DNA of 64,000 nucleotides from Escherichia coli. Its GTDB lineage: Bacteria; Pseudomonadota; Gammaproteobacteria; Enterobacterales; Enterobacteriaceae. Where the stretch lies: NCBI RefSeq assembly GCF_050320075.1, contig NZ_CP190021.1, one strand, 5' to 3'. Shown piece after piece: positions 1-64,000 of this stretch. Position numbers and translations under genes: made by a program. How positions within the stretch are numbered: position 1 is the first letter of the stretch; every line of letters starts with the position of its first letter. The notes under the pieces were generated by a model. It did not search any database, had not been told where the DNA came from, and was given only the letters and a program-made list of their open reading frames with translations.

Positions 1-2
1 TA

Positions 3-1952
3 ACGAAGTGTGAACCAGAAACCACCCGCAAAGCAAGCCGTAAATCTGTAAAAACGCAGGAAACTGTCCTGTCTGCCCTGCTGGCGCAGACGGAGGAAGT
101 GAGCGTGCCGCTGGCCTCGCTGATTAAATCACCGCTGAATGTGCGCACGGTGCCGTATTCTGCGGAGTCCGTCAGCGAACTGGCGGAGTCCATTAAGGGC
201 GTCGGACTGCTGCAGAATCTGGTCGTGCATACCCTGCCTGGTGACCGTTACGGTGTCGCCGCAGGTGGTCGCCGACTGGCTGCACTCAACATGCTGGCAG
301 AGCGTGGCATCATTCCGGCTGACTGGCCTGTACGCGTGAAGGTTATTCCGCAGGAGCTGGCGACGGCTGCATCAATGACTGAAAACGGTCATCGTCGGGA
401 TATGCACCCTGCCGAACAGATTGCCGGATTCCGTGCGATGGCGCAGGAAGGCAAAACGCCTGCACAAATCGGTGATTTGCTGGGCTATTCGCCCCGCCAC
501 GTTCAGCGAATGCTGAAACTGGCAGACCTTGCGCCTGTCATCCTCGATGCGCTGGCAGAAGACCGCATCACCACAGAGCACTGTCAGGCGCTGGCGCTGG
601 AGAACGACACCGCGCGTCAGGTGCAGGTGTTTGAAGCCGCCTGCCAGTCGGGATGGGGCGGTAAACCGGAAGTACAGACCATTCGTCGTCTGGTGACCGA
701 AAGTGAAGTGGCGGTGGCAGGTAACAGTAAATTCCGCTTCGTGGGGGCTGATGCTTTCTCACCTGACGAACTGCGTACTGATTTGTTCAGCGATGACGGG
801 GACGGTTATGTCGACCGCGTGGCGCTCGATGCTGCCCTGCTGGAAAAACTCCAGGCTGTCGCTGAACACCTTCGGGAAGCCGAAGGCTGGGAATGGTGCG
901 CCGGACGCATGGAGCCTGTCGGTGAGTGCCGTGAGGATGCCGGAACATACCGCTGTCTGCCGGAGCCGGAAGCGGTGCTGACGGAGGCAGAAGAAGAACG
1001 CCTGAACGAACTGATGACGCGTTACGACGCGCTGGAAAACCAGTGTGAGGAATCCGACCTGCTGGAAGCAGAAATGAAGCTGATGCGCTGCATGGCGAAG
1101 GTCAGGGCGTGGACGCCGGAGATGCGTGCCGGAAGTGGCGTGGTGGTGTCCTGGCGTTATGGAAACGTATGTGTCCAGCGTGGTGTGCAGTTGCGCAGTG
1201 AAGATGACGCGACTGATGACGCTGACCGCACGGAACAGGTGCAGGAGAAAGCGTCAGTGGAGGAAATCAGTCTGCCGTTGCTGACGAAAATGTCTTCCGA
1301 ACGCACGCTGGCAGTCCAGGCAGCACTGATGCAGCAACCGGACAAATCTCTGGCACTGCTGGCATGGACGCTCTGCCTGAATGTGTTTGACAGCGGAGCG
1401 TACAGTAAACCAGCACAAATCAGCCTGGAATGTAAACATTATTCGCTGACCAGCGATGCGCCGTCAGGGAAGGAAGGTGCCGCATTCCTGGCGCTGATGG
1501 CAGAAAAAGCCCGTCTTGCGGCCCTGTTACCGGAGGGATGGTCACGGGACATGACGACGTTCCTGTCACTCAGTCAGGAGGTGCTGTTATCCCTGCTCAG
1601 TTTCTGCACCGCATGCAGCCTTAACGGTGTCCAGACCCGCGAGTGTGGTCGCACGTCACGCAGTCCGCTTGACTCACTGGAGAGCGCCATCGGTTTTCAC
1701 ATGCGCGACTGGTGGCAGCCGACGAAAGCAAACTTCTTCGGACACCTGAAAAAGCCGCAGATTATCGCAGCCCTGAATGATGCCGGACTGTCCGGTGCCG
1801 CACGGGACGCAGAGAAGATGAAGAAAGGCGATGCCGCTGAACATGCAGAGTTCCATATGAAAGACAACCGCTGGGTGCCTGGCTGGATGTGTTCACCACG
1901 TCCACAGACGGATGCCACTGAACGCGCCGATAACCTGGCTGATGCCGCCTGA
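3..1952 (+). CDS. ParB/sulfiredoxin-like nuclease-domain leading-region protein (5' end off window)
   Basis: Frame 3 is open from the window edge, so the track start at 99 is only an internal GTG. ParB-box-like motifs LLQNLVVH and GGRRLAAL plus HTH-like YSPRHVQRMLKL. Sits just upstream of psiB as in F/IncI leading regions. Confidence 0.8.
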   Translation, partial: TKCEPETTRKASRKSVKTQETVLSALLAQTEEVSVPLASLIKSPLNVRTVPYSAESVSELAESIKGVGLLQNLVVHTLPGDRYGVAAGGRRLAALNMLAERGIIPADWPVRVKVIPQELATAASMTENGHRRDMHPAEQIAGFRAMAQEGKTPAQIGDLLGYSPRHVQRMLKLADLAPVILDALAEDRITTEHCQALALENDTARQVQVFEAACQSGWGGKPEVQTIRRLVTESEVAVAGNSKFRFVGADAFSPDELRTDLFSDDGDGYVDRVALDAALLEKLQAVAEHLREAEGWEWCAGRMEPVGECREDAGTYRCLPEPEAVLTEAEEERLNELMTRYDALENQCEESDLLEAEMKLMRCMAKVRAWTPEMRAGSGVVVSWRYGNVCVQRGVQLRSEDDATDDADRTEQVQEKASVEEISLPLLTKMSSERTLAVQAALMQQPDKSLALLAWTLCLNVFDSGAYSKPAQISLECKHYSLTSDAPSGKEGAAFLALMAEKARLAALLPEGWSRDMTTFLSLSQEVLLSLLSFCTACSLNGVQTRECGRTSRSPLDSLESAIGFHMRDWWQPTKANFFGHLKKPQIIAALNDAGLSGAARDAEKMKKGDAAEHAEFHMKDNRWVPGWMCSPRPQTDATERADNLADAA

Positions 1953-2003
1953 TGAACAACCACACCGCCCCGCCGGAGACGGGGCGGCAGAGGGAGAAAT
2001 ACG

Positions 2004-2441
2004 ATGATGAATACCGAACTGACACTGAATGCCCTGCAGTCCATGAATGCCCAGGAATATGAAGAAATCCGTGCTGCGGGAAGCGATATGCGCCGTAATC
2101 TCACTCACGAGGTGATGCGTAAAGTGGACGCACCGGCTAACTGGATGATGAACGGAGAGTATGGCAGCGAGTTCGGGGGCTTTTTCCCCGTCCAGGTTCG
2201 TTTCACGCCAGCCCACGAACGTTTCCACCTGGCATTATGTTCGCCGGGAGACGTCTCTCAGCTCTGGATGCTGGTTCTGGTGAATGGTGGTGGACAGCCT
2301 TTCGCCGTCGTTCAGGTGCAACATATCTTCACGCCTGCCGCGATCAGTCACACGCTGGCGCTTGCCGCGACACTGGATGCGCAGGGATACAGTGTTAACG
2401 ACATCATCCATATCCTGATGGCAGAAGGAGGTCAGGCATGA
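2004..2441 (+). CDS. psiB: PsiB, plasmid SOS-inhibition protein (RecA inhibitor)
   Basis: 145-aa ORF almost colinear with F PsiB as I recall it ([22 protein letters not shown] ... [37 protein letters not shown] ... [17 protein letters not shown]). GGAG RBS upstream. Confidence 0.93.
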
Positions 2442-3157
2442 GCGCACGTTCACGGGCACTGATCCCCCTCAGCGCAGAACAACAGGCCGCCATGCAGGCG
2501 GTGGCTGTCACAGAACAACGTCGTCGTCAGGGACGCACACTTTCAGCATGGCCTTATGCCACCGCTTTCTTTCGCTGCCTGAATGGCAGTCGCCGGATTT
2601 CGCTGACCGATCTCCGCTTTTTTGCCCCTGCGCTGACGAAGGAGGAATTTCATGGCAACCGTCTCCTGTGGCTGGCTGCCGTGGATAAACTGATTGAAAG
2701 TTTTGGGGAAGTCTGTGTTCTTCCCCTGCCATCCGATGCGGGGCACCGTCTGTTCCCGTCCGTGCCTTTTCGTGAAGGTGAGCGTCGTCGTCAGAAAACC
2801 ACGCTGACAGAGCAGAAATACAGCCGCCAGCGGGAACGTGAGGCAGAACGACGGGAACTGGAATACCAGACATGTTTTGCTCAGGCGCAGATTGACCTTG
2901 CGTTTCATACTCCCGCCACGGTCGGAAGCTGGTTGTCCCGCTGGTCTGGTGTTGTTGAGGAGCATGATCTGGAAACGATTTTCTGGGGGTGGTGCGGGCG
3001 TTTTCCATCACTGTCATCATTTGACCGGTTTTTCTGGCAGGAGGAACCACTCTGGCGGCTGATTTTTGAAGCCGGTGAGGCCGGTCGTGGTGCACCGGTA
3101 CAGGTACGTGCACTTGAGCAGTGGATGATCCCGAACAAGCTGGAGAACGTAATATGA
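2438..3157 (+). CDS. psiA: PsiA
   Basis: 239-aa ORF. Its start overlaps the psiB stop (ATGA) and it is in the canonical position after psiB. The length matches PsiA. Confidence 0.85.
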
Positions 3158-3750
3158 TGAAATCAGACGAAAAATACCAGGTTCCCGCGTGGATGCGACC
3201 TCTGTTGCCGTTGCTCTGCAACACCGGGGGGAACGATCCGGAAGAACTGCTGAATGATACAGAAACCACTGCCAGTGCGAATGTTGTCCGTTATGTACTG
3301 ATAGTTGCTGTGCGGTCGCAGGTTGATCTGCTGCAGCTTCTGTACAGGAAAGGGCTGTTGCGCACAGAGATACCAGGTGGCTTTTCACCGGAAGAAGCGC
3401 AGGCACTCCTGGATAATCTGGTGCGCAGCCATATCAGCAAGGCGCTGTCGGGCGAGCGAATGGCAGCCCGTGACAGAAATGCCGATCTGGCCTGGATTGG
3501 ACAGCAACTGGTCGATGACGCCTGGTTTGTCCGTGCCACACTGGAAGCGCATGGGATGAGCGTCGGAAATGAGAGTCCCCCTGCTCCGCCGGAGACAATG
3601 CCGGACATACAGACACGGGAACTGGTGATGTTGATCAAGCGACTGGCATCATCGCTGAAAGCGGTGAAACCGGACAGTTGTGTGGTGCGTGAAGCGCAGG
3701 ACTGGCTGCGCGACAGAAAACTTGTGGATATCACAGATATTCTCCGGTGA
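3154..3750 (+). CDS. conserved hypothetical leading-region protein (198 aa)
   Basis: ATG at 3154 overlaps the psiA stop (ATGA). GGAG lies 8 nt upstream. Clean ORF with no recognisable motif. Confidence 0.6.
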   Translation: MMKSDEKYQVPAWMRPLLPLLCNTGGNDPEELLNDTETTASANVVRYVLIVAVRSQVDLLQLLYRKGLLRTEIPGGFSPEEAQALLDNLVRSHISKALSGERMAARDRNADLAWIGQQLVDDAWFVRATLEAHGMSVGNESPPAPPETMPDIQTRELVMLIKRLASSLKAVKPDSCVVREAQDWLRDRKLVDITDILR

Positions 3751-3927
3751 ACCAGGCATGTATATTTTACGCAGGGACACGCCGATCATGATCGTTTCAT
3801 ATCAGGGGTGGTCTGGAGGTCATGCGGCGTGTCCTCTGCACTCGCCGGAATAAGGAAGTCGCCGGCGGCTCCGCTTTTACCCGGCCATGCGGGGCATGGC
3901 CTTGTGGGGTTTCAGCTCTGTGGCCTC

Positions 3928-4190
3928 AGCGTCGTGTGCGGGCTGTGCCGTGCCTCCATCTTAGCCGGGCTGGCAGGGATGCAAGGGTACGCTTCGCCGC
4001 TGCGGTCACCCGGTCCCTCCTTCCCGTCTGCCGTGATTTTCCGGTCGTTCGTCCGCTCAGGTTTCGCGGCCTCACCCTGCAACTCCCGTCAGCCGTGTGC
4101 GTCAGGCTGCGGCTTCCCTTGCGCCCCTGCATCCCCGCCTTATCGCCCGGCTTTTATGGAGGCACGGCACCGCCCGGTGTCGCAGAACAT
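3928..4190 (+). promoter_or_regulatory. Frpo/ssi-type long imperfect hairpin (candidate single-strand DNA promoter) upstream of ardA
   Basis: GTGCCGTGCCTCCAT (3945-3959) is the exact reverse complement of ATGGAGGCACGGCAC (4156-4170), and the flanking arms pair imperfectly. It ends about 20 nt before the ardA RBS. The GC-rich 'ORFs' here have no coding character. Confidence 0.65.
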
Positions 4191-4211
4191 GTGACTATGG
4201 AGGATTCGGGA

Positions 4212-4712
4212 ATGTCTGTTGTTGCACCTGCTGTATACGTTGGAACCTGGCACAAATACAACTGTGGAAGCATCGCCGGACGCTGGTTTGACCTGACCAC
4301 GTTTGATGATGAGCGCGACTTTTTCGCCGCCTGCCGTGCTCTTCACCAGGATGAAGCCGATCCTGAACTGATGTTTCAGGATTATGAGGGATTCCCGGGG
4401 AATATGGCCTCTGAATGCCATATCAACTGGGCCTGGGTTGAAGGCTTCCGCCTGGCACGGGATGAAGGCTGCGAAGAGGCTTATCGTCTCTGGGTGGAGG
4501 ATACCGGTGAGACGGATTTTGACACCTTCCGCGATGCCTGGTGGGGCGAGGCTGACAGTGAGGAGGCTTTTGCGGTTGAGTTCGCCAGTGATACCGGCCT
4601 GCTGGCTGACGTGCCGGAGACGGTGGCGCTCTATTTTGACTATGAGGCGTATGCGCGGGATTTATTCCTGGACTCCTTCACCTTTATTGACGGTCATGTG
4701 TTCCGTCGGTGA
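4212..4712 (+). CDS. ardA: ArdA anti-restriction protein (type I R-M inhibitor, DNA mimic)
   Basis: 166 aa starting [34 protein letters not shown], which matches ColIb-P9 ArdA as I recall it. Very acidic C-terminal half. GGAGGA RBS. Confidence 0.93.
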
Positions 4713-5080
4713 TTTACTCCCCCGCTCCGGCGGGGGTATGGCCTGCCAGGCCGCCGGAAAACCCTGGCAGGCTTACGCCTGCCTGAAATGCAGGAGGGCC
4801 GCGCCTGCGGCGCTGCCCTTCCTGCCCGTCATGGTGTGAGGCATTTTTCTGTTATGTCGTTTCTGTTGTTCTGATTTCCGGAGGCGGGGACACCTTCGGC
4901 TCCCGGCTGCCTGGCGGCATCCGGTCGTCAGGCCCGACTCCGACAGGCAGCTGCTGGCGCACCCGCCAGTCTCCGCCGAACCCGCTGGCGCGGTTTCGGG
5001 CTGCCGCTACGGTCCGATGTCTGAAAAACCAGGCTTGCAGCGACCGTTCCGGTCGCGCCGCCCCTGTCGCGCCGGAAACG

Positions 5081-5420
5081 GCGCTCCCTGCACACCTGAC
5101 GGTGTGTAAGGCCACTGCGCCTGATGGCGCAGTCAACCCTTCCGCCGCCACCCCTGCGGCCTGTTTCCCGCTGTGGACTTTCCGGGGGCTGGAGTAACCA
5201 CATCCCGTTTCAGCAGTCCAGGGGAAGATATACCGTCCACAAAATTTTTAGCCATAAACCCGGCAAAAAATTTTGCGTCCGCCCCCGGACAGCTGCCCCG
5301 TGACGTGGTGACGGACGCCCCATCGGAAAGGTCCACTGCGGGGAGAAACCCCGAAGAAGTGGACGGCAGAAGGGGCTTTCGCCCCTCCGGGGAGCAACCG
5401 GTCGGCCCGGCGACCTGATT
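5081..5420 (+). repeat. Frpo/ssi-like element, copy A (about 320 bp, homologous to 7959-8300)
   Basis: Blocks shared with copy B: GCGCTCCCTGCACACCT.ACGGTGTGTAAGGCCACTGCGCCTGATGGCGCAG ... GGACTTTCCGGGGG ... CCACATCCCGTTTCAG ... CCCCGGACA.CTGCCCCGTGACGTGGTGA ... CGGAAAGGTCCACTGCGGGGA. Internal long-range complementarity (GGACTTTCCG / CGGAAAGGTCC; CAAAATTTTT / AAAAATTTTG at the apex). Ends at a strong RBS. Confidence 0.7.
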
Positions 5421-5440
5421 CAGCAGAAGGAGACGTTTTC

Positions 5441-5875
5441 ATGACAGTCAGCAGCACGATTTCCGTTTTTTGCCGCGACGGGGTGTTCCGTACCGTTTAC
5501 TGCCACCTGCACGGGGAGCCGACCTGGAACGGTCGCATCCTGCATACCCACTATGCCACCGGTCAGCAGGCCGAAGCCCTGGTTGAACACGGTGATATCC
5601 GTTGCCTCGGTCCCCGTTGCGACAAACCCGCCGGGCATACGCTTCAGAACCCGGTGGACGGTGTGACGGCTTATTACGGACGTGACAGTGGTTTCCGGAT
5701 GGACAGTGAGGCGCGTGAGTACCGTTCTTTCAGGGAGGCTATTGCCACTGAAAGCACTGAAGAGGTGCGCTTCCATTATGTGTTCATCGACGGCTACTGG
5801 AAGGTGATGTACCGCACGCCGGAAGGCTGGAAGATGAAAGCGCTCGCGCTGGCACTGCGTCGCTGTCCGAAATGA
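5441..5875 (+). CDS. hypothetical leading-region protein (144 aa)
   Basis: AAGGAG RBS 8 nt upstream. Lies immediately downstream of Frpo-like copy A. No motif recognised. Confidence 0.65.
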   Translation: MTVSSTISVFCRDGVFRTVYCHLHGEPTWNGRILHTHYATGQQAEALVEHGDIRCLGPRCDKPAGHTLQNPVDGVTAYYGRDSGFRMDSEAREYRSFREAIATESTEEVRFHYVFIDGYWKVMYRTPEGWKMKALALALRRCPK

Positions 5876-5968
5876 AAAAAAGGCAGGGCGATAAACCCTG
5901 CCTCTCTCCGCCGGCGCTTCCCCGCCAGGAAGTCCGGCATCTCAATCACTATCTATGGAGATTATGCC

Positions 5969-6235
5969 ATGAGACCATCAATTATCTTCGCAACCGCCGA
6001 GTATGTAAAGCGTCTGCGTGAAGAGTGCCTGCGGGAGAATAAACCCCTGCACCGCCATACCCGCTTCAGACGTCAGGAGCTGGCACAGGATGAGATTAAC
6101 CCGGACGTCCTGGCGATGAGCGGCCATATCGCCAGACGCTGCAGTGAGCAGAAGCGGGTGCGTATCCCCGCTATGAAAGTCAGCGAATGGGGCCACCTGC
6201 TCCGCGCGCTTGAAATTGAGCGGGTCTGCCACTGA
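5969..6235 (+). CDS. hypothetical protein (88 aa)
   Basis: GGAG RBS and a basic protein. No family recognised. Confidence 0.45.
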   Translation: MRPSIIFATAEYVKRLREECLRENKPLHRHTRFRRQELAQDEINPDVLAMSGHIARRCSEQKRVRIPAMKVSEWGHLLRALEIERVCH

Positions 6236-6299
6236 TTAACCCTTGCCGTCTGCCTGTGCAGGCGGCAGGATACGTTCAGACATCTCACCAGGAGGAACC

Positions 6300-7238
6300 G
6301 TGAGTCAGAAGAAAACCACCACGACGCCCACGCCGCATGATGCCGCGTTCCGGTCGTTCCTGGCGAATCCCGACGTCGCCAGAGATTTTCTGGAACTGCA
6401 TCTTCCGGCGGAGTACCGGCAGTTGTGCGACCTGTCCACGCTGAAGCTGGAACCCGCCACCTTTGTTGAGCCGGACCTGCATCAGTACGCCAGCGATATC
6501 CTCTGGAGTGTGAAAACCACCGGGGGTGAAGATGGCTATGTTTATACGCTCATCGAGCACCAGAGCACCGAAAATCTGTACATGCCTTTCCGCATGTTAC
6601 GTTACAGTGTGGCGGCGATGCAGAGACATCTGGAGCAGCACAAAACGTTGCCACTGGTGATTCCTGTACTGTTCTATCATGGTGAGCGCAGCCCGTACCC
6701 GTACAGCATGAACTGGCTGGACTGTTTTGAGAATCCGGCACTTGCGGCTAAAATATACACAAAGCCGTTTCCGCTGGTTGATATCACTGTCGTTGATGAC
6801 AATGAAATCATGAACCATCGCCGGATGGCCGCACTGACGCTGCTGATGAAGCATATCCGCCATCGTGACATGATGGAGCTGCTGGACAAACTCCCGCAGG
6901 TCATGGTGGAAATTTCAGACGAGCAGGTGCGTGTTCTGATTCATTACATCGTTAACGCAGGGGACTCTGTATCACCGGAATTTATGCGGGCGCTGGCTGA
7001 GCGTCTGCCGCAGCATGAGGATAAACTGATGACTATCGCAGAACGTCTTGAGCAAAAAGGTCGCCAGGAGGGCAGGATGGAAGGACGCATGGAAGGACGC
7101 ATGGAAGGACGCATGGAAGGAGCGCTTGAAAAAGCCCTGGCTATTGCGTGCCAGCTTCAGAAAATGGGGATGACGCCGGAGCAGATTAAGCAGGCTACCG
7201 GACTTTCCGATGACGAACTGAAGAAAATCACTCACTGA
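6300..7238 (+). CDS. Rpn family recombination-promoting nuclease (YhgA-like, PD-(D/E)XK); full-length 'RpnL'
   Basis: GTG at 6300 follows GGAGGA. N-terminal signature PHDAAFRSFL...DFL..HLP ... SDILWSV ... Y.L.EHQS ... MPFRMLRY ... PLVIPVLFYHG is typical of RpnA-E/YhgA-like proteins. Confidence 0.85.
   Translation: MSQKKTTTTPTPHDAAFRSFLANPDVARDFLELHLPAEYRQLCDLSTLKLEPATFVEPDLHQYASDILWSVKTTGGEDGYVYTLIEHQSTENLYMPFRMLRYSVAAMQRHLEQHKTLPLVIPVLFYHGERSPYPYSMNWLDCFENPALAAKIYTKPFPLVDITVVDDNEIMNHRRMAALTLLMKHIRHRDMMELLDKLPQVMVEISDEQVRVLIHYIVNAGDSVSPEFMRALAERLPQHEDKLMTIAERLEQKGRQEGRMEGRMEGRMEGRMEGALEKALAIACQLQKMGMTPEQIKQATGLSDDELKKITH
7029..7238 (+). CDS. predicted intragenic small protein (RpnS-type antitoxin, 69 aa) in frame within rpn
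   Basis: In-frame ATG at 7029 with GAGGA 8 nt upstream. It starts exactly where the free-standing paralog (7300-7458) starts (MTIAERL.QKG). It encompasses the EGRM repeat. Confidence 0.45.
   Translation: MTIAERLEQKGRQEGRMEGRMEGRMEGRMEGALEKALAIACQLQKMGMTPEQIKQATGLSDDELKKITH
7068..7124 (+). repeat. 12-nt tandem repeat (GAAGGACGCATG, about 4.7 units) encoding (EGRM)n
   Basis: Read directly: gagggcaggatg gaaggacgcatg gaaggacgcatg gaaggacgcatg gaaggagcg. In frame inside rpn. Confidence 0.95.
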
Positions 7239-7250
7239 GTAAACATCACA

Positions 7251-7275
7251 GCCCGGCAAAATGCCGGGCTTTTTT
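7251..7275 (+). terminator. intrinsic terminator after rpn
   Basis: GCCCGGC-aaaat-GCCGGGC followed by TTTTTT. Confidence 0.8.
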
Positions 7276-7299
7276 GTCAGCAGGAGCAGAGCAAATAGC

Positions 7300-7458
7300 A
7301 TGACGATTGCAGAACGTCTTATTCAAAAAGGCGCACTTGAAGTGGCGCGGGAAATAGCCTGCCGGCTGCGGGATATGGGCTGGACGCCGGAACGGATTCA
7401 GGAGGCAACCGGACTTTCCGGTGAAGAACTGAAAAAGCTGTTTCCTGATGAGCAGTAG
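7300..7458 (+). CDS. stand-alone RpnS-like small protein (52 aa), paralog of the Rpn C-terminal domain without the EGRM repeat
   Basis: MTIAERLIQKGALEVAREIACRLRDMGWTPERIQEATGLSGEELKKL aligns with Rpn residues MTIAERLEQKG-(EGRM)n-ALEKALAIACQLQKMGMTPEQIKQATGLSDDELKKI. GGAG lies 13 nt upstream, which is suboptimal. Confidence 0.55.
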   Translation: MTIAERLIQKGALEVAREIACRLRDMGWTPERIQEATGLSGEELKKLFPDEQ

Positions 7459-7488
7459 CCTGGCATTCAGCCAGGCTGTGAATCACGC

Positions 7489-7740
7489 TCACACATCCTC
7501 TGCCGTTTCCCCCAGTTCATTTTCCAGTCGCCTGATGATATCTGCCTTACGCATCCCCTGCATGTGAGGCAGCAGGTCACGGACTGAAAGTGCCTGGGTG
7601 GTCCTCCAGACGGTGACGTCCACCTGTTCCGCATTTTCCCAGGCGTGCCATGTTCTCTGCGTCACGCCAAATTCTCTGGCCGCTTTTTCGCGTGACCAGA
7701 GCATGCTTTTTCGCCAGATTCGCAGTTCCCAGCCGGTCAT
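7489..7740 (-). CDS. small XRE/Cro-like HTH regulator (83 aa), the only minus-strand gene between psiB and the Frpo-B copy
   Basis: HTH-like segment REKAAREFGVTQRTWHAWE. Twin palindromes lie directly upstream. Confidence 0.65.
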   Translation of the reverse strand: MTGWELRIWRKSMLWSREKAAREFGVTQRTWHAWENAEQVDVTVWRTTQALSVRDLLPHMQGMRKADIIRRLENELGETAEDV

Positions 7741-7754
7741 AAAACACCTTTGAA

Positions 7755-7842
7755 AAAGTGAAAAAACTTCACTTTATTTTATCATCACAATTGCCAAATC
7801 AGCGCGATAAATAAGTGTAAAAAAGTGAAGAAATTTCACTTT
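7755..7842. promoter_or_regulatory. two 21-bp palindromic operator-like sites AAAGTGAA-N5-TTCACTTT
   Basis: 7755-7775 (aaagtgaa aaaac ttcacttt) and 7822-7842 (aaagtgaa gaaat ttcacttt). Centres are 67 bp apart, in the AT-rich gap between the HTH gene and Frpo-like copy B. Confidence 0.7.
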
Positions 7843-7958
7843 TTTTGCTTGTAAATGTCGTGCGGTTTTCTCTGTTTTCACCTGTGCGGGAGTGGTGTGC
7901 CAGTGACCACCACATGCCATTGTTGTGCCGTCGTTTTTCTTCAGTCGCGCCGTATGCG

Positions 7959-8300
7959 GCGCTCCCTGCACACCTTACGGTGTGTAAGGCCACTGCGCCT
8001 GATGGCGCAGCTGTCTCTGCCTGTCTGCCGCCGCACTGCGGCCTGTTCTCCGCAGACGGACTTTCCGGGGGTACATACATGACCACATCCCGTTTCAGTC
8101 GTCCAGGGGGGAGATGTACCAGCCACAAAACTTTTTGCCGCAGGCGTCAAAAACTTTTGCGTCTGCCCCCGGACAACTGCCCCGTGACGTGGTGAGCGTC
8201 CCCCGTCGGAAAGGTCCACTGCGGGGAAATCCCCGAAGACCCGGACGGCAGAAGGAGCTTCGCTCCTCCGGGAAATGACCTGGCTGTCCCGGCAGTCGTG
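7959..8300 (+). repeat. Frpo/ssi-like element, copy B
   Basis: Homologous to 5081-5420 (see copy A). Ends at the AGGAG RBS of the next gene. Confidence 0.7.
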
Positions 8301-8319
8301 ACGATGAGGAGACAATGTG

Positions 8320-9168
8320 ATGAATCAGACTTTACCCACTGCTGACCTGAATACTGCCGGCACGACAGATGTTATTCCGTCTGTGGCTATCGACCGCATC
8401 ATCGCGCAGCGTAACGAAGGTATTGCACTGTTCATGCAGGCGATGGAATGCCTGGCGACAGCGCGCAAGATTCTGCTCGATGCGTCAGGTGATATTTTTC
8501 TTTACGGGTTTGAAGACTGCGTGACTGATTCCGTTCGTCGCATAGATAAACCGGAAGAAGCGAAAAGGAATATCACCCGTCTTGCCGACCGGAAAATCTG
8601 GGACCGCCTGATGACAGATACGGGCATGTACACCTTCATGAGTTCATGCCAGCGTGATGAGTGGAACAGCCAGCTGATGAGCGACACCTGTCCTGAAATC
8701 ACCCTGGACAATGTACTGGCAACATTCCGCCATCTGAATGCCTGCAAGATGCAGACATTTGAACAGGGACTGATTGATGTCTACCGGAAATTGTCATGGG
8801 ATTACAGAACCAATAATCCCTGCCGTCTGGGTAAGAAAATCATTATTGAAAACCTGCTGTACCGCTGGAGTAACGGGCGTGTGACGCTGGACTGCAGCGG
8901 ACGGGAGGCACTGGATGACCTGGTACGTCCGTTTTATCTGCTGGAGGGGCGCAACGTTCCTGACTTCAGGAACAGTATCGGGGCGCAGTATGGTGAATTT
9001 CTCGGGAACGGCGACAATGTCGGTAAGCTGTTAGAAGGGGAATATTTTACGGTGCGTGGCTACCAGAAAGGGACCGTACACATTGTCTTTAAGCGTTCTG
9101 ACCTTGTTGAAAAACTGAATGATATTATTGCACGGCATTATCCAGGTGCATTGCCGCCACGAGTCTGA
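8320..9168 (+). CDS. conserved hypothetical leading-region protein (282 aa; possibly DUF4942-like, from memory only)
   Basis: AGGAG at 8306-8310. A GTG at 8317 or ATG at 8320 could be the start. Immediately downstream of Frpo-like copy B and followed by a terminator. Confidence 0.65.
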   Translation: MNQTLPTADLNTAGTTDVIPSVAIDRIIAQRNEGIALFMQAMECLATARKILLDASGDIFLYGFEDCVTDSVRRIDKPEEAKRNITRLADRKIWDRLMTDTGMYTFMSSCQRDEWNSQLMSDTCPEITLDNVLATFRHLNACKMQTFEQGLIDVYRKLSWDYRTNNPCRLGKKIIIENLLYRWSNGRVTLDCSGREALDDLVRPFYLLEGRNVPDFRNSIGAQYGEFLGNGDNVGKLLEGEYFTVRGYQKGTVHIVFKRSDLVEKLNDIIARHYPGALPPRV

Positions 9169-9179
9169 TTAAACAGAAA

Positions 9180-9210
9180 AGCCCTGGTATTTATGCCGGG
9201 GCTTTTTTTT
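9180..9210 (+). terminator. intrinsic terminator
   Basis: AGCCCTGG-tatttatg-CCGGGGCT (one mismatch) followed by T8. Confidence 0.75.
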
Positions 9211-9253
9211 CTGTAATCATCATAATCTCAGAACACGATGTGACATTGTCACA

Positions 9254-9595
9254 TCAATTGTTGTTCATATCGATGCCATCTTTCCTGCCTGAATCTGTCT
9301 TTTTAGGTGCTGTTTTAGAGGAAGAACGGCGGGATGGTTTTTTCGATTCTGCTTCCCGAATAATGTCACGAAGTGCCTTCTCTCCTACTTCATACCCTGC
9401 ATTTTTGAGCGTGTCACGAACATCTGCCAGTGTATAACCCTTTGTCCTTACCAGGACAATAATGTCATCACGAATGGCATCAAGAAAATCACGCAATGTT
9501 TTCCGTTGAGCGGTGAGATCTGGCAATTCCGATAAAGCAGCTTTTGCCAGCTGGATGTCATCATCTGAGTAAAATTTTTTAGAAGCCATTGGCAC
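9254..9595 (-). CDS. hypothetical protein with Lys/Ser-rich basic tail (113 aa), adjacent to oriT
   Basis: Clean ORF with GGAGAG upstream of the GTG start. The C-terminus KKPSRRSSSKTAPKKTDSGRK suggests nucleic-acid binding. Function unknown. Confidence 0.55.
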   Translation of the reverse strand: MPMASKKFYSDDDIQLAKAALSELPDLTAQRKTLRDFLDAIRDDIIVLVRTKGYTLADVRDTLKNAGYEVGEKALRDIIREAESKKPSRRSSSKTAPKKTDSGRKDGIDMNNN

Positions 9596-9738
9596 TTTCT
9601 CTCCGTTTCATGTTGAAGTCTGATTTTATCATCAAAAACTGACTCCTGGCAGGGCTGCGCCCTGCCTCTGCCGTCTGCATAAGACTATGATGCACAAAAA
9701 TAACAGGCTATAATGGCCTGAAAAACGGGACAGGATGT

Positions 9739-9800
9739 GCAATTGTATAACCGCGCACGCGCGATTATACAATTGCCTCCTGGTCAGGGCTTCGCCCCGA
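9739..9800. other. oriT: oriT core (17-bp inverted repeat plus adjacent nick region)
   Basis: GCAATTGTATAACCGCG (9739-9755) versus CGCGATTATACAATTGC (9760-9776) is a 17-bp inverted repeat with one mismatch, followed by CTCCTGGTCAGGGC directly upstream of nikA. This matches the published description of R64 oriT as I recall it. The exact nick position is not determinable here. Confidence 0.75.
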
Positions 9801-9821
9801 CACCCCAGTAAGGAGCTGACC

Positions 9822-10154
9822 GTGAGTGATAAACGTCAAAGAAGTGGTAGTGAAAGACGGCAAAAGACGATCCTGAGAGCGGTCCGGTTCTCACCGGATG
9901 AGGATGAAACTATCTGTAAGAATGCTGAAGATTCCGGACTTACTGTATCTGCTTACATCCGAAATGCAGCACTGAATAAGCGAATTAACTCCCGTACAGA
10001 TGATGCTTTTCTGAAGGAGTTAATGAGACTGGGAAGGATGCAGAAGCATCTGTTTGTTCAGGGAAAAAGAACCGGTGACAAGGAATACGCAGAAGTGCTT
10101 GTTGCCATAACCGAACTTACAAATACATTGCGTAAACAGTTAATGGAAGGTTGA
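9822..10154 (+). CDS. nikA: NikA relaxosome accessory protein (RHH, 110 aa)
   Basis: GTG start after TAAGGAG. 110 aa equals the R64 NikA length. Position is between oriT and nikB. Confidence 0.9.
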   Translation: MSDKRQRSGSERRQKTILRAVRFSPDEDETICKNAEDSGLTVSAYIRNAALNKRINSRTDDAFLKELMRLGRMQKHLFVQGKRTGDKEYAEVLVAITELTNTLRKQLMEG

Positions 10155-10164
10155 GGATTCTCCG

Positions 10165-12864
10165 GTGAATGCAGTCATTCCGAAAAAGAGAAGGGACGGC
10201 AAGTCTTCGTTCGAAGACCTGGTATCCTACGTCTCTGTCCGGGATGACATGACCGATGAGGAACTGGATTTATCTTCTTCTTCGCAGGCTGAACAACCGC
10301 ACCGAAGCCGTTTCAGTCGCCTTGTTGATTATGCGACACGTCTTCGAAATGAGTCATTCGTGGCGCTGGTTGATGTCATGAAGGACGGCTGCGAATGGGT
10401 CAACTTTTATGGTGTCACCTGCTTTCATAACTGTACTTCTCTTGAAACTGCCGCTGCAGATATGGAGTACATTGCCCGGCAGGCACACTATGCAAAAGAT
10501 GACACTGACCCTGTTTTTCACTACATCCTTTCCTGGCAGTCACATGAAAGCCCGCGTCCGGAACAGATTTATGACAGTGTACGTCATACGCTGAAATCAC
10601 TCGGCCTTGCCGACCATCAGTATGTCTCTGCCGTGCATACTGATACAGATAATCTGCACGTCCATGTGGCTGTTAACCGGGTACACCCTGAAACGGGTTA
10701 TCTGAACCGGTTATCATGGAGTCAGGAAAAACTCAGTCGTGCCTGCCGTGAGCTTGAACTGAAGCATGGTTTTGCTCCGGATAACGGTTGCTGGGTCCAT
10801 GCGCCGGGAAATCGTATCGTTCGCAAAACTGCCGTTGAACGTGATCGCCAGAACGCCTGGACACGCGGAAAAAAACAAACTTTTCGTGAGTATGTTGCGC
10901 AGACAGCGGTCGCTGGTTTACGCAGTGAACCTGTACATGACTGGTTATCCCTGCATCGTCGTCTTGCGGAAGATGGTCTGTACCTGTCTCAGATGGACGG
11001 AAAATTTCTGGTGATGGATGGCTGGGATCGCAACAGGGAAGGTGTACAGCTTGACTCGTTTGGTCCCTCCTGGTGTGCAGAAAAACTCATGAAAAAAATG
11101 GGTGACTACACGCCAGTGCCAAAAGACATTTTCAGCCAGGTGGAAGCACCAGGACGCTATAATCCGGACTTCATTGCAGCTGATGTTCGCCCGGAAAAAA
11201 TCGCTGAAACAGAAAGTCTGCAGCAGTATGCCTGTCGTCATCTTGGAGAACGTCTGCCGGAAATGGCACGGGAAGGACGGCTGGAAAACTGCCTGGCTAT
11301 TCACCGCACACTGGCTGAAGCGGGATTATGGATGCGTGTTCAGCATGGTCACCTGGTTATCTGTGACGGTTATGATCATAACCAGACTCCCGTTCGTGCT
11401 GACAGCGTATGGTCACTGCTGACGCTCGACAATGTGAATCAACTCGATGGTGGCTGGCAGCCTGTACCAACAGATATTTTCCGCCAGGTTACGCCAACAG
11501 AACGCTTCCGTGGTCGTCGTATGGAGAGCTGTCCTGCGACCGATAAAGAATGGCACCGTATGCGTACAGGTACGGGGCCGCAGGGGGCTATCAAACGCGA
11601 ACTGTTTTCTGACAAAGAAAGTCTGTGGGGATACAGCATCAGCCATTGTAGCCCTCAGATTGAAGAAATGATCACACAGGGTGAGTTTACCTGGCAGCGT
11701 TGTCATGAGTTGTTTGCACAACAGGGACTGATGCTACAGAAACAACATCACGGGCTTGTTGTCGTTGATGCTTTTAATCATGAGCAAACGCCGGTGAAAG
11801 CCAGCAGCATTCATCCTGATCTGACACTGGGGCGTGCGGAGCCACAGGCCGGACCTTTTGTGAGTGCTCCAGCAGATTTGTTTGACAGGGTGCAACCTGA
11901 AAATCGCTATAACCCGGAGCTGGCTGTCAGTGACAGGTACGGGGTCAGCAGTAAACGTGACCCAATGCTGCGCCGGCAGCGACGTGAAGCCAGGGCTGAG
12001 GCCCGTGCTGACCTGCGTGCCCGCTATCTGGCATGGCGTGAACAATGGCGTAAACCGGATCTGCGTTATGGGGAACGTTGTCGGGAAATTCATCAGGCAT
12101 GCCGTCTGCGGAAGTCACACATTCGTGCGCAGTACGATGATCCGGCATTACGTAAGCTGCATTATCACATTGCAGAAGTTCAGCGAATGCAGGCATTGAT
12201 CAGGCTGAAAGAAGACATCAGGGATGAGCGACAGAAACTTATTGCTGACGGGAAATGGTATCCACCCTCTTACCGTCAGTGGGTCGAAATTCAGGCTGCT
12301 CAGGGAGACAGGGCTGCTGTATCGCAGTTGAGAGGCTGGGATTATCGCGATCGCCGTAAAGACAAGTCACGCACAACGACGACAGACCGCTGTGTCGTGC
12401 TTTGTGAACCGGGCGGAACGCCGGTATACGGTAATACCGGTGATCTCGAGGCCCGTCTGCAGAAGAACGGGAGTGTTCGTTTCCGTGACCGTCGGACGGG
12501 AGAGTTTGTCTGTACGGATTATGGTGACAGAGTTGTTTTCCGTAATCACCATGACCGCAATGCGCTGGCAGATAAACTGGATTTGATTGCACCGGTATTA
12601 TTCGGGCGTGATCCACGCATGGGGTTTGAACCAGAAGGAAACGACAAACAATTTAACCAGGTCTTTGCTGAAATGGTTGCCTGGCATAATGTGACAGGCC
12701 GTACCGGTCACGAAGACTACAGGATTACGCGACCGGACGTGGATCATCACCGTGAAGGAAGTGAACGCTACTACCGCGATTATATCGCGGCGAACAGCAA
12801 CGATGACGCATCACTGCCTCCGCCGGAGCAGGATAAACGCTGGGAACCGCCTTCTCCAGGTTAA
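10165..12864 (+). CDS. nikB: NikB relaxase (MOBP-type, 899 aa)
   Basis: 899 aa equals R64 NikB. The relaxase histidine motif region is HTDTDNLHVHVAVNRV. Confidence 0.92.
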   Translation: MNAVIPKKRRDGKSSFEDLVSYVSVRDDMTDEELDLSSSSQAEQPHRSRFSRLVDYATRLRNESFVALVDVMKDGCEWVNFYGVTCFHNCTSLETAAADMEYIARQAHYAKDDTDPVFHYILSWQSHESPRPEQIYDSVRHTLKSLGLADHQYVSAVHTDTDNLHVHVAVNRVHPETGYLNRLSWSQEKLSRACRELELKHGFAPDNGCWVHAPGNRIVRKTAVERDRQNAWTRGKKQTFREYVAQTAVAGLRSEPVHDWLSLHRRLAEDGLYLSQMDGKFLVMDGWDRNREGVQLDSFGPSWCAEKLMKKMGDYTPVPKDIFSQVEAPGRYNPDFIAADVRPEKIAETESLQQYACRHLGERLPEMAREGRLENCLAIHRTLAEAGLWMRVQHGHLVICDGYDHNQTPVRADSVWSLLTLDNVNQLDGGWQPVPTDIFRQVTPTERFRGRRMESCPATDKEWHRMRTGTGPQGAIKRELFSDKESLWGYSISHCSPQIEEMITQGEFTWQRCHELFAQQGLMLQKQHHGLVVVDAFNHEQTPVKASSIHPDLTLGRAEPQAGPFVSAPADLFDRVQPENRYNPELAVSDRYGVSSKRDPMLRRQRREARAEARADLRARYLAWREQWRKPDLRYGERCREIHQACRLRKSHIRAQYDDPALRKLHYHIAEVQRMQALIRLKEDIRDERQKLIADGKWYPPSYRQWVEIQAAQGDRAAVSQLRGWDYRDRRKDKSRTTTTDRCVVLCEPGGTPVYGNTGDLEARLQKNGSVRFRDRRTGEFVCTDYGDRVVFRNHHDRNALADKLDLIAPVLFGRDPRMGFEPEGNDKQFNQVFAEMVAWHNVTGRTGHEDYRITRPDVDHHREGSERYYRDYIAANSNDDASLPPPEQDKRWEPPSPG

Positions 12865-12870
12865 AAAAAA

Positions 12871-12895
12871 GGCCGCGCCAGAATCCGGCGCGGCC
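12871..12895. terminator. bidirectional hairpin between convergent nikB and trbC
   Basis: GGCCGCGCC-agaatcc-GGCGCGGCC, with A8 upstream. Confidence 0.7.
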
Positions 12896-12900
12896 ACTGT

Positions 12901-15192
12901 TCAGTACATTCCGTCCCAGTCCGGACGGTTGGTTTTTTTATGATGAAACCCGTTTACAGGACGCCCTGTCGGGTGGTTATTGTCCTGTGGAAGCGTTAAC
13001 AGGTTTATACCTGCTCTTTCTGCTCTCACTGATATCTGATTTTCCTCTTTTGTTTCAGGTAGTTCTGGTCTGTTCAGCGTGATATAGCGAATTCGTCGCT
13101 CTTCCCGTGTGGTCGTTTTAAGCGTATTCACCGCTGTTTCCCACAAGGCACTTTCACGTGCGTTGATATCTGTGTCGTACTCTTCCAGCATTGCCATAGC
13201 CGCCTGACGTCCTGCAATGCGTTGCTGAAATGTATCCACGATCGTGTGCGGCTCTGTGCGAATTTTTCGTCTTTTTCTGGAGGGTTTTGCAGTCAGGACG
13301 CCAATGATGGCACTGACATTTTCCGGTGACGGTATTCGACGTTGAGTAGTACGGGGAACAAGACGGCGGAGACGGTCCAGGCGTGGCGCATCCACGCTGA
13401 TATACCTGTTTATAACAACGGGATCGCTGCTGCAGCTTTTCTCATCGTCAGGGATGAAGAATGATGCTGATGGTACGGTTTCTCCCCGGAAAATAGAAAA
13501 GAACTCGCCAGGATGAAGTTCAATCAACTCCTGAACATTTATCTTGCTTTCCATCAGGATGCTGATTTGTGGGCTGTCAATCCATGATTCACCAAATATG
13601 CCGTCCTGACGCTGCAGGTTGTTCATTCTCGCCCTGGCTTCTTCACCGGCGGCGCTTTTCAGCGTTCTGGCCGTACTACCCTCGCTGACAATCCTGCCGG
13701 CAAATTTTGTCCCCGTGTTCTGCATCAGTGTTGCAGTATTCGTGGCTGTTGTCTGTCCTTCTATACGTTCCTGGTCCTGTGCCATCAAAATCAGAGCAAA
13801 ATCCAGTGAACGCACCTGAGTGGCTTCCACAGCAATACGGTCCGTATAGTATGCCCCTACTTCATCAAGGAAACACAGATAAGGGAAACGCCCCTTATAT
13901 TTTTTGACTTCCAGTGCATCGGAATCAGTTCCTTCGAGGCGGTAGCCCAAATCACGGGCGAGAATCATACTTTTCTGGGTGATAAACATTCGTCCAAGAG
14001 CAGACGTTGTATGCGCTGATGTATCCAGAGCGGGGATCATTACCATCAGAATCCTGTCGCTGTGAATGCTGTCACGGATATCGATATCACCGGAATCTTC
14101 AGCAAAAATATCCCCGAATGCTTCCGTGAATGTGCTGAAAGTTTCAGAAAACTGCCCGGAGAGATAAGCATGTTGTTTTCTGGGTTCTTCCGTCCAGGCT
14201 GATGGTGTCCTGACCAGCGACAGGTCGAAACCGGGAACGTCCTGAAGGTAGTTACGTAACGGTGCGATAGCTTCTTCCGGCCACTGATCATCGAGGCCAC
14301 GACAGTAAAGTTTGGCCATCCCTTCGAGAGTCATATGTTCACGGAGCATCTGCAGCGACATTGTTTTGCCTTCGCGCACACACCAGAATTTAGTACCAAA
14401 TACCAGTGCCTTATTCATGGCAATGGCCCGGGACTGCCACTCGCCCCCCTGGACGTTCTGGGGCAGCATTGACTGCATTGTCTCCGCTGTGAATGCCTCG
14501 GTGCTGTAACAGAAGGGATTCCAGGTATTTGACTGAGGACGCGTTTTTTCACCACTCAGAATGATTTCACTGCGGGATTTTCCTCCGTTCATGAAGTTAA
14601 TGACTTCCACATCGTCTTCACGTCCAAAGCGTCTGGCCAGATACCAGATCGTTCTTGCCGTATCATTCTGTGCCTTGCCATCGACAAGGGTGAATCCTCT
14701 TGCCCAGCAAAGTGGGTTAATCGCCCAGGCAAAGATGGTTTCCGTTTTACCGCCACCGGTGGTGGCGAAAAACATTATATGGCGGGTCAGATCGTCCATA
14801 CTCAGCCATAACTCCCTGCCAATATCCCTGACGCGTTGATAACCAACATAGAATATGCCGCTGGCCGGTGATTCCAGAATGACCTCATACTGGAACAGGG
14901 TTGGCCAGAAGCTGAAAAGACTTCTTTTAATCATTCTGTCCTGTGACGGGTCAGCACATTCCAGCGTCATGGGCATACGAAGAGGGCAGCGCCATCGCTG
15001 CAGACTAAATACCAGCATTGTTATCAGTGTGAACAACAGACATGCCGGTAATGCAAGTGGCCAGATAAAACTGGCCACAAGACTTGCCACCAGGCAAAAG
15101 CCATAGATATTGAGACTCTGGAGTGCATTCCAGACAGGATTTCCCCAGGCTGTACGATGTAAAAGCTCGGGGTTAACGCGATGTTCACTCAT
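12901..15192 (-). CDS. trbC: TrbC, type IV coupling protein (DotL/IcmO-like ATPase)
   Basis: 763 aa with N-terminal TM segments and the Walker A motif FFATTGGGKTE. Confidence 0.9.
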   Translation of the reverse strand: MSEHRVNPELLHRTAWGNPVWNALQSLNIYGFCLVASLVASFIWPLALPACLLFTLITMLVFSLQRWRCPLRMPMTLECADPSQDRMIKRSLFSFWPTLFQYEVILESPASGIFYVGYQRVRDIGRELWLSMDDLTRHIMFFATTGGGKTETIFAWAINPLCWARGFTLVDGKAQNDTARTIWYLARRFGREDDVEVINFMNGGKSRSEIILSGEKTRPQSNTWNPFCYSTEAFTAETMQSMLPQNVQGGEWQSRAIAMNKALVFGTKFWCVREGKTMSLQMLREHMTLEGMAKLYCRGLDDQWPEEAIAPLRNYLQDVPGFDLSLVRTPSAWTEEPRKQHAYLSGQFSETFSTFTEAFGDIFAEDSGDIDIRDSIHSDRILMVMIPALDTSAHTTSALGRMFITQKSMILARDLGYRLEGTDSDALEVKKYKGRFPYLCFLDEVGAYYTDRIAVEATQVRSLDFALILMAQDQERIEGQTTATNTATLMQNTGTKFAGRIVSEGSTARTLKSAAGEEARARMNNLQRQDGIFGESWIDSPQISILMESKINVQELIELHPGEFFSIFRGETVPSASFFIPDDEKSCSSDPVVINRYISVDAPRLDRLRRLVPRTTQRRIPSPENVSAIIGVLTAKPSRKRRKIRTEPHTIVDTFQQRIAGRQAAMAMLEEYDTDINARESALWETAVNTLKTTTREERRIRYITLNRPELPETKEENQISVRAERAGINLLTLPQDNNHPTGRPVNGFHHKKTNRPDWDGMY

Positions 15193-16255
15193 GGCCAGAC
15201 TCGCTGTCGGTGGTTTTCAGGAATAAATTAAGCGTGCCAGTTTCCTGCAGAATTCCTGTAGGCAGATGCCAGCCGGTGTCGGACAGCACCCATGGGGTAC
15301 CGGCAAATCCGAACTTACGGAAGGCGACATTGTTAACATCAATCGCAGCTCTGGCTGCTTTCAGGCATGTTTCATCTGCAGGCGTTGTTTCTTCTGATGG
15401 CGTCATCATTCCGTTATCTGCGGAATACAGTCGGTGCCAGCCGGCAGCACGTTTCTGAGCATCTTTTTCACACAGCAGTGGTGCCACACGGTCGGTGGAT
15501 TCCTCTCCACCAATAACTGAAACCGGGTAGATAACGACATTGAAGTCGCTGGCCAGGCGTTTTAAGGCCGGCTCCAGAAGTCTGCAGTTAGGACAGGCAG
15601 GATCGAGAAATGCGAACAGGGTTCGTTCATGACCGGATGACAGGTTGATGGTAAACATGCCCCGATCGGCGTTCCGCTTCAGAACAGTAGCCAGATTATG
15701 TCGCGCAGCTGCGGCTTCCGGATTTTTGCTTGTGATTGTTTTCTCCGGTACCTGGACGTCTTTTTTCGGGGGAACCGGGAGTTGAATGCCTTCATTTAAT
15801 GGCACAGTGTGATTCAGGTGAGGGGGAAGCAGTCGTGGCTCACCTGCTGTCTGTACTGCTTCAGGCGTTGTATCATCCCAGAATACACGATCAACATAGC
15901 GGAACAGAGAGAAGCCAATCGTTGCCATTACGAACAGCACAACGCTGGCGATTATGCCACGGAACAAAGGTGTTCTGCTGAAGCGGCGTTCCATCAGATA
16001 TTCAAGGCGCAGGCAGGAATCAATAGCTGTAAGTATCTGGTCAGCGTTATGCTCCTGTTTATCAATCAGGACGGTTTCTCTGTTACGGGTGCCCATGGCG
16101 TCAAAGGCTATATGAATCAGTTGATTATTTCGTGTTACCAGCCCTGACAGGGCATCCCGTGGAAGGACGGCAATAATTTCTGTCCTGCCATCCGGCCAGA
16201 TTGCCTGCACGGAAATATGTTTTGCAATACGTGTTGCAAAGTACTCGATTGTCAT
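15185..16255 (-). CDS. trbB: TrbB, thioredoxin-fold disulfide isomerase-like transfer protein
   Basis: 356 aa with the CxxC motif FLDPACPNCRLLEP. Overlaps the trbC start. Confidence 0.85.
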   Translation of the reverse strand: MTIEYFATRIAKHISVQAIWPDGRTEIIAVLPRDALSGLVTRNNQLIHIAFDAMGTRNRETVLIDKQEHNADQILTAIDSCLRLEYLMERRFSRTPLFRGIIASVVLFVMATIGFSLFRYVDRVFWDDTTPEAVQTAGEPRLLPPHLNHTVPLNEGIQLPVPPKKDVQVPEKTITSKNPEAAAARHNLATVLKRNADRGMFTINLSSGHERTLFAFLDPACPNCRLLEPALKRLASDFNVVIYPVSVIGGEESTDRVAPLLCEKDAQKRAAGWHRLYSADNGMMTPSEETTPADETCLKAARAAIDVNNVAFRKFGFAGTPWVLSDTGWHLPTGILQETGTLNLFLKTTDSESGHE

Positions 16256-16273
16256 TTTCAGTTCTCCGGATAA

Positions 16274-17482
16274 TCAGAATTCGTTGTCTGTAGCAGGTGT
16301 GCGGGGCAGGATGTCGTCGGTGAGGGACCAGTTGGTCAGGATGCGGCGTTTCCGGTCGCGATCTGGTTGTGGTTCATCCCAGATAAGACCGAGACTGAGC
16401 ATATCCCGCCGTAAGCCTTCCACCGCTTCATCAACACAGGGTTCAGGGCAGGGAAGGCCAAAACGCATGGCTTCGGCCTCTGCACGTGCAACGGCCACCA
16501 CGCCAGCGCCTTCAATAAATCCTTTCGTGGTATTGGCGCGGTGTAATGCATAAAACAGCGTCCTGTCCACGCCTTTCAGCCAAATCCAGTTGGGTGGCGT
16601 AAGCCGCAGGTCATGTGCATACAGCCAGACCAGCCCACTGCGGACGTAGCGATGTTGTTTCAGCCATTGCTGTGCTCCGTTGCTTTTAATCACTCTCTGG
16701 AAAGCTGATTTGGCCAGTGAATAAACAGGGGTACAGAATTTCCCACTGTCCCGTTTGCTTTTAATTCTGCATGAGAGGTTCAGTGTATCCATGAGCTTTA
16801 ATGCTGCCTTACGATCATCCAGGAAATACTGAAGACCAAATATGGCAAAGAGCGCTTTTTCATGTGGTGCCATGTCTTTCCAGGACGTTAAAGGTTTACC
16901 CAACTGGGCCATGAAACATCGTCTTGCAGCTGCAACATCGAGCTGCATATTGGTGATGAGAGTATGCTGCTCGACAAATGCTTCCGGGGTGAGAGCAACC
17001 CGCCGTTCAGGTCGTTTGCCACCATGAAAGAGTTTTTCCGGATCACCATCTGCCAGTACAGGGGCGATAGCAGGGGACAACGAAGCAAAGATGTATGGCA
17101 GGCGGGTAATATCTACTGGTCTGCGGGTGAAACGACTTTGTCCCGGATGTTGATACCACTCCCACAAACACCAGAGTGTCACAGGTAAGAGGTACATCCA
17201 CAGAATACCTATGGTCTGCTCCATGACGTTAACCCACTGGCTATAGCTTATGTTGGCGGCGTTGTTACCGGTCATGGCAAGCAGGTTGTATCGTGGTGCT
17301 GCATAGTTATGAAATGGTCCCCAGTCAACCAGTCCCCATAAGGTATGAAGAATCAGGCAGCTGGCGTAAACCACTTCCGGCAAGAATAACCATATAACGA
17401 ATAGCAGCAGGATAAGAAGGACACCAACAGCGCCCCATATCTGCATAGGATCTTCTGCGACAGGCTGTCGATTGTAAGACAT
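16274..17482 (-). CDS. trbA: TrbA (DotM/IcmP-like inner-membrane T4BSS protein)
   Basis: 402 aa with an N-terminal hydrophobic region. Gene order is trbA-B-C. Confidence 0.85.
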   Translation of the reverse strand: MSYNRQPVAEDPMQIWGAVGVLLILLLFVIWLFLPEVVYASCLILHTLWGLVDWGPFHNYAAPRYNLLAMTGNNAANISYSQWVNVMEQTIGILWMYLLPVTLWCLWEWYQHPGQSRFTRRPVDITRLPYIFASLSPAIAPVLADGDPEKLFHGGKRPERRVALTPEAFVEQHTLITNMQLDVAAARRCFMAQLGKPLTSWKDMAPHEKALFAIFGLQYFLDDRKAALKLMDTLNLSCRIKSKRDSGKFCTPVYSLAKSAFQRVIKSNGAQQWLKQHRYVRSGLVWLYAHDLRLTPPNWIWLKGVDRTLFYALHRANTTKGFIEGAGVVAVARAEAEAMRFGLPCPEPCVDEAVEGLRRDMLSLGLIWDEPQPDRDRKRRILTNWSLTDDILPRTPATDNEF

Positions 17483-17654
17483 GACAAAGTCTCCATTTCT
17501 GGAATTTAAATCAAACGGAAAGGTTAAAAATTTATTTGCAGGCGATAAGAGCTAACCAGAGGAATTAGCCGTGTGATAAAAGGATTGTTGCAGATACGAA
17601 AGTCGTTAGAATAGCTGCGGGCGCTTGAGGCTGTATGCCGAAAGCGTTTTGTGG

Positions 17655-17722
17655 ACGGTATACAGCAGAAAGCCCCTGGAGATTTTTTTATCAATCAACC
17701 AAGGGCTCTACTGTAATGCCTA
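17655..17722 (-). ncRNA. pndB: PndB (Sok-like) antisense RNA, approximate bounds
   Basis: Minus-strand TTGCCT-17-TACTAT/TATAAT promoter-like sequence at about 17760-17728. The predicted transcript covers the pndC start (17716) and contains the hairpin AGCCCTTGG...CCAGGGGCT followed by TTTCT. Confidence 0.5.
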
Positions 17723-17919
17723 GACAACATTATAGTAGCCCGATAACCGCCGTAAGGCAATGGAGGGGCTATGATGCCACAGCGAACGTTTTTAATGATG
17801 TTAATCGTCATCTGTGTGACGATTCTGTGTTTTGTCTGGATGGTGAGGGATTCGCTTTGCGGACTCCGGCTCCAGCAGGGAAACACAGTGCTTGTGGCAA
17901 CGTTAGCCTACGAAGTTAA
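17716..17919 (+). CDS. pndC: PndC (Mok-like overlapping reading frame)
   Basis: The frame overlaps pndA and ends 7 nt before the pndA stop. The ATG at 17716 lies inside the predicted antisense target. The track ORF starts earlier, at 17635. Confidence 0.55.
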   Translation: MPRQHYSSPITAVRQWRGYDATANVFNDVNRHLCDDSVFCLDGEGFALRTPAPAGKHSACGNVSLRS

Positions 17920-17926
17920 ACGTTAA
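17774..17926 (+). CDS. pndA: PndA, Hok-family type I toxin (50 aa)
   Basis: MPQRTFLMMLIVICVTILCFVWMVRDSLCGLRLQQGNTVLVATLAYEVKR is a classic Hok/PndA sequence. It is below the 60-aa track cutoff and was read by hand. Confidence 0.92.
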   Translation: MPQRTFLMMLIVICVTILCFVWMVRDSLCGLRLQQGNTVLVATLAYEVKR

Positions 17927-17936
17927 CGGGCAACAC

Positions 17937-17965
17937 GGCGGCAGGTTTTCTGCCGCCGCTTTGTT
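17937..17965 (+). terminator. intrinsic terminator after pndA
   Basis: GGCGGCAG-gtttt-CTGCCGCC followed by GCTTTGTTG. Confidence 0.8.
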
Positions 17966-17997
17966 GCGAAGGCTGACCTCATTGCGCCCTTTCTTCT

Positions 17998-18249
17998 TCA
18001 ATGAAGCGTATCCGGTATTGTTTCATTTCCCCTGAAGCCGATTAGCTCCAGCCGAATGCCTTTGCCATCCGGGGCCACGTTCTGCATTTCGCAGATACCA
18101 CGTCGGGTCATGAGTGTGAAGGCTGTCATTGCCAGCATGGCTAACGCATTTTCCTCGCTTCCGCTGCGTTTCTCGAGAGCATCGGCAATTTATTCTATGC
18201 TCCCCACCTGAAAGCAAGAGTCGAATTCTTTACTCCACTTTTCTGACAT
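17998..18249 (-). pseudogene. 83-codon ORF interrupted by an in-frame TAA at codon 20
   Basis: Minus strand reads ATG(18249) MSEKWSKEFDSCFQVGSIE-TAA(18192-18190)-IADALEKRSGSEENALAMLAMTAFTLMTRRGICEMQNVAPDGKGIRLELIGFRGNETIPDTLH-TGA(18000-17998), all in a single frame. Confidence 0.45.
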
Positions 18250-18402
18250 CGGATTTTCTCTCTGTATTTATGGGTAGTTATCGAACTGAATGTGCCAGTT
18301 TTTTCAGGAGACGGCAAAGTTGAGATGGTTGGTTCTGATTCAAAGCATGAGTTTCCCCGGTGTGACGGGCATGTCGGGCGGATTTTGAGAAACAACAGAT
18401 GT

Positions 18403-18433
18403 AAAAAAACCGACTGGTGAGGTCGGTTTTTTT
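18403..18433. terminator. perfect bidirectional intrinsic terminator
   Basis: AAAAAAACCGAC-tggtgag-GTCGGTTTTTTT. Confidence 0.85.
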
Positions 18434-18456
18434 ACTGTTCCGTTACAGAGTGGGTG

Positions 18457-18489
18457 GCTCTGGTCGGAAAAGAACTGTCTATAACTGAC
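18457..18489. repeat. 33-bp direct repeat, copy 1
   Basis: gctctggtcggaAaagaactgtctataactgac. Confidence 0.95.
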
Positions 18490-18644
18490 CTGTAGATAGT
18501 ACGTCTGGAATTATATTTCTGCAAGTACTGGATAAGTGTATACTCGGCATGTCAGCTCTGAGGCATGTTCTGTCCGGCATATTGTTCAGCGGGAAGAACA
18601 GGTTACAAGTCCTGGCCAAAACATCAGGTGGTGCTGGTTTTGGT

Positions 18645-18677
18645 GCTCTGGTCGGAGAAGAACTGTCTATAACTGAC
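18645..18677. repeat. 33-bp direct repeat, copy 2 (32/33 identical, 188 bp downstream of copy 1)
   Basis: gctctggtcggaGaagaactgtctataactgac. The 188-bp offset is not a multiple of 3, so this is not a protein-level duplication. Confidence 0.95.
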
Positions 18678-18749
18678 ACTATAGAAACCGTTGTGACAGG
18701 CAGTGTAAGAGCGAACAACGGGGTTCTTTCTCCAGTGATGGAGAAGCGG

Positions 18750-18845
18750 ATGATTAATCTGTTAATCATCGTTCTCAGGGCAGTAGTTGCCGTTGCAAAC
18801 GCGCTGATTGCTGTTCTGGAACTGATCCGGGAACTTATCGACTGA
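18750..18845 (+). CDS. 31-aa hydrophobic peptide, candidate DinQ-like type I toxin
   Basis: GGAG lies 6 nt upstream of the ATG. The peptide MINLLIIVLRAVVAVANALIAVLELIRELID is one predicted TM helix and resembles E. coli DinQ as I recall it. Confidence 0.55.
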   Translation: MINLLIIVLRAVVAVANALIAVLELIRELID

Positions 18846-18866
18846 TAAGCCTGGAAACGTAACTAA

Positions 18867-18892
18867 GGGCAGGGAGTTACCGCTTCCTGCCC
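18867..18892. terminator. hairpin between convergent genes
   Basis: GGGCAGG-gagttaccgctt-CCTGCCC followed by TTT. Confidence 0.55.
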
Positions 18893-18909
18893 TTTAACAA
18901 AAAGAGATC

Positions 18910-19086
18910 TCACGTTAAAAATTTGTACCCTTCTTTAACTTCCAGTGCCTGCTCCTTTGACTCAAACATCAGTCTTGTTTTCCCGGGAACGCCCCATGAA
19001 ATGTATTCAACATCTATCCACCATTTTCCATATTCTTTATATGGCCCGGATATTACTTTTTTGACAAAGGCATCTACCAGATTCAT
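18910..19086 (-). CDS. hypothetical small protein (58 aa)
   Basis: Internal ATG at 19086 preceded by AAAAGGAAAAAA. The protein reads MNLVDAFVKKVISGPYKEYGKWWIDVEYISWGVPGKTRLMFESKEQALEVKEGYKFLT. The longer 94-aa track ORF has no RBS. Confidence 0.45.
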   Translation of the reverse strand: MNLVDAFVKKVISGPYKEYGKWWIDVEYISWGVPGKTRLMFESKEQALEVKEGYKFLT

Positions 19087-19477
19087 TGTTTTTTCCTTTT
19101 TGTGTTGAAAATAATTAATGCCAGAGCACAGCGAAAATAATGAATGCGCTGGCTGTGATAATTGCGATTTTCTCCCATATGATATTTTTCTCATGGGGGT
19201 TTCTACGGAGATTATTTCTTCGCATTGAGATACCGGTATTCATGTTTTATCTTGGACTTTTGTTTTGTTGTCTGTCTGGCAGGCTGTTCTGCGCCCGTTT
19301 GTGACAAGGTTAGCTTATGGGGTTAAATGGTCACGGACATCATGCGGACGGTTCCCTGTCACATGCCATCTGGTTTTTTCATTCAAATTGAGAGATATTG
19401 CTAAGTTGAGTCGCTTGCGATAGTGGACTCCTGTTTGTAAGTGAGTGCCATTGTTTATTTCATGAAGAGGATTGATT

Positions 19478-19687
19478 ATGAGCATGCCTCCTGCGATAGC
19501 TAATACTTTCTTGTTTGAAATGATGAAGAGTAAATCAAAAGACGTTACACTTGCTGCGATCTATGCATTAGGTGAAGGCCGGTGTCAGGCGGAGAACATT
19601 ACTCGTGAATTACATAGATTGAGTCAAAGTGATGATATGGAAATAAAAATTGCTGCGATTAAAGCACTTGGTCGAATTTATCGGTAA
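19478..19687 (+). CDS. HEAT-repeat (PBS-lyase-like) fragment protein (69 aa)
   Basis: GAAGAGGA RBS. The repeats ...AAIYALGE... and ...AAIKALGRI... are typical of short HEAT repeats. It is likely a remnant of a longer gene. Confidence 0.4.
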   Translation: MSMPPAIANTFLFEMMKSKSKDVTLAAIYALGEGRCQAENITRELHRLSQSDDMEIKIAAIKALGRIYR

Positions 19688-19758
19688 CGGCATAAGTTAT
19701 CTGTTGTAATGAACAAAAGCCGGCTCATTTGAACCGGCTGTTATGGAGGGAGCTTATC

Positions 19759-20421
19759 TTAAAATACTTCGGCTACAGGCATGCCTGCAATCTGCTCCCA
19801 CTCCTTACGCTTCTCCTGAATCAGGCGAGGAAAGTCGACAGGGTAATCATATCCTCGACTTGCCATAGCGTGCATGGTGTTTGATGCGGTTTCTGGATGA
19901 GTACACCATGATGGAATAGGAACCATTGGCAGGTTGATGTATTTCGTATGAATTTCCAGTGTTTTGTCGTCTGTTACAGTACGAGTGAAATTATGAATGT
20001 CAAAACCGATAACATCCATAATGTTGCCTGGATAGATACGGACATACAACATTGTGCCATTTTTAAGGTCAATACCGAAATAAGCTCCCTGAGTTAAAGA
20101 TAATCCTTCATACCCCTTCTCTGGAGAGTAGAAGCCTGACTCTTTTATTGTTTGTACAACTTTTCTTATCTTTTCTCTCCTTGTTTTTGCACGTGAATAC
20201 ATCCATATACCTGGCGCAAGTAATAAGAACCAACTACCAAAAGTGACAACATAATCTTCAATGTTGTCACCATAATAACGAGAACTAAATAACATCAGTG
20301 TAGATGTCAGTGCGCAAAATAAAAAGAAAGGTATTCCTAAAAAGAAGTAAGCCTTCCTTAATACATAATATAACAACCACCAAGTTGGAAATCTGTCAGG
20401 TGTCTCTTTTTTATCTTTCAT
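19759..20421 (-). CDS. excA: ExcA entry/surface exclusion protein
   Basis: 220 aa equals R64 ExcA. It has N-terminal TM segments and lies between pnd and traY. Confidence 0.85.
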
Positions 20422-20485
20422 ACAATGCCTCCCCTCGTACTATCTATTATTTTAATGCCGATGGGGAGGTTGTGCAATATTTATA

Positions 20486-22717
20486 TTATCCTTTTATTCC
20501 GTCCTTGTCGTCACTTCCTTTATCTTTAAGACGATCTGTTTTCATTCCAGGAGTATGTCGGATATTGCGACTTCCTCCAATAAATATTTCTTTAACAGAA
20601 TTTGCCATGCTGCCAAGAGTGTTGGCTCCCTCACGCCCACCAAGGAAATTAATAACATGATCAGGTAGGTAGGCCTGAAGGGCAAATATGGCAGCTACAG
20701 AGGTTGTACAAATTCTGGCGTATATCAGCAAGAAACCAGCAAGACTGAAAATACCGGTCAGCGAATTGAACTGTACGTTAACCAGGGCAGCGCCAAATAA
20801 TGCATTCAGTATTGTGCCTACGGCGATGATGGCAACAGAAGCAAAGAAAAAACCAAAGACCATGATGGGCGGCCTTATCATACTATCAATTAAGTATATA
20901 TAACCGTAGGCTGCCCGACTTCCTCTATCTTCTGATGTTCCGAGATGTGTTGCAGCCCACAGAGGTCCGGCGGTACATCCTATTAATACACTGACTATCC
21001 AGTTCCCAATGCCTGTCATCCAGAAAATGAATGGTATAAATGGTAGGTAAATTGATAAGGAAAAACCCGCACAAAACAACAGGAACAACAAGAAATATAT
21101 TGGGGGAGCTGCAGCATCCAGCAGAGCAACTAATCCTTTAGGTAATCCAGAGAATAAATTGGCAACCTTTCCGAAAATAGAGTTATCACCTACTGTCGCG
21201 AGAACTCTAACTGTTGTATATCCACTCCAGAGAATCTCTGTTGTTCCTAATGTATAATCACCAATATTTTTCATCTTTATCAATGGATTGACCTGATCGC
21301 TTGTTGTTCCTGTGCCACTTATCTCTGTTGCTATCCAGTTGGTTCGATAGACAAAGAAGCTCATCATTTCAGATAAGGCAGACTTAGGATCTTGCGCATT
21401 GGCCATTCGTTGCTCATTGGCTGATGTAACAGTGCCCAGAGGTGGTGTATAGGTGGTGTTCTGTAATTGAGTCTTGTAGGCACTCATGACTGCACTGAAT
21501 AAGTCAGTATCACCAACTTCTCCCAGTGATGACATTGAAGTTACAGCTGGAGCTCTGTCAGCCAGCTCGGCCAGACGCTGGTTAGCAGTGGCAAAGGTCT
21601 GATACCATGCGCCAAGCGTTACCCACCCGTAGGTTGTGAGATAAGATTTAAGAGCCTCTTTTCTGGATTGCTCTCCGTTATCAGTGGGTAGCGATTTTTG
21701 TACAGCACGTTCATACTCGTCGGCTGCTCTCTGAATCCGTGTCTCGATATCCGGCAATGTTCCGTTGCCAGAATTTCTTTTTTCCAGAAATGTTGTCACA
21801 AACTCACTGGCAGCGTTGTCCATGTCGCTAATCATATTATCCATGGCTGCACGTTGTGCTGAGATAACACCGCTGTATTCGTTTTTACTGAAGGGATTAA
21901 AGAATTTTCCAATCGTCGATTGATCTGTTGTTCCGTTTCCTTCTACTGACAGGCTGGCTGAACCACAGATACCGCTGCCATTGGATACCGTGACAGTGTA
22001 ATTACCACTGGCGGTTTTAGCTGATTCTGTCATCAGTGAAGTCGAGGATTTGGCCGTCTGATTAAAATCATTTAGTCCTGCGTTAACCGCATACTTACAC
22101 AGTTCCATTTCAAAAATGCCACGCGCTGCTGTTTGTGTGGATGCCTGAACTGGCTGTACAGTCATTGAATAACCATTTGCGATATTATCAGCGGCAAGTT
22201 GCACCATCACATTGGCGGACCCAACCCCCATTATCGATGCGCCCCATAACATAATGAGCTGAGCGATACTCCAGCCATTTCCGGTTGGAACGATCATCAG
22301 AAAACCTGCAACGACACTCAGTGTGCCGACGATATCGCGTCCGGTGCTGAATACCTGTCCCTGATGCCCCGAACGCACAACATGACGGATACCAATGAAC
22401 ATAAACCAGACAACGGCAAGTACGGCGATGATACTGTTGAACGCCCCGAACATGCTTCCGATCAGAGTGGGGGCGCTGGTTGACAGTGGATTGGTGACTA
22501 CATCACCGAATATCGTGACCAGCGCCTGGCGAGACAGATCGTCAGGATTGGTTGCGGCAGACACAATATCCTGATAGGTCACTGAAGCCATTGCCGGCAG
22601 TGAGGATATAGCAAGGCCTGCACAGAGTGCGCGAAGTAAAATTTTCACAGTAACTCCGGAATAGAATTGCGTATGGGCAAAGGCCACACAGGATTTAATT
22701 AAGGGGGATGGCGACAT
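20486..22717 (-). CDS. traY: TraY (DotA-like polytopic membrane protein)
   Basis: 743 aa with many TM segments. Gene order supports the call. Confidence 0.88.
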   Translation of the reverse strand: MSPSPLIKSCVAFAHTQFYSGVTVKILLRALCAGLAISSLPAMASVTYQDIVSAATNPDDLSRQALVTIFGDVVTNPLSTSAPTLIGSMFGAFNSIIAVLAVVWFMFIGIRHVVRSGHQGQVFSTGRDIVGTLSVVAGFLMIVPTGNGWSIAQLIMLWGASIMGVGSANVMVQLAADNIANGYSMTVQPVQASTQTAARGIFEMELCKYAVNAGLNDFNQTAKSSTSLMTESAKTASGNYTVTVSNGSGICGSASLSVEGNGTTDQSTIGKFFNPFSKNEYSGVISAQRAAMDNMISDMDNAASEFVTTFLEKRNSGNGTLPDIETRIQRAADEYERAVQKSLPTDNGEQSRKEALKSYLTTYGWVTLGAWYQTFATANQRLAELADRAPAVTSMSSLGEVGDTDLFSAVMSAYKTQLQNTTYTPPLGTVTSANEQRMANAQDPKSALSEMMSFFVYRTNWIATEISGTGTTSDQVNPLIKMKNIGDYTLGTTEILWSGYTTVRVLATVGDNSIFGKVANLFSGLPKGLVALLDAAAPPIYFLLFLLFCAGFSLSIYLPFIPFIFWMTGIGNWIVSVLIGCTAGPLWAATHLGTSEDRGSRAAYGYIYLIDSMIRPPIMVFGFFFASVAIIAVGTILNALFGAALVNVQFNSLTGIFSLAGFLLIYARICTTSVAAIFALQAYLPDHVINFLGGREGANTLGSMANSVKEIFIGGSRNIRHTPGMKTDRLKDKGSDDKDGIKG

Positions 22718-22744
22718 GCCAGTGGTACTGGCATCTGGACGTGA

Positions 22745-23329
22745 TCAGTATTGTTTACTGGTTACGGCAATTAACGTGGCATTGCGCCAGCCATTGCGGT
22801 CGTTCAGAAAATCACGGAAAGTCCCCTGCTCGGGTTCGCTGACTTTTCGTTCATGCAACTGCCAGAGGCGGTATGTAACAATCAGTGCTCTGGAAGCACA
22901 AAGAGCGACGCCTGACAGTATCAGCACAAGAGTGCTGATGGCGCGTACCAGAGTCGTAAGAGGTAATGAAGAGGCGGCAAAGAGCATACCACTGAGAAAC
23001 AAAGCGATGGCCAGCAGACTCCAGCAACAGAATCGCCATACTGTTCTGCGCCGGCGGAAACGACGATCCAGATCGTCTACTGACATATGGCTGGCCTGCA
23101 GAGCTTCTTCCCACGTGAGGTGGAGTTGCGCCTTTTTATTATTTACCTGACGAAATCTGTCCAGTCTGCGTTTTTGTTGTTCCAGCATATGCTGTACAGA
23201 ATTCGTTATCAGGCGAGTCTCCATCAGAGGAACAAAAATGTTAATAATCCCCCGGGTGGCTATGCGGGTTATGGATGGTGATTTTTTGACGTTTTTCGTC
23301 TGGTCTGAATTTTCCGGTAACTTATTCAT
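22745..23329 (-). CDS. traX: TraX
   Basis: 194 aa membrane protein. Called from gene order. Confidence 0.8.
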   Translation of the reverse strand: MNKLPENSDQTKNVKKSPSITRIATRGIINIFVPLMETRLITNSVQHMLEQQKRRLDRFRQVNNKKAQLHLTWEEALQASHMSVDDLDRRFRRRRTVWRFCCWSLLAIALFLSGMLFAASSLPLTTLVRAISTLVLILSGVALCASRALIVTYRLWQLHERKVSEPEQGTFRDFLNDRNGWRNATLIAVTSKQY

Positions 23330-23357
23330 TTTTTCAGTCCTGTTCTGACGTCAGCTT

Positions 23358-24560
23358 TCAACGTGCGTTTGCCTGATTGATTGTTTTCTCAAGGCTACCG
23401 AGTTGTTTTTCATAATACTGGCGGGCGGTCAGAGCCAGTTGCTGTCCAGAGATGACATTACCCTGGCGGATCTGTTCTTTCAGGTCGTTCAGTTGCCAGT
23501 TCATTTGCGCAGTGATTCTTACCAGTTCACGGAGCAGGTTATCTCCCTGCATTTCCTGTAAATCCACCAGGTATGCTGTGTTGGCGTAGCGCCGGCCAGC
23601 CTCAAAAGCTTCAAACTCACGGGTACTCATATATCCCCGTGCTTTTGCTTCTGGTGAAGCCACCTGGTCGAAGTAAGCGGCCGCTGAGTCTGACTGCAGT
23701 GTTTCAGCCAGTGCTTTACGTGTGCTTTCATTAGGCGTGCTGTCAGCAATCAGCGTCAGTTGGGGATTCGACGCAGAATCAATGATGCCGTTGTATTCGT
23801 TCTGGAGTCCGACGTAGGTTCGCCCACTCTGGGTATTCACTTCTCCTTTACCCAGAGCACGACCGGCAGAGGGGCGGGAAGTGTTTTTCATGTAAGCCGT
23901 CGCTGCATCTATTTGCTTCTGATCCCATGTCAGTGCTGCAGGTGTGTCCGCTGTACCTGCGCCGTGGTAAATCGAGCGTACCTGACTGTCTCCACCTGGT
24001 ATTTCGCCCACAGAAGGACAAACGGCGGTTCCTCCAAAACGTGCATATTCTGCTTCTGTACAGTAACTGGCGTGTATGGCCGCGCCATCATAAGCTTCCC
24101 GCACGGGAGAGTTTGCTGCGCTGGCCAGACGGTCGCGGATGCTACGGTTGCTCACACCGCCACCTTTACTGAGTTTTGAGGCTGCGGATGCTGAGGCACT
24201 TTTGCTTTCTGTTGCAATCCCTGATGCGGATTCACTGCAGATGGAGTCTGGCACGGTGAAGCTTTTCCGTGCCTCCTCGAGGCGCTGAGTTTCATTACTG
24301 AAAATCATCTGCTGACGTGTCGCCTGTCCGTTCTGGGCAATGACACTTGCCAGCTTTTCAGAGTTCTGATTGATAGCGGTACCCGTGGCTGTCTGGGTAC
24401 TCAGTATGTTGCCAAGGACATCTTTGATGGCTTCCATTCTGGGGATGACCTGCTCTTCAACAGGCCGGCTGGCGACGACGGTGACTGAATAAGCATGAGC
24501 CTGGCATGCCGTTCCACTCAGGGTGGCTATAAGGGCTGCGAGTAATGTTTTTCTTTGCAT
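23358..24560 (-). CDS. traW: TraW (secreted/lipoprotein T4BSS component)
   Basis: 400 aa with a signal peptide ending LSGTAC. Called from gene order. Confidence 0.8.
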   Translation of the reverse strand: MQRKTLLAALIATLSGTACQAHAYSVTVVASRPVEEQVIPRMEAIKDVLGNILSTQTATGTAINQNSEKLASVIAQNGQATRQQMIFSNETQRLEEARKSFTVPDSICSESASGIATESKSASASAASKLSKGGGVSNRSIRDRLASAANSPVREAYDGAAIHASYCTEAEYARFGGTAVCPSVGEIPGGDSQVRSIYHGAGTADTPAALTWDQKQIDAATAYMKNTSRPSAGRALGKGEVNTQSGRTYVGLQNEYNGIIDSASNPQLTLIADSTPNESTRKALAETLQSDSAAAYFDQVASPEAKARGYMSTREFEAFEAGRRYANTAYLVDLQEMQGDNLLRELVRITAQMNWQLNDLKEQIRQGNVISGQQLALTARQYYEKQLGSLEKTINQANAR

Positions 24561-25141
24561 TTTATTGTCTCCTGCTCGGGATGGAGCACAAGGTCAGGAA
24601 GGCTGTCGTATTTTCTGTTTTCAGGTAGTGGGGCCAGTGGGAAACACTGAAATCGCCTGGTGATATAACCTTTCCTGTTCCGGTTATCGATGATGCTGAA
24701 AGAACGACGTCTGACGCGCCGTAAGGTGGAAGGGTCAGTATCCATAACAGGCCAGTCACCGGCACTCAGTGCCGGCGTTCCGGGAACGGATGGCCATAAC
24801 CAGGTATCATCGGACATCAGCGAAGCCAGCGGTGAAGGGAGTATCCACTGGATGACATGCTGAACGTCGAATGGTGCTTCATCCGGGACAGAAACCTGCC
24901 ATATTGCCGTTGTTATCAGCTCATCTGTGCTGGACGGCAACAACAACCGCATGCCTGTAACCTTTCCCTGTGTTCTGGCATCCGAGGCGTATATCACTCT
25001 GGGATTGGGGGCCGGATGTAACCTGAAGACACGTGACGGCAGAGTGAATGAGAAACTGTCACCTTTTACCTCAAGTTTTTTAAGAAATACCTGCCCTCTG
25101 GCAGGTCTCCGGCAGCGTGGGGTGATATGAATTGTACACAT
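24527..25141 (-). CDS. traV: TraV
   Basis: 204 aa. Overlaps the traW start and abuts the traU stop. Confidence 0.75.
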   Translation of the reverse strand: MCTIHITPRCRRPARGQVFLKKLEVKGDSFSFTLPSRVFRLHPAPNPRVIYASDARTQGKVTGMRLLLPSSTDELITTAIWQVSVPDEAPFDVQHVIQWILPSPLASLMSDDTWLWPSVPGTPALSAGDWPVMDTDPSTLRRVRRRSFSIIDNRNRKGYITRRFQCFPLAPLPENRKYDSLPDLVLHPEQETIKCKEKHYSQPL

Positions 25142-28100
25142 CAGAGATTGTATCCCTGTTTTCGGATGAGCTCCGAGGCCAGTTCTTCAATAACATTGTC
25201 ACTGTTATGTTGGCCCGCCCGGTGCTCAATTAATGACGTTGCAGAACCTCTGGGGAAGTTTTCGGCCAGAATCTTACGTGCCCGAACTGAACCTAACTTA
25301 TTTGTCAGTGTTTTACGCAGGGCACTGTCTTTTGGCGATGAGTTCAGCGCCCATAGCTCCAGTGGACCGACGGTAAATTTGAGTATTCTCGCAAGCGTGC
25401 CACTTTTTACCCTGAATACTCCCAGAACAGGAACACCACTACCATCTGGTGCCGGGCCTTCCGGCATTTTCAGGAAGCGTTTCAGCATAAATTCAGGAAC
25501 GTTGAAGTTATCCCTCAGTACGGGGATATCTTCGGGTTTGTAGCGCAGTAACCAGAGAGTATTTGCTGACTTAAGAACGCTTTCCGGGTAGTCCCTCAGA
25601 TACTGCGTACTCAGAACCGTGCGGATAGCAAACTTGCGTTGCTCACGCTCCTGGGTATCCAGATTTTCCCAGATGAAGTCAATGCCCCGGGCGTTATGCA
25701 GTTCATCATAAACTTTTGTCTTAACCTCCTGATCAAGTTGGTTAATACGTTTAAGAGCGATTTCATGGTATTCCCGTGGAAGCTGCTTTAACACTTCATC
25801 CCTGTATTGTGGCAGGGTGAAGTCACCACCGGCGATCTGACCTGCAAGCAGGTACATGATGCCGGTTTTAAGCCTGCCTGCAGGCGTTTTGTCACCGGCA
25901 ACATTATTCAGATCGACAGCGATGACCCGGGTTTCCGGGTTGATCATAAACCGGGTATACCCGGATATCATGGGGTAGTCGTTATGTCCCTGCTCCAGGG
26001 CGCGGCGGATGTAGTCCAGCAGAAGCTCGTTTGAACCATCACGCTGAACAGTACCGAAAACATCCCTGAGACTGGTATGGCCCAGCATCGAGGACACTTC
26101 GGGAAGCTGGGGCATTGCCTGATAATGTGCCCGCTGAGCCGCCATGATATACCCGGCATTGTGGAGCATATCCCGGACTTCGAACCAGGTTGATCTGGCC
26201 CACCAGGTTGCATCATGTTTTTCATACAGTCCCGAGTCCTGCAGTGCTGAATCCACCAGTTCTTCCGTTGAGGCGCGATAAAGTCGCGGATTATTTTCAC
26301 CGTACTCTTTAAAAGCCAGCTCGATAAGCTGGTTGATAATTTGTCGGGTGTCTCCGGGGTTACAGGGTTGACCGGTACCGGTATCGACACAGAGAGCACA
26401 CAGCACCGATGACATGAAATTCTTTTCCGGCGTAATAGGCTTTTTAGCGCCGTACATCACGTCAAAAAGGTTACGGGTGTATTCCGGATCATTGCTCAGA
26501 ATAATACCGACAGCTTCGTCTTTTCTTTCCGGAGGAAGACTGTCGCGAATAAGCTGAACCAGTCCCTGAGCACTGTATCCCTTATCGATATAGGCAATGA
26601 AGGGCAGGTTTTTCTGAGCAGATGATATCTGTATTTCCGACAATGTATTAATCAGAACTGATTTACCCAGTCCCGGATCGCCTGGTGCGAGTTCTGTATG
26701 TTTATTTTGTTGGGATGACGCCAGACCAACCTCAATTGCGGAACCGTCTTCTGTATGTAACATCAGATTCCCTTTGCCTCGCCAGACAGAGCCTGCCCTG
26801 TTAAGCGGGAAAAGCGAGATGGCATGTGACAACGGGGGATACAGGGGAACCGGGCCGGAGCCTCCGGATGCCGCGAGAATGGTATTCACCCAGGCGCGTC
26901 GGGGATCGCCAAATGTTGTCGTGGTGCCACATACGCCCCAGCCTTCAATGGCTGATTTCAGAATGGCCTGGTTTCGTGTGCATATTTCACGTGTTTTTCC
27001 CCACGTGGAGGCCATGATGGTCATTATGCAGACAGGTTCTTTTTCATCCGTTGCCGCCAGGGCCATAACGGATTCATACATTGGACGAACGGCAGAAATG
27101 AAACTGCTGTAAGTCAGAAGCGTTTTCTTCAGATTAAGAGCCTTCATCCCGCCGGGCATCAGATCCATTCTGATGCGCCAGGGGACTGCGCGTGGGACGG
27201 CACGGACCAGTTCGTTAAACGTCTGCAGATTTTGCGGAGGTAAAGTAATCGATACCATTCCGTGCCAGAGTCCGCCCGCCTGAACCAGGTTGCCCTGTGT
27301 GGTCACCTGAGTGTTGAATAACTGCAAATGCAATGAAGGAGCATGTAGTACGGATTCATCGTCAGTCCAGCGATATCCCGCTGGCTGGGCATCTTCAGGC
27401 AGGTGGGGTTGCCAGTTACGCGGTGTGCTGTGCCGTTCTGTCTGACGACGTATTTCACGCCCGACCTCGTGTATATCCAGTAGCCGGAGAATCAGGCCAT
27501 CAGATGAATGTCTCAGTGCCTGTTCCACATTATCAAGAAAAGCTTCGTGGCGGATTTTCAGTGCAGATAAGGTCCACTGCCAGGGGGACTGGGCAAAGCG
27601 TGCTTTCGGTACCCGTTCAGCCAGTCTTCTGACAAGCTCATCATGGGCGGTACGATCGCTGTTGCTGATAAGGTCGGGTCCACTCCAGATCGCCAGCCAG
27701 CAACGCTCCCGGACCAGCCATGGGGACAGTGTTGTGACTTTCTCATCGACCACATCCTGTAACTGGATACCTGTATTAGCCAGTGAGCGCTTTTGTGGGG
27801 CGACCATGTCTTCGATTTCTTCTTTCCCCATGTCAGGATCACGCTCAAAAACGAAGCTGATTTTATGACCGCTGTTTTTATATGCCGTATTCAGGCTGTC
27901 ACTCATGCTGGTGATCAGCGATTCCAGTGAACCTGGGCCAGTCTGGTCGGATGCTTCATCCATTTCCCTGAAAGCACCGCTGACTTCAAAGACAGAGAGA
28001 TATTCTCCACGCTTTGTGGCTGCAATATAGGGCGAATTCAGCCATGGGCGACGTTCACGATCCTGTCTGTCCAGACCTATTACAGTACGTAAATCGCAAT

Positions 28101-28185
28101 ACTCAACAAAACTGCTTGCGACAGAGAAACGGGATAGCGTGTTCAGACAGTCTTCGATAGTGAAGATTAAACGGTTTATGTTCAT
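25141..28185 (-). CDS. traU: TraU (DotO/IcmB-like T4BSS ATPase)
   Basis: Starting at MNINRLIFTIEDC gives 1014 aa, the R64 TraU length as recalled. Walker A motif is PGDPGLGKS. The track ORF extends 31 codons further upstream. Confidence 0.88.
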   Translation of the reverse strand: MNINRLIFTIEDCLNTLSRFSVASSFVEYCDLRTVIGLDRQDRERRPWLNSPYIAATKRGEYLSVFEVSGAFREMDEASDQTGPGSLESLITSMSDSLNTAYKNSGHKISFVFERDPDMGKEEIEDMVAPQKRSLANTGIQLQDVVDEKVTTLSPWLVRERCWLAIWSGPDLISNSDRTAHDELVRRLAERVPKARFAQSPWQWTLSALKIRHEAFLDNVEQALRHSSDGLILRLLDIHEVGREIRRQTERHSTPRNWQPHLPEDAQPAGYRWTDDESVLHAPSLHLQLFNTQVTTQGNLVQAGGLWHGMVSITLPPQNLQTFNELVRAVPRAVPWRIRMDLMPGGMKALNLKKTLLTYSSFISAVRPMYESVMALAATDEKEPVCIMTIMASTWGKTREICTRNQAILKSAIEGWGVCGTTTTFGDPRRAWVNTILAASGGSGPVPLYPPLSHAISLFPLNRAGSVWRGKGNLMLHTEDGSAIEVGLASSQQNKHTELAPGDPGLGKSVLINTLSEIQISSAQKNLPFIAYIDKGYSAQGLVQLIRDSLPPERKDEAVGIILSNDPEYTRNLFDVMYGAKKPITPEKNFMSSVLCALCVDTGTGQPCNPGDTRQIINQLIELAFKEYGENNPRLYRASTEELVDSALQDSGLYEKHDATWWARSTWFEVRDMLHNAGYIMAAQRAHYQAMPQLPEVSSMLGHTSLRDVFGTVQRDGSNELLLDYIRRALEQGHNDYPMISGYTRFMINPETRVIAVDLNNVAGDKTPAGRLKTGIMYLLAGQIAGGDFTLPQYRDEVLKQLPREYHEIALKRINQLDQEVKTKVYDELHNARGIDFIWENLDTQEREQRKFAIRTVLSTQYLRDYPESVLKSANTLWLLRYKPEDIPVLRDNFNVPEFMLKRFLKMPEGPAPDGSGVPVLGVFRVKSGTLARILKFTVGPLELWALNSSPKDSALRKTLTNKLGSVRARKILAENFPRGSATSLIEHRAGQHNSDNVIEELASELIRKQGYNL

Positions 28186-28274
28186 AGGTGAGGGAACTCC
28201 GGACTTACAGGAGGGAGGTTTGTGCAGTTTGATTTTTTTAATGCCACCCCGCGCTGGAGTGGCATGAAGAAAAA

Positions 28275-29075
28275 TCAATCAACGTATTCTTTTTTGATGA
28301 ATGAATCTGGTGTCAGAATCAGGGCAATCCCGTTCATTTTTTCACGCAGGGGCGAACGACCGGAAGGTGGATAGCGACGAAAAACGTCAGCGAAATCGGC
28401 CGGGCGGAAACTGCGGAATTTATCCTCAACCGCCAGTCTGTTTTGCATCAGTGCAGAGAGCGCTTCCCGTCCCCGCCGGACCCGGAACTTATCATTACTG
28501 AAAACTTCCTGTAATGAACGACGGTTAAGGGCCACGACCGTGGATGGATGAAGGTCGGGTAGCCACACCATAACGCCCTGTGCTGCGGCATAACCATTCA
28601 GTGAATGCCAGGCGTGGCAGAAAGCACATAAGCTGTAAGGCGGGCCGTCTTCATGAAACAGTTCCTGCTCTTTCTCTGACAACGACTCTGTACTGGTGAT
28701 TTCAGCTTTCTGTACATGGCGGAGTGAAAGACGTCTGGCAGACAGACGGGCCTGCTCAAGCGCCCGTTCAGCGGCTTTTACTGCCGTGTTGTACTTTTCC
28801 TTTTCGCCGGTTGCGACTGGTTCACCACGCTTTTTTAACTTATCCAGATGTTCTGTGGCCTTATTAAGACGAACTCGTGTGTCACTGATTGTGTCGGTAA
28901 GCTGTCTGAGTGGCCATGAGTCATCCAGTCTGAAACGGTGCCTGACGTTTTGCCGGCAGCAGATACATCGACCGGGCGTTGTTAATTCCGGTTCCGGTAA
29001 CAGTGGCTCCTGTGTATGAACCACATCAATTTCTGGAAAGGGATACAACCACAAGTCTTTAATGCTGTGTTGCAT
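28275..29075 (-). CDS. traT: TraT (IncI1)
   Basis: 266 aa. Called from gene order. Confidence 0.75.
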   Translation of the reverse strand: MQHSIKDLWLYPFPEIDVVHTQEPLLPEPELTTPGRCICCRQNVRHRFRLDDSWPLRQLTDTISDTRVRLNKATEHLDKLKKRGEPVATGEKEKYNTAVKAAERALEQARLSARRLSLRHVQKAEITSTESLSEKEQELFHEDGPPYSLCAFCHAWHSLNGYAAAQGVMVWLPDLHPSTVVALNRRSLQEVFSNDKFRVRRGREALSALMQNRLAVEDKFRSFRPADFADVFRRYPPSGRSPLREKMNGIALILTPDSFIKKEYVD

Positions 29076-29247
29076 GAGCAGGCTCCGTACTGGTGTAACG
29101 TTTCACGGCTTCCAGAATGATGTTTGCGATTTCATCGGAACAGCATTCTGCAAAAATGAATTCCTGATCGTCCCGACTGTCGTGGGCAATCACATTGCCG
29201 TTTTCTGTTCGTCGTAACGTTATGTGCTCCGGGCTCCAGGCAGACAT
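29059..29247 (-). CDS. traS: TraS
   Basis: 62 aa. Overlaps the traT start. Confidence 0.6.
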   Translation of the reverse strand: MSAWSPEHITLRRTENGNVIAHDSRDDQEFIFAECCSDEIANIILEAVKRYTSTEPAHATQH

Positions 29248-29310
29248 ATGTGCCTCCTTGTATTGCCGAACAGGAAGGGCACCGGATAAATGCCAGTGCC
29301 CTGGACAGGA

Positions 29311-29715
29311 TTAGCCAATGGAAATTGAGGAAATCCCCAACTGTTTCTGGCTGCGACTCATCATTTCAGGTCCGGCGGCAAGTAGCGCCCCAATGACGAT
29401 AGATAGAATGCAACCAGCCAGTCCCATCCCCCCTTGTTTCCCAACTTTTTTCAGCCCAATCAGGCCCCCGAGAAACGCAATTACGCCGATGAACTGCGCA
29501 ATAGTCAGTGATGATGACTGTGCTGTTTTGGCACCTTGTTCGACATTGCGAACCATATCGGCAAGATCTCCATCGGCAAGAACGGCTTTGGGCAGCAACA
29601 TCATGGGAATGAGCAGCAGGAACTTAGTCAGTTTGCTCCGGCATGACATTACAAACAGTTGTGCGTGGATAAATGCGGCGTACAGACGGGCCGCTACGAC
29701 ACGAATACGTGACAT
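29311..29715 (-). CDS. traR: TraR (small membrane protein)
   Basis: 134-aa maximal ORF. The true start is possibly MSCRSKLTKFLLLIPMMLLPKAVLA, which looks like a signal sequence. Confidence 0.7.
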   Translation of the reverse strand: MSRIRVVAARLYAAFIHAQLFVMSCRSKLTKFLLLIPMMLLPKAVLADGDLADMVRNVEQGAKTAQSSSLTIAQFIGVIAFLGGLIGLKKVGKQGGMGLAGCILSIVIGALLAAGPEMMSRSQKQLGISSISIG

Positions 29716-29765
29716 AGTTTCTCCTTAAATGGATATATCAGTGGTTTATATGAAGGTGAAAAAAA

Positions 29766-30293
29766 TCAGAAGACGATTCCAATGCTTGCCAGCAGGGCAT
29801 TGAGGACACGATCGATAAAGACCAGCAGGACGCCGGCAATAAATTTGACGTTTCCCTTACTGACGGATTCACTGGCACTCAGTGCGGTATGTCCATCGAG
29901 TCCGGCCTTGCGCCAGATGGATATCCCGTTCATTACAAATCCAACACCGGCCAGCTTGGCCAGCGACAGAACTGCATTTGCTGCGCCAGCAGCAGCGCCA
30001 AACGTCTGAGGTTGTACATATGCAATCGGGCCAAATGAGTCAGCCCTGAATCCCATTTGTACGCCTCCGGCGTTAATCATTGCCGGGAGTGATACGAGCA
30101 TGCAGCTGGTTAACATCCCCGCAATAAATTTTCCGGGAGACATTTTTACCGGACCGGCTGAACGGGCGCGGGCAAACAGGGTAATCATGCTGATCACCCC
30201 GATGAATTCTCCCCAGGTAAACAGGAAATCCATTCCGGCACTGAAAATACTGCTGGCAAAGTTCTCAATGGCGGTCAGGGCATCCATGTTCAT
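29766..30293 (-). CDS. traQ: TraQ (DotE/IcmC-like membrane protein)
   Basis: 175 aa with multiple TM segments. Confidence 0.78.
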   Translation of the reverse strand: MNMDALTAIENFASSIFSAGMDFLFTWGEFIGVISMITLFARARSAGPVKMSPGKFIAGMLTSCMLVSLPAMINAGGVQMGFRADSFGPIAYVQPQTFGAAAGAANAVLSLAKLAGVGFVMNGISIWRKAGLDGHTALSASESVSKGNVKFIAGVLLVFIDRVLNALLASIGIVF

Positions 30294-30997
30294 CAGCGTA
30301 ACGTCCCTGCACTGGTGATGATGGTCCGGGTAGTCGGATCAATCCGCTGGATCACCACATTGCCCAGCGTCTGACCTTCTCTGACAGCCCAGGTACTACC
30401 CTGCCAGCGAATCCAGGCCATACCAGTTTCCATCGACATGATTTTCATTCCGTTAAGTACAGACGACGTTTTTTTCTTTGCTGGATGCGGTGTGGAAGAG
30501 GATTCAGTGACGCTTTTCTGTGTCATTATTCCGTTCAGGCGGCTCCGGATATCATCCAGCTGACGGCGTGTTTCCTGTGCGTATTCTTCATCCTTTTTTA
30601 TAGCTTCGCCCAGCTTGTTAATGCTGTCGTGAAGCATATTCAGTGTTGCCTGAATTTTTTCATCGCGGTTATCCAGCTCTGTTTTTACATCCCGGGCAAG
30701 CTGGCTCATATCTTCTCCTGTCCGGACAGTCATAGTCTCAGTGGACTGAACGGAAGGTGATGATTCTTGTGTGGTTTGCCAGGTCTGTACGCCAGCATCC
30801 GCATCATTAAACGGAGGCATGCCTGTTTCCGATGGCGCTCTCAGGAACAGATACCATATGGCTGCGAGCAACACGACTGCACATAGCCCCCATGTTGCTA
30901 CAGATATCCCCCAGACGGAACGTTTCCAGAAGGGGGCGGGTTTCTCTTCGGGTTCACCGAAGCTGCCGGTTTCATCTATTTCTGTTTCAGGTTTCAT
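30293..30997 (-). CDS. traP: TraP
   Basis: 234 aa with a single TM segment and a coiled-coil region. Confidence 0.75.
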   Translation of the reverse strand: MKPETEIDETGSFGEPEEKPAPFWKRSVWGISVATWGLCAVVLLAAIWYLFLRAPSETGMPPFNDADAGVQTWQTTQESSPSVQSTETMTVRTGEDMSQLARDVKTELDNRDEKIQATLNMLHDSINKLGEAIKKDEEYAQETRRQLDDIRSRLNGIMTQKSVTESSSTPHPAKKKTSSVLNGMKIMSMETGMAWIRWQGSTWAVREGQTLGNVVIQRIDPTTRTIITSAGTLR

Positions 30998-32286
30998 TAT
31001 GGTGTCTCCGGTTGTTCATCATACCGACGTTGCATCACAGCTTTTCTTTGCTCCATGGCTGTCTGCATTCGTGCCTGCGAGCGTTGTTCCGCCTGTGATG
31101 TACGATTAACTGAAGGGGAAATGCCACTGGAAAGGGAAGATGACCTGGCGTCGTTTGTCATTACCGGGTCAACAAACAGAATTGATACGACTTCATGCTG
31201 ATACACTTCTACCTGTTTATAGGGCTCACTTTCTGCCTGGCGGGTTAATATCTGACTTCCTCTTTCCGCCATACCACCGGCAATAACGCCCGCAACAGCT
31301 TCACCACTGGGCATTCCCACGCGTCCGGTAACCGTGCCATAGTTACCCTGAATAACCTGCGTGTTGGCATCTTTATAAAGTGTGCCAATACTGCCCACAC
31401 CTCCTAACACTGACGGCAGAATGATATGTTTAAACCAGCGTGTATTCACATTGCTGGCCACGGATGACATCAGGTTGTCTTCCCGTTGAGCATATGCATT
31501 GACCTTAAGGTCCATGCCGTTCCAGCTCATCCGGTCGAAATGGATCTCCACGCCGTTACCCACCAGTTTGACTCCCGGACTGAACAGCGTTGCCCCTGCC
31601 CAGGGGCCAGCGGGAATGGTTGCGATAACCTTGGATGACGGGTTATCAGAATCCACTGCAGTATCAATATATGCCGGTATACGGGTCAGGGCAGGTATCA
31701 GTTGTATCCCTTTTTCTGCTACAGGCGTGGACAGGCTGGCATTCTGTAATGCGAATTGCTGCGTACCATTCTGCCCTGTTGTTTCTGCCGGAGATTTATT
31801 CCACATAGTCGTTGCTATGGTTGGTGTACTACCGGCAGGATGCTGATCTTTTATTCTTACAATCAGCTTTTGCAGCCGTTCCATACGCTTTTCACTGGCT
31901 GCTCGATCCTCCTGTGGTGTGCCGGAAGCCTGGCGATAAGCATAGTTTTCCGGTTTTGCTGCAGGCTGTTGTTGCTTTTCCGGAGTGTCCGGAATATCAA
32001 GCCCCTGCGGAAGACTGGCAATGAACGTCTGATTATTGCGGGCTGCCGCCGCAGCCCCTCGTTCATTATCCGCTCTTAACAGTTCACGATAGTGAGGCGT
32101 TTCGGTAACGCTGCGCGTACCGCCACTTGCAGCACTGTTTATGTTCACGGCTGACTGCATATCGCTGTTACTCCCTGATACTTTGGAAAACGCGATATAG
32201 CTGCCGCCAAATAAGATGATGCTGCTCAGCCCAAGCAGGGCAGCCAGTTTCTTTCCGGATTTACCGGCATCCTGTTCAGCACTCAT
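30997..32286 (-). CDS. traO: TraO (DotG/IcmE-like, VirB10-type C-terminus)
   Basis: 429 aa. Called from gene order. Confidence 0.82.
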   Translation of the reverse strand: MSAEQDAGKSGKKLAALLGLSSIILFGGSYIAFSKVSGSNSDMQSAVNINSAASGGTRSVTETPHYRELLRADNERGAAAAARNNQTFIASLPQGLDIPDTPEKQQQPAAKPENYAYRQASGTPQEDRAASEKRMERLQKLIVRIKDQHPAGSTPTIATTMWNKSPAETTGQNGTQQFALQNASLSTPVAEKGIQLIPALTRIPAYIDTAVDSDNPSSKVIATIPAGPWAGATLFSPGVKLVGNGVEIHFDRMSWNGMDLKVNAYAQREDNLMSSVASNVNTRWFKHIILPSVLGGVGSIGTLYKDANTQVIQGNYGTVTGRVGMPSGEAVAGVIAGGMAERGSQILTRQAESEPYKQVEVYQHEVVSILFVDPVMTNDARSSSLSSGISPSVNRTSQAEQRSQARMQTAMEQRKAVMQRRYDEQPETP

Positions 32287-32288
32287 GA

Positions 32289-33272
32289 TTACTCCAGTTC
32301 TGGTGTCACGTGAACGGACTGGCCATTCACAGAGAAAGTCAGTAGTGGGGTGACGGGAAGCTTCCAGAGATGAGTTCCGTCGGCAGAGGACAAGGTCTGT
32401 TCAAATTCATCGCGCAATATCGCCCGGGAACGAACCAGAAGGTCATCGCCGTGTTGCCAGATCGTTGTATCCGGGACATTACCTGTGAATTTCAGCCTCT
32501 TAACTGAAGGGTCCCGGGGAGGAATACCATCCAGAAATGCCTGTAATGTTGCATCATGCAGGGCGATTTTATCCGTCGGGATGGAGACAACCGGGCTGGT
32601 TGGTCCCTGCCGTGGTATTCGCAGATCCAGACGACTGTCCATTTCCTGACTGGATGACGGCGTATCTGTTTCGCCACTGGTTACGTTCAGGATGACCGGT
32701 ACCGACAGACCTTTCAGGTAGACAGAAATGTTTCCGGATGCCCATGGCCGCAATGGTGTGATTGTCACCATGTTCTCGTTGTACTGCACATCAAAGAGTT
32801 TTGGTGCCGCGTTATAAGGAGGATCGGATTGTGGCCATGGTGAACCGTTGATATCGGTAAATGTCACTACGCTCAGGTTGTTCATGGCTGTGCGAACAAG
32901 AGGAAGGCTGGCACCGGGGGACAGATTAACTGTCAGAGAGCTGATACGGGGTACAACACTGGTGATGGGCGCATTGATGGCCCGCTCGTTATCCGCCATG
33001 AGACTGCGTAGTGAGCGAATCTCATCGGCGGAGAGCTCAGAATCAAGTCTTGCCGCATCCTGTACCAGCGGGCTGGCCTGCCCGGGGGCAGGCAGCTCAC
33101 CTTTTACCAGTGTTGCCGGAACACCTCCGGTGTTTTGGGAGGCGTTCTGAACGTGATCGCTGGCAGAATTTGTCGTTTGTGGTGTGCGTGCGTTCTGCCA
33201 TCCTGCGTTATCGGCAGACGTGGCGGCGCTGCACACCAGGAGCAGTGTGCTCAGTAAATAACGTGATTGCAT
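32289..33272 (-). CDS. traN: TraN (DotH/IcmK-like outer-membrane core component)
   Basis: 327 aa with a signal peptide. Confidence 0.82.
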   Translation of the reverse strand: MQSRYLLSTLLLVCSAATSADNAGWQNARTPQTTNSASDHVQNASQNTGGVPATLVKGELPAPGQASPLVQDAARLDSELSADEIRSLRSLMADNERAINAPITSVVPRISSLTVNLSPGASLPLVRTAMNNLSVVTFTDINGSPWPQSDPPYNAAPKLFDVQYNENMVTITPLRPWASGNISVYLKGLSVPVILNVTSGETDTPSSSQEMDSRLDLRIPRQGPTSPVVSIPTDKIALHDATLQAFLDGIPPRDPSVKRLKFTGNVPDTTIWQHGDDLLVRSRAILRDEFEQTLSSADGTHLWKLPVTPLLTFSVNGQSVHVTPELE

Positions 33273-33282
33273 ATTACTTATC

Positions 33283-33975
33283 TCAGGAGTTCGGTCCGGC
33301 GTTACGGGAGATCATCTGCCGGATTTCCATACCGGATGGTTTCAGTCTGGGGTCAACACGCTGGATGGTGATTTCGAAAACAAAAGACTGTTCTGGCTTG
33401 CTGGTTGTCTGGCCGACCAGACGCATACGGACAGGATACTGAAATGTCCAGAACCATACGCCGTCGGACATTTGTCCCTGTCGTACCAGAACGCCAGCGC
33501 CTGTCGTGGCGGTCAGATTCATCTTCTCTTTCTTGATCGTCTCCAGAATGTTAGATGCCTGTAATGCATTCACATATCCGGCAAAACCTTCGTCAGAAAA
33601 ACGCGGAGACAGGGAGGAAATCTGTGAACGATAGTGCACAAAATCCAGGTTGAATGCGGTCGCCAGTGCCTGGCTGCCAAAGGCCATTGCGTCATTCTGA
33701 CTCCATGCTGGCTGATTTGTTGGTGCCAGCCTGACCAGACGACCATTGTCTGTAGCGAAATATTCGCGCTCCACATTCGTTGAGTGCCAGTACTGAATGG
33801 CGTTGCCAGTAATACTGATAAGAAGACATGTGCCCGTACATAAAAGCGCTTTTATCAGCGCAGGGACATTATTTGCCCGCTGTTCTGACTGCTTCATAGC
33901 CCTGATTGTGCTCTTCAGTATTTCCGGGTCAGGTGCCGGATGTGATGGCGAGGATAGCTCGGTATTTTCGGTCAT
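33283..33975 (-). CDS. traM: TraM (DotI/IcmL-like)
   Basis: 230 aa with one TM segment. Confidence 0.8.
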   Translation of the reverse strand: MTENTELSSPSHPAPDPEILKSTIRAMKQSEQRANNVPALIKALLCTGTCLLISITGNAIQYWHSTNVEREYFATDNGRLVRLAPTNQPAWSQNDAMAFGSQALATAFNLDFVHYRSQISSLSPRFSDEGFAGYVNALQASNILETIKKEKMNLTATTGAGVLVRQGQMSDGVWFWTFQYPVRMRLVGQTTSKPEQSFVFEITIQRVDPRLKPSGMEIRQMISRNAGPNS

Positions 33976-34319
33976 AGGTTGTAGTCCTTCCAGGGATCAA
34001 TATTCCCCGGCAGCTTTTCATTCACCTTGTCCACGACCGCGTCGCAGACCTGGTTTTCCAGCTGCGACAGAATGTCGTCAAGGCTGGGGAACTGGGGGAG
34101 GTTTATGCTGATTTTTTTGATTCGTGACAGACAGGACTGCAGGGATGAGGAAACATCGTTTTCACGTTGTGACCATGCATCCGCAGCTGCACGTGCTCGC
34201 TCATATCCTGTATTACTACCGGCCTGTGCCGCGCTACCCGCACGACAGGTTGCAGCACTTGCCGTGGATGAAATCAGGATAAGGCCGAGCACGGCAACCA
34301 GAGACTTATGCATGTTCAT
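33972..34319 (-). CDS. traL: TraL
   Basis: 115 aa with a signal peptide. Confidence 0.75.
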   Translation of the reverse strand: MNMHKSLVAVLGLILISSTASAATCRAGSAAQAGSNTGYERARAAADAWSQRENDVSSSLQSCLSRIKKISINLPQFPSLDDILSQLENQVCDAVVDKVNEKLPGNIDPWKDYNL

Positions 34320-34336
34320 ATGGCTTCCTTACCGGC

Positions 34337-37300
34337 TCATCGGCCGGGGCTGTGGGAGAGATCCTGATGCAGAGTTTTTTCCTGCCTGTCCTCCGGCTTT
34401 TGGCTGTTGGACCACTGCTGCCATGACTGCTCGAAGCCCAGGTTCCGGTACAACGCATCAGGTTGTTTTTCCGGCGTGTAGACAGCAGCAAAAAGCGGTT
34501 CTTCCCGGGTTTTCAGATGAAACTGCATAAGCTCCGGTGCGGGGCGATTCGTGCTGTCAGCATCGTGGTTTACCGCTTCACCATAACCTGCAAAGCGTAA
34601 ACCTTTGTCGGTCAGCGCATTGATAACCAACTGACTGTTGTCGGCCGATGGGGTGGCCAGTGCCGGATACAATGTGCCGTTCAGCCGGACCACACCCTGC
34701 AGATGTTCATCGGCACTCTGGACAAGTAGCAGGTTGAGTTCACGCGTATCCTTATCCACTGATCCCAGAACAGGTGTCAGCTTGTCAGGGGCTGCGCTGG
34801 TTATTTCTGTTACCTGATTTGCGTTCTGTGGCGCGGAGACCGGATGTCGGTCTTCACCGATAAACAGATGTGAGCCGACGTTTTCTGGCATACGTAACGC
34901 TTTCATCTCTTCGGGCCACCCCTGGCTGATTTGCGCAGCCACTTTCATAAAGGTTTCGACCGGAATCGCCTGAATACGCTGACCTTTATCCGGATTATCA
35001 TGTGATACCGAGATCCCGTTGGTAACTGACTCCATGGACCACTTATTCCGGAAACGTGCTTTTTGCTCACCAGGGAGAATGAATTGTTCGCGGTTCTGAA
35101 GTGTCAGTGTCACCACGTCACCTTTCTGATGGTTTTTGACCAGACTTTCCAGTTGTTCCCCCCAGTAGAGTTTGCTGCCACTGCGGTTTTTAAGCTCAAC
35201 AAAGAAACTCTCTCCTTTGCCGGGTGCATATTCAGCACGACCAAAATTGTGCAGTACGGCAGTCACGCTCTCTCCCGGGCGAAGTTTTCCTGGTGGTTCT
35301 TCACCTTGTGCCGCATCTGCCGTTTTGCCAGGTTCAGCCGGTGATGATGCAGGGACGGTGCTGACGGTTGATGCTTCAGGGGCAACTGGGGACGCCGGGG
35401 ATTGTGTGGCTTCTTTTTCCTGAACGGGGTCAGGGACAACCGGTTGTTCAGGGGTATTCCGGTTAAGTTCCGGCGTTGGCTGATGGGTGACAACAGCATC
35501 CTTACCGACAGCCATTTCCTTACGTAATGTATCGAGCTCCAGACGCTGATCAGCGTGTTTCATGCGCACATTGATGTTGTGCTCGATAATCAACCGCATC
35601 GCTTTTTGCTTAAAGGCATCACTGCCTGTCAGCTCAATGACGCCACCATAGAAATTAGTGGCCACAGCAAGTGCGGCCAGAACACTGCGATCGTCATTGC
35701 TGGCACCGTCGACCATTTCCAGCCGGTTTACCCGGTCAATGAAGGCTGGTTTGCCATCCAGCTTGTACAGGACGGTTCTGTCTGCTCGTTTTTCACCCTT
35801 CAGTGATTTTATGATTTCGTCCAGATTAAGCGATATCGGTGCATCAGGACGTTCCGGGGCGTAGACAATACTGTCAGGTGTCGGTGTGGTCGTCGTGGTT
35901 TCCGGTGAGGGCGTGGGATCACTGTTCTCATGTGCCTGTGAATCCGTTTTTTTACGCGTAAAAAAGCCACGCGCTTTGTCGAGAAACGATGAAGTATTAT
36001 CAGAAGGTGATGTGCTCTGAACAGGTTGCTGTGGATTGGGTTCATCCCGGACAGCCGGTTCTGCAGTATCTGTTGTGGCCTGAAGTTCTGACTCATCTGC
36101 CTGAACGTGGTCTGTGTCCGGTTGCGACGGCATATCACTGTTTTCCTGCAGATGCTCAGGATTTTCATTGTTCATCAGCTCCTGATATGCGCTGTAGTTT
36201 TCGTATTCTTCGGGGCCATCTGACTCAGGAAGGAACGGCTCTGGCTGAAGGGGAATGTCTTCAGTTACATGGCTGACCGCCTCTTCCCGGGGAGTATCCG
36301 GGGATATTCCGGTGCTTTGTTTGTCATCAGGCTCCGTCATCACGGTCATTTCCTCTTTGACTGCATCAGGGGAAGGTGATGGCTCGGCTGATTCATTCAT
36401 GGTTTCAGATGAGGGACTGTCTTCAGGGGATGCGGGGGCGGCAGCAGGGGCCGGTATTTCAGGTGAAGTGCCGGATTCCTGTTGTGACTCGTTTTTTTCC
36501 GGTTGTGACAGTTCGGCTTCAAATTCACGCCAGTCTTTATCTGTGGCCACCGAGACAACTTTTTCCGGAGGTTCCGCCGGATGAGCGGGTTCATCAGGGG
36601 CAGATGCCGTTGTACTTTCCGGGGACGCCGGTGATTCTGCAGGGGAGTCCTGAACTACAGAGCTTTCCGTTTGCGCCTGAACGTTATCAGCGTGCCGCTC
36701 ATCTTTGCCGTTATTTTCAGTGGCGTGACTGGTAAATGACTGTGTTTCGTCAGCAATGTTACTGCTGGAAGCAGCTGGTTGTTCCTGCTGCGTGGCGGAC
36801 GGCAGAGAAGGTCCCTGGTCATGGCTGTGCCCTGTATCGGGTGATGTTTCAGGATATTCTGTCGGAGTCATGGTTTTTTCCTCAGTGTGGACCGGTGTAA
36901 AAACGAGGTTGCCGATCACCAGTGCCTCGCGGATTTCCGGGGTGTTACTGTTGGGGGTGGAAACCCCGATGTGTTCTAACTGGGCGTTGATGACATGCTG
37001 AAAAGCGGCCCGTCCCCGGCTTGCGTCCAGGTCATTGAAATCGGTCAGCCCCTGCGCTTTTTCGGCATCGGTGAACGCAGGAAAGATGACCGTTCCTCCT
37101 GTCAGTTCTGCGGCTTTTGTTGCACTGACGATACCTTTGTTAACCCGGATTGCATGATCGTTGTCGGCACAGAAGATAAAGGGGCTTTGCGTCCACTTTT
37201 GCCGGGCATTTTCGGCAACGGCAATCATGTTGCCTCCATCCACCGTCATCAGTACCGGAAGGCCCGTGGCTTCGTGCAGGGAGGCCGCAGTGGCATAGCC

Positions 37301-38104
37301 CTCGGCAAACAGTACCGGCTGACCGTTGCGCGGTGTGCCCAGCGCAAACCAGTTACCGGTTTTCTCTGAATCTTTCAGGATGCGGGCATCCTTCCCCCCG
37401 GTGACCGGAATACGCTGGTAAGAGCGTATCGCGCCGTTACGGTTACTGAAGGGAATAACCAGTTCATTTTTGTTGTTTACCCGCACCCCCGGTGCAGCCT
37501 GAATGCCTTTCCGGGTCAGGTATTCATGTGCTGTGGCCTGCGGCCATTTGTTGACATAGCGGCGGGCATACGCGGCCTGTCGGTTGTACTGTGCTTTCAG
37601 TTCCCGCTCCGCGTCCTCCCTGCGTTGCATTGAATGCGCTTTCAGGTGGAGTCTTGCGCGGGGATCTGTCTGTTCTCCGCCGGAGAAGGTCCAGGTGATC
37701 GGCGAATCATCCGCGCTGCGATAATCCCTGTACCAGCCGGCAGGTCTGCCGTCCAGGAATCCGCGATATGCGCCACTTTTTTGTCCTTTTTTGTCATCGG
37801 CAGTCGGGACACGGTGGATTTTCCCGTCCATGACCGGCAGTTCTTTCAGAACCAGTCCGGCATTCTCCAGAACCTGGGCAAACTCGGTGACCGGATCACT
37901 GCCGTTCATGGAGACGTCCTGTGGCCGGGGCAGCCAGCGGTCCAGCCTGGACAGGTCCGCCCCCGGGCGGGCGAACCAGAGTTTGTGCTCCTTGTCCCAG
38001 ATGACGGGCGTGTGCCCGTTCATCGGGGGATGTGCTTTTTTGAGATCTTCTATTTCATCTGCAGGCACGGCAAGCCAGGTGCGGTAGCGGGATACAGACG
38101 GCAT
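34337..38104 (-). CDS. sogL: SogL DNA primase (SogS produced from an in-frame internal start; transferred to recipients)
   Basis: Start at MPSVSRYRTW after AGGAG gives 1255 aa, the SogL length as recalled. There is an N-terminal Toprim/primase region and a roughly 400-aa Pro/Glu/Ser/Thr-rich acidic linker (about 35.9-36.9 kb). Confidence 0.9.
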   Translation of the reverse strand: MPSVSRYRTWLAVPADEIEDLKKAHPPMNGHTPVIWDKEHKLWFARPGADLSRLDRWLPRPQDVSMNGSDPVTEFAQVLENAGLVLKELPVMDGKIHRVPTADDKKGQKSGAYRGFLDGRPAGWYRDYRSADDSPITWTFSGGEQTDPRARLHLKAHSMQRREDAERELKAQYNRQAAYARRYVNKWPQATAHEYLTRKGIQAAPGVRVNNKNELVIPFSNRNGAIRSYQRIPVTGGKDARILKDSEKTGNWFALGTPRNGQPVLFAEGYATAASLHEATGLPVLMTVDGGNMIAVAENARQKWTQSPFIFCADNDHAIRVNKGIVSATKAAELTGGTVIFPAFTDAEKAQGLTDFNDLDASRGRAAFQHVINAQLEHIGVSTPNSNTPEIREALVIGNLVFTPVHTEEKTMTPTEYPETSPDTGHSHDQGPSLPSATQQEQPAASSSNIADETQSFTSHATENNGKDERHADNVQAQTESSVVQDSPAESPASPESTTASAPDEPAHPAEPPEKVVSVATDKDWREFEAELSQPEKNESQQESGTSPEIPAPAAAPASPEDSPSSETMNESAEPSPSPDAVKEEMTVMTEPDDKQSTGISPDTPREEAVSHVTEDIPLQPEPFLPESDGPEEYENYSAYQELMNNENPEHLQENSDMPSQPDTDHVQADESELQATTDTAEPAVRDEPNPQQPVQSTSPSDNTSSFLDKARGFFTRKKTDSQAHENSDPTPSPETTTTTPTPDSIVYAPERPDAPISLNLDEIIKSLKGEKRADRTVLYKLDGKPAFIDRVNRLEMVDGASNDDRSVLAALAVATNFYGGVIELTGSDAFKQKAMRLIIEHNINVRMKHADQRLELDTLRKEMAVGKDAVVTHQPTPELNRNTPEQPVVPDPVQEKEATQSPASPVAPEASTVSTVPASSPAEPGKTADAAQGEEPPGKLRPGESVTAVLHNFGRAEYAPGKGESFFVELKNRSGSKLYWGEQLESLVKNHQKGDVVTLTLQNREQFILPGEQKARFRNKWSMESVTNGISVSHDNPDKGQRIQAIPVETFMKVAAQISQGWPEEMKALRMPENVGSHLFIGEDRHPVSAPQNANQVTEITSAAPDKLTPVLGSVDKDTRELNLLLVQSADEHLQGVVRLNGTLYPALATPSADNSQLVINALTDKGLRFAGYGEAVNHDADSTNRPAPELMQFHLKTREEPLFAAVYTPEKQPDALYRNLGFEQSWQQWSNSQKPEDRQEKTLHQDLSHSPGR

Positions 38105-38129
38105 GAGTGCTTCTCCTGAAAAAAGACGG

Positions 38130-38159
38130 AAAAAAACCACCGCCGGAAGCCGGGGGTGG
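38130..38159 (-). terminator. intrinsic terminator between nuc and sog
   Basis: Minus sense reads CCACCCCCG-gctt-CCGGCGGTGG (imperfect) followed by T7. It lies about 25 nt before the sog RBS. Confidence 0.65.
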
Positions 38160-38193
38160 CTGGGGGGATAGAAAATCGGGGGAGAAATGTTTG

Positions 38194-38745
38194 TCAGGGT
38201 TTCCAGTCTGTACCCTTATTCCAGCGATCCTGCCAGTGTTCAAGATATTGTGCGGCTACATCCGGCATATTCTTGAGCACAACGACATTCTCTGAATTCT
38301 TGCGTGCAGCAGCACGAGAGAAGTTATAGGAGCCAGTTTCAACCGTGTTTCCGTCAACAATGATGACTTTGTCGTGATGGATGGGGAAGGCATCTACAGT
38401 CCGGAGAGGAATGTCCAGCAGGTTGATATATTTCATCGCTTCCTGACTTGCCCGGTTCGTATTCCCCTTGTCATCAACAACAATACGGACGTCCACTCCG
38501 CGTTTTTTCGCTTTTGCCAGCGCATGCATTACATCCGGGTCGGTGAAGGAATATGCCATCATCCTGATGGAGCTTTCCGCACTGTTGATTGTGTCAAGCA
38601 CCAGAGCGGATGCGCTTCCTTCAGGAGAAAAGCCGACCTTCACGGATGGCGTGTCGATCATTGCAAACGATGGTGTCGTGAACAGTAACGGGCATGCCAG
38701 TAGCGATACCCGGAGCAGAGTAACGATAGTTTTTTTACCTGACAT
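38194..38745 (-). CDS. nuc: Nuc, periplasmic PLD-family endonuclease
   Basis: 183 aa from MSGKKTIVTLL (signal peptide), with GGAG upstream. The HKD motif is PIHHDKVIIVDGNTVETGSYNFS. The 303-aa track ORF is an upstream run-on. Confidence 0.9.
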   Translation of the reverse strand: MSGKKTIVTLLRVSLLACPLLFTTPSFAMIDTPSVKVGFSPEGSASALVLDTINSAESSIRMMAYSFTDPDVMHALAKAKKRGVDVRIVVDDKGNTNRASQEAMKYINLLDIPLRTVDAFPIHHDKVIIVDGNTVETGSYNFSRAAARKNSENVVVLKNMPDVAAQYLEHWQDRWNKGTDWKP

Positions 38746-38759
38746 AAAGACTCCAGAAT

Positions 38760-39050
38760 TTAATCGAGGCCAGTCCAGTCTCGTGGTGATTCCGTATGGT
38801 GGCGATACCACCATGGACGACCGGAGGCGATGGCCCCTCTCAGAATGCTGAAAATGCGTGTACAGATAGTCCTGACAGTCCAGCCTGAACGGTCGAGAAT
38901 AACGAAAAATAAAATGATGCCGGTGCAAATCCAGAAGGTTGTTTTGGAGGGAAAGGGGCATATAAACAGATAAATCATGGTGAACGGCAGAGGTACGCCC
39001 TGGATGTTGACTGGCGGTGTTGCATATCGCCAGAAACCTTCTCTTTTCAT
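38760..39050 (-). CDS. traK: TraK (IcmT-like small membrane protein)
   Basis: 96 aa, overlapping the traJ stop. Hydrophobic core is LPFTMIYLFICPFPSKTTFWICTGIILFFVIL. Confidence 0.75.
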   Translation of the reverse strand: MKREGFWRYATPPVNIQGVPLPFTMIYLFICPFPSKTTFWICTGIILFFVILDRSGWTVRTICTRIFSILRGAIASGRPWWYRHHTESPRDWTGLD

Positions 39051-40195
39051 GACCGTAACTCCCCTGGCGGGATAAAAAGAATCGCTTCTCTTCGGTCAAC
39101 TTCATTCCGGATATACATTTCCAGAATCTGGTCCCGGATACGGCGCTTCTCCTGCCGGATTATGGCATCAATGTGATGCCCCCACTCTGCATGCGGCATT
39201 CCGGAAAGATTGTCGCGAAGCTCATCGTTAATGACGATATATTCCCGGACGGCTTTACGACCACCGTCATTTGTTCTGACCAGAACCTGAACCAGAATGA
39301 ACTGCAACAGTGACAGGACAGCCCAGGCCATCGAATCCCTGATGACAGGGGGAAACAGCCCAAGAAGACGTGCCAGCGTTTCACCAGGAGATTTCGTATG
39401 CATGGTGCTCAGGCAGTAATGCCCGGTGTTGCCTGCCTGTACCGCTGCGTCGGCGGTTTCGTTATCCCTGATCTCACCAACACCGATAATTTCGGGATTA
39501 CGTCGTACAGCAGAACGCAGTCCGGCAGCAAAACTGACCACATCACGCCCGATTTCTGCCTGATGCGGTGGGAGCAGATCGTTTTCATTTCCCAGGATAT
39601 ATTCCACCGGGTCTTCATATGTCACGATTTTGGCGTCGGGGAAATTGTCCATAATGTAACGGTACAGTGCTGAACACAGCGTTGATTTTCCTGACCCGGT
39701 TTCACCACATACAAATCCCAGACCGCTTTTGCAGACCATTGCTTCAAGCAGGTCTGGTTCAATGTTCATGGAGAGAATGTCCGGTATTTCTGTCGGGATG
39801 ACACGCATGGTTATTGAGATTGCTTTCTCCTCCGCACCAGATGTGCCCTGAATGAGGTGAGAGCGTAACCGGATGCGTTCTCCGCGTTTAAGACCATAGC
39901 GCCCGGATGCATCCCCGTTAATCTGTATCGTCCTGTCAACCGGATTGCCTGCCAGAACGCGGGGAATGACTTCCCGACCGAACAGTTCATCAATCAGGGA
40001 GGACATGAGTGTGGTTGGTAACGTTGCACTGGAACAACGCACCCGTCGGCCAAAGCGACTGACAGATACAGGTGACCCGCCGGTCAGATCCACATCACTG
40101 ACTTTATGTGCGGCACACCAGACAAAGAAATGCCGTAGTTCATCTGCAGTGAAACGCTGAAACGGAAAAAGACCAAACTCATCAGGAATATTCAT
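39047..40195 (-). CDS. traJ: TraJ (DotB-like PilT-family hexameric ATPase)
   Basis: 382 aa with Walker A motif GETGSGKST. Confidence 0.9.
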   Translation of the reverse strand: MNIPDEFGLFPFQRFTADELRHFFVWCAAHKVSDVDLTGGSPVSVSRFGRRVRCSSATLPTTLMSSLIDELFGREVIPRVLAGNPVDRTIQINGDASGRYGLKRGERIRLRSHLIQGTSGAEEKAISITMRVIPTEIPDILSMNIEPDLLEAMVCKSGLGFVCGETGSGKSTLCSALYRYIMDNFPDAKIVTYEDPVEYILGNENDLLPPHQAEIGRDVVSFAAGLRSAVRRNPEIIGVGEIRDNETADAAVQAGNTGHYCLSTMHTKSPGETLARLLGLFPPVIRDSMAWAVLSLLQFILVQVLVRTNDGGRKAVREYIVINDELRDNLSGMPHAEWGHHIDAIIRQEKRRIRDQILEMYIRNEVDRREAILFIPPGELRS

Positions 40196-41010
40196 CGGGA
40201 GCCTCCTTCAGTGCCTATAAGCGGACGCCAGTGAGATTTCTGAAGATTGAATTCCGCATGATTTTTAAGGCGACGAACACGATCTCCAGTGACCAGTTTT
40301 TTCCCGTCACCTGTAACGGTTTGCATTTGATCAGAAACATCCGGACGGGTGATCATGCCCTGACGCCAGAGAAGTGAGTACAGCATCATGCCCCGGTAAT
40401 CACGGGTGAGGGTTTTCTGGTTGGCTTCAAGCGTCAGGTCGGCGTTTTGTCTTCCTTCCTGCCATCCCTGCCGTAATGCGGTTTCCCACACTTTTCGTTG
40501 CACGCTGTCTTCTGGAACGACGCTGCCTTCTGTACCCGGAGTGGCTGTTGTTGAAAGCCCCCGGAGAAGCCAGTCACGCCAGCCCGGTGGATTGCTGACA
40601 AAGCGTTCAGGGCGAATGATGGTCCAGACCCGGGAAGAGGTCCGGATTTGATCTGGCGTGATATGAGCTACGTCCTGTGCTTCATCAATAACCGGTGGTA
40701 GCCAGCCTTCCGGGCTAATCAGTGGCCGGAAATCGTATAAGGCATTAAGTGTGCTTTCCCGGGCGTTGAGCGCCTGAATCAGCTCCCATGAACGCTGAGC
40801 CTTGCCACCACGAAATCCAAGCGTTTTACCTGCGTCTGTCAGCATTTTCCAGCGTGTTTCTGACAGACTATCCGGCTTTTCACTTCGTGGTTTAAGCCAT
40901 GCATTAATGTCAGGTGGTGGCGTATTGACACCACCTGGCGAGATGGTAGGGGAAGAAGAACAACCAGTAAGCAGTATTACTGGCAAAAGGAGAGAGGTGA
41001 GTGCTTTCAT
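40192..41010 (-). CDS. traI: TraI lipoprotein (DotC-like)
   Basis: 272 aa with lipobox LLTGC. Confidence 0.85.
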   Translation of the reverse strand: MKALTSLLLPVILLTGCSSSPTISPGGVNTPPPDINAWLKPRSEKPDSLSETRWKMLTDAGKTLGFRGGKAQRSWELIQALNARESTLNALYDFRPLISPEGWLPPVIDEAQDVAHITPDQIRTSSRVWTIIRPERFVSNPPGWRDWLLRGLSTTATPGTEGSVVPEDSVQRKVWETALRQGWQEGRQNADLTLEANQKTLTRDYRGMMLYSLLWRQGMITRPDVSDQMQTVTGDGKKLVTGDRVRRLKNHAEFNLQKSHWRPLIGTEGGSR

Positions 41011-41465
41011 TTTTTCCGGTTCTCCGGCTGCATGAAGCTGACCTGTAACAAGCCCGGATATTGATGGATTGTTGCTCTCCAGGCTGTCTGGGCTTCAATA
41101 AGTCTCAACGTATTGGAAAACGTCATATCCCGGACGTGAAGGTTGACTGGTAACGGCAGGCGGACACCATTGTAGTTAAACTGCATCCCCCTGACTCTGG
41201 CCAGTTCGTTCAGTAATTCAATTGCATCACCTTCCCAGTCAAAGGAAAGGCGATCGCTGTTAGCTGTCAGAAGATGAGACCCCGTTGAAACCGGAAGTTG
41301 GCCGGAAAATACACCTTTGTCCCATAATGTGTACTGAGTGTGCCGGGTAACCGCCACATCAGAGGCAGCACCGTAGTTACGCGGAACAGGAGTATGCTGA
41401 GAAGGGGAGTTGCAGCCAGCCAGAAAAAGGGCGGCAAGACACCCCGCAGGTATAATACGGTTCAT
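41007..41465 (-). CDS. traH: TraH lipoprotein (DotD-like)
   Basis: 152 aa with lipobox FLAGC. Confidence 0.85.
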   Translation of the reverse strand: MNRIIPAGCLAALFLAGCNSPSQHTPVPRNYGAASDVAVTRHTQYTLWDKGVFSGQLPVSTGSHLLTANSDRLSFDWEGDAIELLNELARVRGMQFNYNGVRLPLPVNLHVRDMTFSNTLRLIEAQTAWRATIHQYPGLLQVSFMQPENRKK

Positions 41466-41674
41466 AATAATTCCTGAGCAGTTAAATCAGAATGGGATAT
41501 ACCGGTGCTCCGGTACAGACAGGATGATGTTTGTTTCCGGCTATACTTGCGTTACCGGAAATAAATGCCAGTGTGGCCAGGTAAATAGCCTCATAGTTTA
41601 CTGAAGGTGATTATTCCTGATACTGGCTGGTTGATGTGTCGTCAGACATAAAACGAATATGAGCGTAATCTTTA

Positions 41675-41820
41675 ACGCTCCGCGCCGAATCGATCCATGA
41701 TGGATGACTCGACGATTTATGAATCGAACGTACCGGCGCTTGTCCCTGAAACAGTTCCCGGCCCTCGTCCGGATAACCTGCAATTCAGACAGGCACATGT
41801 GCCCGTACACTCTTGTATCT
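41675..41820 (-). promoter_or_regulatory. conserved structured leader element, copy 1 (traG-traH gap), ending in an ops-like motif
   Basis: Homologous to 62171-62313 and 63233-63379. Minus sense ends ...CATCATGGATCGATTCGGCGCGGAGCGTTAA. Confidence 0.7.
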
Positions 41821-41859
41821 TACTGAGTATATCAGAATTTATGTAAATTCAAATATCCT

Positions 41860-42444
41860 CTATGCCTCTTTGTTGTATTTTCCGTCAAGTATGAGCCGGG
41901 TACCATCGTAATGCATGATCAGGGCATCAAGGTACGCCGGTTTGAATTTCTTGCCGAGCCTATCTCTGGCCAGAAATGATAAACAATGATTATGTGTCAT
42001 TATTACTATGTTCCTTTTATGAGATTCTCTTGCGATTGATTCAAGCGTCTTATAAAGATCATTATTGCAGTCTGATAAACTGTCCATAACGACGGGTTCT
42101 TTACCGGAGAAGAATTTTGCAGTTTGTATGGTTCTTACCGCATTGCTGGAGTAAATATCATATTCACTGAAGATTGTTGCGAACTTAATACCTTCCTGCT
42201 GTGCTTTCTCTGTACCGGTAATAGTGATTCCGCTTTTATCCGAATAGCATGGCATATCTGAACGGTCGCAACGTTCTCCATGGCGGAAAAGGAAAATAAC
42301 GGTGTTATCAGCATTAATTTCTTTTGCCTGTTCCAGGGTGATATCGGGAAGCGAGCTTTTTGCTTTTGTCACTGCCGCTACCAGGAAAACAGAAAATAAA
42401 AGAATGAATGCTGTTTTTGAATAAGAAGAACGTGGTTTCATCAT
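41860..42444 (-). CDS. traG: periplasmic histidine-phosphatase, Ais/PmrG-like (gene position of traG)
   Basis: 194 aa with a signal peptide. Catalytic motifs are FLFRHGERCDR and IVIMTHNHC. Near-colinear with E. coli Ais (LPS core heptose(II)-phosphate phosphatase) as I recall it (..YSSN.VRTIQ.A..FS.. , FKP.YLD.L.MH). Confidence 0.75.
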   Translation of the reverse strand: MMKPRSSYSKTAFILLFSVFLVAAVTKAKSSLPDITLEQAKEINADNTVIFLFRHGERCDRSDMPCYSDKSGITITGTEKAQQEGIKFATIFSEYDIYSSNAVRTIQTAKFFSGKEPVVMDSLSDCNNDLYKTLESIARESHKRNIVIMTHNHCLSFLARDRLGKKFKPAYLDALIMHYDGTRLILDGKYNKEA

Positions 42445-42503
42445 GTTATTTAAACTGAATATAAAAATACCCCCGGGTTTAGTGCCGGGGGCGGGGACAG
42501 TAA

Positions 42504-43706
42504 TCAGAAAGTGAACTGAAGTTGTGCCATTGCACCGTAATCGTGGTCAGTTCCTACCAGGCCGGAAACATCGATATGTACGACGTCAAATGGAGAGATA
42601 CCAACGCCAGCGGTGAAGGCGCTTCCGGAGTTTGATGCCATGTTCTGACGATAACCGGCACGCAATTGCGCCCATTTCCATGCGTTAAATTCAGCACCAA
42701 CACTTGCAAACTGACGTTTGCTGTCAGAAGTGAAGCCACTGGCAGGAGTCAGATCAATGTCAAGAGCAGTGGTAAACAGGTCATTATGCCAGGATACACC
42801 GGCGGTTGCCTGCGGACGAACTTTGAAGGTTTCTTTAAAGCCATTGACGACTTTAGTATCAATACTGCGTGGAATGATGTTCTGGGCAACAAGACCGACA
42901 GTCCAGTTGTCATTCAGGTCTGTATAAGCACCAATATCGGCGTTGAATCCGTTTTTCGTGTTGTGGTACTTGTCACCGTCAAAATCGTCTTTGTCGTAAT
43001 CACGAACCGTTACGTTGTAGTTAAACAGGTCCACACGCTGATATTTTGGTGTGACGCCAAGAGACCATTTTTGTCCGGCCGTTTCCAGTTCTTTGGCAAA
43101 TGAAATTCCGACGTCGGTAATTACAGCTGCACGCCCGAATGCGCGTGAGGTCAGGGCATTCTTATCGACGTCGGTAATTGTTCCATTGGCAACTTTGTCC
43201 AGATAATCCAGGTCTGCATCGTTTACTTTTCCGTTTACGCTGACAGTTCCGTAAGACTTGACCATAAGGGCAAACGGCAGAGTGTCATTTGCCATGGCTG
43301 CTACAGCTGATACACCTACCTGAGCATCTGCATTGATATTGCGGAATTCCTGCAGACGATGTTTAAGATTTGCCGCTGCCTGTTGTACGCCATGCTGGTT
43401 ATCTACAGCACTGTCAAACAAATCCCAGTCATCTTTAACATCATCAGCTTTATTTGATACATCATCAGGATCAGCAACTTGTGCCCCAACAGACGGCAGA
43501 AGAAGGCTGAAATCATCATTGCTGTTGTGCTTTGTCAGTAAAGCCGGGTTTGCCAGAGGTGCCACACCATAATGGGAAGATGCTACCCCGGTACCACCCA
43601 TTGCATCGTTACGCGCTTCAAAATATGACGTCGCTGCTGCAGCGTTAAAGGAAAATAATACAGCAGATGCAATGATGGTGCGGGTAATATGATTTTTCTT
43701 CATCAT
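42504..43706 (-). CDS. traF: outer-membrane beta-barrel protein (gene position of traF)
   Basis: 400 aa with a signal peptide ending AAAATS. Alternating beta-strand pattern and a C-terminal ...AQLQFTF aromatic terminus typical of OMPs. Confidence 0.75.
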   Translation of the reverse strand: MMKKNHITRTIIASAVLFSFNAAAATSYFEARNDAMGGTGVASSHYGVAPLANPALLTKHNSNDDFSLLLPSVGAQVADPDDVSNKADDVKDDWDLFDSAVDNQHGVQQAAANLKHRLQEFRNINADAQVGVSAVAAMANDTLPFALMVKSYGTVSVNGKVNDADLDYLDKVANGTITDVDKNALTSRAFGRAAVITDVGISFAKELETAGQKWSLGVTPKYQRVDLFNYNVTVRDYDKDDFDGDKYHNTKNGFNADIGAYTDLNDNWTVGLVAQNIIPRSIDTKVVNGFKETFKVRPQATAGVSWHNDLFTTALDIDLTPASGFTSDSKRQFASVGAEFNAWKWAQLRAGYRQNMASNSGSAFTAGVGISPFDVVHIDVSGLVGTDHDYGAMAQLQFTF

Positions 43707-43790
43707 TTAATTTCCTGTTTATCAGAATTTAGACAAAACAACGCTATGACACGGATGTGCCGTAATTTTTACTTTGGTACTATCTGGTAT

Positions 43791-44615
43791 TTACCAGGGT
43801 AATAAAGACGTATTAAATAAGCTAACAGGTAGTATTTGCCCTGTAATAAGGTTCCCGGCAAGGCCAGGTCTCAACGTGACGCGTCGCAAAGACATTGTTG
43901 TATTCTGCCTGGTTGTATATTCAGTTAACCATTTTCTTTTTTCATCGTTCAGAAGTGTTGGTGATAATGATAGTGCCGGATATATTACAGAGCCATTTAT
44001 TTCTTTTTTCTGTCTCAATATTACCCCGCAATATTCTCTTTTCGTATTTCCTGCGAAGGGGAAACTATGCCAGAAAATAACTTCAGTGTTGCTGCTATCA
44101 CTAATAAGCATTCTGAAATTATCAGCAGTATCTGGCCATTCACCGGACAACGCTATCGGATAGTTTTCATGGCCATTCAGCCAGTCCGGATTGAGATTAA
44201 AACATTCAGCAAGATGTTCGAGAGCGTCAGCTGAAAGATAGTCTGCAAGTCTGGCCGGGTCCTGTATAACCGTGGAGCGGATATTCCATGGCGACAGCAA
44301 TGTTGCCAGTAATGGCGCATTTATATCATGCGACAGCATGATGTATTCAATTCTGCTTATTATGTTTCCTGTGGTGTTATCCGCAGGCATAAACATATTA
44401 TGAAGAGCATCCTCAAGCAGGATTCGGGTTAAATCAGCGGTGGATATGGCTAATTGTTCGCTCATTATCCCCAGAACTTCTCTTACCCCTTGGGGGTAAC
44501 GGACCTGCAGAGGTGTCGGGTTTATCTGACGACCGTTGATGAGTTTTTCGCCGATTGCTTTTTTGTCCAGCGAGAGCATCATTCGGGCCGCAATACCGGT
44601 CGTATTCAGTCTCAT
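43791..44615 (-). CDS. traE: TraE (function unknown)
   Basis: 274 aa. First gene after rci in R64 order. Confidence 0.7.
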   Translation of the reverse strand: MRLNTTGIAARMMLSLDKKAIGEKLINGRQINPTPLQVRYPQGVREVLGIMSEQLAISTADLTRILLEDALHNMFMPADNTTGNIISRIEYIMLSHDINAPLLATLLSPWNIRSTVIQDPARLADYLSADALEHLAECFNLNPDWLNGHENYPIALSGEWPDTADNFRMLISDSSNTEVIFWHSFPFAGNTKREYCGVILRQKKEINGSVIYPALSLSPTLLNDEKRKWLTEYTTRQNTTMSLRRVTLRPGLAGNLITGQILPVSLFNTSLLPW

Positions 44616-44765
44616 TGTTCCTCCGACTGAAAAAGTCTTTTCAGCTCATGTGGTTATTGTATCTTCGGTGTTTTTTCTGGTGAAACGAATAATTTCGATC
44701 ATGCAGATCGAATGTGTTTGGCGAGTTGTTGCAACTCGCCTTTCTGTATGTGTTTTGAATGATGT

Positions 44766-45920
44766 TTACAGCGGGGTGCTGCCCGGGTTCAGAGGGCAAA
44801 TCATAATGTAGTCAGGGTCGTTAACAGGTAACGCTCCGGGAGATGGGACACGTTCGCCTTTCTGTGCTGCAATGGCCAGTGTACGCAACAAAACCTCACT
44901 GGCGCGGTGAACTGCTTCCTCTTTCGTTGTGGCAGTGACGTGAAGGTTATCAAAATCACCGATCTCAATACGATGCGCTTTCTGCCCATTTTCTTCATCG
45001 ATGGTCGTGATATGGGCAGGATACGGCACAAACCATGCTGCTACTTTTTGTGTCTGCCGCCGGCGGGCATCAAGCTTACTGACCAGTTGCCATGCACGAA
45101 GATGAGTATACCGTTTCAGCATATTCATGGAACGATGTCCTGATATTGCAGCAATCTCCATTACATTCAGGCTACCCAGTTCGAAGAAGCGGCTTATTGC
45201 TTCATGCCGTAGATCGTGAAAATGCAGGTCCTCGATGCGAAGTCGTTGTGTGGCTATTCTCCAGGCATTTTTAAAGCCGGATGCGGTGTAATCAAAAACA
45301 TTGCCGTGGAGATTAACGGGCATCATCTGAAGAAAGTTACGGGCACGTCTGGACAGAGGAACATCCCGTGAGTGACCGTTTTTGGTTTCAGGTAAATGAG
45401 CCACACCGTGGCGCAAATCAATGTGCTCCCAACGTAAGGCCAGTATTTCGCCCTGCCGCATGGCTGTCTCAAGGGCAAGATGGAAAATGACATACAACAT
45501 CAGATTTTTTTCGCGGAAATAGCGAGAAAGGCGACGTTCTTCTGAAGACGTTAGCCGGCGATCTCGTCCCGAGGATACTTTCGGCTTGCGAACCAGTTCA
45601 ACCGGGTTAGTACGACAGGTTCCCCATTCAACACGAGCAATATTGAACAGAGATGACAGAAGGGCGAGTTCAAGACGTACAGTATTACCTGTAATGGGTT
45701 TACCCGTTCGGGGGTTGATTTCTGCTAAACGAACGTCTCTGTATGTAGCAATATCAACGGTTGTTATTTCGTCCATATTCCGAAGGGCAATGGGATATCG
45801 CTTGATAACATTGCTCCGGTAAAACTCCTGTTGATGCCCTTTCTTGTGAACAGAAACTGTTTTCAGGTACTTATCCAGTGCGCGTGACAGGGACATTTTA
45901 CGGATGCGTGGAGACGGCAT
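44766..45920 (-). CDS. rci: Rci shufflon-specific tyrosine recombinase
   Basis: Start at [19 protein letters not shown] gives 384 aa, equal to R64 Rci. Tyrosine-recombinase motifs are [10 protein letters not shown] and LKRYTHL. Confidence 0.93.
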
Positions 45921-45971
45921 GCTAACCTCAAAAGAGGCAAAAAATAATGCCAACAATCATTCTCTGCAAGC

Positions 45972-47908
45972 GTGCCAATCCGGTACCTGGGGCGCTCCTA
46001 AAATTCAATTCACAACGCAGACCTACAACATAGCTAAAAACACTCGTAATTTAAGGCTCGGGGTCCATGCATATTGCTCATGGACTTACCTGAATGGCTC
46101 ACCCTTTGGTGGTTTTCAACAGGTATATTCCGACCAAAACAACGTTTGGTATGTGAGTAATTATGCTTGGGGAAATTATGAGTCTGGTGGGACCATATCA
46201 GTCACATGCCTCAATCTTCCTGGTGCTGGAGCTTAATTAAAGGGGCAACAGTAGGCATCGACATGTTCCTCATCAACACCATCACCAATACCGTACATGC
46301 GTGTTCCAGTCATAATGTATCCAGTCGGACATTGAATCGGCTTGTAATAGATCGAACCACCACTCTTACCGCCGATAAAGTGATTCATTGCTACGGATGA
46401 TTTGTACCAATTACATGCTGAGTAATTAATTTTATTACCCCCTGACCACCGACCGGATTGGCACGTAGGCCAGTGCCAATCCGGTACTTGGCGTAAAAGC
46501 AATTCTGGTAGTACGGTGATAACTGGTCGTATAGCAAATGGTCAGCAAATACCGCTGCCAACAGGATTTTCTGCCAGTCAGTGCTCATGGAGTGTGAGCA
46601 ATGCAGAAAACCCTCAAGGTTGGAAGCCGAATTACTTTGCAGGATCAGTTGCAACTTATGATGCAAATCGAATTGTTAAATGTGGTTTTTATGATGAATA
46701 CAATTTCCATAAAGGGACATTTAGAGCTGATTTAACCGGAAAATGTAGTTATGTCGTCGCGTGTCAGAACTGAGATTAAATTGCTGGCGCTGCTGGCCTA
46801 CGTGCCAATCCGGTACCTGGAGAAAGGTAGGATCTGGTGAGCTTCAAATTGCTACAGCACAGGCCACAGGTTGGCGCTTTCCTGGAGCAACAGCTACTTG
46901 TCCAACTGGAAAACGTGTTACAGGTGGCGGCGGAATATGCACCTCACGAACTGGTTACATATGGCTTACCAGGTCATTCCCATCAGCCAATAACTCATGG
47001 TCGGCTGCGTGCGATACAACCGAAGATCAGAATGGTTCAATAACTGTATATGCCATTTGCCAATAAGCTATTTCAAGCAAGTAATCTTCATAAAGTAGGA
47101 CGAATACTGTGTGTAGTTTTTGGCTTGCCAAGTCATCTCGCCGTTAGAGTCAGGCATGTCAATAGGAACGACTTCTGTTTCTGCCATTTCACGCCCGTCA
47201 ATACGATAGGTGTTAATACACAGTTTAAACCTCCCTAAGACCTGTGTGTTTTTGGGATATAACGTAAATGTTTTTATATTCGTCCATATCGACGCTGATG
47301 ATGATTTCCAGGTACCGGATTGGCACGTAGGCCAGTGCCAATCCGGTACGTGGAAGACTTCTGGTTCGCTCAATGGTTCTTACACAAACTTAGGTTCACA
47401 TAGAGGTTCATTCTCAGGGCGGAATTCAGGGGGCAGTACATTGTTTATTTATGCATCTGGAGGTAATGGAGGATCTGCCGGAGGTGCATGTGCAAATACA
47501 TCCCGACTGCAGGGATATGTTGGTGGGACGCTAATTAGCGTGAATGCCAGCAATAACCCTGCATATGGAAAAACAGCCTTTATCAGCTTTGCTGTACCTG
47601 CAGGTACTTCCTATCAGATAACATCCTATCCAACAGAAAATACATCATGTGGTGCCGGGGTATTTTCAGTATTTGGATATCAAACTTAATTGAGCGTTAC
47701 ACACGACGCAATACAACCTGTCTTATGCTCGTATTTGTACCATTTGCGTGAACCTGCTGGGCTCTCAACTACCTGGCAGTAGTGGGCATCCTCTGCGTTG
47801 CCCATTCTGGCAATGGCACAGAAGTCGAATTGCCCCAGATAACCTGTGGTGGAAAGCTGAGTAACTTTGAGTTTTCCACCTATTGTCCCCCACGTACCGG
47901 ATTGGCAC
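45972..47908. mobile_element. shufflon: multiple-inversion cluster with seven 19-bp sfx repeats and seven alternative pilV 3' exons
   Basis: sfx core is GTGCCAATCCGGTNNNTGG. Plus-orientation copies are at 45972-45990, 46473-46491, 46802-46820 and 47335-47353. Minus-orientation copies are at 46446-46464, 47308-47326 and 47890-47908. Each sfx encodes C-Q-S-G-T-W (one copy C-Q-S-G-R-W) and opens into a different ORF tail (+45972-46236, -46233-46464, +46473-46773, +46802-47066, -47068-47326, +47335-47689, -47686-47908). Confidence 0.92.
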
Positions 47909-48990
47909 GAAAGTATTGCCCCTGTATTATCGCGGCCTACAAGGCCGTTAGGCGAACATGATGCGCCAGCAACGGCAGTTCTTTCCAGTTGTAAGTATTC
48001 ACCAGTATAAAGGCGACCATCAGCCCGAACAGTACCGCCTTTCACCTGACCGCCGGTATAGATGCCCTTGTTGTTTACACTTCGAACCCATGATCCATCG
48101 GACATATAAAATCCGCCACCGTGAGTTTCATTGAGCCAGCCTTTACTGTTACGAGTAATTAACCAACCATTATTACTTCTGATATCACCGCCAGCGGTGA
48201 CATTTACGTCAAAGTTTCCGCTATTGCCTTTTACCTGACCGCTGAAAGTGCCATTTACACCATTCACATTGCCGCTGAAATTACCTGTCTGGGCATTTAC
48301 TGCCCCAACGTTATTCAGGTTATTTGATCCCATATCAATGGCCGTGTGCATTTTGTTTAAGTCAGGGCGACCATTGACCTGGAATCTGTAAAGACGATCA
48401 GTGTCCTCAGCTGCACCACTAAGTTCATCTGTCGATAACAATACGGCAATATGCCCGTTACCGCTTTTGGCACCATAATTACTTAAAGCTACTGACCAGG
48501 AACGTAATGCACCTGTGGCTGTTTTGCCGTCCTGGATATATCCACCAAGACCAGTGGTAATATCCTTAGCCATCTGGATAAGTGCTTTCACTGGATAAGG
48601 TGTGCCACCACTGGATACAACCATTGCCTGTAGTAATTCCGGGTTTTGGGCGTTTCGAACCACATATGCCTGTAACCGCTGCCCCTCGCTGTTTGTCTCA
48701 GTAAACCCGCTGGACAAAAAGCCGGTATTTTTCAGCATGGTTGTCGTGATAACGGCAGGAGTTGTTGTGGTACTACTGCCCTGGAGAGTCGTGTAGTTTT
48801 TCCCTATATAAGAGCGGGCCGCACTGGTCCAGTTGCTGACAAGACGTGCTTCAGTTTGCCATCCTTTTGTTTGAATATAGTCCTGCCATATGCCCGCTCC
48901 CCAGGCAATCAGGAGCATAACAATCAGTAAAGCCGCGCCAGTTTCCAGCGATGCCCAGCCTCGGTCATATTTTTTCATCAGATTACCCAT
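47686..48990 (-). CDS. pilV: PilV thin-pilus tip adhesin (type IV prepilin-like), current shufflon isoform
   Basis: Prepilin leader is ..[13 protein letters not shown]. The constant region ends at the sfx at 47890-47908 (ILSCQSGTW) and is currently fused to the 47686-47889 segment. The start is either 48990 or 48978. Confidence 0.9.
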
Positions 48991-49661
48991 AGTGGTTGAT
49001 AAAGATTATCCAGCAGCAAAAGGACATGGCCAAAACATAGCCATGGACCCAGAGGGCCTTCTTTATGCCCTTTTATGCACCATGTTGAATGCCATAAGAC
49101 AAATCCTCCTGTGCCCAGCAACACACACCATATGGCGTTATATAACCCTGACCATGCGGTAATACCTGCAATAAGCCACAGGTCTCCAGTGCCAATATTA
49201 AGACGATGGCGGTTAACTAATTTATGAAGGCAGAATAAGACAATTGCAGCAGTGGCAAATTCTGTTGTACGGAACCACCATATATCAGTCGTGATTTGTG
49301 ATAGCATTCCTGCAATTAAAAAACGTCGGGTGAATGTTCCTGGTAATAAACCTGTCAGTGCATCCGTTACCGCCATTTGCAGTATGAACGAAAGAATAAG
49401 GACAGCATGAATACGGTAGAGCAGTGGTGATGATGATAAAATAATTAACGCCACAGCTATACTGTATAGCCATATTCCTGACAGAACAGCAGGGTGTGTC
49501 TTATACCAGAGATGTCCCGTATCAGATAAAAAATAACGAACTCTGAATAGCAGAGTTCGTCCAATAATGGAAAATGTGAACATCAATGGCAGTATATAAA
49601 CAGGGGATAGACTTATGCCTACGATTGTCTGCATTGCCTGCCTCCCTGTCCGGGAAGACAT
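48978..49661 (-). CDS. pilU: PilU prepilin peptidase
   Basis: Polytopic membrane protein in the position after pilT. The true start is possibly the internal MQTIVG. Confidence 0.85.
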
Positions 49662-50179
49662 ATCCCTTTCATGTCACGATAAATTCTCCATATTTTATTG
49701 GCATATTGCTCTCTTGTTTCATGTCTGTCCTTACGGAATCCGGCATTGTATGACCCAAGGCAATTCCAGCTGACGCCACATATCTGAAAATGTCTTGCCA
49801 GTATCCAGCTTCCTATATGGATATTAAGGCATGGTTTGGTAATTAAATCCTCAGACTTTTTTATTACGCCCATATTTATCAGCTTTGGAATATGGGTTGA
49901 GTTTATTTGCATCAACCCATAATCCGTGCTACTGGCTTTACCTGTTTTTTTGTCCTTATTTATATTAATTGCGCCCGGCCTCAACGAAGATTCCCCGGCA
50001 GAAATAGCCTTCAATAATAATGGTTCAATTTGATAGCGCGCGCCGGCAGCGGCAAAGCAATTGTCCCACTTGTTGGTCCAGATCTGTTTGGGAGCTACGT
50101 ATGAAGCTCGGGCGGGTGGAATAAGAGAAAAAAGCAGGATTAATGAAATAAGTCTGAGGGGTACTGTACCCCCTGACAT
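49619..50179 (-). CDS. pilT: PilT (IncI1) lytic transglycosylase
   Basis: SLT-domain motifs AISAGESSLRP and YGLMQIN. Confidence 0.88.
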   Translation of the reverse strand: MSGGTVPLRLISLILLFSLIPPARASYVAPKQIWTNKWDNCFAAAGARYQIEPLLLKAISAGESSLRPGAININKDKKTGKASSTDYGLMQINSTHIPKLINMGVIKKSEDLITKPCLNIHIGSWILARHFQICGVSWNCLGSYNAGFRKDRHETREQYANKIWRIYRDMKGICLPGQGGRQCRQS

Positions 50180-50188
50180 TAAAACTCC

Positions 50189-50803
50189 TTAACCATTGAT
50201 GGTGAAGATAAGTTTGTTTGTACCAGTGCTGCCATTATCTGCCTTGCATTGCGTACTGGCTTCTTCAGTAGTGACTTTTCCATCACTGTGAGCAGTACTG
50301 TTCAGGGTAATGCCGTTAGTTAAACCAGTTTTACTGATTCGTGTGGCAATCTGGATACAGGCATCCTGTGGGACTTTATCATAGGTAACGGTAAAACCGT
50401 TGTTGAACCCTGATGTTGAAGCCGGGGCAACAGTTACAGCACCGCCCCATGCGTTATAGAGCGTTGCTGTACCAGATGTTTTGTCGCCCTGTACGGTCAT
50501 CCCAGAGGGAATGACACCCATCTGAATGAGGGCACCTGTCATTTTGGCACTGCTGGTAAATGTATATCCATCGCTACCTTTTAGCAGGCTCTGGGCACTT
50601 GTGATAATTGTTTGTATATTTGCGGTTTCAGTTGCCACATTGGCTCTTGTACGCAACGCATACAAACTACCCAGAACAACGACTATAACAAAAAGAACAA
50701 CGAGCGCTATTGTTCCCTGCTCCAAAATTGCCCATCCTTTATCATGAGGCTCATTCTTCTTATTATTTCCAGTTAAAGTGGTATTAATATTTTCTACTAA
50801 CAT
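50189..50803 (-). CDS. pilS: PilS type IV prepilin (major thin-pilus subunit)
   Basis: Long leader followed by KG/WAILEQGTIALVVLFVIVVV. Confidence 0.9.
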   Translation of the reverse strand: MLVENINTTLTGNNKKNEPHDKGWAILEQGTIALVVLFVIVVVLGSLYALRTRANVATETANIQTIITSAQSLLKGSDGYTFTSSAKMTGALIQMGVIPSGMTVQGDKTSGTATLYNAWGGAVTVAPASTSGFNNGFTVTYDKVPQDACIQIATRISKTGLTNGITLNSTAHSDGKVTTEEASTQCKADNGSTGTNKLIFTING

Positions 50804-50820
50804 AAATATCCTCGTTTTGT

Positions 50821-51918
50821 TTAAAAGTTACCCATGCTGTTGTCACTAATAGACTGAATATCCATAATGGCAAAAACCAGTAACATGAGAGACATGACAA
50901 GAAATATCAGCATAATTAAACGAATCACGTTTGCCCGTTTCTTTACACGTTGAAGTGTTTGACTAAGCCATCGTTGACCATAATTGCTGATTAGCTCTGT
51001 TGCGCCATCTCCCTGTAATAAAGACAGGAAGTTGGCTGCTTCCCTGGATGGGAACTGATAACCGCACTGACGCAAAGCCAGTCCAAGATGATCCCCCTGG
51101 CGGACGCGGTAAATAATGCTGTCAAGACGTGTGCTTAACCATGGTGATGCAAACTCCTGAAGAATGTTTAGCGAGTTGAGCGTCGTCATTTTGGCTTTCA
51201 GAAGTGCAGCCATATTCAGGAGAAATGTTGCTCCCTGTATATCCTGATAAATACTCCATGGCATTATCTTGTCGGCAAAAGTACGAACACTGTCAGGGCT
51301 TTTCCAGTTTGGAAGAGACCATGATATTAAACCTGTGATCACTGCAAAAAGAACGGCACATATAGCGCCGTAATTATCGACAAAAACAGATAATCCATAA
51401 AGAAAACCAAGAGCACCACTCCATGAATCGGGGGAGCTTATTTTGCTCAGTTCAGGTATTAGCTCTGTATTCAGAACATATAATGTCCCCGTCATCATGA
51501 TTAACAATCCCACCGGATAAATAGCCATTTGCCATATAGCCTGATGGATTTGTTCTTTTGCATCTGTAAGAGTGGTGGCGAATTGCAGTGCATCCACAAT
51601 TGAACCACTTCTTATCCCGGCGCTGATTACTGCGGCCTCTTCCTGAGGAACCCATAAACTAAGAGTATATTCCAGAGAGTTTTCGCCACTGTTTTCACGA
51701 AGAGACTCAATGCAGTCTGTGGCCAGTTCAGCAAAGGGATGCCATTTTCGTCCAAAGTCTGTCCAGGCATCCCGCATCTGTTCCAGTGCGGTCTTTAATG
51801 GCTGTTTATTTTCCAGCAGAAAACGCAGGGCTTCGTAAAACTGCACCCTGTAGGGGGCGCTGAACGTTTTTCTGACAATGAAACGCCTCAGCCGTTGACT
51901 GAAATTCATTTCACGCAT
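50821..51918 (-). CDS. pilR: PilR (PilC/GspF-family platform protein)
   Basis: 365 aa polytopic membrane protein. Confidence 0.88.
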   Translation of the reverse strand: MREMNFSQRLRRFIVRKTFSAPYRVQFYEALRFLLENKQPLKTALEQMRDAWTDFGRKWHPFAELATDCIESLRENSGENSLEYTLSLWVPQEEAAVISAGIRSGSIVDALQFATTLTDAKEQIHQAIWQMAIYPVGLLIMMTGTLYVLNTELIPELSKISSPDSWSGALGFLYGLSVFVDNYGAICAVLFAVITGLISWSLPNWKSPDSVRTFADKIMPWSIYQDIQGATFLLNMAALLKAKMTTLNSLNILQEFASPWLSTRLDSIIYRVRQGDHLGLALRQCGYQFPSREAANFLSLLQGDGATELISNYGQRWLSQTLQRVKKRANVIRLIMLIFLVMSLMLLVFAIMDIQSISDNSMGNF

Positions 51919-51930
51919 GTTGTTCTCCTG

Positions 51931-53484
51931 TTAGACATCATCGATGCTGAGGCGCTCGTCTTCGTCCAGAGGGATGATTCTGTCGGCTTCAAGAGGGTCT
52001 ACCAGACCTTCATTGATACGGCGAAGAAGATGCTCTACACGACTGATGCCTTTCATGTTTTCCAGCCAGTATTTACGTGCTGCAACTTTGCCGCGTGTTT
52101 TCAGAATCTGAAATAAGCGGTTATCAGGTTCTATCACCTCAGCAATTACAGTCCTGCCGGTGAGGCCTTTACCTATTTCACCGCGCTTTCTGCCGTTAAT
52201 GATTACGTCGTGATTACATTCAGAGCATCCGTGATGATTTCGGAACCAGATATTATCTGTACTGCAGAGTGAATCTTTATTGCAGTGCCGCTCAAGGTAA
52301 TCACGCTCGTCGTCGCTAAGTTCAGGTGCTCGCTTTTCCCATGGAATACGGCAGGAGGGACACAGAGTTGGTACAAGGCGCTGGCTGATCATCCCAATCA
52401 GTAATTGCGCATCGCAAATAAGATCGGCATTCATACCCATCGTAATCATTCGCTCCGGTATACCCAGAGCTGAGTTTGTATGTAATGTCGTCAGAACTAT
52501 GTGCCCGGTCTGTGCCGCGTAGGTGGTTGACATCATCGAGATAAGATCGCGCATTTCCCCTTCCATGATGGCATCAGGGTCAAGTCGCATTGCCGATGAA
52601 ATAGCCCGACTCCATGCCAGTTTGACGGCATCTTCGTCGGATTTGTCGCAGATAATCGGAGTCTGTGTTGCTCCCAGTATCTGTCCTTCCAGCGGATCTT
52701 CGATTGTTAGCAGGTGTCGCCCCTGATTATCGTCAAGATATACACGGCAGGCGCTGCGTAACGTTGTCGATTTACCGGAACCGGTTGGACCTGACAGGAC
52801 TATTTTTCCTTCCGGGCGGCGCAGCATTATGTTCAGCAACCGGATTTGTTCCGGGATAAAGCCCAGTTGTTTAAACGTGGGAACTTTATCTCCGTCATCG
52901 GGTATCAGGCGCATAACTGCAATCAGACCGTCTCCCGTAGGTCTGTGACTGTAGCGTGCACCAAATATTCCTATTTTTCGCATTAATTGTGGGGACAGGC
53001 GCGCATCCTGCTCCCTTTGAGGGAAGAAACTGGTTTCAGTGACATCAGCCATTGACAGAATGGCTGTTGCGCAAAGTGAATAGCCCAGTGCTGGTTGATC
53101 TTCATCTACAGTCTGCAGTTCACCGAATATTCTCATGCGAACTTTGAAAATAGACTCTGAAATTAAGAAATGAATATCTGAAGCACCAAGTTTTCTGGCA
53201 GTTTCAAAATAAGATAGAACTTTCTTCTCACTTTCACTGACATCAGCAAGGTCTTTCAGATGAATAATTCGTTCTTTCGGGCCTCTGTTTTTCTCATCCT
53301 GACCTGCCTCCTGTAACTCCGACAACGAGACTACTTTTGGGTTGATATCCGGATATAATTTTAGCAGCTCCTGGAGATTACTTTGTACGTCAGGCCTTGT
53401 CCGCTGGTTTGTTTCTATAAGAATTTCATGGGTGTCTCCCCTGGATATAAAAAGGAGAGCATCCTTCAGATTATATTTATCCAT
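51931..53484 (-). CDS. pilQ: PilQ (IncI1) GspE/PilB-family assembly ATPase
   Basis: Walker A motif GPTGSGKST and a tetracysteine motif CPSC...CSEC. Confidence 0.92.
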   Translation of the reverse strand: MDKYNLKDALLFISRGDTHEILIETNQRTRPDVQSNLQELLKLYPDINPKVVSLSELQEAGQDEKNRGPKERIIHLKDLADVSESEKKVLSYFETARKLGASDIHFLISESIFKVRMRIFGELQTVDEDQPALGYSLCATAILSMADVTETSFFPQREQDARLSPQLMRKIGIFGARYSHRPTGDGLIAVMRLIPDDGDKVPTFKQLGFIPEQIRLLNIMLRRPEGKIVLSGPTGSGKSTTLRSACRVYLDDNQGRHLLTIEDPLEGQILGATQTPIICDKSDEDAVKLAWSRAISSAMRLDPDAIMEGEMRDLISMMSTTYAAQTGHIVLTTLHTNSALGIPERMITMGMNADLICDAQLLIGMISQRLVPTLCPSCRIPWEKRAPELSDDERDYLERHCNKDSLCSTDNIWFRNHHGCSECNHDVIINGRKRGEIGKGLTGRTVIAEVIEPDNRLFQILKTRGKVAARKYWLENMKGISRVEHLLRRINEGLVDPLEADRIIPLDEDERLSIDDV

Positions 53485-53494
53485 ATCACGTTAC

Positions 53495-53947
53495 TCAGAA
53501 AGTAAGGGTGGTGCCATCACTTAACGTGACGCCAGACAATGAGATCGACTTCACTGTGACGGATGTGCCTGGAAGCTGGCTGCCAGTGGTGACGCTTGTC
53601 TGACGTCCATCAGCCATGCGAAGAACGGCATTAAGACGTTTATCTTTGCCGTTTATTTCCATAATAACGGGCAATTCCTTTCTGTTTTTAGATGTCGGCT
53701 GCTCTGAAACTGATGGCAAAGAGGCAGTCACACCAGAGAAACCTGAAACAGTTTCAGATGATGAAGTAACATCTGATTCTTCGAGTTGTTTCTGTAGCTG
53801 TGCGCCCTGAACTTTTGCCTGTAAAAGAATATTCCGGTTTTGTTGTGCTTCAAGTTCTCCTATTGTGACAAGAGGTTGTGTTGTTGCAAATGAAAAACCG
53901 GAGAAGAAAAATATGGATGGAATAATGAGTAATTTACCTGGACGCAT
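53495..53947 (-). CDS. pilP: PilP
   Basis: 150 aa with a signal peptide. Confidence 0.8.
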   Translation of the reverse strand: MRPGKLLIIPSIFFFSGFSFATTQPLVTIGELEAQQNRNILLQAKVQGAQLQKQLEESDVTSSSETVSGFSGVTASLPSVSEQPTSKNRKELPVIMEINGKDKRLNAVLRMADGRQTSVTTGSQLPGTSVTVKSISLSGVTLSDGTTLTF

Positions 53948-55229
53948 AAATATGACCTTCTGAGGAATAACTGAAAGTACCGCCGTTTAATTCAAAATGG
54001 ATATTGCTCAGACGAACGCCGGTATCCTGAAATAAAGGGAACAACTCATCAGGATTTACAGGCGTTGATAAACTGAACTGATATTCTTTCCATTTCTGAA
54101 CAGGGGCTGGTTCACCATCGTTACCTGGTAATGGTTCCGGTATGGCTATTTCATTAATGGCCGGCGTTAACTGTTTTTTCTGAAACCACGTGAACACCCG
54201 CATCAGTTGTTCTGAGGGGGTAGGGACTGCCTCATCCCTGCGGGGCAGGGAAGGCAGTGGCCGGGTTACAGAAGCCAGGCGTGCACCATCTTTAAGGTTA
54301 AAGTCAGGAATAACATTAAAGATTTCTTTGCTTCTTGCCAGAAAGCCTTCAATAGTTCCTCCTGGCTGTCGTTCGTAAATCAGTGTGAATGTCTCGGGAG
54401 TACATGTTCCACCGGTAAGTTTCCAGCCTTCTAGCGCGACCGGTGATGGTTTTCGAAGGTCCGCGCAGGCTTTCAGAAAATCACTGATTACAGGTTGTGA
54501 TGCCCATGGATGCGGGAGTTCTGGCGGTGGATCGGGCTTTTTAAACTGCAATCTTGCCCGTGCAGCTATCTCCTCGGGCGTCGGTACGACATCCGGCTCT
54601 GGCTGAGTCATCCAGAATACAGTGCCTGCGCTGGCTGCTACTAAAAAAAGTACGGCAGGCAGTGTGAATTTGCTGCGATTGCCGACAGTAAGTTTGCAAC
54701 GGCGGAGATCTGCTGATGATAACCGGGTAATAATACTTTCCCAGTTATCAGGATGTTCCAGAGGAGATACGACCTGCCATTTTTCGGGGGGCTCTTCGTT
54801 CATCGTCAGAAAAAGACTGACCTTTTGAGCAACATCAGCATCATTTCCTGACAGATCAGCCATAACGGCAGGCTGGCCATTAATGGAGGCAAGGAATAAA
54901 AGCTCCTTATCGCTGTACCGGAAGACGCCGTATCCATTTCTCACCCATGAGCAGAAAGCCAGAGCAAGGGAAAAATAATGATTGCGCTCCGGCCTGGCCA
55001 GTATTCCTGTGCCGGTAATGCGGCTGATCTTCCCACGGGAACTTCTGCTGCCTACAGTCACTTTCAGAGAGGTAAGCCGTCTGGATTTTACATGGGGCTT
55101 GTGTTTCTGATGAGAAGGGACTCGCTGTTTTTTTACGACAGGACTCCATTTAAGACAGGCTGCCCACACGCGATGATTTACTTTAGGATCTGCGAGAAGT
55201 ACAACCGGGTTGATATCTTCATCAGCCAT
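53934..55229 (-). CDS. pilO: PilO
   Basis: 431 aa. Called from gene order. Confidence 0.8.
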   Translation of the reverse strand: MADEDINPVVLLADPKVNHRVWAACLKWSPVVKKQRVPSHQKHKPHVKSRRLTSLKVTVGSRSSRGKISRITGTGILARPERNHYFSLALAFCSWVRNGYGVFRYSDKELLFLASINGQPAVMADLSGNDADVAQKVSLFLTMNEEPPEKWQVVSPLEHPDNWESIITRLSSADLRRCKLTVGNRSKFTLPAVLFLVAASAGTVFWMTQPEPDVVPTPEEIAARARLQFKKPDPPPELPHPWASQPVISDFLKACADLRKPSPVALEGWKLTGGTCTPETFTLIYERQPGGTIEGFLARSKEIFNVIPDFNLKDGARLASVTRPLPSLPRRDEAVPTPSEQLMRVFTWFQKKQLTPAINEIAIPEPLPGNDGEPAPVQKWKEYQFSLSTPVNPDELFPLFQDTGVRLSNIHFELNGGTFSYSSEGHIYASR

Positions 55230-56904
55230 TGTTGCCTCCTGACGGGAAAGTCGGGGTAATGATGATTACAAGCGTGCTGCGTTCATTTTTCCCGGTTTGT
55301 GAACCACCAAATAATGGATTTGCTGGCGTAAACGTACCGGCTTTACTTGTCGTCGTATTGTTCTGATCGAAACCAGTAACGACAAGTGATTGCCCTTCTT
55401 TCAGATTGACCTTCTGGCTCAGTGAACGCAGTTTGGTATACGGCATTTCGATGTAACTGTTTCCGTCTTTTGACGTAAAGCTACGGATTGTTGGGGGATC
55501 TGACAGATTAAAATTCATCTGCAACTGGAGATTGCCCGTTTTCTGAATTAAAGGCAGCAGGGTCATATTGAATCCGGTGGTGATCATGCCCGGCGTTAAT
55601 GTTGTTGTTGCTCCTACATCCGTAGTCGTTGTTGTTGCTGACTGGGCGACGTAAACCGTCTGATCTGCCATCTGGATAGGTACCGGCGTCAGGTTTGTGA
55701 CAGTGCTTTCTTGTGAAGTCACAACACTGACATCGCCCTGTTCACTCAGCGCTTTAATCAGAAGACTGGAACCGCTGAATTTGGCGGCATTCCCTGTTGC
55801 CGTATCCAGAATTGATACGCCTGCAGATGTAGCGCCTGTAAAATCTCCGCTTGCATTGTTCAACGTTGCTCCGGCGGAATGTAGCGATTTATAAACAAGG
55901 TTCCAGTCCAGACCGAACTGTTCGTTTCTGGTATTGCTGACGCTCAGAACCTGTACGTTCAGGGCTACCTGGCGGTTCATAATACTGTTTTGTTCGTCCA
56001 CATATCGTGCGACGGCTTCCTGGACAGCTGGAGTATCAGTGACAGTCAGCGTTGAGCTCGATGCAGATAACCAGTAACGGCCTTTTTCTGGTGTCAGCAT
56101 TGCTTCAATAGTTTTCCGGATGTCTTCATACAGATCGTATTCCTGACCAACGGTTGTGCTCTGAGAGGACGTTGCATCACCGGATGCTGAGTTATCCTGG
56201 CCTCCTGTTGCCCCCATTGTGCTTGTTGAGCCAGAGCTGACACTGGAACTGCTGCTGGTTTTGGTGTTCAGCATATGAAGTGGATACGTTCTGGTTTCAG
56301 TCAGATAGAATACAATCCGACCATTATCCATGCGCCAGTACAGACCACTCCGGCTGGCCATCAGATCCAGAAGACCATTGATATCTCCCTGCCACATGAG
56401 GTTATTCAGCGTTAATGGCTGAGTGGAGGTAGTCATTGTTGTGCTGCCCAGGCTGCTTAACGGTAGACGCCCATTTTCATCTGGTGCTGGTAGTGTTCCT
56501 GTCATCTGGCGGGTAGCGCCTCCTTCAAGAGTTGAATTGGCTGCGTCAGGCGTGATGATCACAGGGATGCCGCATACGGCAGTAATACGTTGCCCCAGTT
56601 CCTGCAGAGTGATCTCTCCTTTTCTTGCCTGCGTGATGTAGCAGGCCGGAGCTGTTTGTTTTTTCTCTCTTGATACCTGAGCGACCGGAACAGGGTTTAT
56701 CCATTGATTATCGAGCCAGGTAAGAGCCTGCGATTTACGGGCCGAAAGGGCTGATACCTTTTCCCGTGCATGTGCTGAGTCTTCCTGTGCTTTTTTCTGC
56801 ATTTTGTTGATTTCGCTGAAAGTACATCCGGAGATGGAAAGAGCGACGGCGATCATGCAGGGGAGCACCGCCAGCTTCATTGAACGCTGGTGTGATTTTT
56901 TCAT
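55222..56904 (-). CDS. pilN: PilN secretin lipoprotein
   Basis: 560 aa with lipobox LSISGC and a C-terminal secretin-like region. Confidence 0.88.
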   Translation of the reverse strand: MKKSHQRSMKLAVLPCMIAVALSISGCTFSEINKMQKKAQEDSAHAREKVSALSARKSQALTWLDNQWINPVPVAQVSREKKQTAPACYITQARKGEITLQELGQRITAVCGIPVIITPDAANSTLEGGATRQMTGTLPAPDENGRLPLSSLGSTTMTTSTQPLTLNNLMWQGDINGLLDLMASRSGLYWRMDNGRIVFYLTETRTYPLHMLNTKTSSSSSVSSGSTSTMGATGGQDNSASGDATSSQSTTVGQEYDLYEDIRKTIEAMLTPEKGRYWLSASSSTLTVTDTPAVQEAVARYVDEQNSIMNRQVALNVQVLSVSNTRNEQFGLDWNLVYKSLHSAGATLNNASGDFTGATSAGVSILDTATGNAAKFSGSSLLIKALSEQGDVSVVTSQESTVTNLTPVPIQMADQTVYVAQSATTTTTDVGATTTLTPGMITTGFNMTLLPLIQKTGNLQLQMNFNLSDPPTIRSFTSKDGNSYIEMPYTKLRSLSQKVNLKEGQSLVVTGFDQNNTTTSKAGTFTPANPLFGGSQTGKNERSTLVIIITPTFPSGGNNG

Positions 56905-56917
56905 GAATATATCCAGA

Positions 56918-57355
56918 TTAGTTAACGTAGACGACAGAACCAGCAGTAATGCCTGCCGGGGGTGTCAGACCGGTTGCAGTTCCTGATAGCCAGGTGAGTT
57001 GCCCGTTTTGGAAGATCCCTATTAGTGCAGAACCACGACTTTTTGAACGCAAAGTTTCAACAAGACCTGGTTGTTCAGGCATCCATACCCACAGACGCCC
57101 CTGTTGTAACTGATGTTTAATTCGGGAGTCCGGAGTGACAGGGAGAGCCAGTTTATCTGAGGAAATTACTCCGTCCTGCTGGCCTGATACGTATCTGATA
57201 TCATTGATTCTGTTAGCAATCATCAGTATCTGACTTGCCCATACAGACGCACTTGCATATTGCTGGGCGTTTGTGGTTTCAGACATCTTCTGATTCTGGT
57301 AGCTACCAGTGATAATCAGAATGGTCAGGCCGACGGCCATGACCAGCCATCCCAT
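56918..57355 (-). CDS. pilM: PilM
   Basis: 145 aa with an N-terminal TM segment. Confidence 0.8.
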   Translation of the reverse strand: MGWLVMAVGLTILIITGSYQNQKMSETTNAQQYASASVWASQILMIANRINDIRYVSGQQDGVISSDKLALPVTPDSRIKHQLQQGRLWVWMPEQPGLVETLRSKSRGSALIGIFQNGQLTWLSGTATGLTPPAGITAGSVVYVN

Positions 57356-58422
57356 TAGCGACCATCCCTTGTATCAGAAACTGTAATGATGCACTGCATG
57401 CGAGAAGCCTGTGCGTATAAAGGTTTTTGCGCAGTCCGATATAACTCAAATACCTGCTCCATGGCTGATTCAAATGATCCCCGGAACATTAAAGGCGCAT
57501 CCAGACGGTAATCGGTTACAGAAAGTGGCCATATGACCATCCAGTGCGTTGATGCCATGCTTTCGCATTTTGTTTCTTCTGCCCACTTGATAATGTTCTC
57601 TCTTAATGTGGTGCCTGCCGGCGCACGCCACTCTTTACCCTGAGATACCGGTTTAACAGGCGTTCCGGTCATGAGCGGGATAGACTTGACTGTGGAGCCG
57701 GTTGGAGTCGGGGTGGCGGCGGGGGTTGACGAAGATACGCTGTTTCCTCTGAATGGATTTCGTGGTTTGTTCTGGCTATTTGCTGTTGTTGGAGATTCAG
57801 GGGAAGTGGATGTGGTTACCATGGCTGCTGGCGAGATAGTGGTTGCCGTGTCCTGTGCCGGTGCAGCAGCTGATGTTGTGACGGTCAACGTTTTATTATC
57901 CCAGTCCAGATGGCCCCATAGGTGTTGTTCTTCCAGCAACCGATTCAGAGAACGGGTCCACTGATCATTGGCAGACCATGAAACCAGTTTGGTATTCAGC
58001 TTGGGCGTGGCTGCATTCTCTTGTCTGAATTTCCATCCTTCCGGTAGTAATGTTTTTATCCACTGACTGACGGTCCGGTTACGGGCCGTCGGCGATAGTG
58101 TTACAGGGGCGCTACCAGGCTTGCCTGTAATGATTAACCGGGAGAAATTCTGACTTATTGTTGGTGAAGGTAACGGTCGGGATTCGCTGACTGGATGTGC
58201 TGTTTTTACTGTCTCTGGCACGCTGACTCTCGGGGGGGGAGTTATTTTAGGTGGAGAAAGACGTTGTTGCGTAAGTGCCAGAACGCCAGCACTCTCACTG
58301 ATTTGTCCGTCAACAAAAACCAGAGCAGGCGTATCTGATGGTGCCACGTTATTGCTGCCGGAAATTCCGGCACAGCCGGACAATAATGACGGCAGTATAA
58401 GTGTCAGATAGTTTTTTTTCAT
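57355..58422 (-). CDS. pilL: PilL lipoprotein
   Basis: 355 aa with lipobox LLSGC and a Thr/Pro/Ser-rich middle region. Confidence 0.82.
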   Translation of the reverse strand: MKKNYLTLILPSLLSGCAGISGSNNVAPSDTPALVFVDGQISESAGVLALTQQRLSPPKITPPPRVSVPETVKTAHPVSESRPLPSPTISQNFSRLIITGKPGSAPVTLSPTARNRTVSQWIKTLLPEGWKFRQENAATPKLNTKLVSWSANDQWTRSLNRLLEEQHLWGHLDWDNKTLTVTTSAAAPAQDTATTISPAAMVTTSTSPESPTTANSQNKPRNPFRGNSVSSSTPAATPTPTGSTVKSIPLMTGTPVKPVSQGKEWRAPAGTTLRENIIKWAEETKCESMASTHWMVIWPLSVTDYRLDAPLMFRGSFESAMEQVFELYRTAQKPLYAQASRMQCIITVSDTRDGR

Positions 58423-58455
58423 AACGGAGACTCCGTGTTCGTATATACGTGTTTG

Positions 58456-59046
58456 TTAATTGGTGTGAGGCGGCTGGAGAGGACGAATGACGACTGTCAT
58501 TCCGTCCGAATGCAAATGCGGGAGAGACCACTGAAATAAGAGATATACAAAAGGAATTGATAATCTTTCATACAGACTTGTTTTCCGTGGGCATGTAATA
58601 ACAGAGAAATTCAAACCATAAGATTCCAGTCTCTTTATAAGTTTATTTATTCTTGCAGGAGTAAAGAGATGTGAATGCATAACAATGGTTTCATCATTAT
58701 TAATTGCTTTTGATATCAGAGAAAGTAACACATCCCAGTGTTTCCTCATTGACTCCGGGCAACGTGTATCGGCATAGGGGCTAAGATGTATGCTTGATTC
58801 TTTACTGCCATTTTTTTTCGCAAAGAATGTGAAGTTGTATTTAGATACAGACCTTACGATAAGAAGCACGCATCTGAAAAGTAGTGGGGAAAAGCAGATA
58901 ATAACCACTATACAGAAATATAATATATAAGATAGTGATATGTGGTCAGTGTATAGATAACGGAAGTATTGCCACGGGGTAGTGATGTACAGGCAAAACG
59001 TACACCAAAGTAACCATAGATATAATGGTACGTTATTATTTTTCAT
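58456..59046 (-). CDS. pilK: PilK
   Basis: 196 aa with an N-terminal membrane region. Paralogous to the traD product (see findings). Confidence 0.75.
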   Translation of the reverse strand: MKNNNVPLYLWLLWCTFCLYITTPWQYFRYLYTDHISLSYILYFCIVVIICFSPLLFRCVLLIVRSVSKYNFTFFAKKNGSKESSIHLSPYADTRCPESMRKHWDVLLSLISKAINNDETIVMHSHLFTPARINKLIKRLESYGLNFSVITCPRKTSLYERLSIPFVYLLFQWSLPHLHSDGMTVVIRPLQPPHTN

Positions 59047-59095
59047 GTTAGTTGATGCCGGCGACTAAGATAACAGAGTAAGGGGGATTAACTGT

Positions 59096-59548
59096 TTAAT
59101 TCTTTGGAACGAAAAAATGCAGTTCCTGAACATCACACACCATTATTTCCACAGGCTTACCATTTTTATCCAGTAAATTTGAATTGGTTTCAAAAGATTT
59201 GCAGTTGTTTTTACTTTTAAATGAATCAAGGTACAGGGTGTTAATGTCAGATTCGTCATCTGTTGTTTCTCTTGAAATAATACTGTTTTTTATCACCACA
59301 TTTTCATGTATCTCATTTGGCATTTTGTACTGTTGCAAATATTGTTGGCGGCGGATGCGTGCCTGTTCACTGCTTTCTATGAACACCACCGTGATGATTG
59401 CCCCGTACATGATAATCAGGAAAACCCAGAAATCTTTTGGTATCTTCCAAAAAAGTGCGGACAGTTTGTTATCTGATGAAATTAAAATCGGAAAAAGGAT
59501 TGCAAAGACAATCAAAATCGCGATGGTTAATTTAAATAAAAACGACAT
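59096..59548 (-). CDS. pilJ: PilJ
   Basis: 150 aa with two TM segments. Confidence 0.75.
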   Translation of the reverse strand: MSFLFKLTIAILIVFAILFPILISSDNKLSALFWKIPKDFWVFLIIMYGAIITVVFIESSEQARIRRQQYLQQYKMPNEIHENVVIKNSIISRETTDDESDINTLYLDSFKSKNNCKSFETNSNLLDKNGKPVEIMVCDVQELHFFVPKN

Positions 59549-59590
59549 GGTCCCCTCCTGTTTTGACGAGGTCTTTTGTTTTTGTTGTTT

Positions 59591-59845
59591 TTACGACAGC
59601 CAGTCCTGCAGGTGCTGATGGCGGGAGCGGCTACCCTTGCGCCAGCGGCAGTGGCTACCGGGTGCACGTTCCAGGCGGAACAGAAATCGGTTGTTGCATA
59701 GTACCACCACAAGGCAGTTATCCGGCGTGCAGAAGCGTCGGGCAAGCTCATCGGGATCTGTCTGTGTTTTCGTTGAAAACAGCTTGCGTTTGCAGTGCGT
59801 GTCGACGACCAGTACCTGTAGTCGTCCGGGATGTTGCTGTGGCAT
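59591..59845 (-). CDS. pilI: PilI
   Basis: 84 aa from the ATG at 59845, preceded by AAGGAG. Confidence 0.65.
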   Translation of the reverse strand: MPQQHPGRLQVLVVDTHCKRKLFSTKTQTDPDELARRFCTPDNCLVVVLCNNRFLFRLERAPGSHCRWRKGSRSRHQHLQDWLS

Positions 59846-60112
59846 CAAAGACTCCTTTCGGAACGGGAAAAGAAGCAGCTGTACCGTCGTAACTGCACGT
59901 ACCGGTTGCGAAAAAACGGCACAAGCGAGTAGTGACAGAAAGAATCCCGGGAACGGCAGAAAGGGTGGTACAGGCTGCGAAGACGGGTCACGGGGTGTGT
60001 CGGGAATTAACGCACGTGAGGCGTAATGAGAGCGAAGCTCTTTTTGCCAGGGTCATCTACGTTGATTTTCATGTATGTTTTCCTGTCGGAAATCGTGGTG
60101 CTCTTATAACTG

Positions 60113-60679
60113 TTATTCCCTGTTTCCAGAATCGTTTTTCAGGGTCAGAATGACAATACCACAGCGGGGATTTATGTGAGGCACTTTCCACTGAGATAAG
60201 ATTCTGCTGACGATGAGGATGCGGAACATGACGCTATTCATGGCGGATTCCCTTCGTTCCGCTGTTACATCCAGCCCTTTTCGGCGCAGAGAGCAAATCA
60301 GCTTTTGTGTCCTGGCTTCAGTCAGAAGATGGGATTTCATGTAGATACGTTTCTTCTGGCGTAATAAGGGGGGCAGCTTTTCGAGTAATTGCTTGAAGTG
60401 TTTTTTTATCGCCTTCTTTGAGGAAGTATCTGCGAGTGCGCTCAGGAAAACACATACTGTGTGATTGTCAGACATGTCTTTGGTTTTAAAACTATTTTTC
60501 CTAAATATTATTCTAAGCAGAATGAAAAACGGACGGACTAACAGCGGGAGAGCTATCATCCCCAATATCTCTACTAGCGTCCATATGTTCATCTGGTACA
60601 AGCCATCCTTGCAGAGCAAAATCGCTATAATGCACCAGACGCTATATATAGCTAATGGAATACGATATTGGAGTTTCAT
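60113..60679 (-). CDS. traD: TraD (IncI1; PilK paralog)
   Basis: Start at MKLQYRIPLAIY after GAGGAAG, 13 nt after the traC stop. 188 aa. Confidence 0.7.
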   Translation of the reverse strand: MKLQYRIPLAIYSVWCIIAILLCKDGLYQMNIWTLVEILGMIALPLLVRPFFILLRIIFRKNSFKTKDMSDNHTVCVFLSALADTSSKKAIKKHFKQLLEKLPPLLRQKKRIYMKSHLLTEARTQKLICSLRRKGLDVTAERRESAMNSVMFRILIVSRILSQWKVPHINPRCGIVILTLKNDSGNRE

Positions 60680-60692
60680 GTATTGCTCTTCC

Positions 60693-61376
60693 TCAGTGTA
60701 ATGTGATAGTCGTCTGCTCCTGTGTTGCACCCCAGACATCTTCTGGCAGGCTGGGCAGCCCGATAAATAAGGTGTGAAAGAGGGTTTCTCTGCGTTCGAT
60801 CCCGAATTGATGTTCGTATCCTCTCACCACCTGAAATCCTTCGTCGGAGAATATTAACTCTGCCGCTTCCAGAAGCTGCATAGTTTTGCGGTGTAGTGGA
60901 GTGATCAGCTGCAACGTAACTGGTGCCCTCATATCGCCTGTCGGTAGAAAACACTCTTCGGTGCGACTTAGTTGTAGCAGATGACGTTTCCCGGAACAGG
61001 CCCGTTCAATGGATTCATTGAACACCCTCTCAGGCCATGGGCAGACATATGTGCGCCAGCCTGCTTTCTGTAATTTACCCAGTGCAGCCCGAAAACGAAA
61101 CAACGGACATTCCCCGACAGTGGCAGAGCTGAGAAAGAGCGTATTCAGCGTTCCGATGATGGGAATATTGCGATCTTTTTCGGTCAATGCTTTTAACGCC
61201 ATGATTTCGCCAGGGAGACTACGGAACTCAGGATGTCTGCTGGCACCAGAAAGCCATTCAAGCAGGTAATGCCGTAATCCGGTTTCACTGGTTATATTGT
61301 GGTTTTCCTGTGCCGTTTTCAGGGCATTCAGTGCACACCAGAGCAACTGGCGCACGGGATGTTCTGTCGTGGTCAT
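60693..61376 (-). CDS. traC: TraC, positive regulator of transfer genes
   Basis: 227 aa. Called from gene order traA-B-C-D. Confidence 0.8.
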   Translation of the reverse strand: MTTTEHPVRQLLWCALNALKTAQENHNITSETGLRHYLLEWLSGASRHPEFRSLPGEIMALKALTEKDRNIPIIGTLNTLFLSSATVGECPLFRFRAALGKLQKAGWRTYVCPWPERVFNESIERACSGKRHLLQLSRTEECFLPTGDMRAPVTLQLITPLHRKTMQLLEAAELIFSDEGFQVVRGYEHQFGIERRETLFHTLFIGLPSLPEDVWGATQEQTTITLH

Positions 61377-61595
61377 GCGAATGTCCTACTGTGAGATGAA
61401 AAGAAGACCGGTATCCGTTCTCTCCGCCACACGTGATGGCACGGGCCGGCCTTTGATAAAACGAATCAATACTCTGGGGTGAAGCCTTTTATTTCTTTCG
61501 CCATTAAGAAATACACGGTTCCATCAAAAGACAGGGGGAGTCCATGGTGGGGATGGCTTCGTGCAGGCTTCACTCCGGAATATTCTCTTGAATTG

Positions 61596-61620
61596 AAAAA
61601 AGCCCGGCCCGAAGGCCGGG
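61596..61620 (-). terminator. intrinsic terminator immediately after traB
   Basis: Minus sense reads CCCGGCC-ttcg-GGCCGGG followed by CTTTTTT, starting about 10 nt after the traB stop. Confidence 0.8.
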
Positions 61621-61629
61621 AAATACTGG

Positions 61630-62184
61630 CTATGGGATGTTTACAAGGCGCTCCATAAAGCCGTGATGTTCGGCATTTGATACCAGTTCCAGGAGCAGGG
61701 ATATCCTCGACTCAGGCTGGAGAGTATTTTCCATTCTGAGGAGATACTGATATTGTGCTTTTGTCAGCCATATGCTGGAAGCCGCATTCAGCTCTTCCCT
61801 GGCTCCCGGATTTAGCACAGGGTCCGGGTAAATCTTCATTAATCCATCAACAATATCTTTATTGACGGGTTTTATTTCACCGCCAAACTTCACGAAATCA
61901 ATGAAGGCGCTATGTCGACGTAATGCTGATACTGGGTGAATGTCAAAATTAGCCAGAATAAAAAAGTACCCTGGAAAAATAGCGAATATTCTTTCACGGT
62001 AACAGCACCTGGAGTCTGCCCGTCTTATCTTTCTTGTTATTAATGGAGTCCATGGTACGACGTTTTGCTCATTCAGCCATGAGAATAAAGATTCTCTGTT
62101 TTTGCCGGCTGTATTATATTGCGCAAGATACCAGTTCCGGTTATTCAGGTGTTCTATATTCACGAAGTTCAACGCTCCGCGCAA
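61630..62184 (-). CDS. traB: TraB, NusG/RfaH-family (NGN domain) transcription antitermination-type regulator
   Basis: NGN signature NWYLAQY...FPGYFFILANFD...FIDFVKFGGEIKPV is colinear with RfaH (SWYLLYC...FPNYLFVEFD...VSHFVRFG). The start is uncertain: TTG at 62184 is the maximal ORF, and GTG at 62163 is more plausible. Confidence 0.85.
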   Translation of the reverse strand: MRGALNFVNIEHLNNRNWYLAQYNTAGKNRESLFSWLNEQNVVPWTPLITRKIRRADSRCCYRERIFAIFPGYFFILANFDIHPVSALRRHSAFIDFVKFGGEIKPVNKDIVDGLMKIYPDPVLNPGAREELNAASSIWLTKAQYQYLLRMENTLQPESRISLLLELVSNAEHHGFMERLVNIP

Positions 62185-62313
62185 AACCGATCCATGATGG
62201 ACGATTTTGCGATGTCAGGCGAATATGCTAAATCATATGTCTGAAGCAGTGTCCAGCCCATATCTGGATAAACTGCAGTTCTGACAGGCATATAACCAGC
62301 AGACTCTAGTACG
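62171..62313 (-). promoter_or_regulatory. conserved structured leader element, copy 2 (immediately upstream of and overlapping the traB start)
   Basis: Minus sense ends ...CATCATGGATCGGTTTTGCGCGGAGCGTTGA. Confidence 0.7.
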
Positions 62314-62578
62314 TTCTGTATCGGTGATTTGGCGAACTCACAGATAAAGAACGGCTAAGCACTAATATCAGCAATACAGTGGCACAGTATTGTGATACGC
62401 GAAATAAAACATCAGCACGTCAGTTCAGAGTAAGGTCGCCATATATCGGGCATGAGCCAGATACAAATAACTGGGACACCGTCTGAAGTGATTTGCTTTA
62501 TTAAAGTAACTTGTGCTTGGTGTTTATGTTTATCAATTTGGGATCGCCTGTAAAGTGCAAAATGCAATTTCCATGAAA

Positions 62579-62600
62579 GTGTCCCCTTTAATGGGGACAC
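62579..62600 (-). terminator. hairpin directly after traA
   Basis: GTGTCCCC-attaaa-GGGGACAC (minus sense) followed by TTTCAT. It has only a weak U tract. Confidence 0.5.
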
Positions 62601-62604
62601 CTGT

Positions 62605-62913
62605 TCACATTTTTTCGTTTTCTTTAGCTGTATTGCTAATCATGAAAACGAAAGTTCGCATCAGCACAGCAGAGCGAAGTGCATCATATCCTTCCAGATT
62701 TAAATTCTTCAGGCTTCGCTTCAGGTAGGTTCGTACCGTTTCGGGAGAAAGCCGACAGTTCTGAGCAATGGCGTCGTAAGGAACACCCATTGCGTAAAAA
62801 ACGCAGACTTTAAGCTGGTTTGTTGATAGCTCGGGAAACATGCCTTCCAACAGAGTGATGGCCGGGAGTTTCTGTATCAGTTGAGGTGACATAGCAAAGG
62901 TCTCCGATGACAA
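62605..62913 (-). CDS. traA: TraA, LuxR/FixJ-type HTH regulator
   Basis: 102 aa. HTH region is LSTNQLKVCVFYAMGVPYDAIAQNCRLSPETVRTYLKRSLKNL. Confidence 0.82.
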   Translation of the reverse strand: MSSETFAMSPQLIQKLPAITLLEGMFPELSTNQLKVCVFYAMGVPYDAIAQNCRLSPETVRTYLKRSLKNLNLEGYDALRSAVLMRTFVFMISNTAKENEKM

Positions 62914-63232
62914 CTAAAAACGCTATCACCGAGTTCCTACGCTCATTGGTGATAGCCCAGACGGGGGTAGGAATACCGGCGTCATCGGAAACCGGCCAGG
63001 CTAATGCCTGCCCCGCCTGAGCTACCATAGATGACGACAAGAAATACAAGTTCCTGTCTTTATGGTATGGCAAAAAACGACGCCAAATGAAGAAATTAAC
63101 TTCTGCGCCGACGATGACTACGCGGGTTCCTACGCCCGATCACAGTTTTGCCTGTGACCAGTAAAGGGTACTTAGTATAACGCACCGAGTCAACTAACAG
63201 CTTAAAAAACATACAAAAAAGCGTCAAAACTT

Positions 63233-63379
63233 AACGCTCCGCGCCGAAGCGATCCAGGCATGATGCTTCTGCTTTGTGGCGTTCGAACATGCTGGTCCAT
63301 ATGCACGAAACGGTGTCTGACCCTCGTCCAGACAATCCGCAGTTCTGACGAACATATGAACAAATATGCTCTTGTAGAG
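63233..63379 (-). promoter_or_regulatory. conserved structured leader element, copy 3 (about 320 nt upstream of traA)
   Basis: Minus sense ends ...CATCATGCCTGGATCGCTTCGGCGCGGAGCGTTAA. Confidence 0.7.
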
Positions 63380-63383
63380 GCTG

Positions 63384-63413
63384 TTGTTACACAATTGGCG
63401 GGTTGTGTAACAA
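63384..63413. promoter_or_regulatory. perfect 11-bp inverted repeat TTGTTACACAA-N8-TTGTGTAACAA
   Basis: Arms at 63384-63394 and 63403-63413, directly upstream (minus sense) of leader copy 3. Could be an operator or an RNA hairpin. Confidence 0.6.
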
Positions 63414-63429
63414 ATGGTTTTATCATCTA

Positions 63430-63700
63430 AGAATCATTCTATTTACGATCGAATGATCTACAAAATGATTTTTTAAAGGTTATTTAGATCGTTTAATTGC
63501 ATTAAAACAGAATATTATTCTGTTAGGTAGATCGGTTGTAAGATAAATGATCGTGAGTAGGATAAAAGTCGATCTTTTAATCCAAAAGAAAGATCTAAAG
63601 CAGAAAAATCTGCTTTTAAAAATAGATTTTATTTTTTTGACGCAGGTCAAGATTAACTTATTAGAGGTATCAGTGAGGAGGCACTGGAAGAGAAGAGATC
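63430..63700. other. AT-rich, GATC-dense origin-like region (candidate IncI1 oriV)
   Basis: Seven GATC sites in 149 bp (63447, 63455, 63487, 63530, 63549, 63571, 63592), high AT content and no ORF. Its position next to traA and downstream (minus sense) of a terminator fits the repZ-CIS-ori layout. Confidence 0.55.
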
Positions 63701-63879
63701 GTTGTAATGCTTTTCAAATTAACGTAAAGCGGGTATATTTCGGCTGTTATTAGCTGTGCAGAGGGTGGCACTCTGTGGAGCAAAGCGGCGAAAGCCGGAC
63801 GGCAGAATGCGCCATAAGGCATTCAGGAGAGATGGCATGTACGGGCAGTAAGTCAGAAGACTGAAGATGTTCCGGAAGC

Positions 63880-63943
63880 CATAAAAGGAAAACCCCCACT
63901 ATCTTTCTTACGAACTTGGCGGAACGACGAAAGATAGTGGGGG
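63880..63943 (-). terminator. strong intrinsic terminator (candidate repZ/CIS terminator)
   Basis: 15-bp perfect stem CCCCCACTATCTTTC (63893-63907) / GAAAGATAGTGGGGG (63929-63943). In minus sense it is followed by TTTTCCTTTTAT. Confidence 0.75.
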
Positions 63944-64000
63944 CCTCACAGAATACGGGTAAAGTATAATGAAACCGTACCAGAGATTCAACCCTGTGCA

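Follow-up and report, generated by a model that had tools for sequence, protein, structure and literature searches.

The stretch of DNA analyzed, here called the window (64 kb in all), comes from a conjugative plasmid of the IncI1 type and spans its leading and transfer region; positions 6200-9200 are shared, at 100% identity, with many IncI plasmids of Salmonella and E. coli. The genes of an annotated twin run in the order ssb, DUF905, ParB-like, psiB, psiA, and ardA, then a 144-aa ORF, an 88-aa ORF, Rpn, an Rpn-fragment ORF, and the helix-turn-helix (HTH) regulator considered here (minus strand), followed by DUF4942, a MobC-like ORF (minus strand), nikA, and nikB. Because of this order up to nikA and nikB, oriT is placed near 9600-9820. 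The features at the regulator locus are collected in Table 1. Its divergent neighbor is a DUF4942 gene, whose product matches Pfam DUF4942 (E = 2.4e-50) and a PHROG DNA methyltransferase (E = 5e-17).

Table 1. Features at and around the regulator gene, in window coordinates.
Feature	Position	Strand	Remarks
GC-rich hairpin, AGCCTGGC-loop-GCCAGGCT	7459..7478		between a convergent 65-aa ORF and the regulator gene
Xre-type helix-turn-helix protein gene (regulator), 83 aa	7489..7740	-	ORF, translation, and RefSeq annotation
Shine-Dalgarno-like AAGGTG	7745..7750	-	4 nt before ATG; read from minus strand
Proximal operator O1, AAAGTGAA-N5-TTCACTTT (AAAGTGAAAAAACTTCACTTT)	7755..7775	.	centre ~+5 from predicted start
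Predicted extended -10 element of regulator gene, TGaTAAAAT	7776..7784	-	read from sequence
Distal operator O2, AAAGTGAA-N5-TTCACTTT (AAAGTGAAGAAATTTCACTTT)	7822..7842	.	centre ~-63 from predicted start
Frpo/ssi-like ssDNA promoter repeat, copy B	7944..8272	+	drives DUF4942 gene from T-strand; context
DUF4942 putative methyltransferase gene	8320..9168	+	first leading gene after oriT; divergent neighbor of regulator; context only

The leading genes ssb, psiB, and ardA are transcribed from single-stranded DNA (ssDNA) promoters (PMC12672017), and all three are on the plus strand of the window. In the IncI1 plasmid pESBL, six ssDNA promoters have been mapped upstream of leading operons, three of them class 1 promoters of the Frpo/ssi type with mapped start sites (PMC12672017). 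Since the ssDNA-expressed genes are all on the plus strand, the T-strand must be the template for plus-strand genes, and a minus-strand gene needs synthesis of the complementary strand first. The regulator gene is monocistronic and opposed to every flanking leading-region gene. The first-pass annotation, made from the sequence of the window, was thus correct in describing it as unreadable from the T-strand: it lies on the strand opposite the ssDNA-expressed genes. The same annotation called it the only minus-strand gene from psiB to Frpo-B, which is effectively so. RefSeq lists one more minus-strand ORF (65 aa, 7774-7971), running across the operators and hairpins, but a Pfam search found no domain in it and it is not called in the sister plasmids whose regulator is 84% identical; on both counts it is probably spurious.

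At its other end, the regulator gene is followed by a GC-rich hairpin that may end transcripts. The minus-strand RNA of 7440-7500 folds at -23.2 kcal/mol (z = -2.75); the hairpin has no T-run, and a terminator scan did not call it.

The translation of the regulator gene starts MTGWELRIWRK. It goes by the name “YgeA” in R64-style annotation and by Hp21 or O3K_25942 in pESBL. The “ygeA” of the F plasmid was considered as the same gene and rejected: it is a different gene, downstream of Frpo1 on the T-strand-readable side, and the common name is a coincidence of nomenclature. The pESBL ortholog Hp21 (68116-68367, minus strand) lies 580 bp from an 849-bp DUF4942 gene, an arrangement identical to that in the window. 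In a TnSeq study of pESBL it was non-essential, with a probability of 1.00, for maintenance and for transfer (PMC4288162).

Among Pfam families, the protein has sub-threshold matches to HTH_31 (23.5 bits against a gathering cut-off of 27, E = 7e-5) and HTH_3 (16.8 bits against a gathering cut-off of 23, E = 0.007); the PADLOC and NCBIfam libraries gave only weak generic HTH matches. Residues 1-60 match PHROG 6962 (E = 1.8e-13), which makes it a member of that family, one with no function assigned there. The family is small, with 79 clusters at E <= 1e-3 among 1.84 billion representatives. An AlphaFold model based on a 32-sequence alignment (pLDDT 91.2) has five helices, at residues 3-12, 17-24, 28-35, 42-60, and 65-75. 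When this was compared with the PDB by Foldseek, nearly all of the best 50 matches were Xre-type HTH proteins or domains; the matches include Aca2, HipB, HigA2, SinR, CapH, and C proteins. As modeled, the regulator is a compact helical bundle with an HTH of the Xre type (lambda-repressor-like).

Predicted operators and promoter of the regulator gene

Upstream of the regulator gene are two exact 21-bp palindromes with centres 67 bp apart, the twin sites that had been noticed at first reading along with the 83-aa ORF itself; the perfect arms of O2 extend over 7819-7845. A 16-base palindrome pattern matches only O1 and O2 in the 64-kb window, allowing up to one mismatch, and had a mean of 0.00 matches in dinucleotide-preserving shuffles (n = 100). 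The minus strand reads TGaTAAAAT, AAAGTGAAGTTTTTTCACTTT, ttcAAAGGTGttttATG, in that order: the -10 element abuts O1, and beyond O1 comes a short leader that includes a Shine-Dalgarno sequence. Transcription is predicted to start near 7769. O1 lies directly after the extended -10 box and covers this predicted start. Because the -35 region (CGCTGA) is a poor one, the promoter prediction depends on the extended -10 box.

The neighborhood of these sites on the oriT side is highly structured. For 7741-8316, a piece that includes Frpo-like copy B, the T-strand fold has an energy of -136.6 kcal/mol (z = -9.5 against shuffles). Copy B is 81% identical to copy A at 5066-5391 and matches F-type Frpo cores in thousands of plasmids. 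The operators do sit between the HTH gene and copy B, as first described, but “abutting” a hairpin promoter was too loose a term for them: 101 bp separate O2 from the repeated Frpo core.

About 50 enterobacterial plasmid loci encoding proteins 30-53% identical were available for comparison. They were collected by tblastn of plasmids and by an alignment-seeded scan of one genome per species; a word-index homology search returned close relatives only, and it was the alignment-based search for loci that opened up the family. Wherever there were recognizable markers of orientation (relaxase, klcA, psiA, psiB, ssb, ardA, orf88, or ParB-like genes; about 30 loci), the regulator is opposite to the leading genes. 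It sits 2-4 kb from the oriT/nikA side in related loci, and in all of them, as in the window, it is convergent with its downstream neighbor.

The outer operator motif is AAGTG-N9-CACTT. In nearly all loci it occurs centred 22-26 bp before the ATG, in genera including Yersinia, Serratia, Erwinia, Buttiauxella, Citrobacter, Enterobacter, and Hafnia, and in most of about 35 related loci a -10 hexamer (TAAAAT, TATAAT, or TAGAAT) abuts the AAGTG half-site. In IncI-like plasmids whose regulator is 84% identical the intergenic DNA is almost wholly different, with both palindromes and their 67-bp spacing retained; TGATA(A/G)AAT is kept in IncI variants with diverged flanks, and the 5′ UTR sequence ttcaaaggt(g/a)tttt in all IncI-type variants. 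Outside the 160-nt zones upstream of the regulator genes there are nine exact matches to the outer motif in 541 kb, all of them either where operators have been duplicated or displaced or in a separate stretch between genes.

A second, distal site is often present too. It is 55-57 bp upstream of the first in at least 14 other loci, and in Buttiauxella-type loci there is a third, 55-56 bp beyond the second; the spacing is 64 bp in Hafnia and 67 bp in the IncI1 type. The first-pass annotation had taken 67 bp as roughly six helical turns, a weak argument: at 10.5 bp per turn it is 6.4, not a whole number. Helical phasing in general was considered and rejected, none of the spacings found (55-57, 64, and 67 bp) being whole turns and 64 bp falling off the series. 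Spacings of 56 and 67 bp differ by about one helical turn, which is taken here simply as an observation. In pYR4-type plasmids, a relE/nadS toxin-antitoxin cassette parts O2 from O1 by about 800 bp, so O2 is not strictly required next to the promoter.

The bases inside the outer motif co-vary with the recognition helix of the regulator, in three classes: GTGCA with [CS]LR[ST]YKxYE, GTG(A/C)C with I[SG]LR[ST]YKRYE, and GTG(A/T)A with T(Q/L)RTWHAWE. A homologue in phage SopranoGao has an operator-like site at the matching distance from its ATG.

These regularities bear on whether the palindromes are operators of the regulator at all, rather than sites for a host factor, terminator-like hairpins, or ssi single-strand hairpins. 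They can form small hairpins in the folded T-strand, and the region is AT-rich. Their spacing, GTGA-N7-TCAC, differs however from the N6 of CRP, and both CRP and Cra were rejected as candidates by this misfit. The Rfam matches are sub-threshold, at the level of noise, which disposes of a known RNA family, and the terminator scan called nothing at the palindromes. Their position is fixed relative to the -10 box and ATG of the regulator gene and not to the hairpin element; they go with the gene even in a phage; and they co-vary with its recognition helix. That they are something other than regulator operators is accordingly hard to credit. A palindrome abutting the gene's own -10 element, covering its predicted start, and conserved along with the gene, is what is found here, and this positioning supports autoregulatory operators, as far as can be judged from comparison of sequences.

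Probable self-repression and possible further targets

The reading that best fits this layout, and which is probably correct, is that the regulator is a small dimeric Xre-type repressor, nearest to the N-terminal domain of Aca2, that is expressed from double-stranded DNA (dsDNA) only and negatively controls its own gene. On conjugation, the minus strand of the window would enter the recipient, and the regulator gene would be silent until the complementary strand is synthesized there, since its template is the plus strand (from established knowledge and the orientation of the gene). Host sigma-70 RNA polymerase would then fire from the predicted extended -10 promoter. As the regulator accumulates it would bind O1 and block initiation, because O1 follows the -10 box and covers the start site; it would also bind O2, probably strengthening or sharpening repression, whether through dimer-dimer contact or by blocking contacts upstream in the promoter. 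(Binding at both sites is suggested by position, conservation, and co-variation.) The net effect would be a short burst of expression after conversion to dsDNA, then a low, self-limited steady state. In the F plasmid, ssDNA promoters stall complementary-strand synthesis and oriT-proximal loci convert last (bioRxiv 10.64898/2026.01.09.698686); if this order holds for IncI1 as well, the regulator would be expressed late in the conversion of the leading region.

The first-pass annotation had suggested both an autoregulated repressor and a temporal switch. The first suggestion is supported by the position of O1 after the -10 box, the conserved layout, and the co-variation of operator with protein, all read from sequence. 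Of the second, the timing of possible expression stands, while the action proposed for the protein after that is unsupported. The visible cis regulon in IncI1 appears to be the regulator gene itself, O1 and O2 being the only detectable operators there. When the outer motif was searched for loosely (0-1 mismatch) in the 64-kb window, it had two further matches, both non-palindromic. The other 50 kb of a sister plasmid gave one exact match, AAGTGGTATAAAAACACTT, inside an exonuclease gene, most simply explained by chance. It is not obvious what a protein that did nothing but repress itself would be selected for, although both gene and position are conserved; an unseen target or second function is therefore likely.

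One candidate target, also from the first-pass annotation, is the set of adjacent leading genes (from Frpo-B to DUF4942, perhaps others), which the regulator bound at O1 and O2 would also shut off once the plasmid is double-stranded. In at least 21 loci of different lineages the block of promoter and operators has a GC-rich, strongly structured Frpo-like element next to it, and these elements include hairpin families without sequence similarity to the IncI1 Frpo. Three plasmids (L004, L013, and L019) carry a duplicated unit of 480-580 bp, composed of Frpo-like element, -10, and operator, upstream of another leading gene and without the regulator ORF, and in pYR4-type plasmids it is with the hairpin that the distal site stays after cassette insertion. 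A promoter scan also gave a plus-strand promoter-like match (GTGAAA-16-TATCAT) overlapping O1.

This last match does not survive comparison, however: TATCAT reads TATCAC in sister IncI1 plasmids (L010, L057, and L058), and in about 35 relatives no promoter faces the leading genes at a fixed offset. A divergent dsDNA promoter under operator control was rejected on these grounds, and the TATCAT match is probably a by-product of the reverse complement of TGATAAAAT. Nor do the operators appear to be a general part of the Frpo module, an idea likewise considered and dropped. A scan of 41 Frpo-like copies found a site close to 21 of them, and all of these adjoin a regulator gene except for three duplicated units and two displaced distal sites; the motif scan found none at Frpo-A of the window. 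ORF lists show nothing convincing downstream of the orphan operator copies, and the gene beyond the hairpin varies (DUF4942, DUF945, or orf88-like). Frpo-type ssDNA promoters in any case go silent on conversion to dsDNA (PMC12672017; bioRxiv 10.64898/2026.01.09.698686), and transposon insertions in the pESBL ortholog were neutral for maintenance and transfer (PMC4288162). With no conserved promoter facing these genes, no further palindromic operator in the 64-kb window or in the other 50 kb of a sister plasmid, and no constant neighbor, shut-off of the adjacent leading genes is unlikely.

A second possibility is that the main targets are in trans, outside the plasmid: host chromosomal sites, or the equivalent operators of related plasmids and phages that are incoming or co-resident, on the pattern of a “solo Aca.” O1 and O2 would then only set the level of the regulator itself. 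It has been suggested that Aca-like regulators occurring on their own repress genes of elements that enter the cell (PMC9410906), and autoregulation by itself offers no obvious benefit. The outer motif is common to regulators 30-50% identical, in many plasmids and one phage, so cross-recognition is conceivable. Against this, the inner operator bases co-vary with the protein, which argues for a private specificity; moreover, the regulator is the only operator-controlled gene seen in any relative, and cross-repression would thus have no evident consequence. Targets in trans as the main function are, on balance, quite doubtful.

As a third possibility, the regulator might be a controller or antitoxin-like repressor that holds a harmful plasmid gene off, as is apparently the case for Orf20 of pOXA-48. 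This plasmid has a 31.6%-identical homologue of the regulator, whose position (orf19-orf20-orf21, by resD, parA, parB, and nuc) fits the XRE-like Orf20, and Orf20 can be deleted only with complementation (PMC12365149; PMC12361523). The fold neighbors of the regulator also include HipB, HigA2, and restriction-modification controller proteins. The IncI1 gene, in contrast, is monocistronic and without a co-oriented partner, and its pESBL ortholog is non-essential (PMC4288162); the palindrome of the pOXA-48 operon is also a different one, ATGTTCAAATATGAACAT. Such a role is very unlikely for the IncI1 regulator.

Self-repression, the most likely mechanism, is an ordinary one; out of the ordinary are the strict counter-orientation of the gene, its position beside the first ssDNA promoter, and the apparent absence of any other target. 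More speculatively, and at long odds, the regulator and hairpin might together form a strand-state sensing module of MOBP-type plasmids, with an ssDNA-only hairpin promoter and a divergent, dsDNA-only, self-repressed promoter. The regulator could in this case be made only when complementary synthesis reaches the oriT-proximal end of the leading region, and could then, together with its promoter, act on the hairpin; possible actions are clamping its flank against re-extrusion, modulating its extrusion by way of supercoiling from divergent transcription, or insulating it from read-through. The duplicated, ORF-less units of hairpin, -10, and operator, and the distal site kept beside the hairpin, would fit such a module. 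If it were real, it would set the length of the zygotic anti-defense burst.

Leading regions are now seen as anti-defense islands, expressed from ssDNA in the first minutes after conjugation, and how this burst is timed and ended is an active question. The regulator family is among the few leading-region families unable to join the ssDNA program. It is also very common, being found in more than 2,000 IncI-type plasmids, many of them with ESBL genes, and across distant plasmids it has kept its orientation, its operators, and its place next to the first hairpin promoter. The defined operators provide an experimental handle, and a built-in marker of conversion to dsDNA. Should the protein turn out to act on other targets as well, the enterobacterial I-type leading region would have its first regulator; otherwise the gene encodes no more than a routine autoregulated repressor.

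Relation to known families and regulators

The regulator family and its reversed strand are already on record, as family 22 in a Supplementary Table of Samuel et al. (2024), with 2,333 members, a median position of 2 from oriT, and strand -1. In the same study DUF4942 is family 24, at position 1 from oriT, and the Rpn fragment and Rpn are families 20 and 18, at positions 3 and 4. The resulting order (DUF4942, family 22, Rpn genes) is exactly that of the window, and the regulator almost certainly belongs to family 22. Samuel et al. (2024) tabulate this family as enriched and oppositely oriented only, and the Aca6 label it carries there rests on 3 of the 2,333 members; in their main text nothing was found on operators or a promoter for family 22, on its autoregulation, or on its synteny beyond IncI1. 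The operators and the layout of the promoter seem not to have been described before.

For a repressor of a leading region there is functional precedent in ArdK, a comparison that extends to the CUP elements of pKM101. ArdK, of the IncN plasmid pKM101 and the IncW plasmid R388, is a plasmid HTH repressor that limits expression of establishment and anti-restriction genes after entry (PMC9723621). It belongs to the KorA family and is unrelated to the regulator in sequence: a relationship to ArdK or KorA was considered and rejected, no such chain being among the PDB sequence matches at E <= 10 in a search that included ArdK. ArdK binds direct repeats in five promoters, whereas in IncI1 no regulator site was found at another promoter in the 64-kb window or in the other 50 kb of a sister plasmid.

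Orf20 of pOXA-48 (IncL) is closer in sequence. This XRE-like protein (tblastn E = 7e-7) has the N-terminal motif in common with the regulator and is, like it, an uncharacterized small plasmid regulator. Orf20 is essential for maintenance of pOXA-48 (PMC12365149; PMC12361523), unlike the IncI1 ortholog in pESBL (PMC4288162). Its gene comes second in an operon, ahead of a restriction-endonuclease-like gene, and is not part of a leading region.

The C proteins of restriction-modification systems offer a parallel in design. Like the regulator as proposed here, they are small dimers of the Xre type whose own promoter carries a pair of palindromic operators, and they serve to time the expression of genes once a new host has been entered. 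They are also among the fold neighbors of the regulator, with Foldseek E-values above 1. C-boxes are adjacent, however, where the regulator sites are 55-67 bp apart, and C proteins first activate and then repress, controlling a downstream nuclease gene; downstream of the regulator there is no nuclease gene.

The nearest solved relative is Aca2, the anti-CRISPR-associated HTH autorepressor of phage ZF40 (PDB 7VJP, 7EZY). Two Aca2 chains were the only solved chains found by a PDB sequence search, the better match covering regulator residues 1-38 (7EZY; phmmer E = 8e-4), and Aca2 also ranks first by Foldseek (probability 0.99 and 28% identity, with an E-value of only 0.14). The two proteins have the motif MTxxEL..RK...AAxE.G...R.W..WE in common. 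They differ in length (83 aa for the regulator, 116-125 aa for Aca2), the C-terminal dimerization domain of Aca2 being absent from the regulator, and Pfam finds no match to DUF1870 in the regulator at E <= 0.1. The operators differ as well (AAGTG-N9-CACTT for the regulator, TTCG-N6/8-CGAA for Aca2), and the regulator, unlike Aca2, is not in an operon with an anti-defense or anti-CRISPR gene. Aca2 represses as a dimer, its own promoter carrying two inverted repeats, and works in an anti-defense context, where expression comes in a burst after entry and is then shut off (PMC6765145). The regulator resembles Aca2 without being a member of the Aca2/DUF1870 family.

Operator units apart from the regulator

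Three related plasmid loci (L004, L013, and L019) carry a duplicated unit made up of a Frpo-like hairpin, an AT-rich -10 box, and an operator. These copies, 92-98% identical to the one adjoining the regulator (an Xre-type gene), sit ahead of other genes in the leading region; neither a regulator ORF nor any other convincing ORF follows them. At pYR4-type loci (L003, L015, L018, and L041), a relE/parE-nadS toxin-antitoxin cassette with TTCGTACTNAGTACGAA operators of its own splits the distal from the proximal operator. The distal operator is left adjoining a terminator hairpin and the Frpo-like element. This arrangement, located ~835 bp upstream of the regulator, is similar in L042 and L043.

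The rest of a sister plasmid (L066, NZ_CP014662.1) contains a single other exact match to the outer operator motif, AAGTG-N9-CACTT, which falls within the gene for a 3'-5' exonuclease; that gene lies downstream of yacAB. This is probably a chance match, since its inner bases are non-palindromic.

Coordinates of features in the window and in related plasmid loci
Feature	Location	Strand	Remarks
Duplicated unit	L004 7531-8106		
Duplicated unit	L013 10315-10892		
Duplicated unit	L019 10478-11055		
Motif match	L066 3102-3120		
Tandem repeat	7077-7121	+	inside Rpn gene
Strong intrinsic terminator	7250-7270	+	3' of Rpn; 9-bp stem, 7 GC pairs, then TTTTTT
65-aa ORF	7261-7458	+	between Rpn and regulator genes
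65-aa hypothetical protein WP_001161115.1	7774-7971	-	RefSeq annotation
113-aa ORF labelled "MobC"	9254-9595	-	YggA/Hp23 in pESBL; adjoins oriT
ISCro1 interruption	L001 8160-11192		twin plasmid
Palindrome	L002 5440-5470		pOXA-48-type
Palindrome	L006 5905-5930		pOXA-48-type

Neighboring genes on both strands

The plus-strand 65-aa ORF, which corresponds to family 20 of Samuel et al. (2024), shares 49% identity with the Rpn protein encoded upstream, across Rpn residues 244-310, and lacks its MEGR repeat. Judged by sequence, it is a diverged duplicate of the C-terminal helix-turn-helix tail of Rpn, and probably a gene fragment. The intrinsic terminator should stop the operon driven by Frpo-like copy A before it enters the regulator gene in antisense. 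The Rpn gene itself includes a perfect 12-bp tandem repeat (ATGGAAGGACGC, 3.8 copies), encoding (MEGR)n near the C-terminus, whose copy number could be variable.

On the minus strand, the WP_001161115.1 ORF overlaps the edge of O1 (the proximal operator), O2 (the distal one), and the hairpins. No domain was found in it and it is not called in sister plasmids, making it probably a spurious call. The other conserved counter-oriented gene besides the regulator is the "MobC"-labelled ORF, with homologues (33-62% identity) adjoining nikA in nearly all related loci, where they share a strand with the regulator.

Comparison with related plasmids

Frpo-like copy A is intact in the window (5066-5391), whereas in the annotated twin plasmid it is split from inside by ISCro1, an IS66-family element. 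In pOXA-48-type plasmids, the promoter region of the operon encoding Orf20, an essential regulator distantly homologous to the one here, has an 18-bp palindrome, ATGTTCAAATATGAACAT. This palindrome is a candidate Orf20 operator, different from the AAGTG-N9-CACTT operators of the regulator.

Follow-up and report, generated by a model that had tools for sequence, protein, structure and literature searches.

The window, i.e., the whole 64,000-nucleotide stretch of DNA analyzed here, is part of an IncI1 plasmid, and many IncI1 records match its traA–traB region with 100% identity. On the minus strand, traA and traB are followed by traC, the pil genes, and tra genes including traG and traH (Table 1). 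A leader element is present in three copies, lying in the leader of traH (copy 1), in the leader of traB (copy 2), and at the 5′ end of the leader of traA (copy 3). All of them are sense-oriented and placed 5′ of these genes at operon starts. Copy 1 is located 3′ of the traG stop (41860), about 210 nt ahead of the traH start (41465), and the proteins adjoining it were assigned with Pfam. The tail of copy 2 ends 7 nt 5′ of the inferred GTG start of traB (62163). The element spans roughly 170 bases, from a conserved box, TACAAGAG (41817, 62311, and 63376 in copies 1 to 3), to a terminal 12-mer.

Table 1. Positions of genes, leader elements, and associated features in the window.
Feature	Position	Strand	Remarks
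traG	41860-42444	minus	
traH	41007-41465	minus	DotD-like
traB	61630-62163	minus	RfaH-like NusG paralog; Pfam NusG, 20.9 bits
traA	62605-62892	minus	LuxR/sigma-region-4-type HTH protein
Leader element, copy 1 (traH leader)	41661-41828	minus	CM R1, 132.5 bits; non-IncI1 profile, E 2.4e-22
Leader element, copy 2 (traB leader)	62158-62329	minus	CM R1, 137.6 bits; non-IncI1 profile, E 6.5e-21
Leader element, copy 3 (5′ end of traA leader)	63220-63392	minus	CM R1, 142.1 bits; non-IncI1 profile, E 1.6e-24
P1, copy 1	41794-41812 with 41726-41744	minus	16 pairs, 14 changed on both sides; 85% of cells paired
P1, copy 2	62289-62306 with 62221-62239	minus	
P1, copy 3	63353-63371 with 63285-63303	minus	
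P2, copy 1	41746-41788	minus	CTGAATTGCAG with CTGTTTCAG; 9 pairs, 79% paired
P2, copies 2 and 3	62241-62283; 63305-63347	minus	
P2c hairpin, copy 1	41758-41772	minus	Enclosed by P2; 3 of 4 pairs with double changes
P3 hairpin, copy 1	41687-41710	minus	9 pairs, 85–87% paired, 7 with double changes
P3, copies 2 and 3	62184-62207; 63246-63269	minus	
Tail 12-mer GCGCGGAGCGTT, copy 1	41674-41685	minus	Exact copy
Tail 12-mer GCGCGGAGCGTT, copies 2 and 3	62171-62182; 63233-63244	minus	Exact copies
Hairpin GAGCGT..ACGCTC overlapping copy 1 motif	41661-41680	minus	Terminator-like scan and MFE fold; followed by a weak T-rich tract
Terminator-like hairpin overlapping copy 3 motif	63208-63240	minus	10 pairs and T run (scan); MFE fold; followed by TTTTTTGTATGTTTTTT
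CCGCCAAT box, copy 3	63394-63401	minus	About 20 nt 5′ of TACAAGAG; conserved in most homologs
TCGCCAAAT, copy 2 equivalent of the CCGCCAAT box	62327-62335	minus	
a1b1	63119-63171		Part of the C4 cassette
C4 RNA	62945-63032		77.5 bits

A first-pass annotation of this DNA had proposed three homologous minus-strand copies. This is confirmed by a pairwise identity of 65–69% over approximately 145 aligned columns and by an independent nhmmer profile built from 18 non-IncI1 homologs, which detects exactly three sites in the 64-kb window, the next match having an E-value of about 1. Likewise, a covariance model returns 132–142 bits per copy and no further match in the window. Searches with both HMM and covariance model revealed no fourth copy in the rest of the complete IncI1 plasmid ColIb-P9 (L216) and no extra copies in four stretches of 50 kb each that cover the transfer genes of divergent plasmids. 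The shared sequence blocks listed in the annotation are all present in the three copies; its extent of about 145 nt is too short, and the element is larger, with the boundaries given in Table 1.

The leader folds into a multi-helix RNA. RNAalifold on 23 diverse sequences predicted a closing helix, P1, and a 3′ hairpin, P3, to which P2 and P2c were added by inspection, and the minimum free energy fold of each window copy alone consists of the same four helices. Across a total of 38 pairs, 81.8% of the cells are paired, compared with 33–42% when the 3′ partners are slid by 1–3 columns. Changes on both sides are found in 29 of the 38 pairs (16–20 when slid), the covariation score is 0.384 (0.07–0.11 when slid), and none of 500 shuffles reaches any observed fold measure. 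Realignment based on the covariance model agrees, with 82–84% paired versus 33–42% for the slid controls. In the 23-sequence alignment, covariation thus exceeds both kinds of controls. P2 contains a double change from A-U to G-C in the traA copies. For P2c, the stems are CCGG/CCGG, CCAG/CTGG, and CTGG/TCAG, and a B/O/K homolog adds GCTGA/TCAGC, giving compensatory changes at four of the five stem positions. The hairpin with compensatory substitutions that had been noted before is therefore real, as is the selection on structure deduced from it, and the covariation proves stronger and more extensive than that of one hairpin. The positions given for this hairpin and for a short upstream open reading frame (uORF) were each off by one base (now 41758–41772 and 41672–41698, respectively).

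G-U cells outnumber A-C cells in the alignment (94 versus 29), indicating that the folded strand is the tra-sense strand. Moreover, P1 pairs that start inside the conserved TACAAGAG box covary; therefore, the folded molecule starts at or before this box. Two segments are conserved in sequence as well. A near-invariant GGATC (41692–41696) lies in the 3′ arm of P3, its GGAT being invariant in 23 of 23 sequences, and P3 pairing explains this conservation only in part. The GGG of the P2c loop is invariant in IncI1 and B/O/K. A search of Rfam for JUMPstart or ops-containing motifs, which the annotation had recommended, gave no JUMPstart or other family match on any of the three elements, either at the gathering threshold or at E-values up to 10. 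The leader is well supported as a new structured RNA family with no Rfam counterpart. In general layout, it resembles JUMPstart RNA, put, nut, and the LoaP leader hairpins, all of which are conserved structured leaders near or around an antiterminator loading signal, whereas the architecture of P1, P2, P2c, and P3 plus a tail is peculiar to the present element.

The tail begins 2–3 nt after P3. The window contains exactly three occurrences of GCGCGGAGCGTT, all of them on the minus strand and each forming the tail of a leader element. The 12-mer had been regarded as an invariant unit, which does not hold across lineages: only GCG-N(1–2)-AGC-N-T is kept in 17 of the 18 TraB lineages examined, with a variable loop of 1–2 nt (G, A, or AG). 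In copy 1, the core GCGGAGC lies at 41677–41683, and position 41675 is the invariant T. Neither the GC/GC stem nor the G..A of the core varies; in the A4 alignment, the A, G, C, and T of the tail core are invariant columns, and no covarying or conserved RNA partner was found for the tail. Beyond the invariant T, a G follows within 1–3 nt in roughly half of the lineages, and the P3 core ends 11–12 nt before this T, or 8 nt if the base of P3 extends.

The description of the terminal motif as ops-like is supported, as the core shares with the E. coli element the layout of stem, variable loop, and a T, which in ops is the pause T. In ops (GGCGGTAGCGTG, GCG-GT-AGC-G-T), the non-template strand folds into a hairpin whose stem (C3:G8) and loop (G4–A7) are both required for RfaH binding; T6 flips into RfaH, bases 3–8 are required for RfaH recruitment, and T11/G12 are required for the pause (Zuber et al., PMC5995543). 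Both motifs fit the frame GCG-loop-AGC-N-T (GCG-G/A-AGC-N-T in the plasmid), with invariant stem bases and T and a variable loop, and both lie on the sense strand of a leader, which in the plasmid is predicted to be promoter-proximal. Compared with the E. coli ops consensus GGCGGTAGnnTG, nine positions are common with one deletion. However, the loop is one base shorter, the flipped-out T6 recognized by RfaH is missing, and G12 is not conserved. Judged by its bases, the tail motif is not RfaH ops proper, since T6 is absent and G12 mostly absent, and the missing T6 implies a specificity differing from that of host RfaH. The plasmid motif also differs from ops in being fused to a covarying RNA fold of approximately 150 nt, such a large fold having no counterpart at classical ops sites.

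The short-loop core has a further relative. Oligonucleotides of the d(GCGNAGC) and d(GCGNNAGC) classes, including GCGAGAGC (Tm 71.5 °C), form extraordinarily stable DNA mini-hairpins with Tm values of 70–76 °C, built from two G-C pairs and a sheared G-A pair, and a review describes the RNA form as markedly less stable than the DNA form (PMC13037366). GCGGAGC, GCGAAGC, and GCGAGAGC, the latter being the loop variant of lineages L209 and L215, are literal members of this class. The class is defined by oligonucleotide biophysics (PMC13037366), whereas hairpin formation in the plasmid transcription bubble is something we infer. Nearest-neighbor DNA folding gives the motif −2.1 kcal/mol, no better than shuffles, but this model misses the stability of GNA loops. 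Because the tail has the ops frame and a d(GCGNAGC) mini-hairpin sequence whose DNA form is more stable than RNA, the pattern of its conservation favors a DNA-level, ops-like reading.

TraB homologs were gathered by tblastn on plasmids, a metagenome scan, and a search of 5.8 billion proteins (31 clusters at 75% identity), and the DNA was examined for 18 TraB lineages, comprising IncI1 and relatives whose TraB identity goes down to about 40%. In 17 of these, the element core lies directly 5′ of traB, at 21–51 nt from the conserved W-Y codon of traB. The full-length element was detected in 16 of the 17, only the covariance model and the 3′ core matching in the remaining one (L206). In another (L207), the motif sits inside the called traB ORF, and in L205, with a TraB of 41% identity, neither element nor motif was found. 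Every non-IncI1 relative examined has a single copy per plasmid, at traB; these include IncB/O/K plasmids and more distant ones from Citrobacter, Enterobacter, Klebsiella, Salmonella, Pectobacterium, and Yersinia. In such one-copy plasmids, the transfer genes follow traB as a single block with a common orientation, and traC is always the next gene after traB in the loci examined. The copy at traA also occurs in IncI1-type loci (TraB 92–99% identical). The copy at traH was confirmed in IncI1 plasmids only, as the other IncI1-type loci did not extend to traH. Since the core precedes traB in 17 of 18 lineages and non-IncI1 relatives have one copy, the copy in the traB leader is, on this distribution, the ancestral one, and the traA and traH copies were gained in IncI1. 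The proposed set of three operons (traA, traB, and traH) thus stands for IncI1, where all three sites are found, but outside IncI1-type plasmids only the traB site is present; as far as seen, the three-site arrangement is restricted to IncI1-type plasmids. A genome-wide contig scan with GGATCN{6,7}CGCGRAGCGTT produced chance matches only, in GC-rich MAGs, none of which adjoins a TraB homolog (L108 checked).

Proximity to traB also brings translation into consideration. In most lineages, GGAG or GAAG within the motif lies 1–18 nt before the traB start, so that the motif overlaps the ribosome-binding region of traB and part of its conservation may be translational. A Shine–Dalgarno-only reading of the tail is unlikely, as the conserved bases (GCG, AGC, and T) are not the Shine–Dalgarno consensus and the spacing to the start codon varies from 1 to 18 nt. 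A broader version is an RNA-only cis-regulator of traB, namely, a riboswitch-, thermosensor-, or protein/sRNA-responsive 5′ UTR that exposes the GGAG in the tail, with TraB not acting there and copies 1 and 3 being duplicated leaders that attenuate at the next hairpin. Strong RNA-type covariation with G-U pairs is what such a regulator would display, the tail of copy 2 can pair across the GUG start, and preliminary hfq effects on traA and traBC expression have been described (PMC5801416). Yet it must contend not only with the same base conservation and spacing but also with the motif located within the called ORF of L207, with copies 1 and 3, which have no start codon at a matching distance, and with the absence of any conserved RNA partner for the tail or Rfam match; we consider it rather unlikely.

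TraB itself points in the direction of RfaH. A TraB family profile searched against the PDB gave PrfaH of IncX3 as the best match (9ik0, E 1.3e-13), followed by E. coli RfaH across both domains (E 2–4e-8), with NusG at an E-value of 0.006 or worse. The AF2 model of TraB (pLDDT 78, pTM 0.74) comprises an NGN domain and an all-helical C-terminal domain whose helices, 121–128, 135–146, and 153–167, are of moderate confidence (pLDDT 50–80), and it aligns over about 160 columns to autoinhibited RfaH. A Foldseek search with this model returned the RfaH:ops complex as the top match, and the top eight were all RfaH or PrfaH, including autoinhibited RfaH on paused complexes. The stretch R-x-H-S-A-F, aligned with the ops-binding helix of RfaH, is among the most conserved in the TraB family. 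When TraB residues (WYLAQ/WYLAL and RRH/RAH) were compared with the loop base, the pattern followed one clade only. From sequence and model together, TraB is an RfaH-clade NusG paralog and, like RfaH, has a predicted autoinhibited helical C-terminal domain, in agreement with the first-pass assignment as an NGN-domain RfaH/NusG paralog. Its designation as a positive regulator agrees with the literature for both pil and transfer genes: TraB activates pil transcription and is required for transfer (PMC5013300; PMC4288162). In turn, TraA activates traB via a 54-bp upstream segment (PMC5801416).

Some NusG paralogs, such as LoaP, bind hairpins in leader RNA. RNA-recognized antitermination of the LoaP, nut, or put kind was also weighed, in which TraB or TraC binds the leader RNA at the P3 GGAUC or the P2c loop, or the RNA itself modifies the polymerase. 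A conserved multi-helix RNA with an invariant GGAUC and, in IncI1 and B/O/K, an invariant GGG in the P2c loop would suit this mode, as would traC, an essential partner gene of unknown fold that always follows traB. On the other hand, the most invariant segment is the tail, which carries a DNA mini-hairpin/ops signature and would be less stable as RNA (PMC13037366), the closest solved relatives of TraB, RfaH and PrfaH, read non-template DNA, and the TraC model has no RNA-binding fold match. This mode therefore appears quite unlikely.

PrfaH (ActX) of IncX3 is the nearest precedent for the alternative, a DNA-reading TraB. It is a plasmid-encoded RfaH paralog essential for conjugation, and it binds a short hairpin on the non-template strand within the 5′ UTR of its own gene, with which the transfer operon begins; R64 TraB has been named as a PrfaH homolog without an IncI site being given (PMC11880322). 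The hairpin of the TraB site would be the corresponding candidate. The two differ in sequence, CGG-GGTCAT-CCG in IncX3 versus GCG-N-AGC in the TraB site. Furthermore, no large structured leader has been reported in IncX3, whereas IncI1 has three sites, two of them with terminator-like hairpins next. In the literature searched, no description of the repeated leader or its motif was found.

The immediate flanks of the elements are not alike. The 3′ half of the 12-mer forms part of the hairpin that follows copy 1 and of the one that follows copy 3. The signal of a hairpin plus U run is clear after copy 3, weak after copy 1, and missing downstream of copy 2 and of the ancestral traB copies. Terminator-like hairpins directly following copies 3 (with a U run) and 1 fit a loading site placed just ahead of a terminator. 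Upstream, the CCGCCAAT box of copy 3 overlaps a 13-bp inverted repeat (63384–63413), copy 2 has an equivalent, and copy 1 is without it; the box may be a promoter or activator element. A sigma-70 scan gave no convincing promoter or well-spaced −10 element upstream of the traA and traB copies, and no published transcription start sites for traA, traB, and traH were found in the literature searched.

On balance, we lean toward the reading that the leader element is a plasmid-private, ops-like candidate loading site for TraB within a structured leader RNA. It would act in two layers, the first being an RNA of about 150 nt folding as P1, P2 with P2c, and P3, and the second the sequence-invariant tail, in which GCG-N-AGC-N-T would form a mini-hairpin of the ops kind on the non-template DNA strand. 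RNA polymerase transcribing the leader would slow down at the conserved T, possibly helped by P3 in the RNA exit channel, and the exposed GCG(G/A)AGC hairpin would be read by the NGN domain of TraB. By remaining on the polymerase, TraB would confer resistance to termination at the hairpin or terminator directly after copies 1 and 3, and to Rho or H-NS polarity over the long AT-rich pil/tra operons. Unlike ops and RfaH, TraB is plasmid-encoded and the site lies in its own leader, which implies positive feedback as in IncX3, i.e., positive autoregulation and read-through into traC-pil-tra; in IncI1, extra sites would have been added before traA and traH. Several observations count against TraB loading: the G that follows the T in only about half of the lineages, L205 without the motif, GGAG/GAAG near the traB start, the lack of a convincing sigma-70 −10 element upstream of the traA and traB copies, the weak nearest-neighbor stability, the partly explained GGATC, the large fold without a counterpart at classical ops, and the relation between TraB residues and loop base, which is unconvincing given phylogeny.

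The non-template strand could also matter outside transcription. In ColIb-P9, the leading-region genes are encoded on the strand opposite to that of the tra genes, and transcription of leading genes proceeds from the incoming strand (PMC12672017), so that the tra-sense strand is presumably the transferred one. The element might then be a single-stranded-DNA element of that strand, serving as a priming (ssi, G4-type) or ssDNA-promoter signal in conjugation, to which mini-hairpins at ssDNA replication origins (PMC13037366) and the three-hairpin layout of about 150 nt would lend themselves. A priming site, however, needs no tie to the traB start codon, as seen in 17 lineages, or to operon starts, as seen in IncI1; outside IncI1, there is one copy per plasmid, and the element bears no similarity to the repeat families of the leading region (5066–8234). 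Such a role is highly improbable.

Should TraB loading be correct, a more specific proposal can be put forward tentatively. The element would be a composite RNA and DNA loading signal, in which the leader RNA positions or pauses the polymerase and the d(GCGNAGC) hairpin recruits TraB, making up an autoregulatory antitermination switch for the roughly 45 kb transfer regulon of I-complex resistance plasmids. Among the major vehicles of ESBL and AmpC genes are IncI1 and the I-complex plasmids related to it. To our knowledge, how their conjugation is switched on is poorly understood, TraB and TraC being known as essential activators only genetically, and the Hft locus lacks an explanation. With a cis site defined for TraB, a concrete target that is easily mutated would be available, together with a second, sequence-distinct case of ops-type non-template-strand recognition after RfaH and PrfaH. 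Such a site would also offer a test of whether the loop length of the GCG..AGC mini-hairpin sets paralog specificity. Under the composite proposal, a single mini-hairpin code would direct NusG paralogs to their operons, set to GCG-NN-AGC in ops and to GCG-N-AGC at the TraB site. The new aspect is the joining of a candidate RfaH/ops-kind site to a new structured RNA family, an interpretation that appears coherent and strengthened by the present analysis.

A last explanation regards the element as the target of a C4-like antisense RNA from the traA leader or as the source of a small conserved peptide, MDRFGAER. Indeed, a C4 RNA is encoded 200 nt downstream of copy 3, and copies 1 and 2 do contain the uORF, with the ATG of copy 3 out of frame, exactly as described in the first-pass annotation. 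However, whereas the C4 loop forms clean duplexes with the ribosome-binding site of traA and with a1b1 (−25.8 and −34 kcal/mol), its duplexes with the three elements are only patchy, and the elements were rejected as C4 targets for want of contiguous complementarity. The peptide was rejected as well, since no more than 8 of the 23 homologs have the ATG, the frame is shifted by indels, and the bases concerned form the P3 stem. The conserved unit is thus nucleic acid rather than peptide, as had been surmised, and both variants of this explanation are scarcely credible.

The C4 cassette is of interest in its own right. The traA leader 3′ of copy 3 carries a P1-type C4 antisense cassette that the first-pass annotation does not mention and that also holds an isrK-like stretch, and the C4 loop is complementary to the traA Shine–Dalgarno region. 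After coordinate conversion (+27521), the cassette coincides with the published Hft "superspreader" region, in which transposon insertion leads to a 50-fold derepression of traA (PMC4288162; PMC5801416). The cassette offers an explanation for this derepression.

The traA leader (window 62895–63184, minus strand) contains a phage-P1-type C4 antisense cassette, whose parts are listed in the table. The traA Shine-Dalgarno sequence (about 62901–62911) is covered by GUCAUCGGAGA, which is complementary to the C4 loop UUUCCGAUGAC (computed duplex, −25.8 kcal/mol). The cassette interval corresponds to the published "superspreader" region of pESBL, Hft (35394–35663; offset +27521). It has been reported that transposon insertions in Hft raise traA expression 50-fold and that deletion of the region abolishes it; C4 is not named in the publications found on this region. 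The Hft/C4 cassette is bordered on its upstream side by a TATACT −10-like hexamer (63173–63178, minus strand), for which no −35 element is recognisable. This candidate second promoter would explain the loss of traA expression upon Hft deletion. Directly 3′ of the traA stop codon, a hairpin, GTGTCCCC-ATTAA-AGGGGACAC (62575–62600, minus strand), was observed, and it may be a terminator that sets traA apart from the traB promoter and leader.

Features located in the window, with the score or source of the match
Feature	Position	Strand	Score or source
c4-a1b1	63119–63171	−	32.9 bits
isrK-like stretch	63073–63158	−	
C4 RNA	62945–63032	−	77.5 bits
CCGCCAAnT box, copy 3 (traA)	63394–63401	−	
CCGCCAAnT box, copy 2 (traB)	62327–62335	−	
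GGATC of P3	41692–41696, 62189–62193, 63251–63255	−	
repZ leader pseudoknot (PK-repZ)	63885–64000		Rfam
sok antitoxin RNA (leading or maintenance region)	17619–17776	+	Rfam match
AgrB, antisense RNA of a type I toxin system (leading or maintenance region)	18401–18488	−	Rfam match

Among the structured leader elements, a CCGCCAAnT box is located about 20–24 nt 5′ of TACAAGAG, the conserved box opening each element, and is conserved ahead of both the traA and the traB copy, as it is in most of the distant homologs. The traH copy has no such box in front, but TATACT 8 nt upstream instead. Before traA, the box is enclosed by a perfect 13-bp inverted repeat, TTGTTACACAA..TTGTGTAACAA (63384–63413, minus strand). 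The CCGCCAAnT box may serve as a binding site for an activator or as an operator, perhaps one recognised by the HTH protein TraA. Within the element itself, the 3′ arm of the 3′ hairpin P3 carries a GGATC (Dam site) that is nearly invariant throughout the lineages, including those in which the bases it pairs with have changed; base pairing alone is insufficient to explain this near-invariance. GATC sites are also densely clustered at about 63440–63700 (minus strand), in the stretch that separates the promoter region of copy 3 from the pseudoknot of the repZ leader.

TraB's essential partner, TraC (60693–61376, minus strand), itself matches no Pfam family, and no informative structural neighbour was found for its AF2 model (pLDDT 76). 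Two of nine TraC homologs weakly match DUF2913 (E 8.5e-5), and several related plasmids (L004, L212, and L213) also carry DUF2913 genes close to rep.

In the leading region of pESBL, repeated ssDNA-promoter/ssi hairpins have been described. Window 5066–8234 (plus strand) contains several direct-repeat families, D1–D6, with 75–94% identity and a spacing of about 2.9 kb, which are probably hairpins of this pESBL type.

Follow-up and report, generated by a model that had tools for sequence, protein, structure and literature searches.

The window, which is the whole 64-kb stretch of DNA analysed, is an IncI1 (R64/ColIb-P9-type) conjugative plasmid, and the gene pair considered here is its traF and traG, both already well known. 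All genes discussed lie on the minus strand. traE (43791..44615; 274 aa), a context gene taken from the ORF list and without a family match in the profile search, has a good Shine–Dalgarno sequence (GGAGG) and a promoter-like site at 44684..44656. It is followed by traF (42504..43706; 400 aa), assigned from the ORF list, a Pfam TraF_2 match and fold matches, and by traG (41860..42444; 194 aa), assigned from the ORF list, profile and BLASTP searches and an AF2 model; the ORF list agrees with the positions, strand and lengths that an earlier note had given for this pair. traH (41007..41465; ORF list and profile) encodes a DotD-like lipoprotein and heads the downstream transfer block. Next to traG in the tra region are genes for envelope components, namely the TraF barrel and the TraH/DotD and TraI lipoproteins. 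The G+C content of traG is 40.3%, vs. 47–51% in the flanking genes.

Position of traG between traF and traH

A terminator-like hairpin is present immediately 3' of the traF stop codon (42469..42492, minus strand), consisting of GCCCCCGG, an 8-nt loop and CCGGGGGT, followed by ATTTTTAT; some 25 nt separate it from the ATG of traG, and no Shine–Dalgarno sequence was found ahead of traG. Two related plasmids (L002 and L003) have a G+C-rich hairpin at the equivalent position, without the T run. On the other side, traG and traH are separated by a 394-bp spacer (41466..41859, minus strand), identified as the ancestral traF–traH intergenic region by comparison with L090, a Salmonella plasmid that lacks traG. 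Within the spacer, a promoter-like site of the extended −10 type is conserved, TGATATACT (41834..41826, minus strand), with TTGAAT at 41852..41847; an Rfam search of 41000-45000, which includes the spacer, returned zero matches. The earlier note had placed the pair inside the transfer operon. Both genes do belong to the transfer region, yet membership of traG in an operon is not evident: a canonical terminator-like hairpin precedes it and a 394-bp spacer with a promoter-like site follows it.

The match to L090 sets in precisely at the stop codon of traG (41861..41828), and 41700..41675 is also matched at 100% identity. Since homology to this relative without traG runs on from that codon, traG represents a clean indel of ~600 bp. 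What is new here is the recognition of traG as a one-gene insertion flanked by the traF terminator and the promoter-like site before traH, in a slot that in related plasmids is empty, holds a methyltransferase gene or holds another Ais-like allele.

A search for PmrA boxes gave 40 matches vs. 42 expected, with zero upstream of traG. An RfaH ops element has been reported for the tra promoter of the IncI1 plasmid pTF2 (PMC6768964); across the 64 kb we found only two one-mismatch matches to this element (2.6 expected), and neither precedes traE, traF or traG on their coding strand. No proteomic or transcript evidence for TraG was found, and the main text of a study of the pTF2 proteome under cefotaxime (PMC5712592) makes no mention of TraG.

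Family and fold of TraG and TraF

TraG is a histidine phosphatase of the Ais/PmrG family. It matches NCBIfam NF011945 with 295.1 bits (cutoff 142) across profile positions 4–200 of 201, a score second only to that of Escherichia coli K-12 Ais (391.9 bits), and Pfam PF00300 (His_Phos_1) with 35.1 bits (cutoff 21.7). BLASTP aligns TraG with K-12 Ais (b2252) at 43% identity over 164 residues with one 1-residue gap (E 2e-51), and the colinearity with Ais put forward in the earlier note is therefore real. The note had treated this homology as an open question, but public annotations already record the gene and its family, under the names “histidine phosphatase” or “LPS core heptose(II)-phosphate phosphatase.” The “PmrG” equivalog model NF052369 is non-discriminating here (TraG 123.7, K-12 Ais 145.8, cutoff 170) and was dropped as a membership test because K-12 Ais itself falls below the cutoff.

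The RHGE and H motifs noted previously are both found in the 194-aa product, as FRHGERCDRS (R54-H55-G56-E57) and THNHC (H151). In an alignment of 19 family members that includes Ais and Pseudomonas relatives, the RHGERCDRS motif (42259..42285, minus strand; R54, nucleophile H55, R58, and C59) is invariant, as are T150, H151 (the second catalytic His) and C154 of the THNHC motif (41983..41997, minus strand). R104 (codon 42133-42135, minus strand) also occupies an invariant column, so that R54, H55, R58, R104, H151, C59, C66, C126, and C154 are all present in TraG; the canonical catalytic roles of R58, R104, and H151 are assigned from motif position and fold. GIT and YLD motifs, which lie outside the bare catalytic core, are kept as well. 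The AF2 model of TraG has a pLDDT of 91, and every one of the 50 PDB matches listed by Foldseek has the histidine-phosphatase fold. A PDB sequence search found zero relatives of TraG or TraF, and consequently there is no solved Ais structure for superposition.

TraG shares with Ais and PmrG the NF011945 family, length, an N-terminal hydrophobic signal, the RHGERCDRS, SS..VRT.Q.A, and THNHC motifs and four Cys, with no large indels. The genes for Ais and PmrG are chromosomal (arnB-ais-nudI-yfaZ) and PmrA-activated, whereas traG is plasmid-borne between traF and traH and lacks a PmrA-box signal above chance. A neighbor-joining tree places TraG in a clade separate from the chromosomal arnB-linked Ais clade, although this tree took in some mis-extracted short ORFs and is a rough guide only. 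SixA, PGAM5, phosphoserine phosphatase, and RosC have the fold and the catalytic Arg-His-Gly/Arg/His set in common with TraG, but are only 10–20% identical to it and are cytoplasmic or mitochondrial; TraG, unlike these, is predicted to be exported and has two presumed disulfides.

Residues 1–28 of TraG (42361..42444, minus strand) comprise a positively charged N-terminus and a hydrophobic core, with T-K-A|K as a possible site for signal peptidase. Kyte–Doolittle hydropathy (11-residue window) peaks at 3.06 at residue 12, the scan gave no further hydrophobic segments, and the AF2 model has a helix at 10–30. From its sequence, the N-terminus is possibly a signal or an anchor, and the single N-terminal hydrophobic segment together with four conserved Cys would fit a periplasmic protein.

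TraF had been described as a signal-peptide outer-membrane beta-barrel ending in F, and this description holds: it has an N-terminal signal-like segment (MMKKNHITRTIIASAVLFSFNAAA|A), a QLQFTF C-terminus, a Pfam TraF_2 match (4.5e-73) and weak PorP/SprF and PorV/PorQ matches. Foldseek matches are to FadL/TodX/TbuX and PorV barrels (E 6e-8 to 7e-6, TM ~0.45–0.5), obtained with a model of pLDDT only 64 and pTM 0.60 in which the N- and C-terminal strands score <50. The signal peptide, C-terminal aromatic beta-signal and length of ~400 aa are common to TraF, FadL/TodX/TbuX and PorV of type IX secretion, but TraF falls in a separate family (Pfam TraF_2) that is restricted to conjugation regions of the I type. 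TraF of the F plasmid and of RP4 share only the name and are unrelated. TraF is kept at 64–100% identity in many Enterobacterales; it is a FadL/PorV-type barrel of I-type systems, much more conserved than TraG and not coupled to it.

Distribution and alleles of the traF–traH slot

traG is present on >1,370 PLSDB plasmids and in 780 of 5,426 complete E. coli genomes (14%); nearly all IncI1 plasmids have it, and it is intact in ~97% of matching plasmids. The exact traG sequence of the window is the dominant allele, found on at least 1,000 contigs with all catalytic residues intact. Damaged variants are rare (occasional IS2 disruption, R54H, and a 6-aa deletion; 10–13 contigs each). A divergent allele (dS ~1.05, dN/dS 0.15) occurs in a nearly identical backbone, and the recombination tract around traG decays within traH. 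Between alleles, dN/dS is 0.15–0.17 at dS up to ~1; this substitution pattern indicates that traG is under purifying selection and, together with the share of intact copies and the frequency of the dominant allele, points to a functional rather than a decaying gene. To call traG “hypervariable” would overstate its diversity, as the 73% allele is absent from PLSDB and one allele is dominant.

Among related plasmids, the traF–traH slot is empty in L003, L090–L092, and L093, contains a D12 methyltransferase gene in L094, and contains an Ais-like gene 39–41% identical to TraG in L002. I-type plasmids of IncK2/Z, Salmonella, and Pectobacterium were found with pilV, traF, and traH present and traG absent. 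PLSDB matches with <60% identity to TraG amount to only 68 records, and all those examined are IncF or IncK2/Z; the same search gave no match in IncI2 plasmids. The other plasmid-borne Ais-like genes of E. coli, namely the IncK2/Z allele and the copies on IncF virulence-type plasmids, are 38–44% identical to TraG; all are single genes with flanks of their own and carry the same PGAP name. The IncK2/Z allele occupies the traF–traH slot as in IncI1, yet is only 38–41% identical to TraG (alignment-dependent). The IncF copies lie outside tra regions, beside genes for AraC-type regulators, EAL-domain proteins, hydrolases, and protease autotransporters. The traF–traH position behaves as a cargo slot of I-type plasmids. 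PADLOC gave no matches for TraE, TraF, or TraG, PHROGs matched only TraF (to a family of unknown function), and a full-text literature search on the histidine phosphatase of IncI plasmids returned off-target results only.

R64 can dispense with traE, traF, and traG in transfer (PMC6112013, citing Komano 2000), and IncM plasmids are without all three (PMC6112013). Tn-seq of pESBL scored TraG as non-essential (0.79), with a required-for-transfer probability of 0.00 for TraG, TraF, and TraE (PMC4288162); the R64 and pESBL transfer assays are both blind to donor–donor effects. TraG, being dispensable and not conserved across I-type systems, is not part of the DNA-transfer machine. Its near-universal retention in IncI1 plasmids and the purifying selection acting on it suggest a plasmid-relevant benefit.

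Possible functions of TraG

We consider TraG to be an accessory, Sec-exported phosphatase of the Ais/PmrG type that most likely acts on the LPS inner core, an account to which we assign a probability of roughly 60%. Salmonella PmrG is reported to dephosphorylate the LPS core at heptose II (Hep II) (Nishino 2006, cited through PMC8129183 and PMC4312571), its substrate being the phosphate added by WaaY; the K-12 annotation goes no further than to call E. coli Ais a “putative” enzyme. TraG is predicted to be exported by the Sec pathway and to face the periplasm, where, by analogy with PmrG, it would most likely remove the same inner-core phosphomonoester, the WaaY-added heptose II phosphate. Substrate identity with PmrG is plausible, not assured, at 43% sequence identity. 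The target would be the LPS of the plasmid-carrying cell itself, and the effect would be a core with less negative charge, brought about without PmrA control. traG, a one-gene accessory insert between the terminator of the traE–traF unit and the promoter-like site of the block headed by traH, would probably be expressed at a low level or independently, and with that terminator ahead of it and no Shine–Dalgarno sequence it may yield little protein.

The earlier note had linked TraG to recipient recognition by the PilV adhesins of the thin pilus: by editing the donor LPS core, TraG would stop the plasmid's own PilV from binding donors, which would add a layer of exclusion or tune recipient choice. 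The setting is suggestive, in that rci, the shufflon, and pilV lie within ~3 kb of traG, the gene is kept intact in IncI1 under purifying selection, and structures of the LPS core are indeed bound by PilV adhesins (PMC10654706); moreover, donor–donor effects would escape standard donor-to-recipient assays. The receptors themselves argue against it. In a receptor map of IncI2 PilV adhesins, which are homologous to those of IncI1, no variant needed the WaaY-added Hep(II) phosphate, and a ΔwaaY recipient, which is without it, was still recognized (PMC10654706); the sole phosphate that mattered was that added by WaaP to Hep(I), and only for PilVA', and the receptors known for the PilV of R64 are disaccharides of the outer core (PMC10654706). 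Nor do traG and pilV travel together: the PilV-bearing plasmids with an empty slot do without traG, TraG gave no IncI2 match among the PLSDB records examined, Ais-like genes reside on IncF plasmids, which have no PilV, and an unrelated methyltransferase can fill the slot. With traG also placed behind a terminator, without a Shine–Dalgarno sequence, and dispensable for transfer along with traE and traF, a functional link between TraG and PilV is unsupported, and we regard it as very unlikely. The same terminator, missing Shine–Dalgarno sequence, dispensability, and occasional IS2, R54H, and 6-aa-deletion variants could instead mark traG as a silent hitch-hiker or a decaying remnant with no present function, but dN/dS of 0.15–0.17 at dS up to ~1, and a dominant allele on at least 1,000 contigs that keeps all catalytic residues while damaged variants reach 10–13 contigs each, make this, if anything, the most improbable of the readings.

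A broader role in transfer is conceivable, by which TraG would condition the donor envelope: less local core charge and less cation cross-bridging would make it easier for the type IVB secretion system or the thin pilus to insert or function, and the gain in transfer would be quantitative and limited to natural hosts or conditions. The position of traG in the tra region beside envelope components, its presence in nearly all IncI1 plasmids, and the effect of the host LPS-core genes waaP, waaQ, and rfaH on traF promoter induction in pTF2 (PMC6768964) are in keeping with such a role; we nevertheless judge it improbable, as R64 and pESBL do not need traG for transfer, the gene is missing from IncM and from many I-type systems that work, and there is no obvious co-transcription with either neighbor. 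The Ais name could also be misleading, with TraG acting not on LPS but on another phosphomonoester in the periplasm, for example on a nutrient, a lipid carrier, or a phosphorylated envelope protein or pilin modification. Histidine phosphatases switch substrates easily, and the fold matches range over RosC, PGAM5, phosphoserine phosphatase, and SixA. TraG is, moreover, no more than 43% identical to Ais and forms a clade of its own in the rough neighbor-joining tree. Against this stand the full-length colinearity, an NF011945 score (295 bits) second only to that of Ais (392), and the retention of invariant residues beyond the catalytic core, including the four Cys, GIT, and YLD; we therefore view a non-LPS substrate as unlikely, albeit the least so of the alternatives.

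The preferred reading, of a phosphatase acting on the LPS inner core, can be taken further, although only speculatively and with low confidence: the IncI1 traF–traH slot may have fixed a PmrAB-independent LPS-core phosphatase, such that loss of the Hep(II) phosphate changes how the cell appears from outside to phages, colicins, cationic peptides, and metal ions, or to the mating pili of other donors. Selection on this surface phenotype would then account for the exchange of anciently diverged alleles among backbones that are otherwise identical. In E. coli and Salmonella, IncI1 plasmids rank among the main vehicles of ESBL and AmpC resistance genes. If TraG does edit the LPS core of its host, cells with this very common type of resistance plasmid would have a constitutively altered envelope charge, with possible effects on metal, cationic peptide, and phage susceptibility and on gut fitness. 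The main value of the present analysis is that a clear anatomy, comprising a single-gene cargo slot, apparent purifying selection, and exchangeable alleles, replaces the unsupported PilV explanation. IncI1-associated phage-type conversion in Salmonella was considered as a TraG phenotype and rejected: PMC8004404, which mentions neither traG nor LPS, credits the conversion to ibfA and a 1273-aa protein.

TraG and TraF in the IncI1 transfer region

The window corresponds to the transfer region of an IncI1 (R64/ColIb-P9-type) plasmid; the genes named next all lie on the minus strand. From pilV (47686-48990), the rci gene and shufflon are followed by traE (43791-44615; 274 aa), traF (42504-43706), traG (41860-42444), a 394-bp spacer (between 41465 and 41860), traH (41007-41465; DotD), traI (40192-41010), traJ (39047-40195; TIGR02525, plasmid_TraJ), nuc (38194-39105) and sogL (34337-38140). 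In the 303-aa mechanical ORF of nuc, a PLD-like nuclease domain is confined to residues 170-295, and the pESBL Nuc gene is 552 bp; thus, the true start is probably internal, near 38745. The span 41860-43706 singled out in the earlier note coincides exactly with traG plus traF. In PLSDB, 1,381 plasmids (mostly Escherichia, Salmonella, and Shigella) match the 3.2-kb traE-traG stretch at 95% identity or more; their annotations read 'conjugal transfer protein TraF' and 'histidine phosphatase family protein'. Among 5,426 complete E. coli genomes, 780 have traG, and 827 of its 831 locations are plasmid-borne.

The assignment of TraG to the Ais/PmrG family of histidine phosphatases is solid. TraG matches Pfam His_Phos_1 (35.1 bits; cutoff 21.7) and, by BLASTP, is 43% identical to E. 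coli K-12 Ais (NC_000913.3) in a 164-residue alignment that has one 1-residue gap (E 2e-51). Across an alignment of 19 members, made up of IncI1 alleles, IncF-borne copies, chromosomal Ais, and distant Pseudomonas relatives, R54, H55, R58, R104, and H151 are among the columns that never vary; the catalytic motifs (R54-H55, H151) and likeness to Ais proposed from the sequence were thus borne out. Against the NCBIfam 'PmrG' equivalog (cutoff 170), TraG (123.7) and K-12 Ais itself (145.8) both fall below the cutoff, so this model is not discriminating. The family is small: 131 cluster representatives at E ≤1e-3 among 1.84 billion proteins, and 13 at ≤1e-30. A sequence search of the PDB found no TraG relative. 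An AlphaFold2 model of TraG, built from a 14-sequence alignment (mean pLDDT 91, pTM 0.82), gave 50 Foldseek matches listed from the PDB, all with the histidine-phosphatase fold (E down to 3e-8), including RosC, PGAM5, phosphoserine phosphatase, and SixA. The sole strongly hydrophobic segment is N-terminal (residues 11-25, with Lys/Arg before it and T-K-A|K after it), and cysteines C59, C66, C126, and C154 are also invariant across the 19 members; these features are consistent with export of TraG and with a disulfide-bonded enzyme in the periplasm.

TraF is an outer-membrane barrel of family TraF_2 (Pfam, 4.5e-73), in agreement with the beta-barrel previously read in this slot. It has a signal-like N-terminus, a C-terminal ...QLQFTF, and weak PorP/SprF and PorV/PorQ profile matches. 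The AlphaFold2 model is only moderate (pLDDT 64); in the PDB it best matches the FadL-type channels TodX, TbuX, and FadL, along with type IX PorV (E 6e-8 to 7e-6, TM ~0.5). IncI1 TraF has no kinship with the same-named F or RP4 proteins. One paper handles it as though it were the F/RP4 pilus-assembly TraF (PMC6768964). It also matches the function-unknown PHROGs family phrog_38290 (E 7e-81), so sequences classified as phage or phage-plasmid contain TraF-like barrels too. TraF is 64-100% identical across I-type systems of E. coli, Salmonella, Klebsiella, Raoultella, Phytobacter, and Pectobacterium, whereas TraE, for which Pfam, NCBIfam, PADLOC, and PHROGs gave no match, is much more divergent (33-58% identity between I-type plasmids).

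Proposed function of TraG and its relation to PilV

The best-supported reading of traG is that of an accessory cargo gene under purifying selection, outside the transfer machine. In the pESBL Tn-seq data, TraG scored 0.79 for non-essential, 0.21 for maintenance, and 0.00 for required for transfer; TraF (1.00) and TraE (0.93) were also scored as non-essential (PMC4288162). IncM plasmids are without traE, traF, and traG (PMC6112013). For TraG itself, the analysis demonstrates family, fold, residues, and anatomy; the best-supported mechanism is that of an LPS-core phosphatase, for which we infer substrate, localization, expression level, and phenotype. Salmonella PmrG hydrolyses the WaaY-added phosphate on heptose II (Nishino 2006, as relayed in PMC8129183 and PMC4312571). 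By analogy, TraG would be exported to the periplasm and there hydrolyse an LPS inner-core phosphomonoester, the WaaY-added heptose II phosphate, acting in the plasmid-bearing cell without PmrA control; a PmrA-box search gave nothing above chance. An RfaH ops element has been placed in the IncI1 tra promoter region (PMC6768964); with at most one mismatch, ops matched in the whole window at 2906 and 42801, neither site being upstream of traE, traF, or traG on the coding strand.

The earlier note had gone further, linking TraG to PilV: by editing the LPS core, TraG could alter how PilV recognizes the donor surface. This proposal is largely unsupported, its only positive support being the proximity of the genes. 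PilV adhesins do read LPS core structures, but the listed R64 receptors are outer-core disaccharides (PMC10654706), so a cell stripped of the heptose II phosphate should still be visible to PilV. Moreover, traG and PilV do not co-occur consistently: several plasmids have pilV and a shufflon without traG, and an Ais-like gene is present on pilus-less IncF plasmids.

The relationship of TraG to Ais is already stated in public records; the original annotation of pESBL locus O3K_25647 bears the same LPS-core phosphatase name (Table 2 of PMC4288162), and a literature search found no paper testing TraG activity or phenotype. The observation is correct, yet ordinary and already annotated. What is new is modest: the anatomy of the cargo slot, and deep allelic replacement under purifying selection.

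Borders and contents of the traF-traH slot

A canonical terminator-like hairpin, GCCCCCGG-N8-CCGGGGGT followed by ATTTTTAT, lies 3' of the traF stop codon (42492-42469), leaving about 25 nt between its end and the traG ATG. No Shine-Dalgarno sequence precedes traG, whereas GGAGG or AGGA precedes traE, traF, and traH; traG has 40.3% GC vs. 47-51% in its neighbours. Directly after the traG stop is a promoter-like TTGAAT-15 nt-TATACT with TG upstream (41826-41852), which a consensus promoter scan did not flag. A Salmonella plasmid that lacks traG has the same element (L090:4821-4854; subject positions 182-215 in the extract L090:4640-5290), and the spacer of this plasmid is homologous to that of the window from the exact traG stop codon (41861..41828), with an extended -10-like TGATATACT (41834..41826) conserved within the shared stretch, and again at 41700..41675 (26/26 bases). 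This homology from the stop codon onward identifies traG as a clean single-ORF indel of ~600 bp. The element is probably the promoter of the block beginning with traH, which would place the indel between the terminator of the traE-traF unit and that probable promoter.

Slot contents differ among the related loci compared. The slot is empty in an IncK2/Z plasmid (L003; 103-bp gap), in three Salmonella plasmids (L090-L092; TraF 86% identical, TraE reduced to its C-terminal 108 residues), and in a Pectobacterium plasmid (L093). A divergent plasmid typed IncK2/Z (L002) has a different Ais-like gene (38-41% identical), and a Salmonella element (L094; TraF 78% identical) has a D12-class (Dam-like) DNA methyltransferase after traF (L094:4794-5630). 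The latter element also has an AbiEii gene and an integrase upstream of traE.

Ais-like genes outside transfer regions and allelic replacement of traG

Chromosomal Ais always has the arnB-ais-nudI-yfaZ context in Escherichia, Citrobacter, and Salmonella; Pseudomonas has a distant branch. On a 92-kb E. coli contig (L089), an 87%-identical traG copy adjoins type II secretion genes (GspC, GspH) and a ricin-lectin/metallophosphatase gene; it retains the final 125 bp of traF together with the terminator (window 42628..41858; L089:4817-5587), which marks it as an export from an I-type plasmid. The neighbours of a 60%-identical relative (P0020) are AraC and GrlA-type regulators; like the additional Ais-like genes on IncF plasmids, it has no transfer genes nearby. 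Several distinct Ais-like cargo genes, 36-60% identical to TraG, are found on E. coli IncF plasmids or islands (IncF plasmids L004-L008; L087 and L088), with AraC-type or GrlA/CaiF-type regulators, EAL-domain proteins, alpha/beta hydrolases, and an S6 serine-protease autotransporter as neighbours, which suggests virulence-regulon contexts for the IncF and island genes.

Within IncI plasmids, the traE, traF, traI, and traJ genes of the contig L085 barely differ from those of the window (dS 0.011-0.030), whereas its TraG has 72% protein identity (dS 1.05, dN 0.16, dN/dS 0.15). Identity drops from 98-100% to ~70% exactly at the traF stop (42501), remains low across traG (~70%) and the spacer (~45%), and recovers inside traH by about 41200. 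This sharp recombination tract (42501..41200) is a case of allelic replacement: a 1.3-kb cassette has been exchanged, and the IncI backbone is identical elsewhere. The L085-type allele is rare (nine cluster members, none in PLSDB); the dominant IncI1 allele, identical to that of the window, occurs in at least 1,000 contigs. Also rare are an R54H variant of the RHG motif (13 contigs; P0001/P0002 denote rare variants) and a deletion of six residues (MPCYSD), the invariant C66 among them (10 contigs), and one plasmid (NZ_CP099359) has an IS2 insertion in traG.
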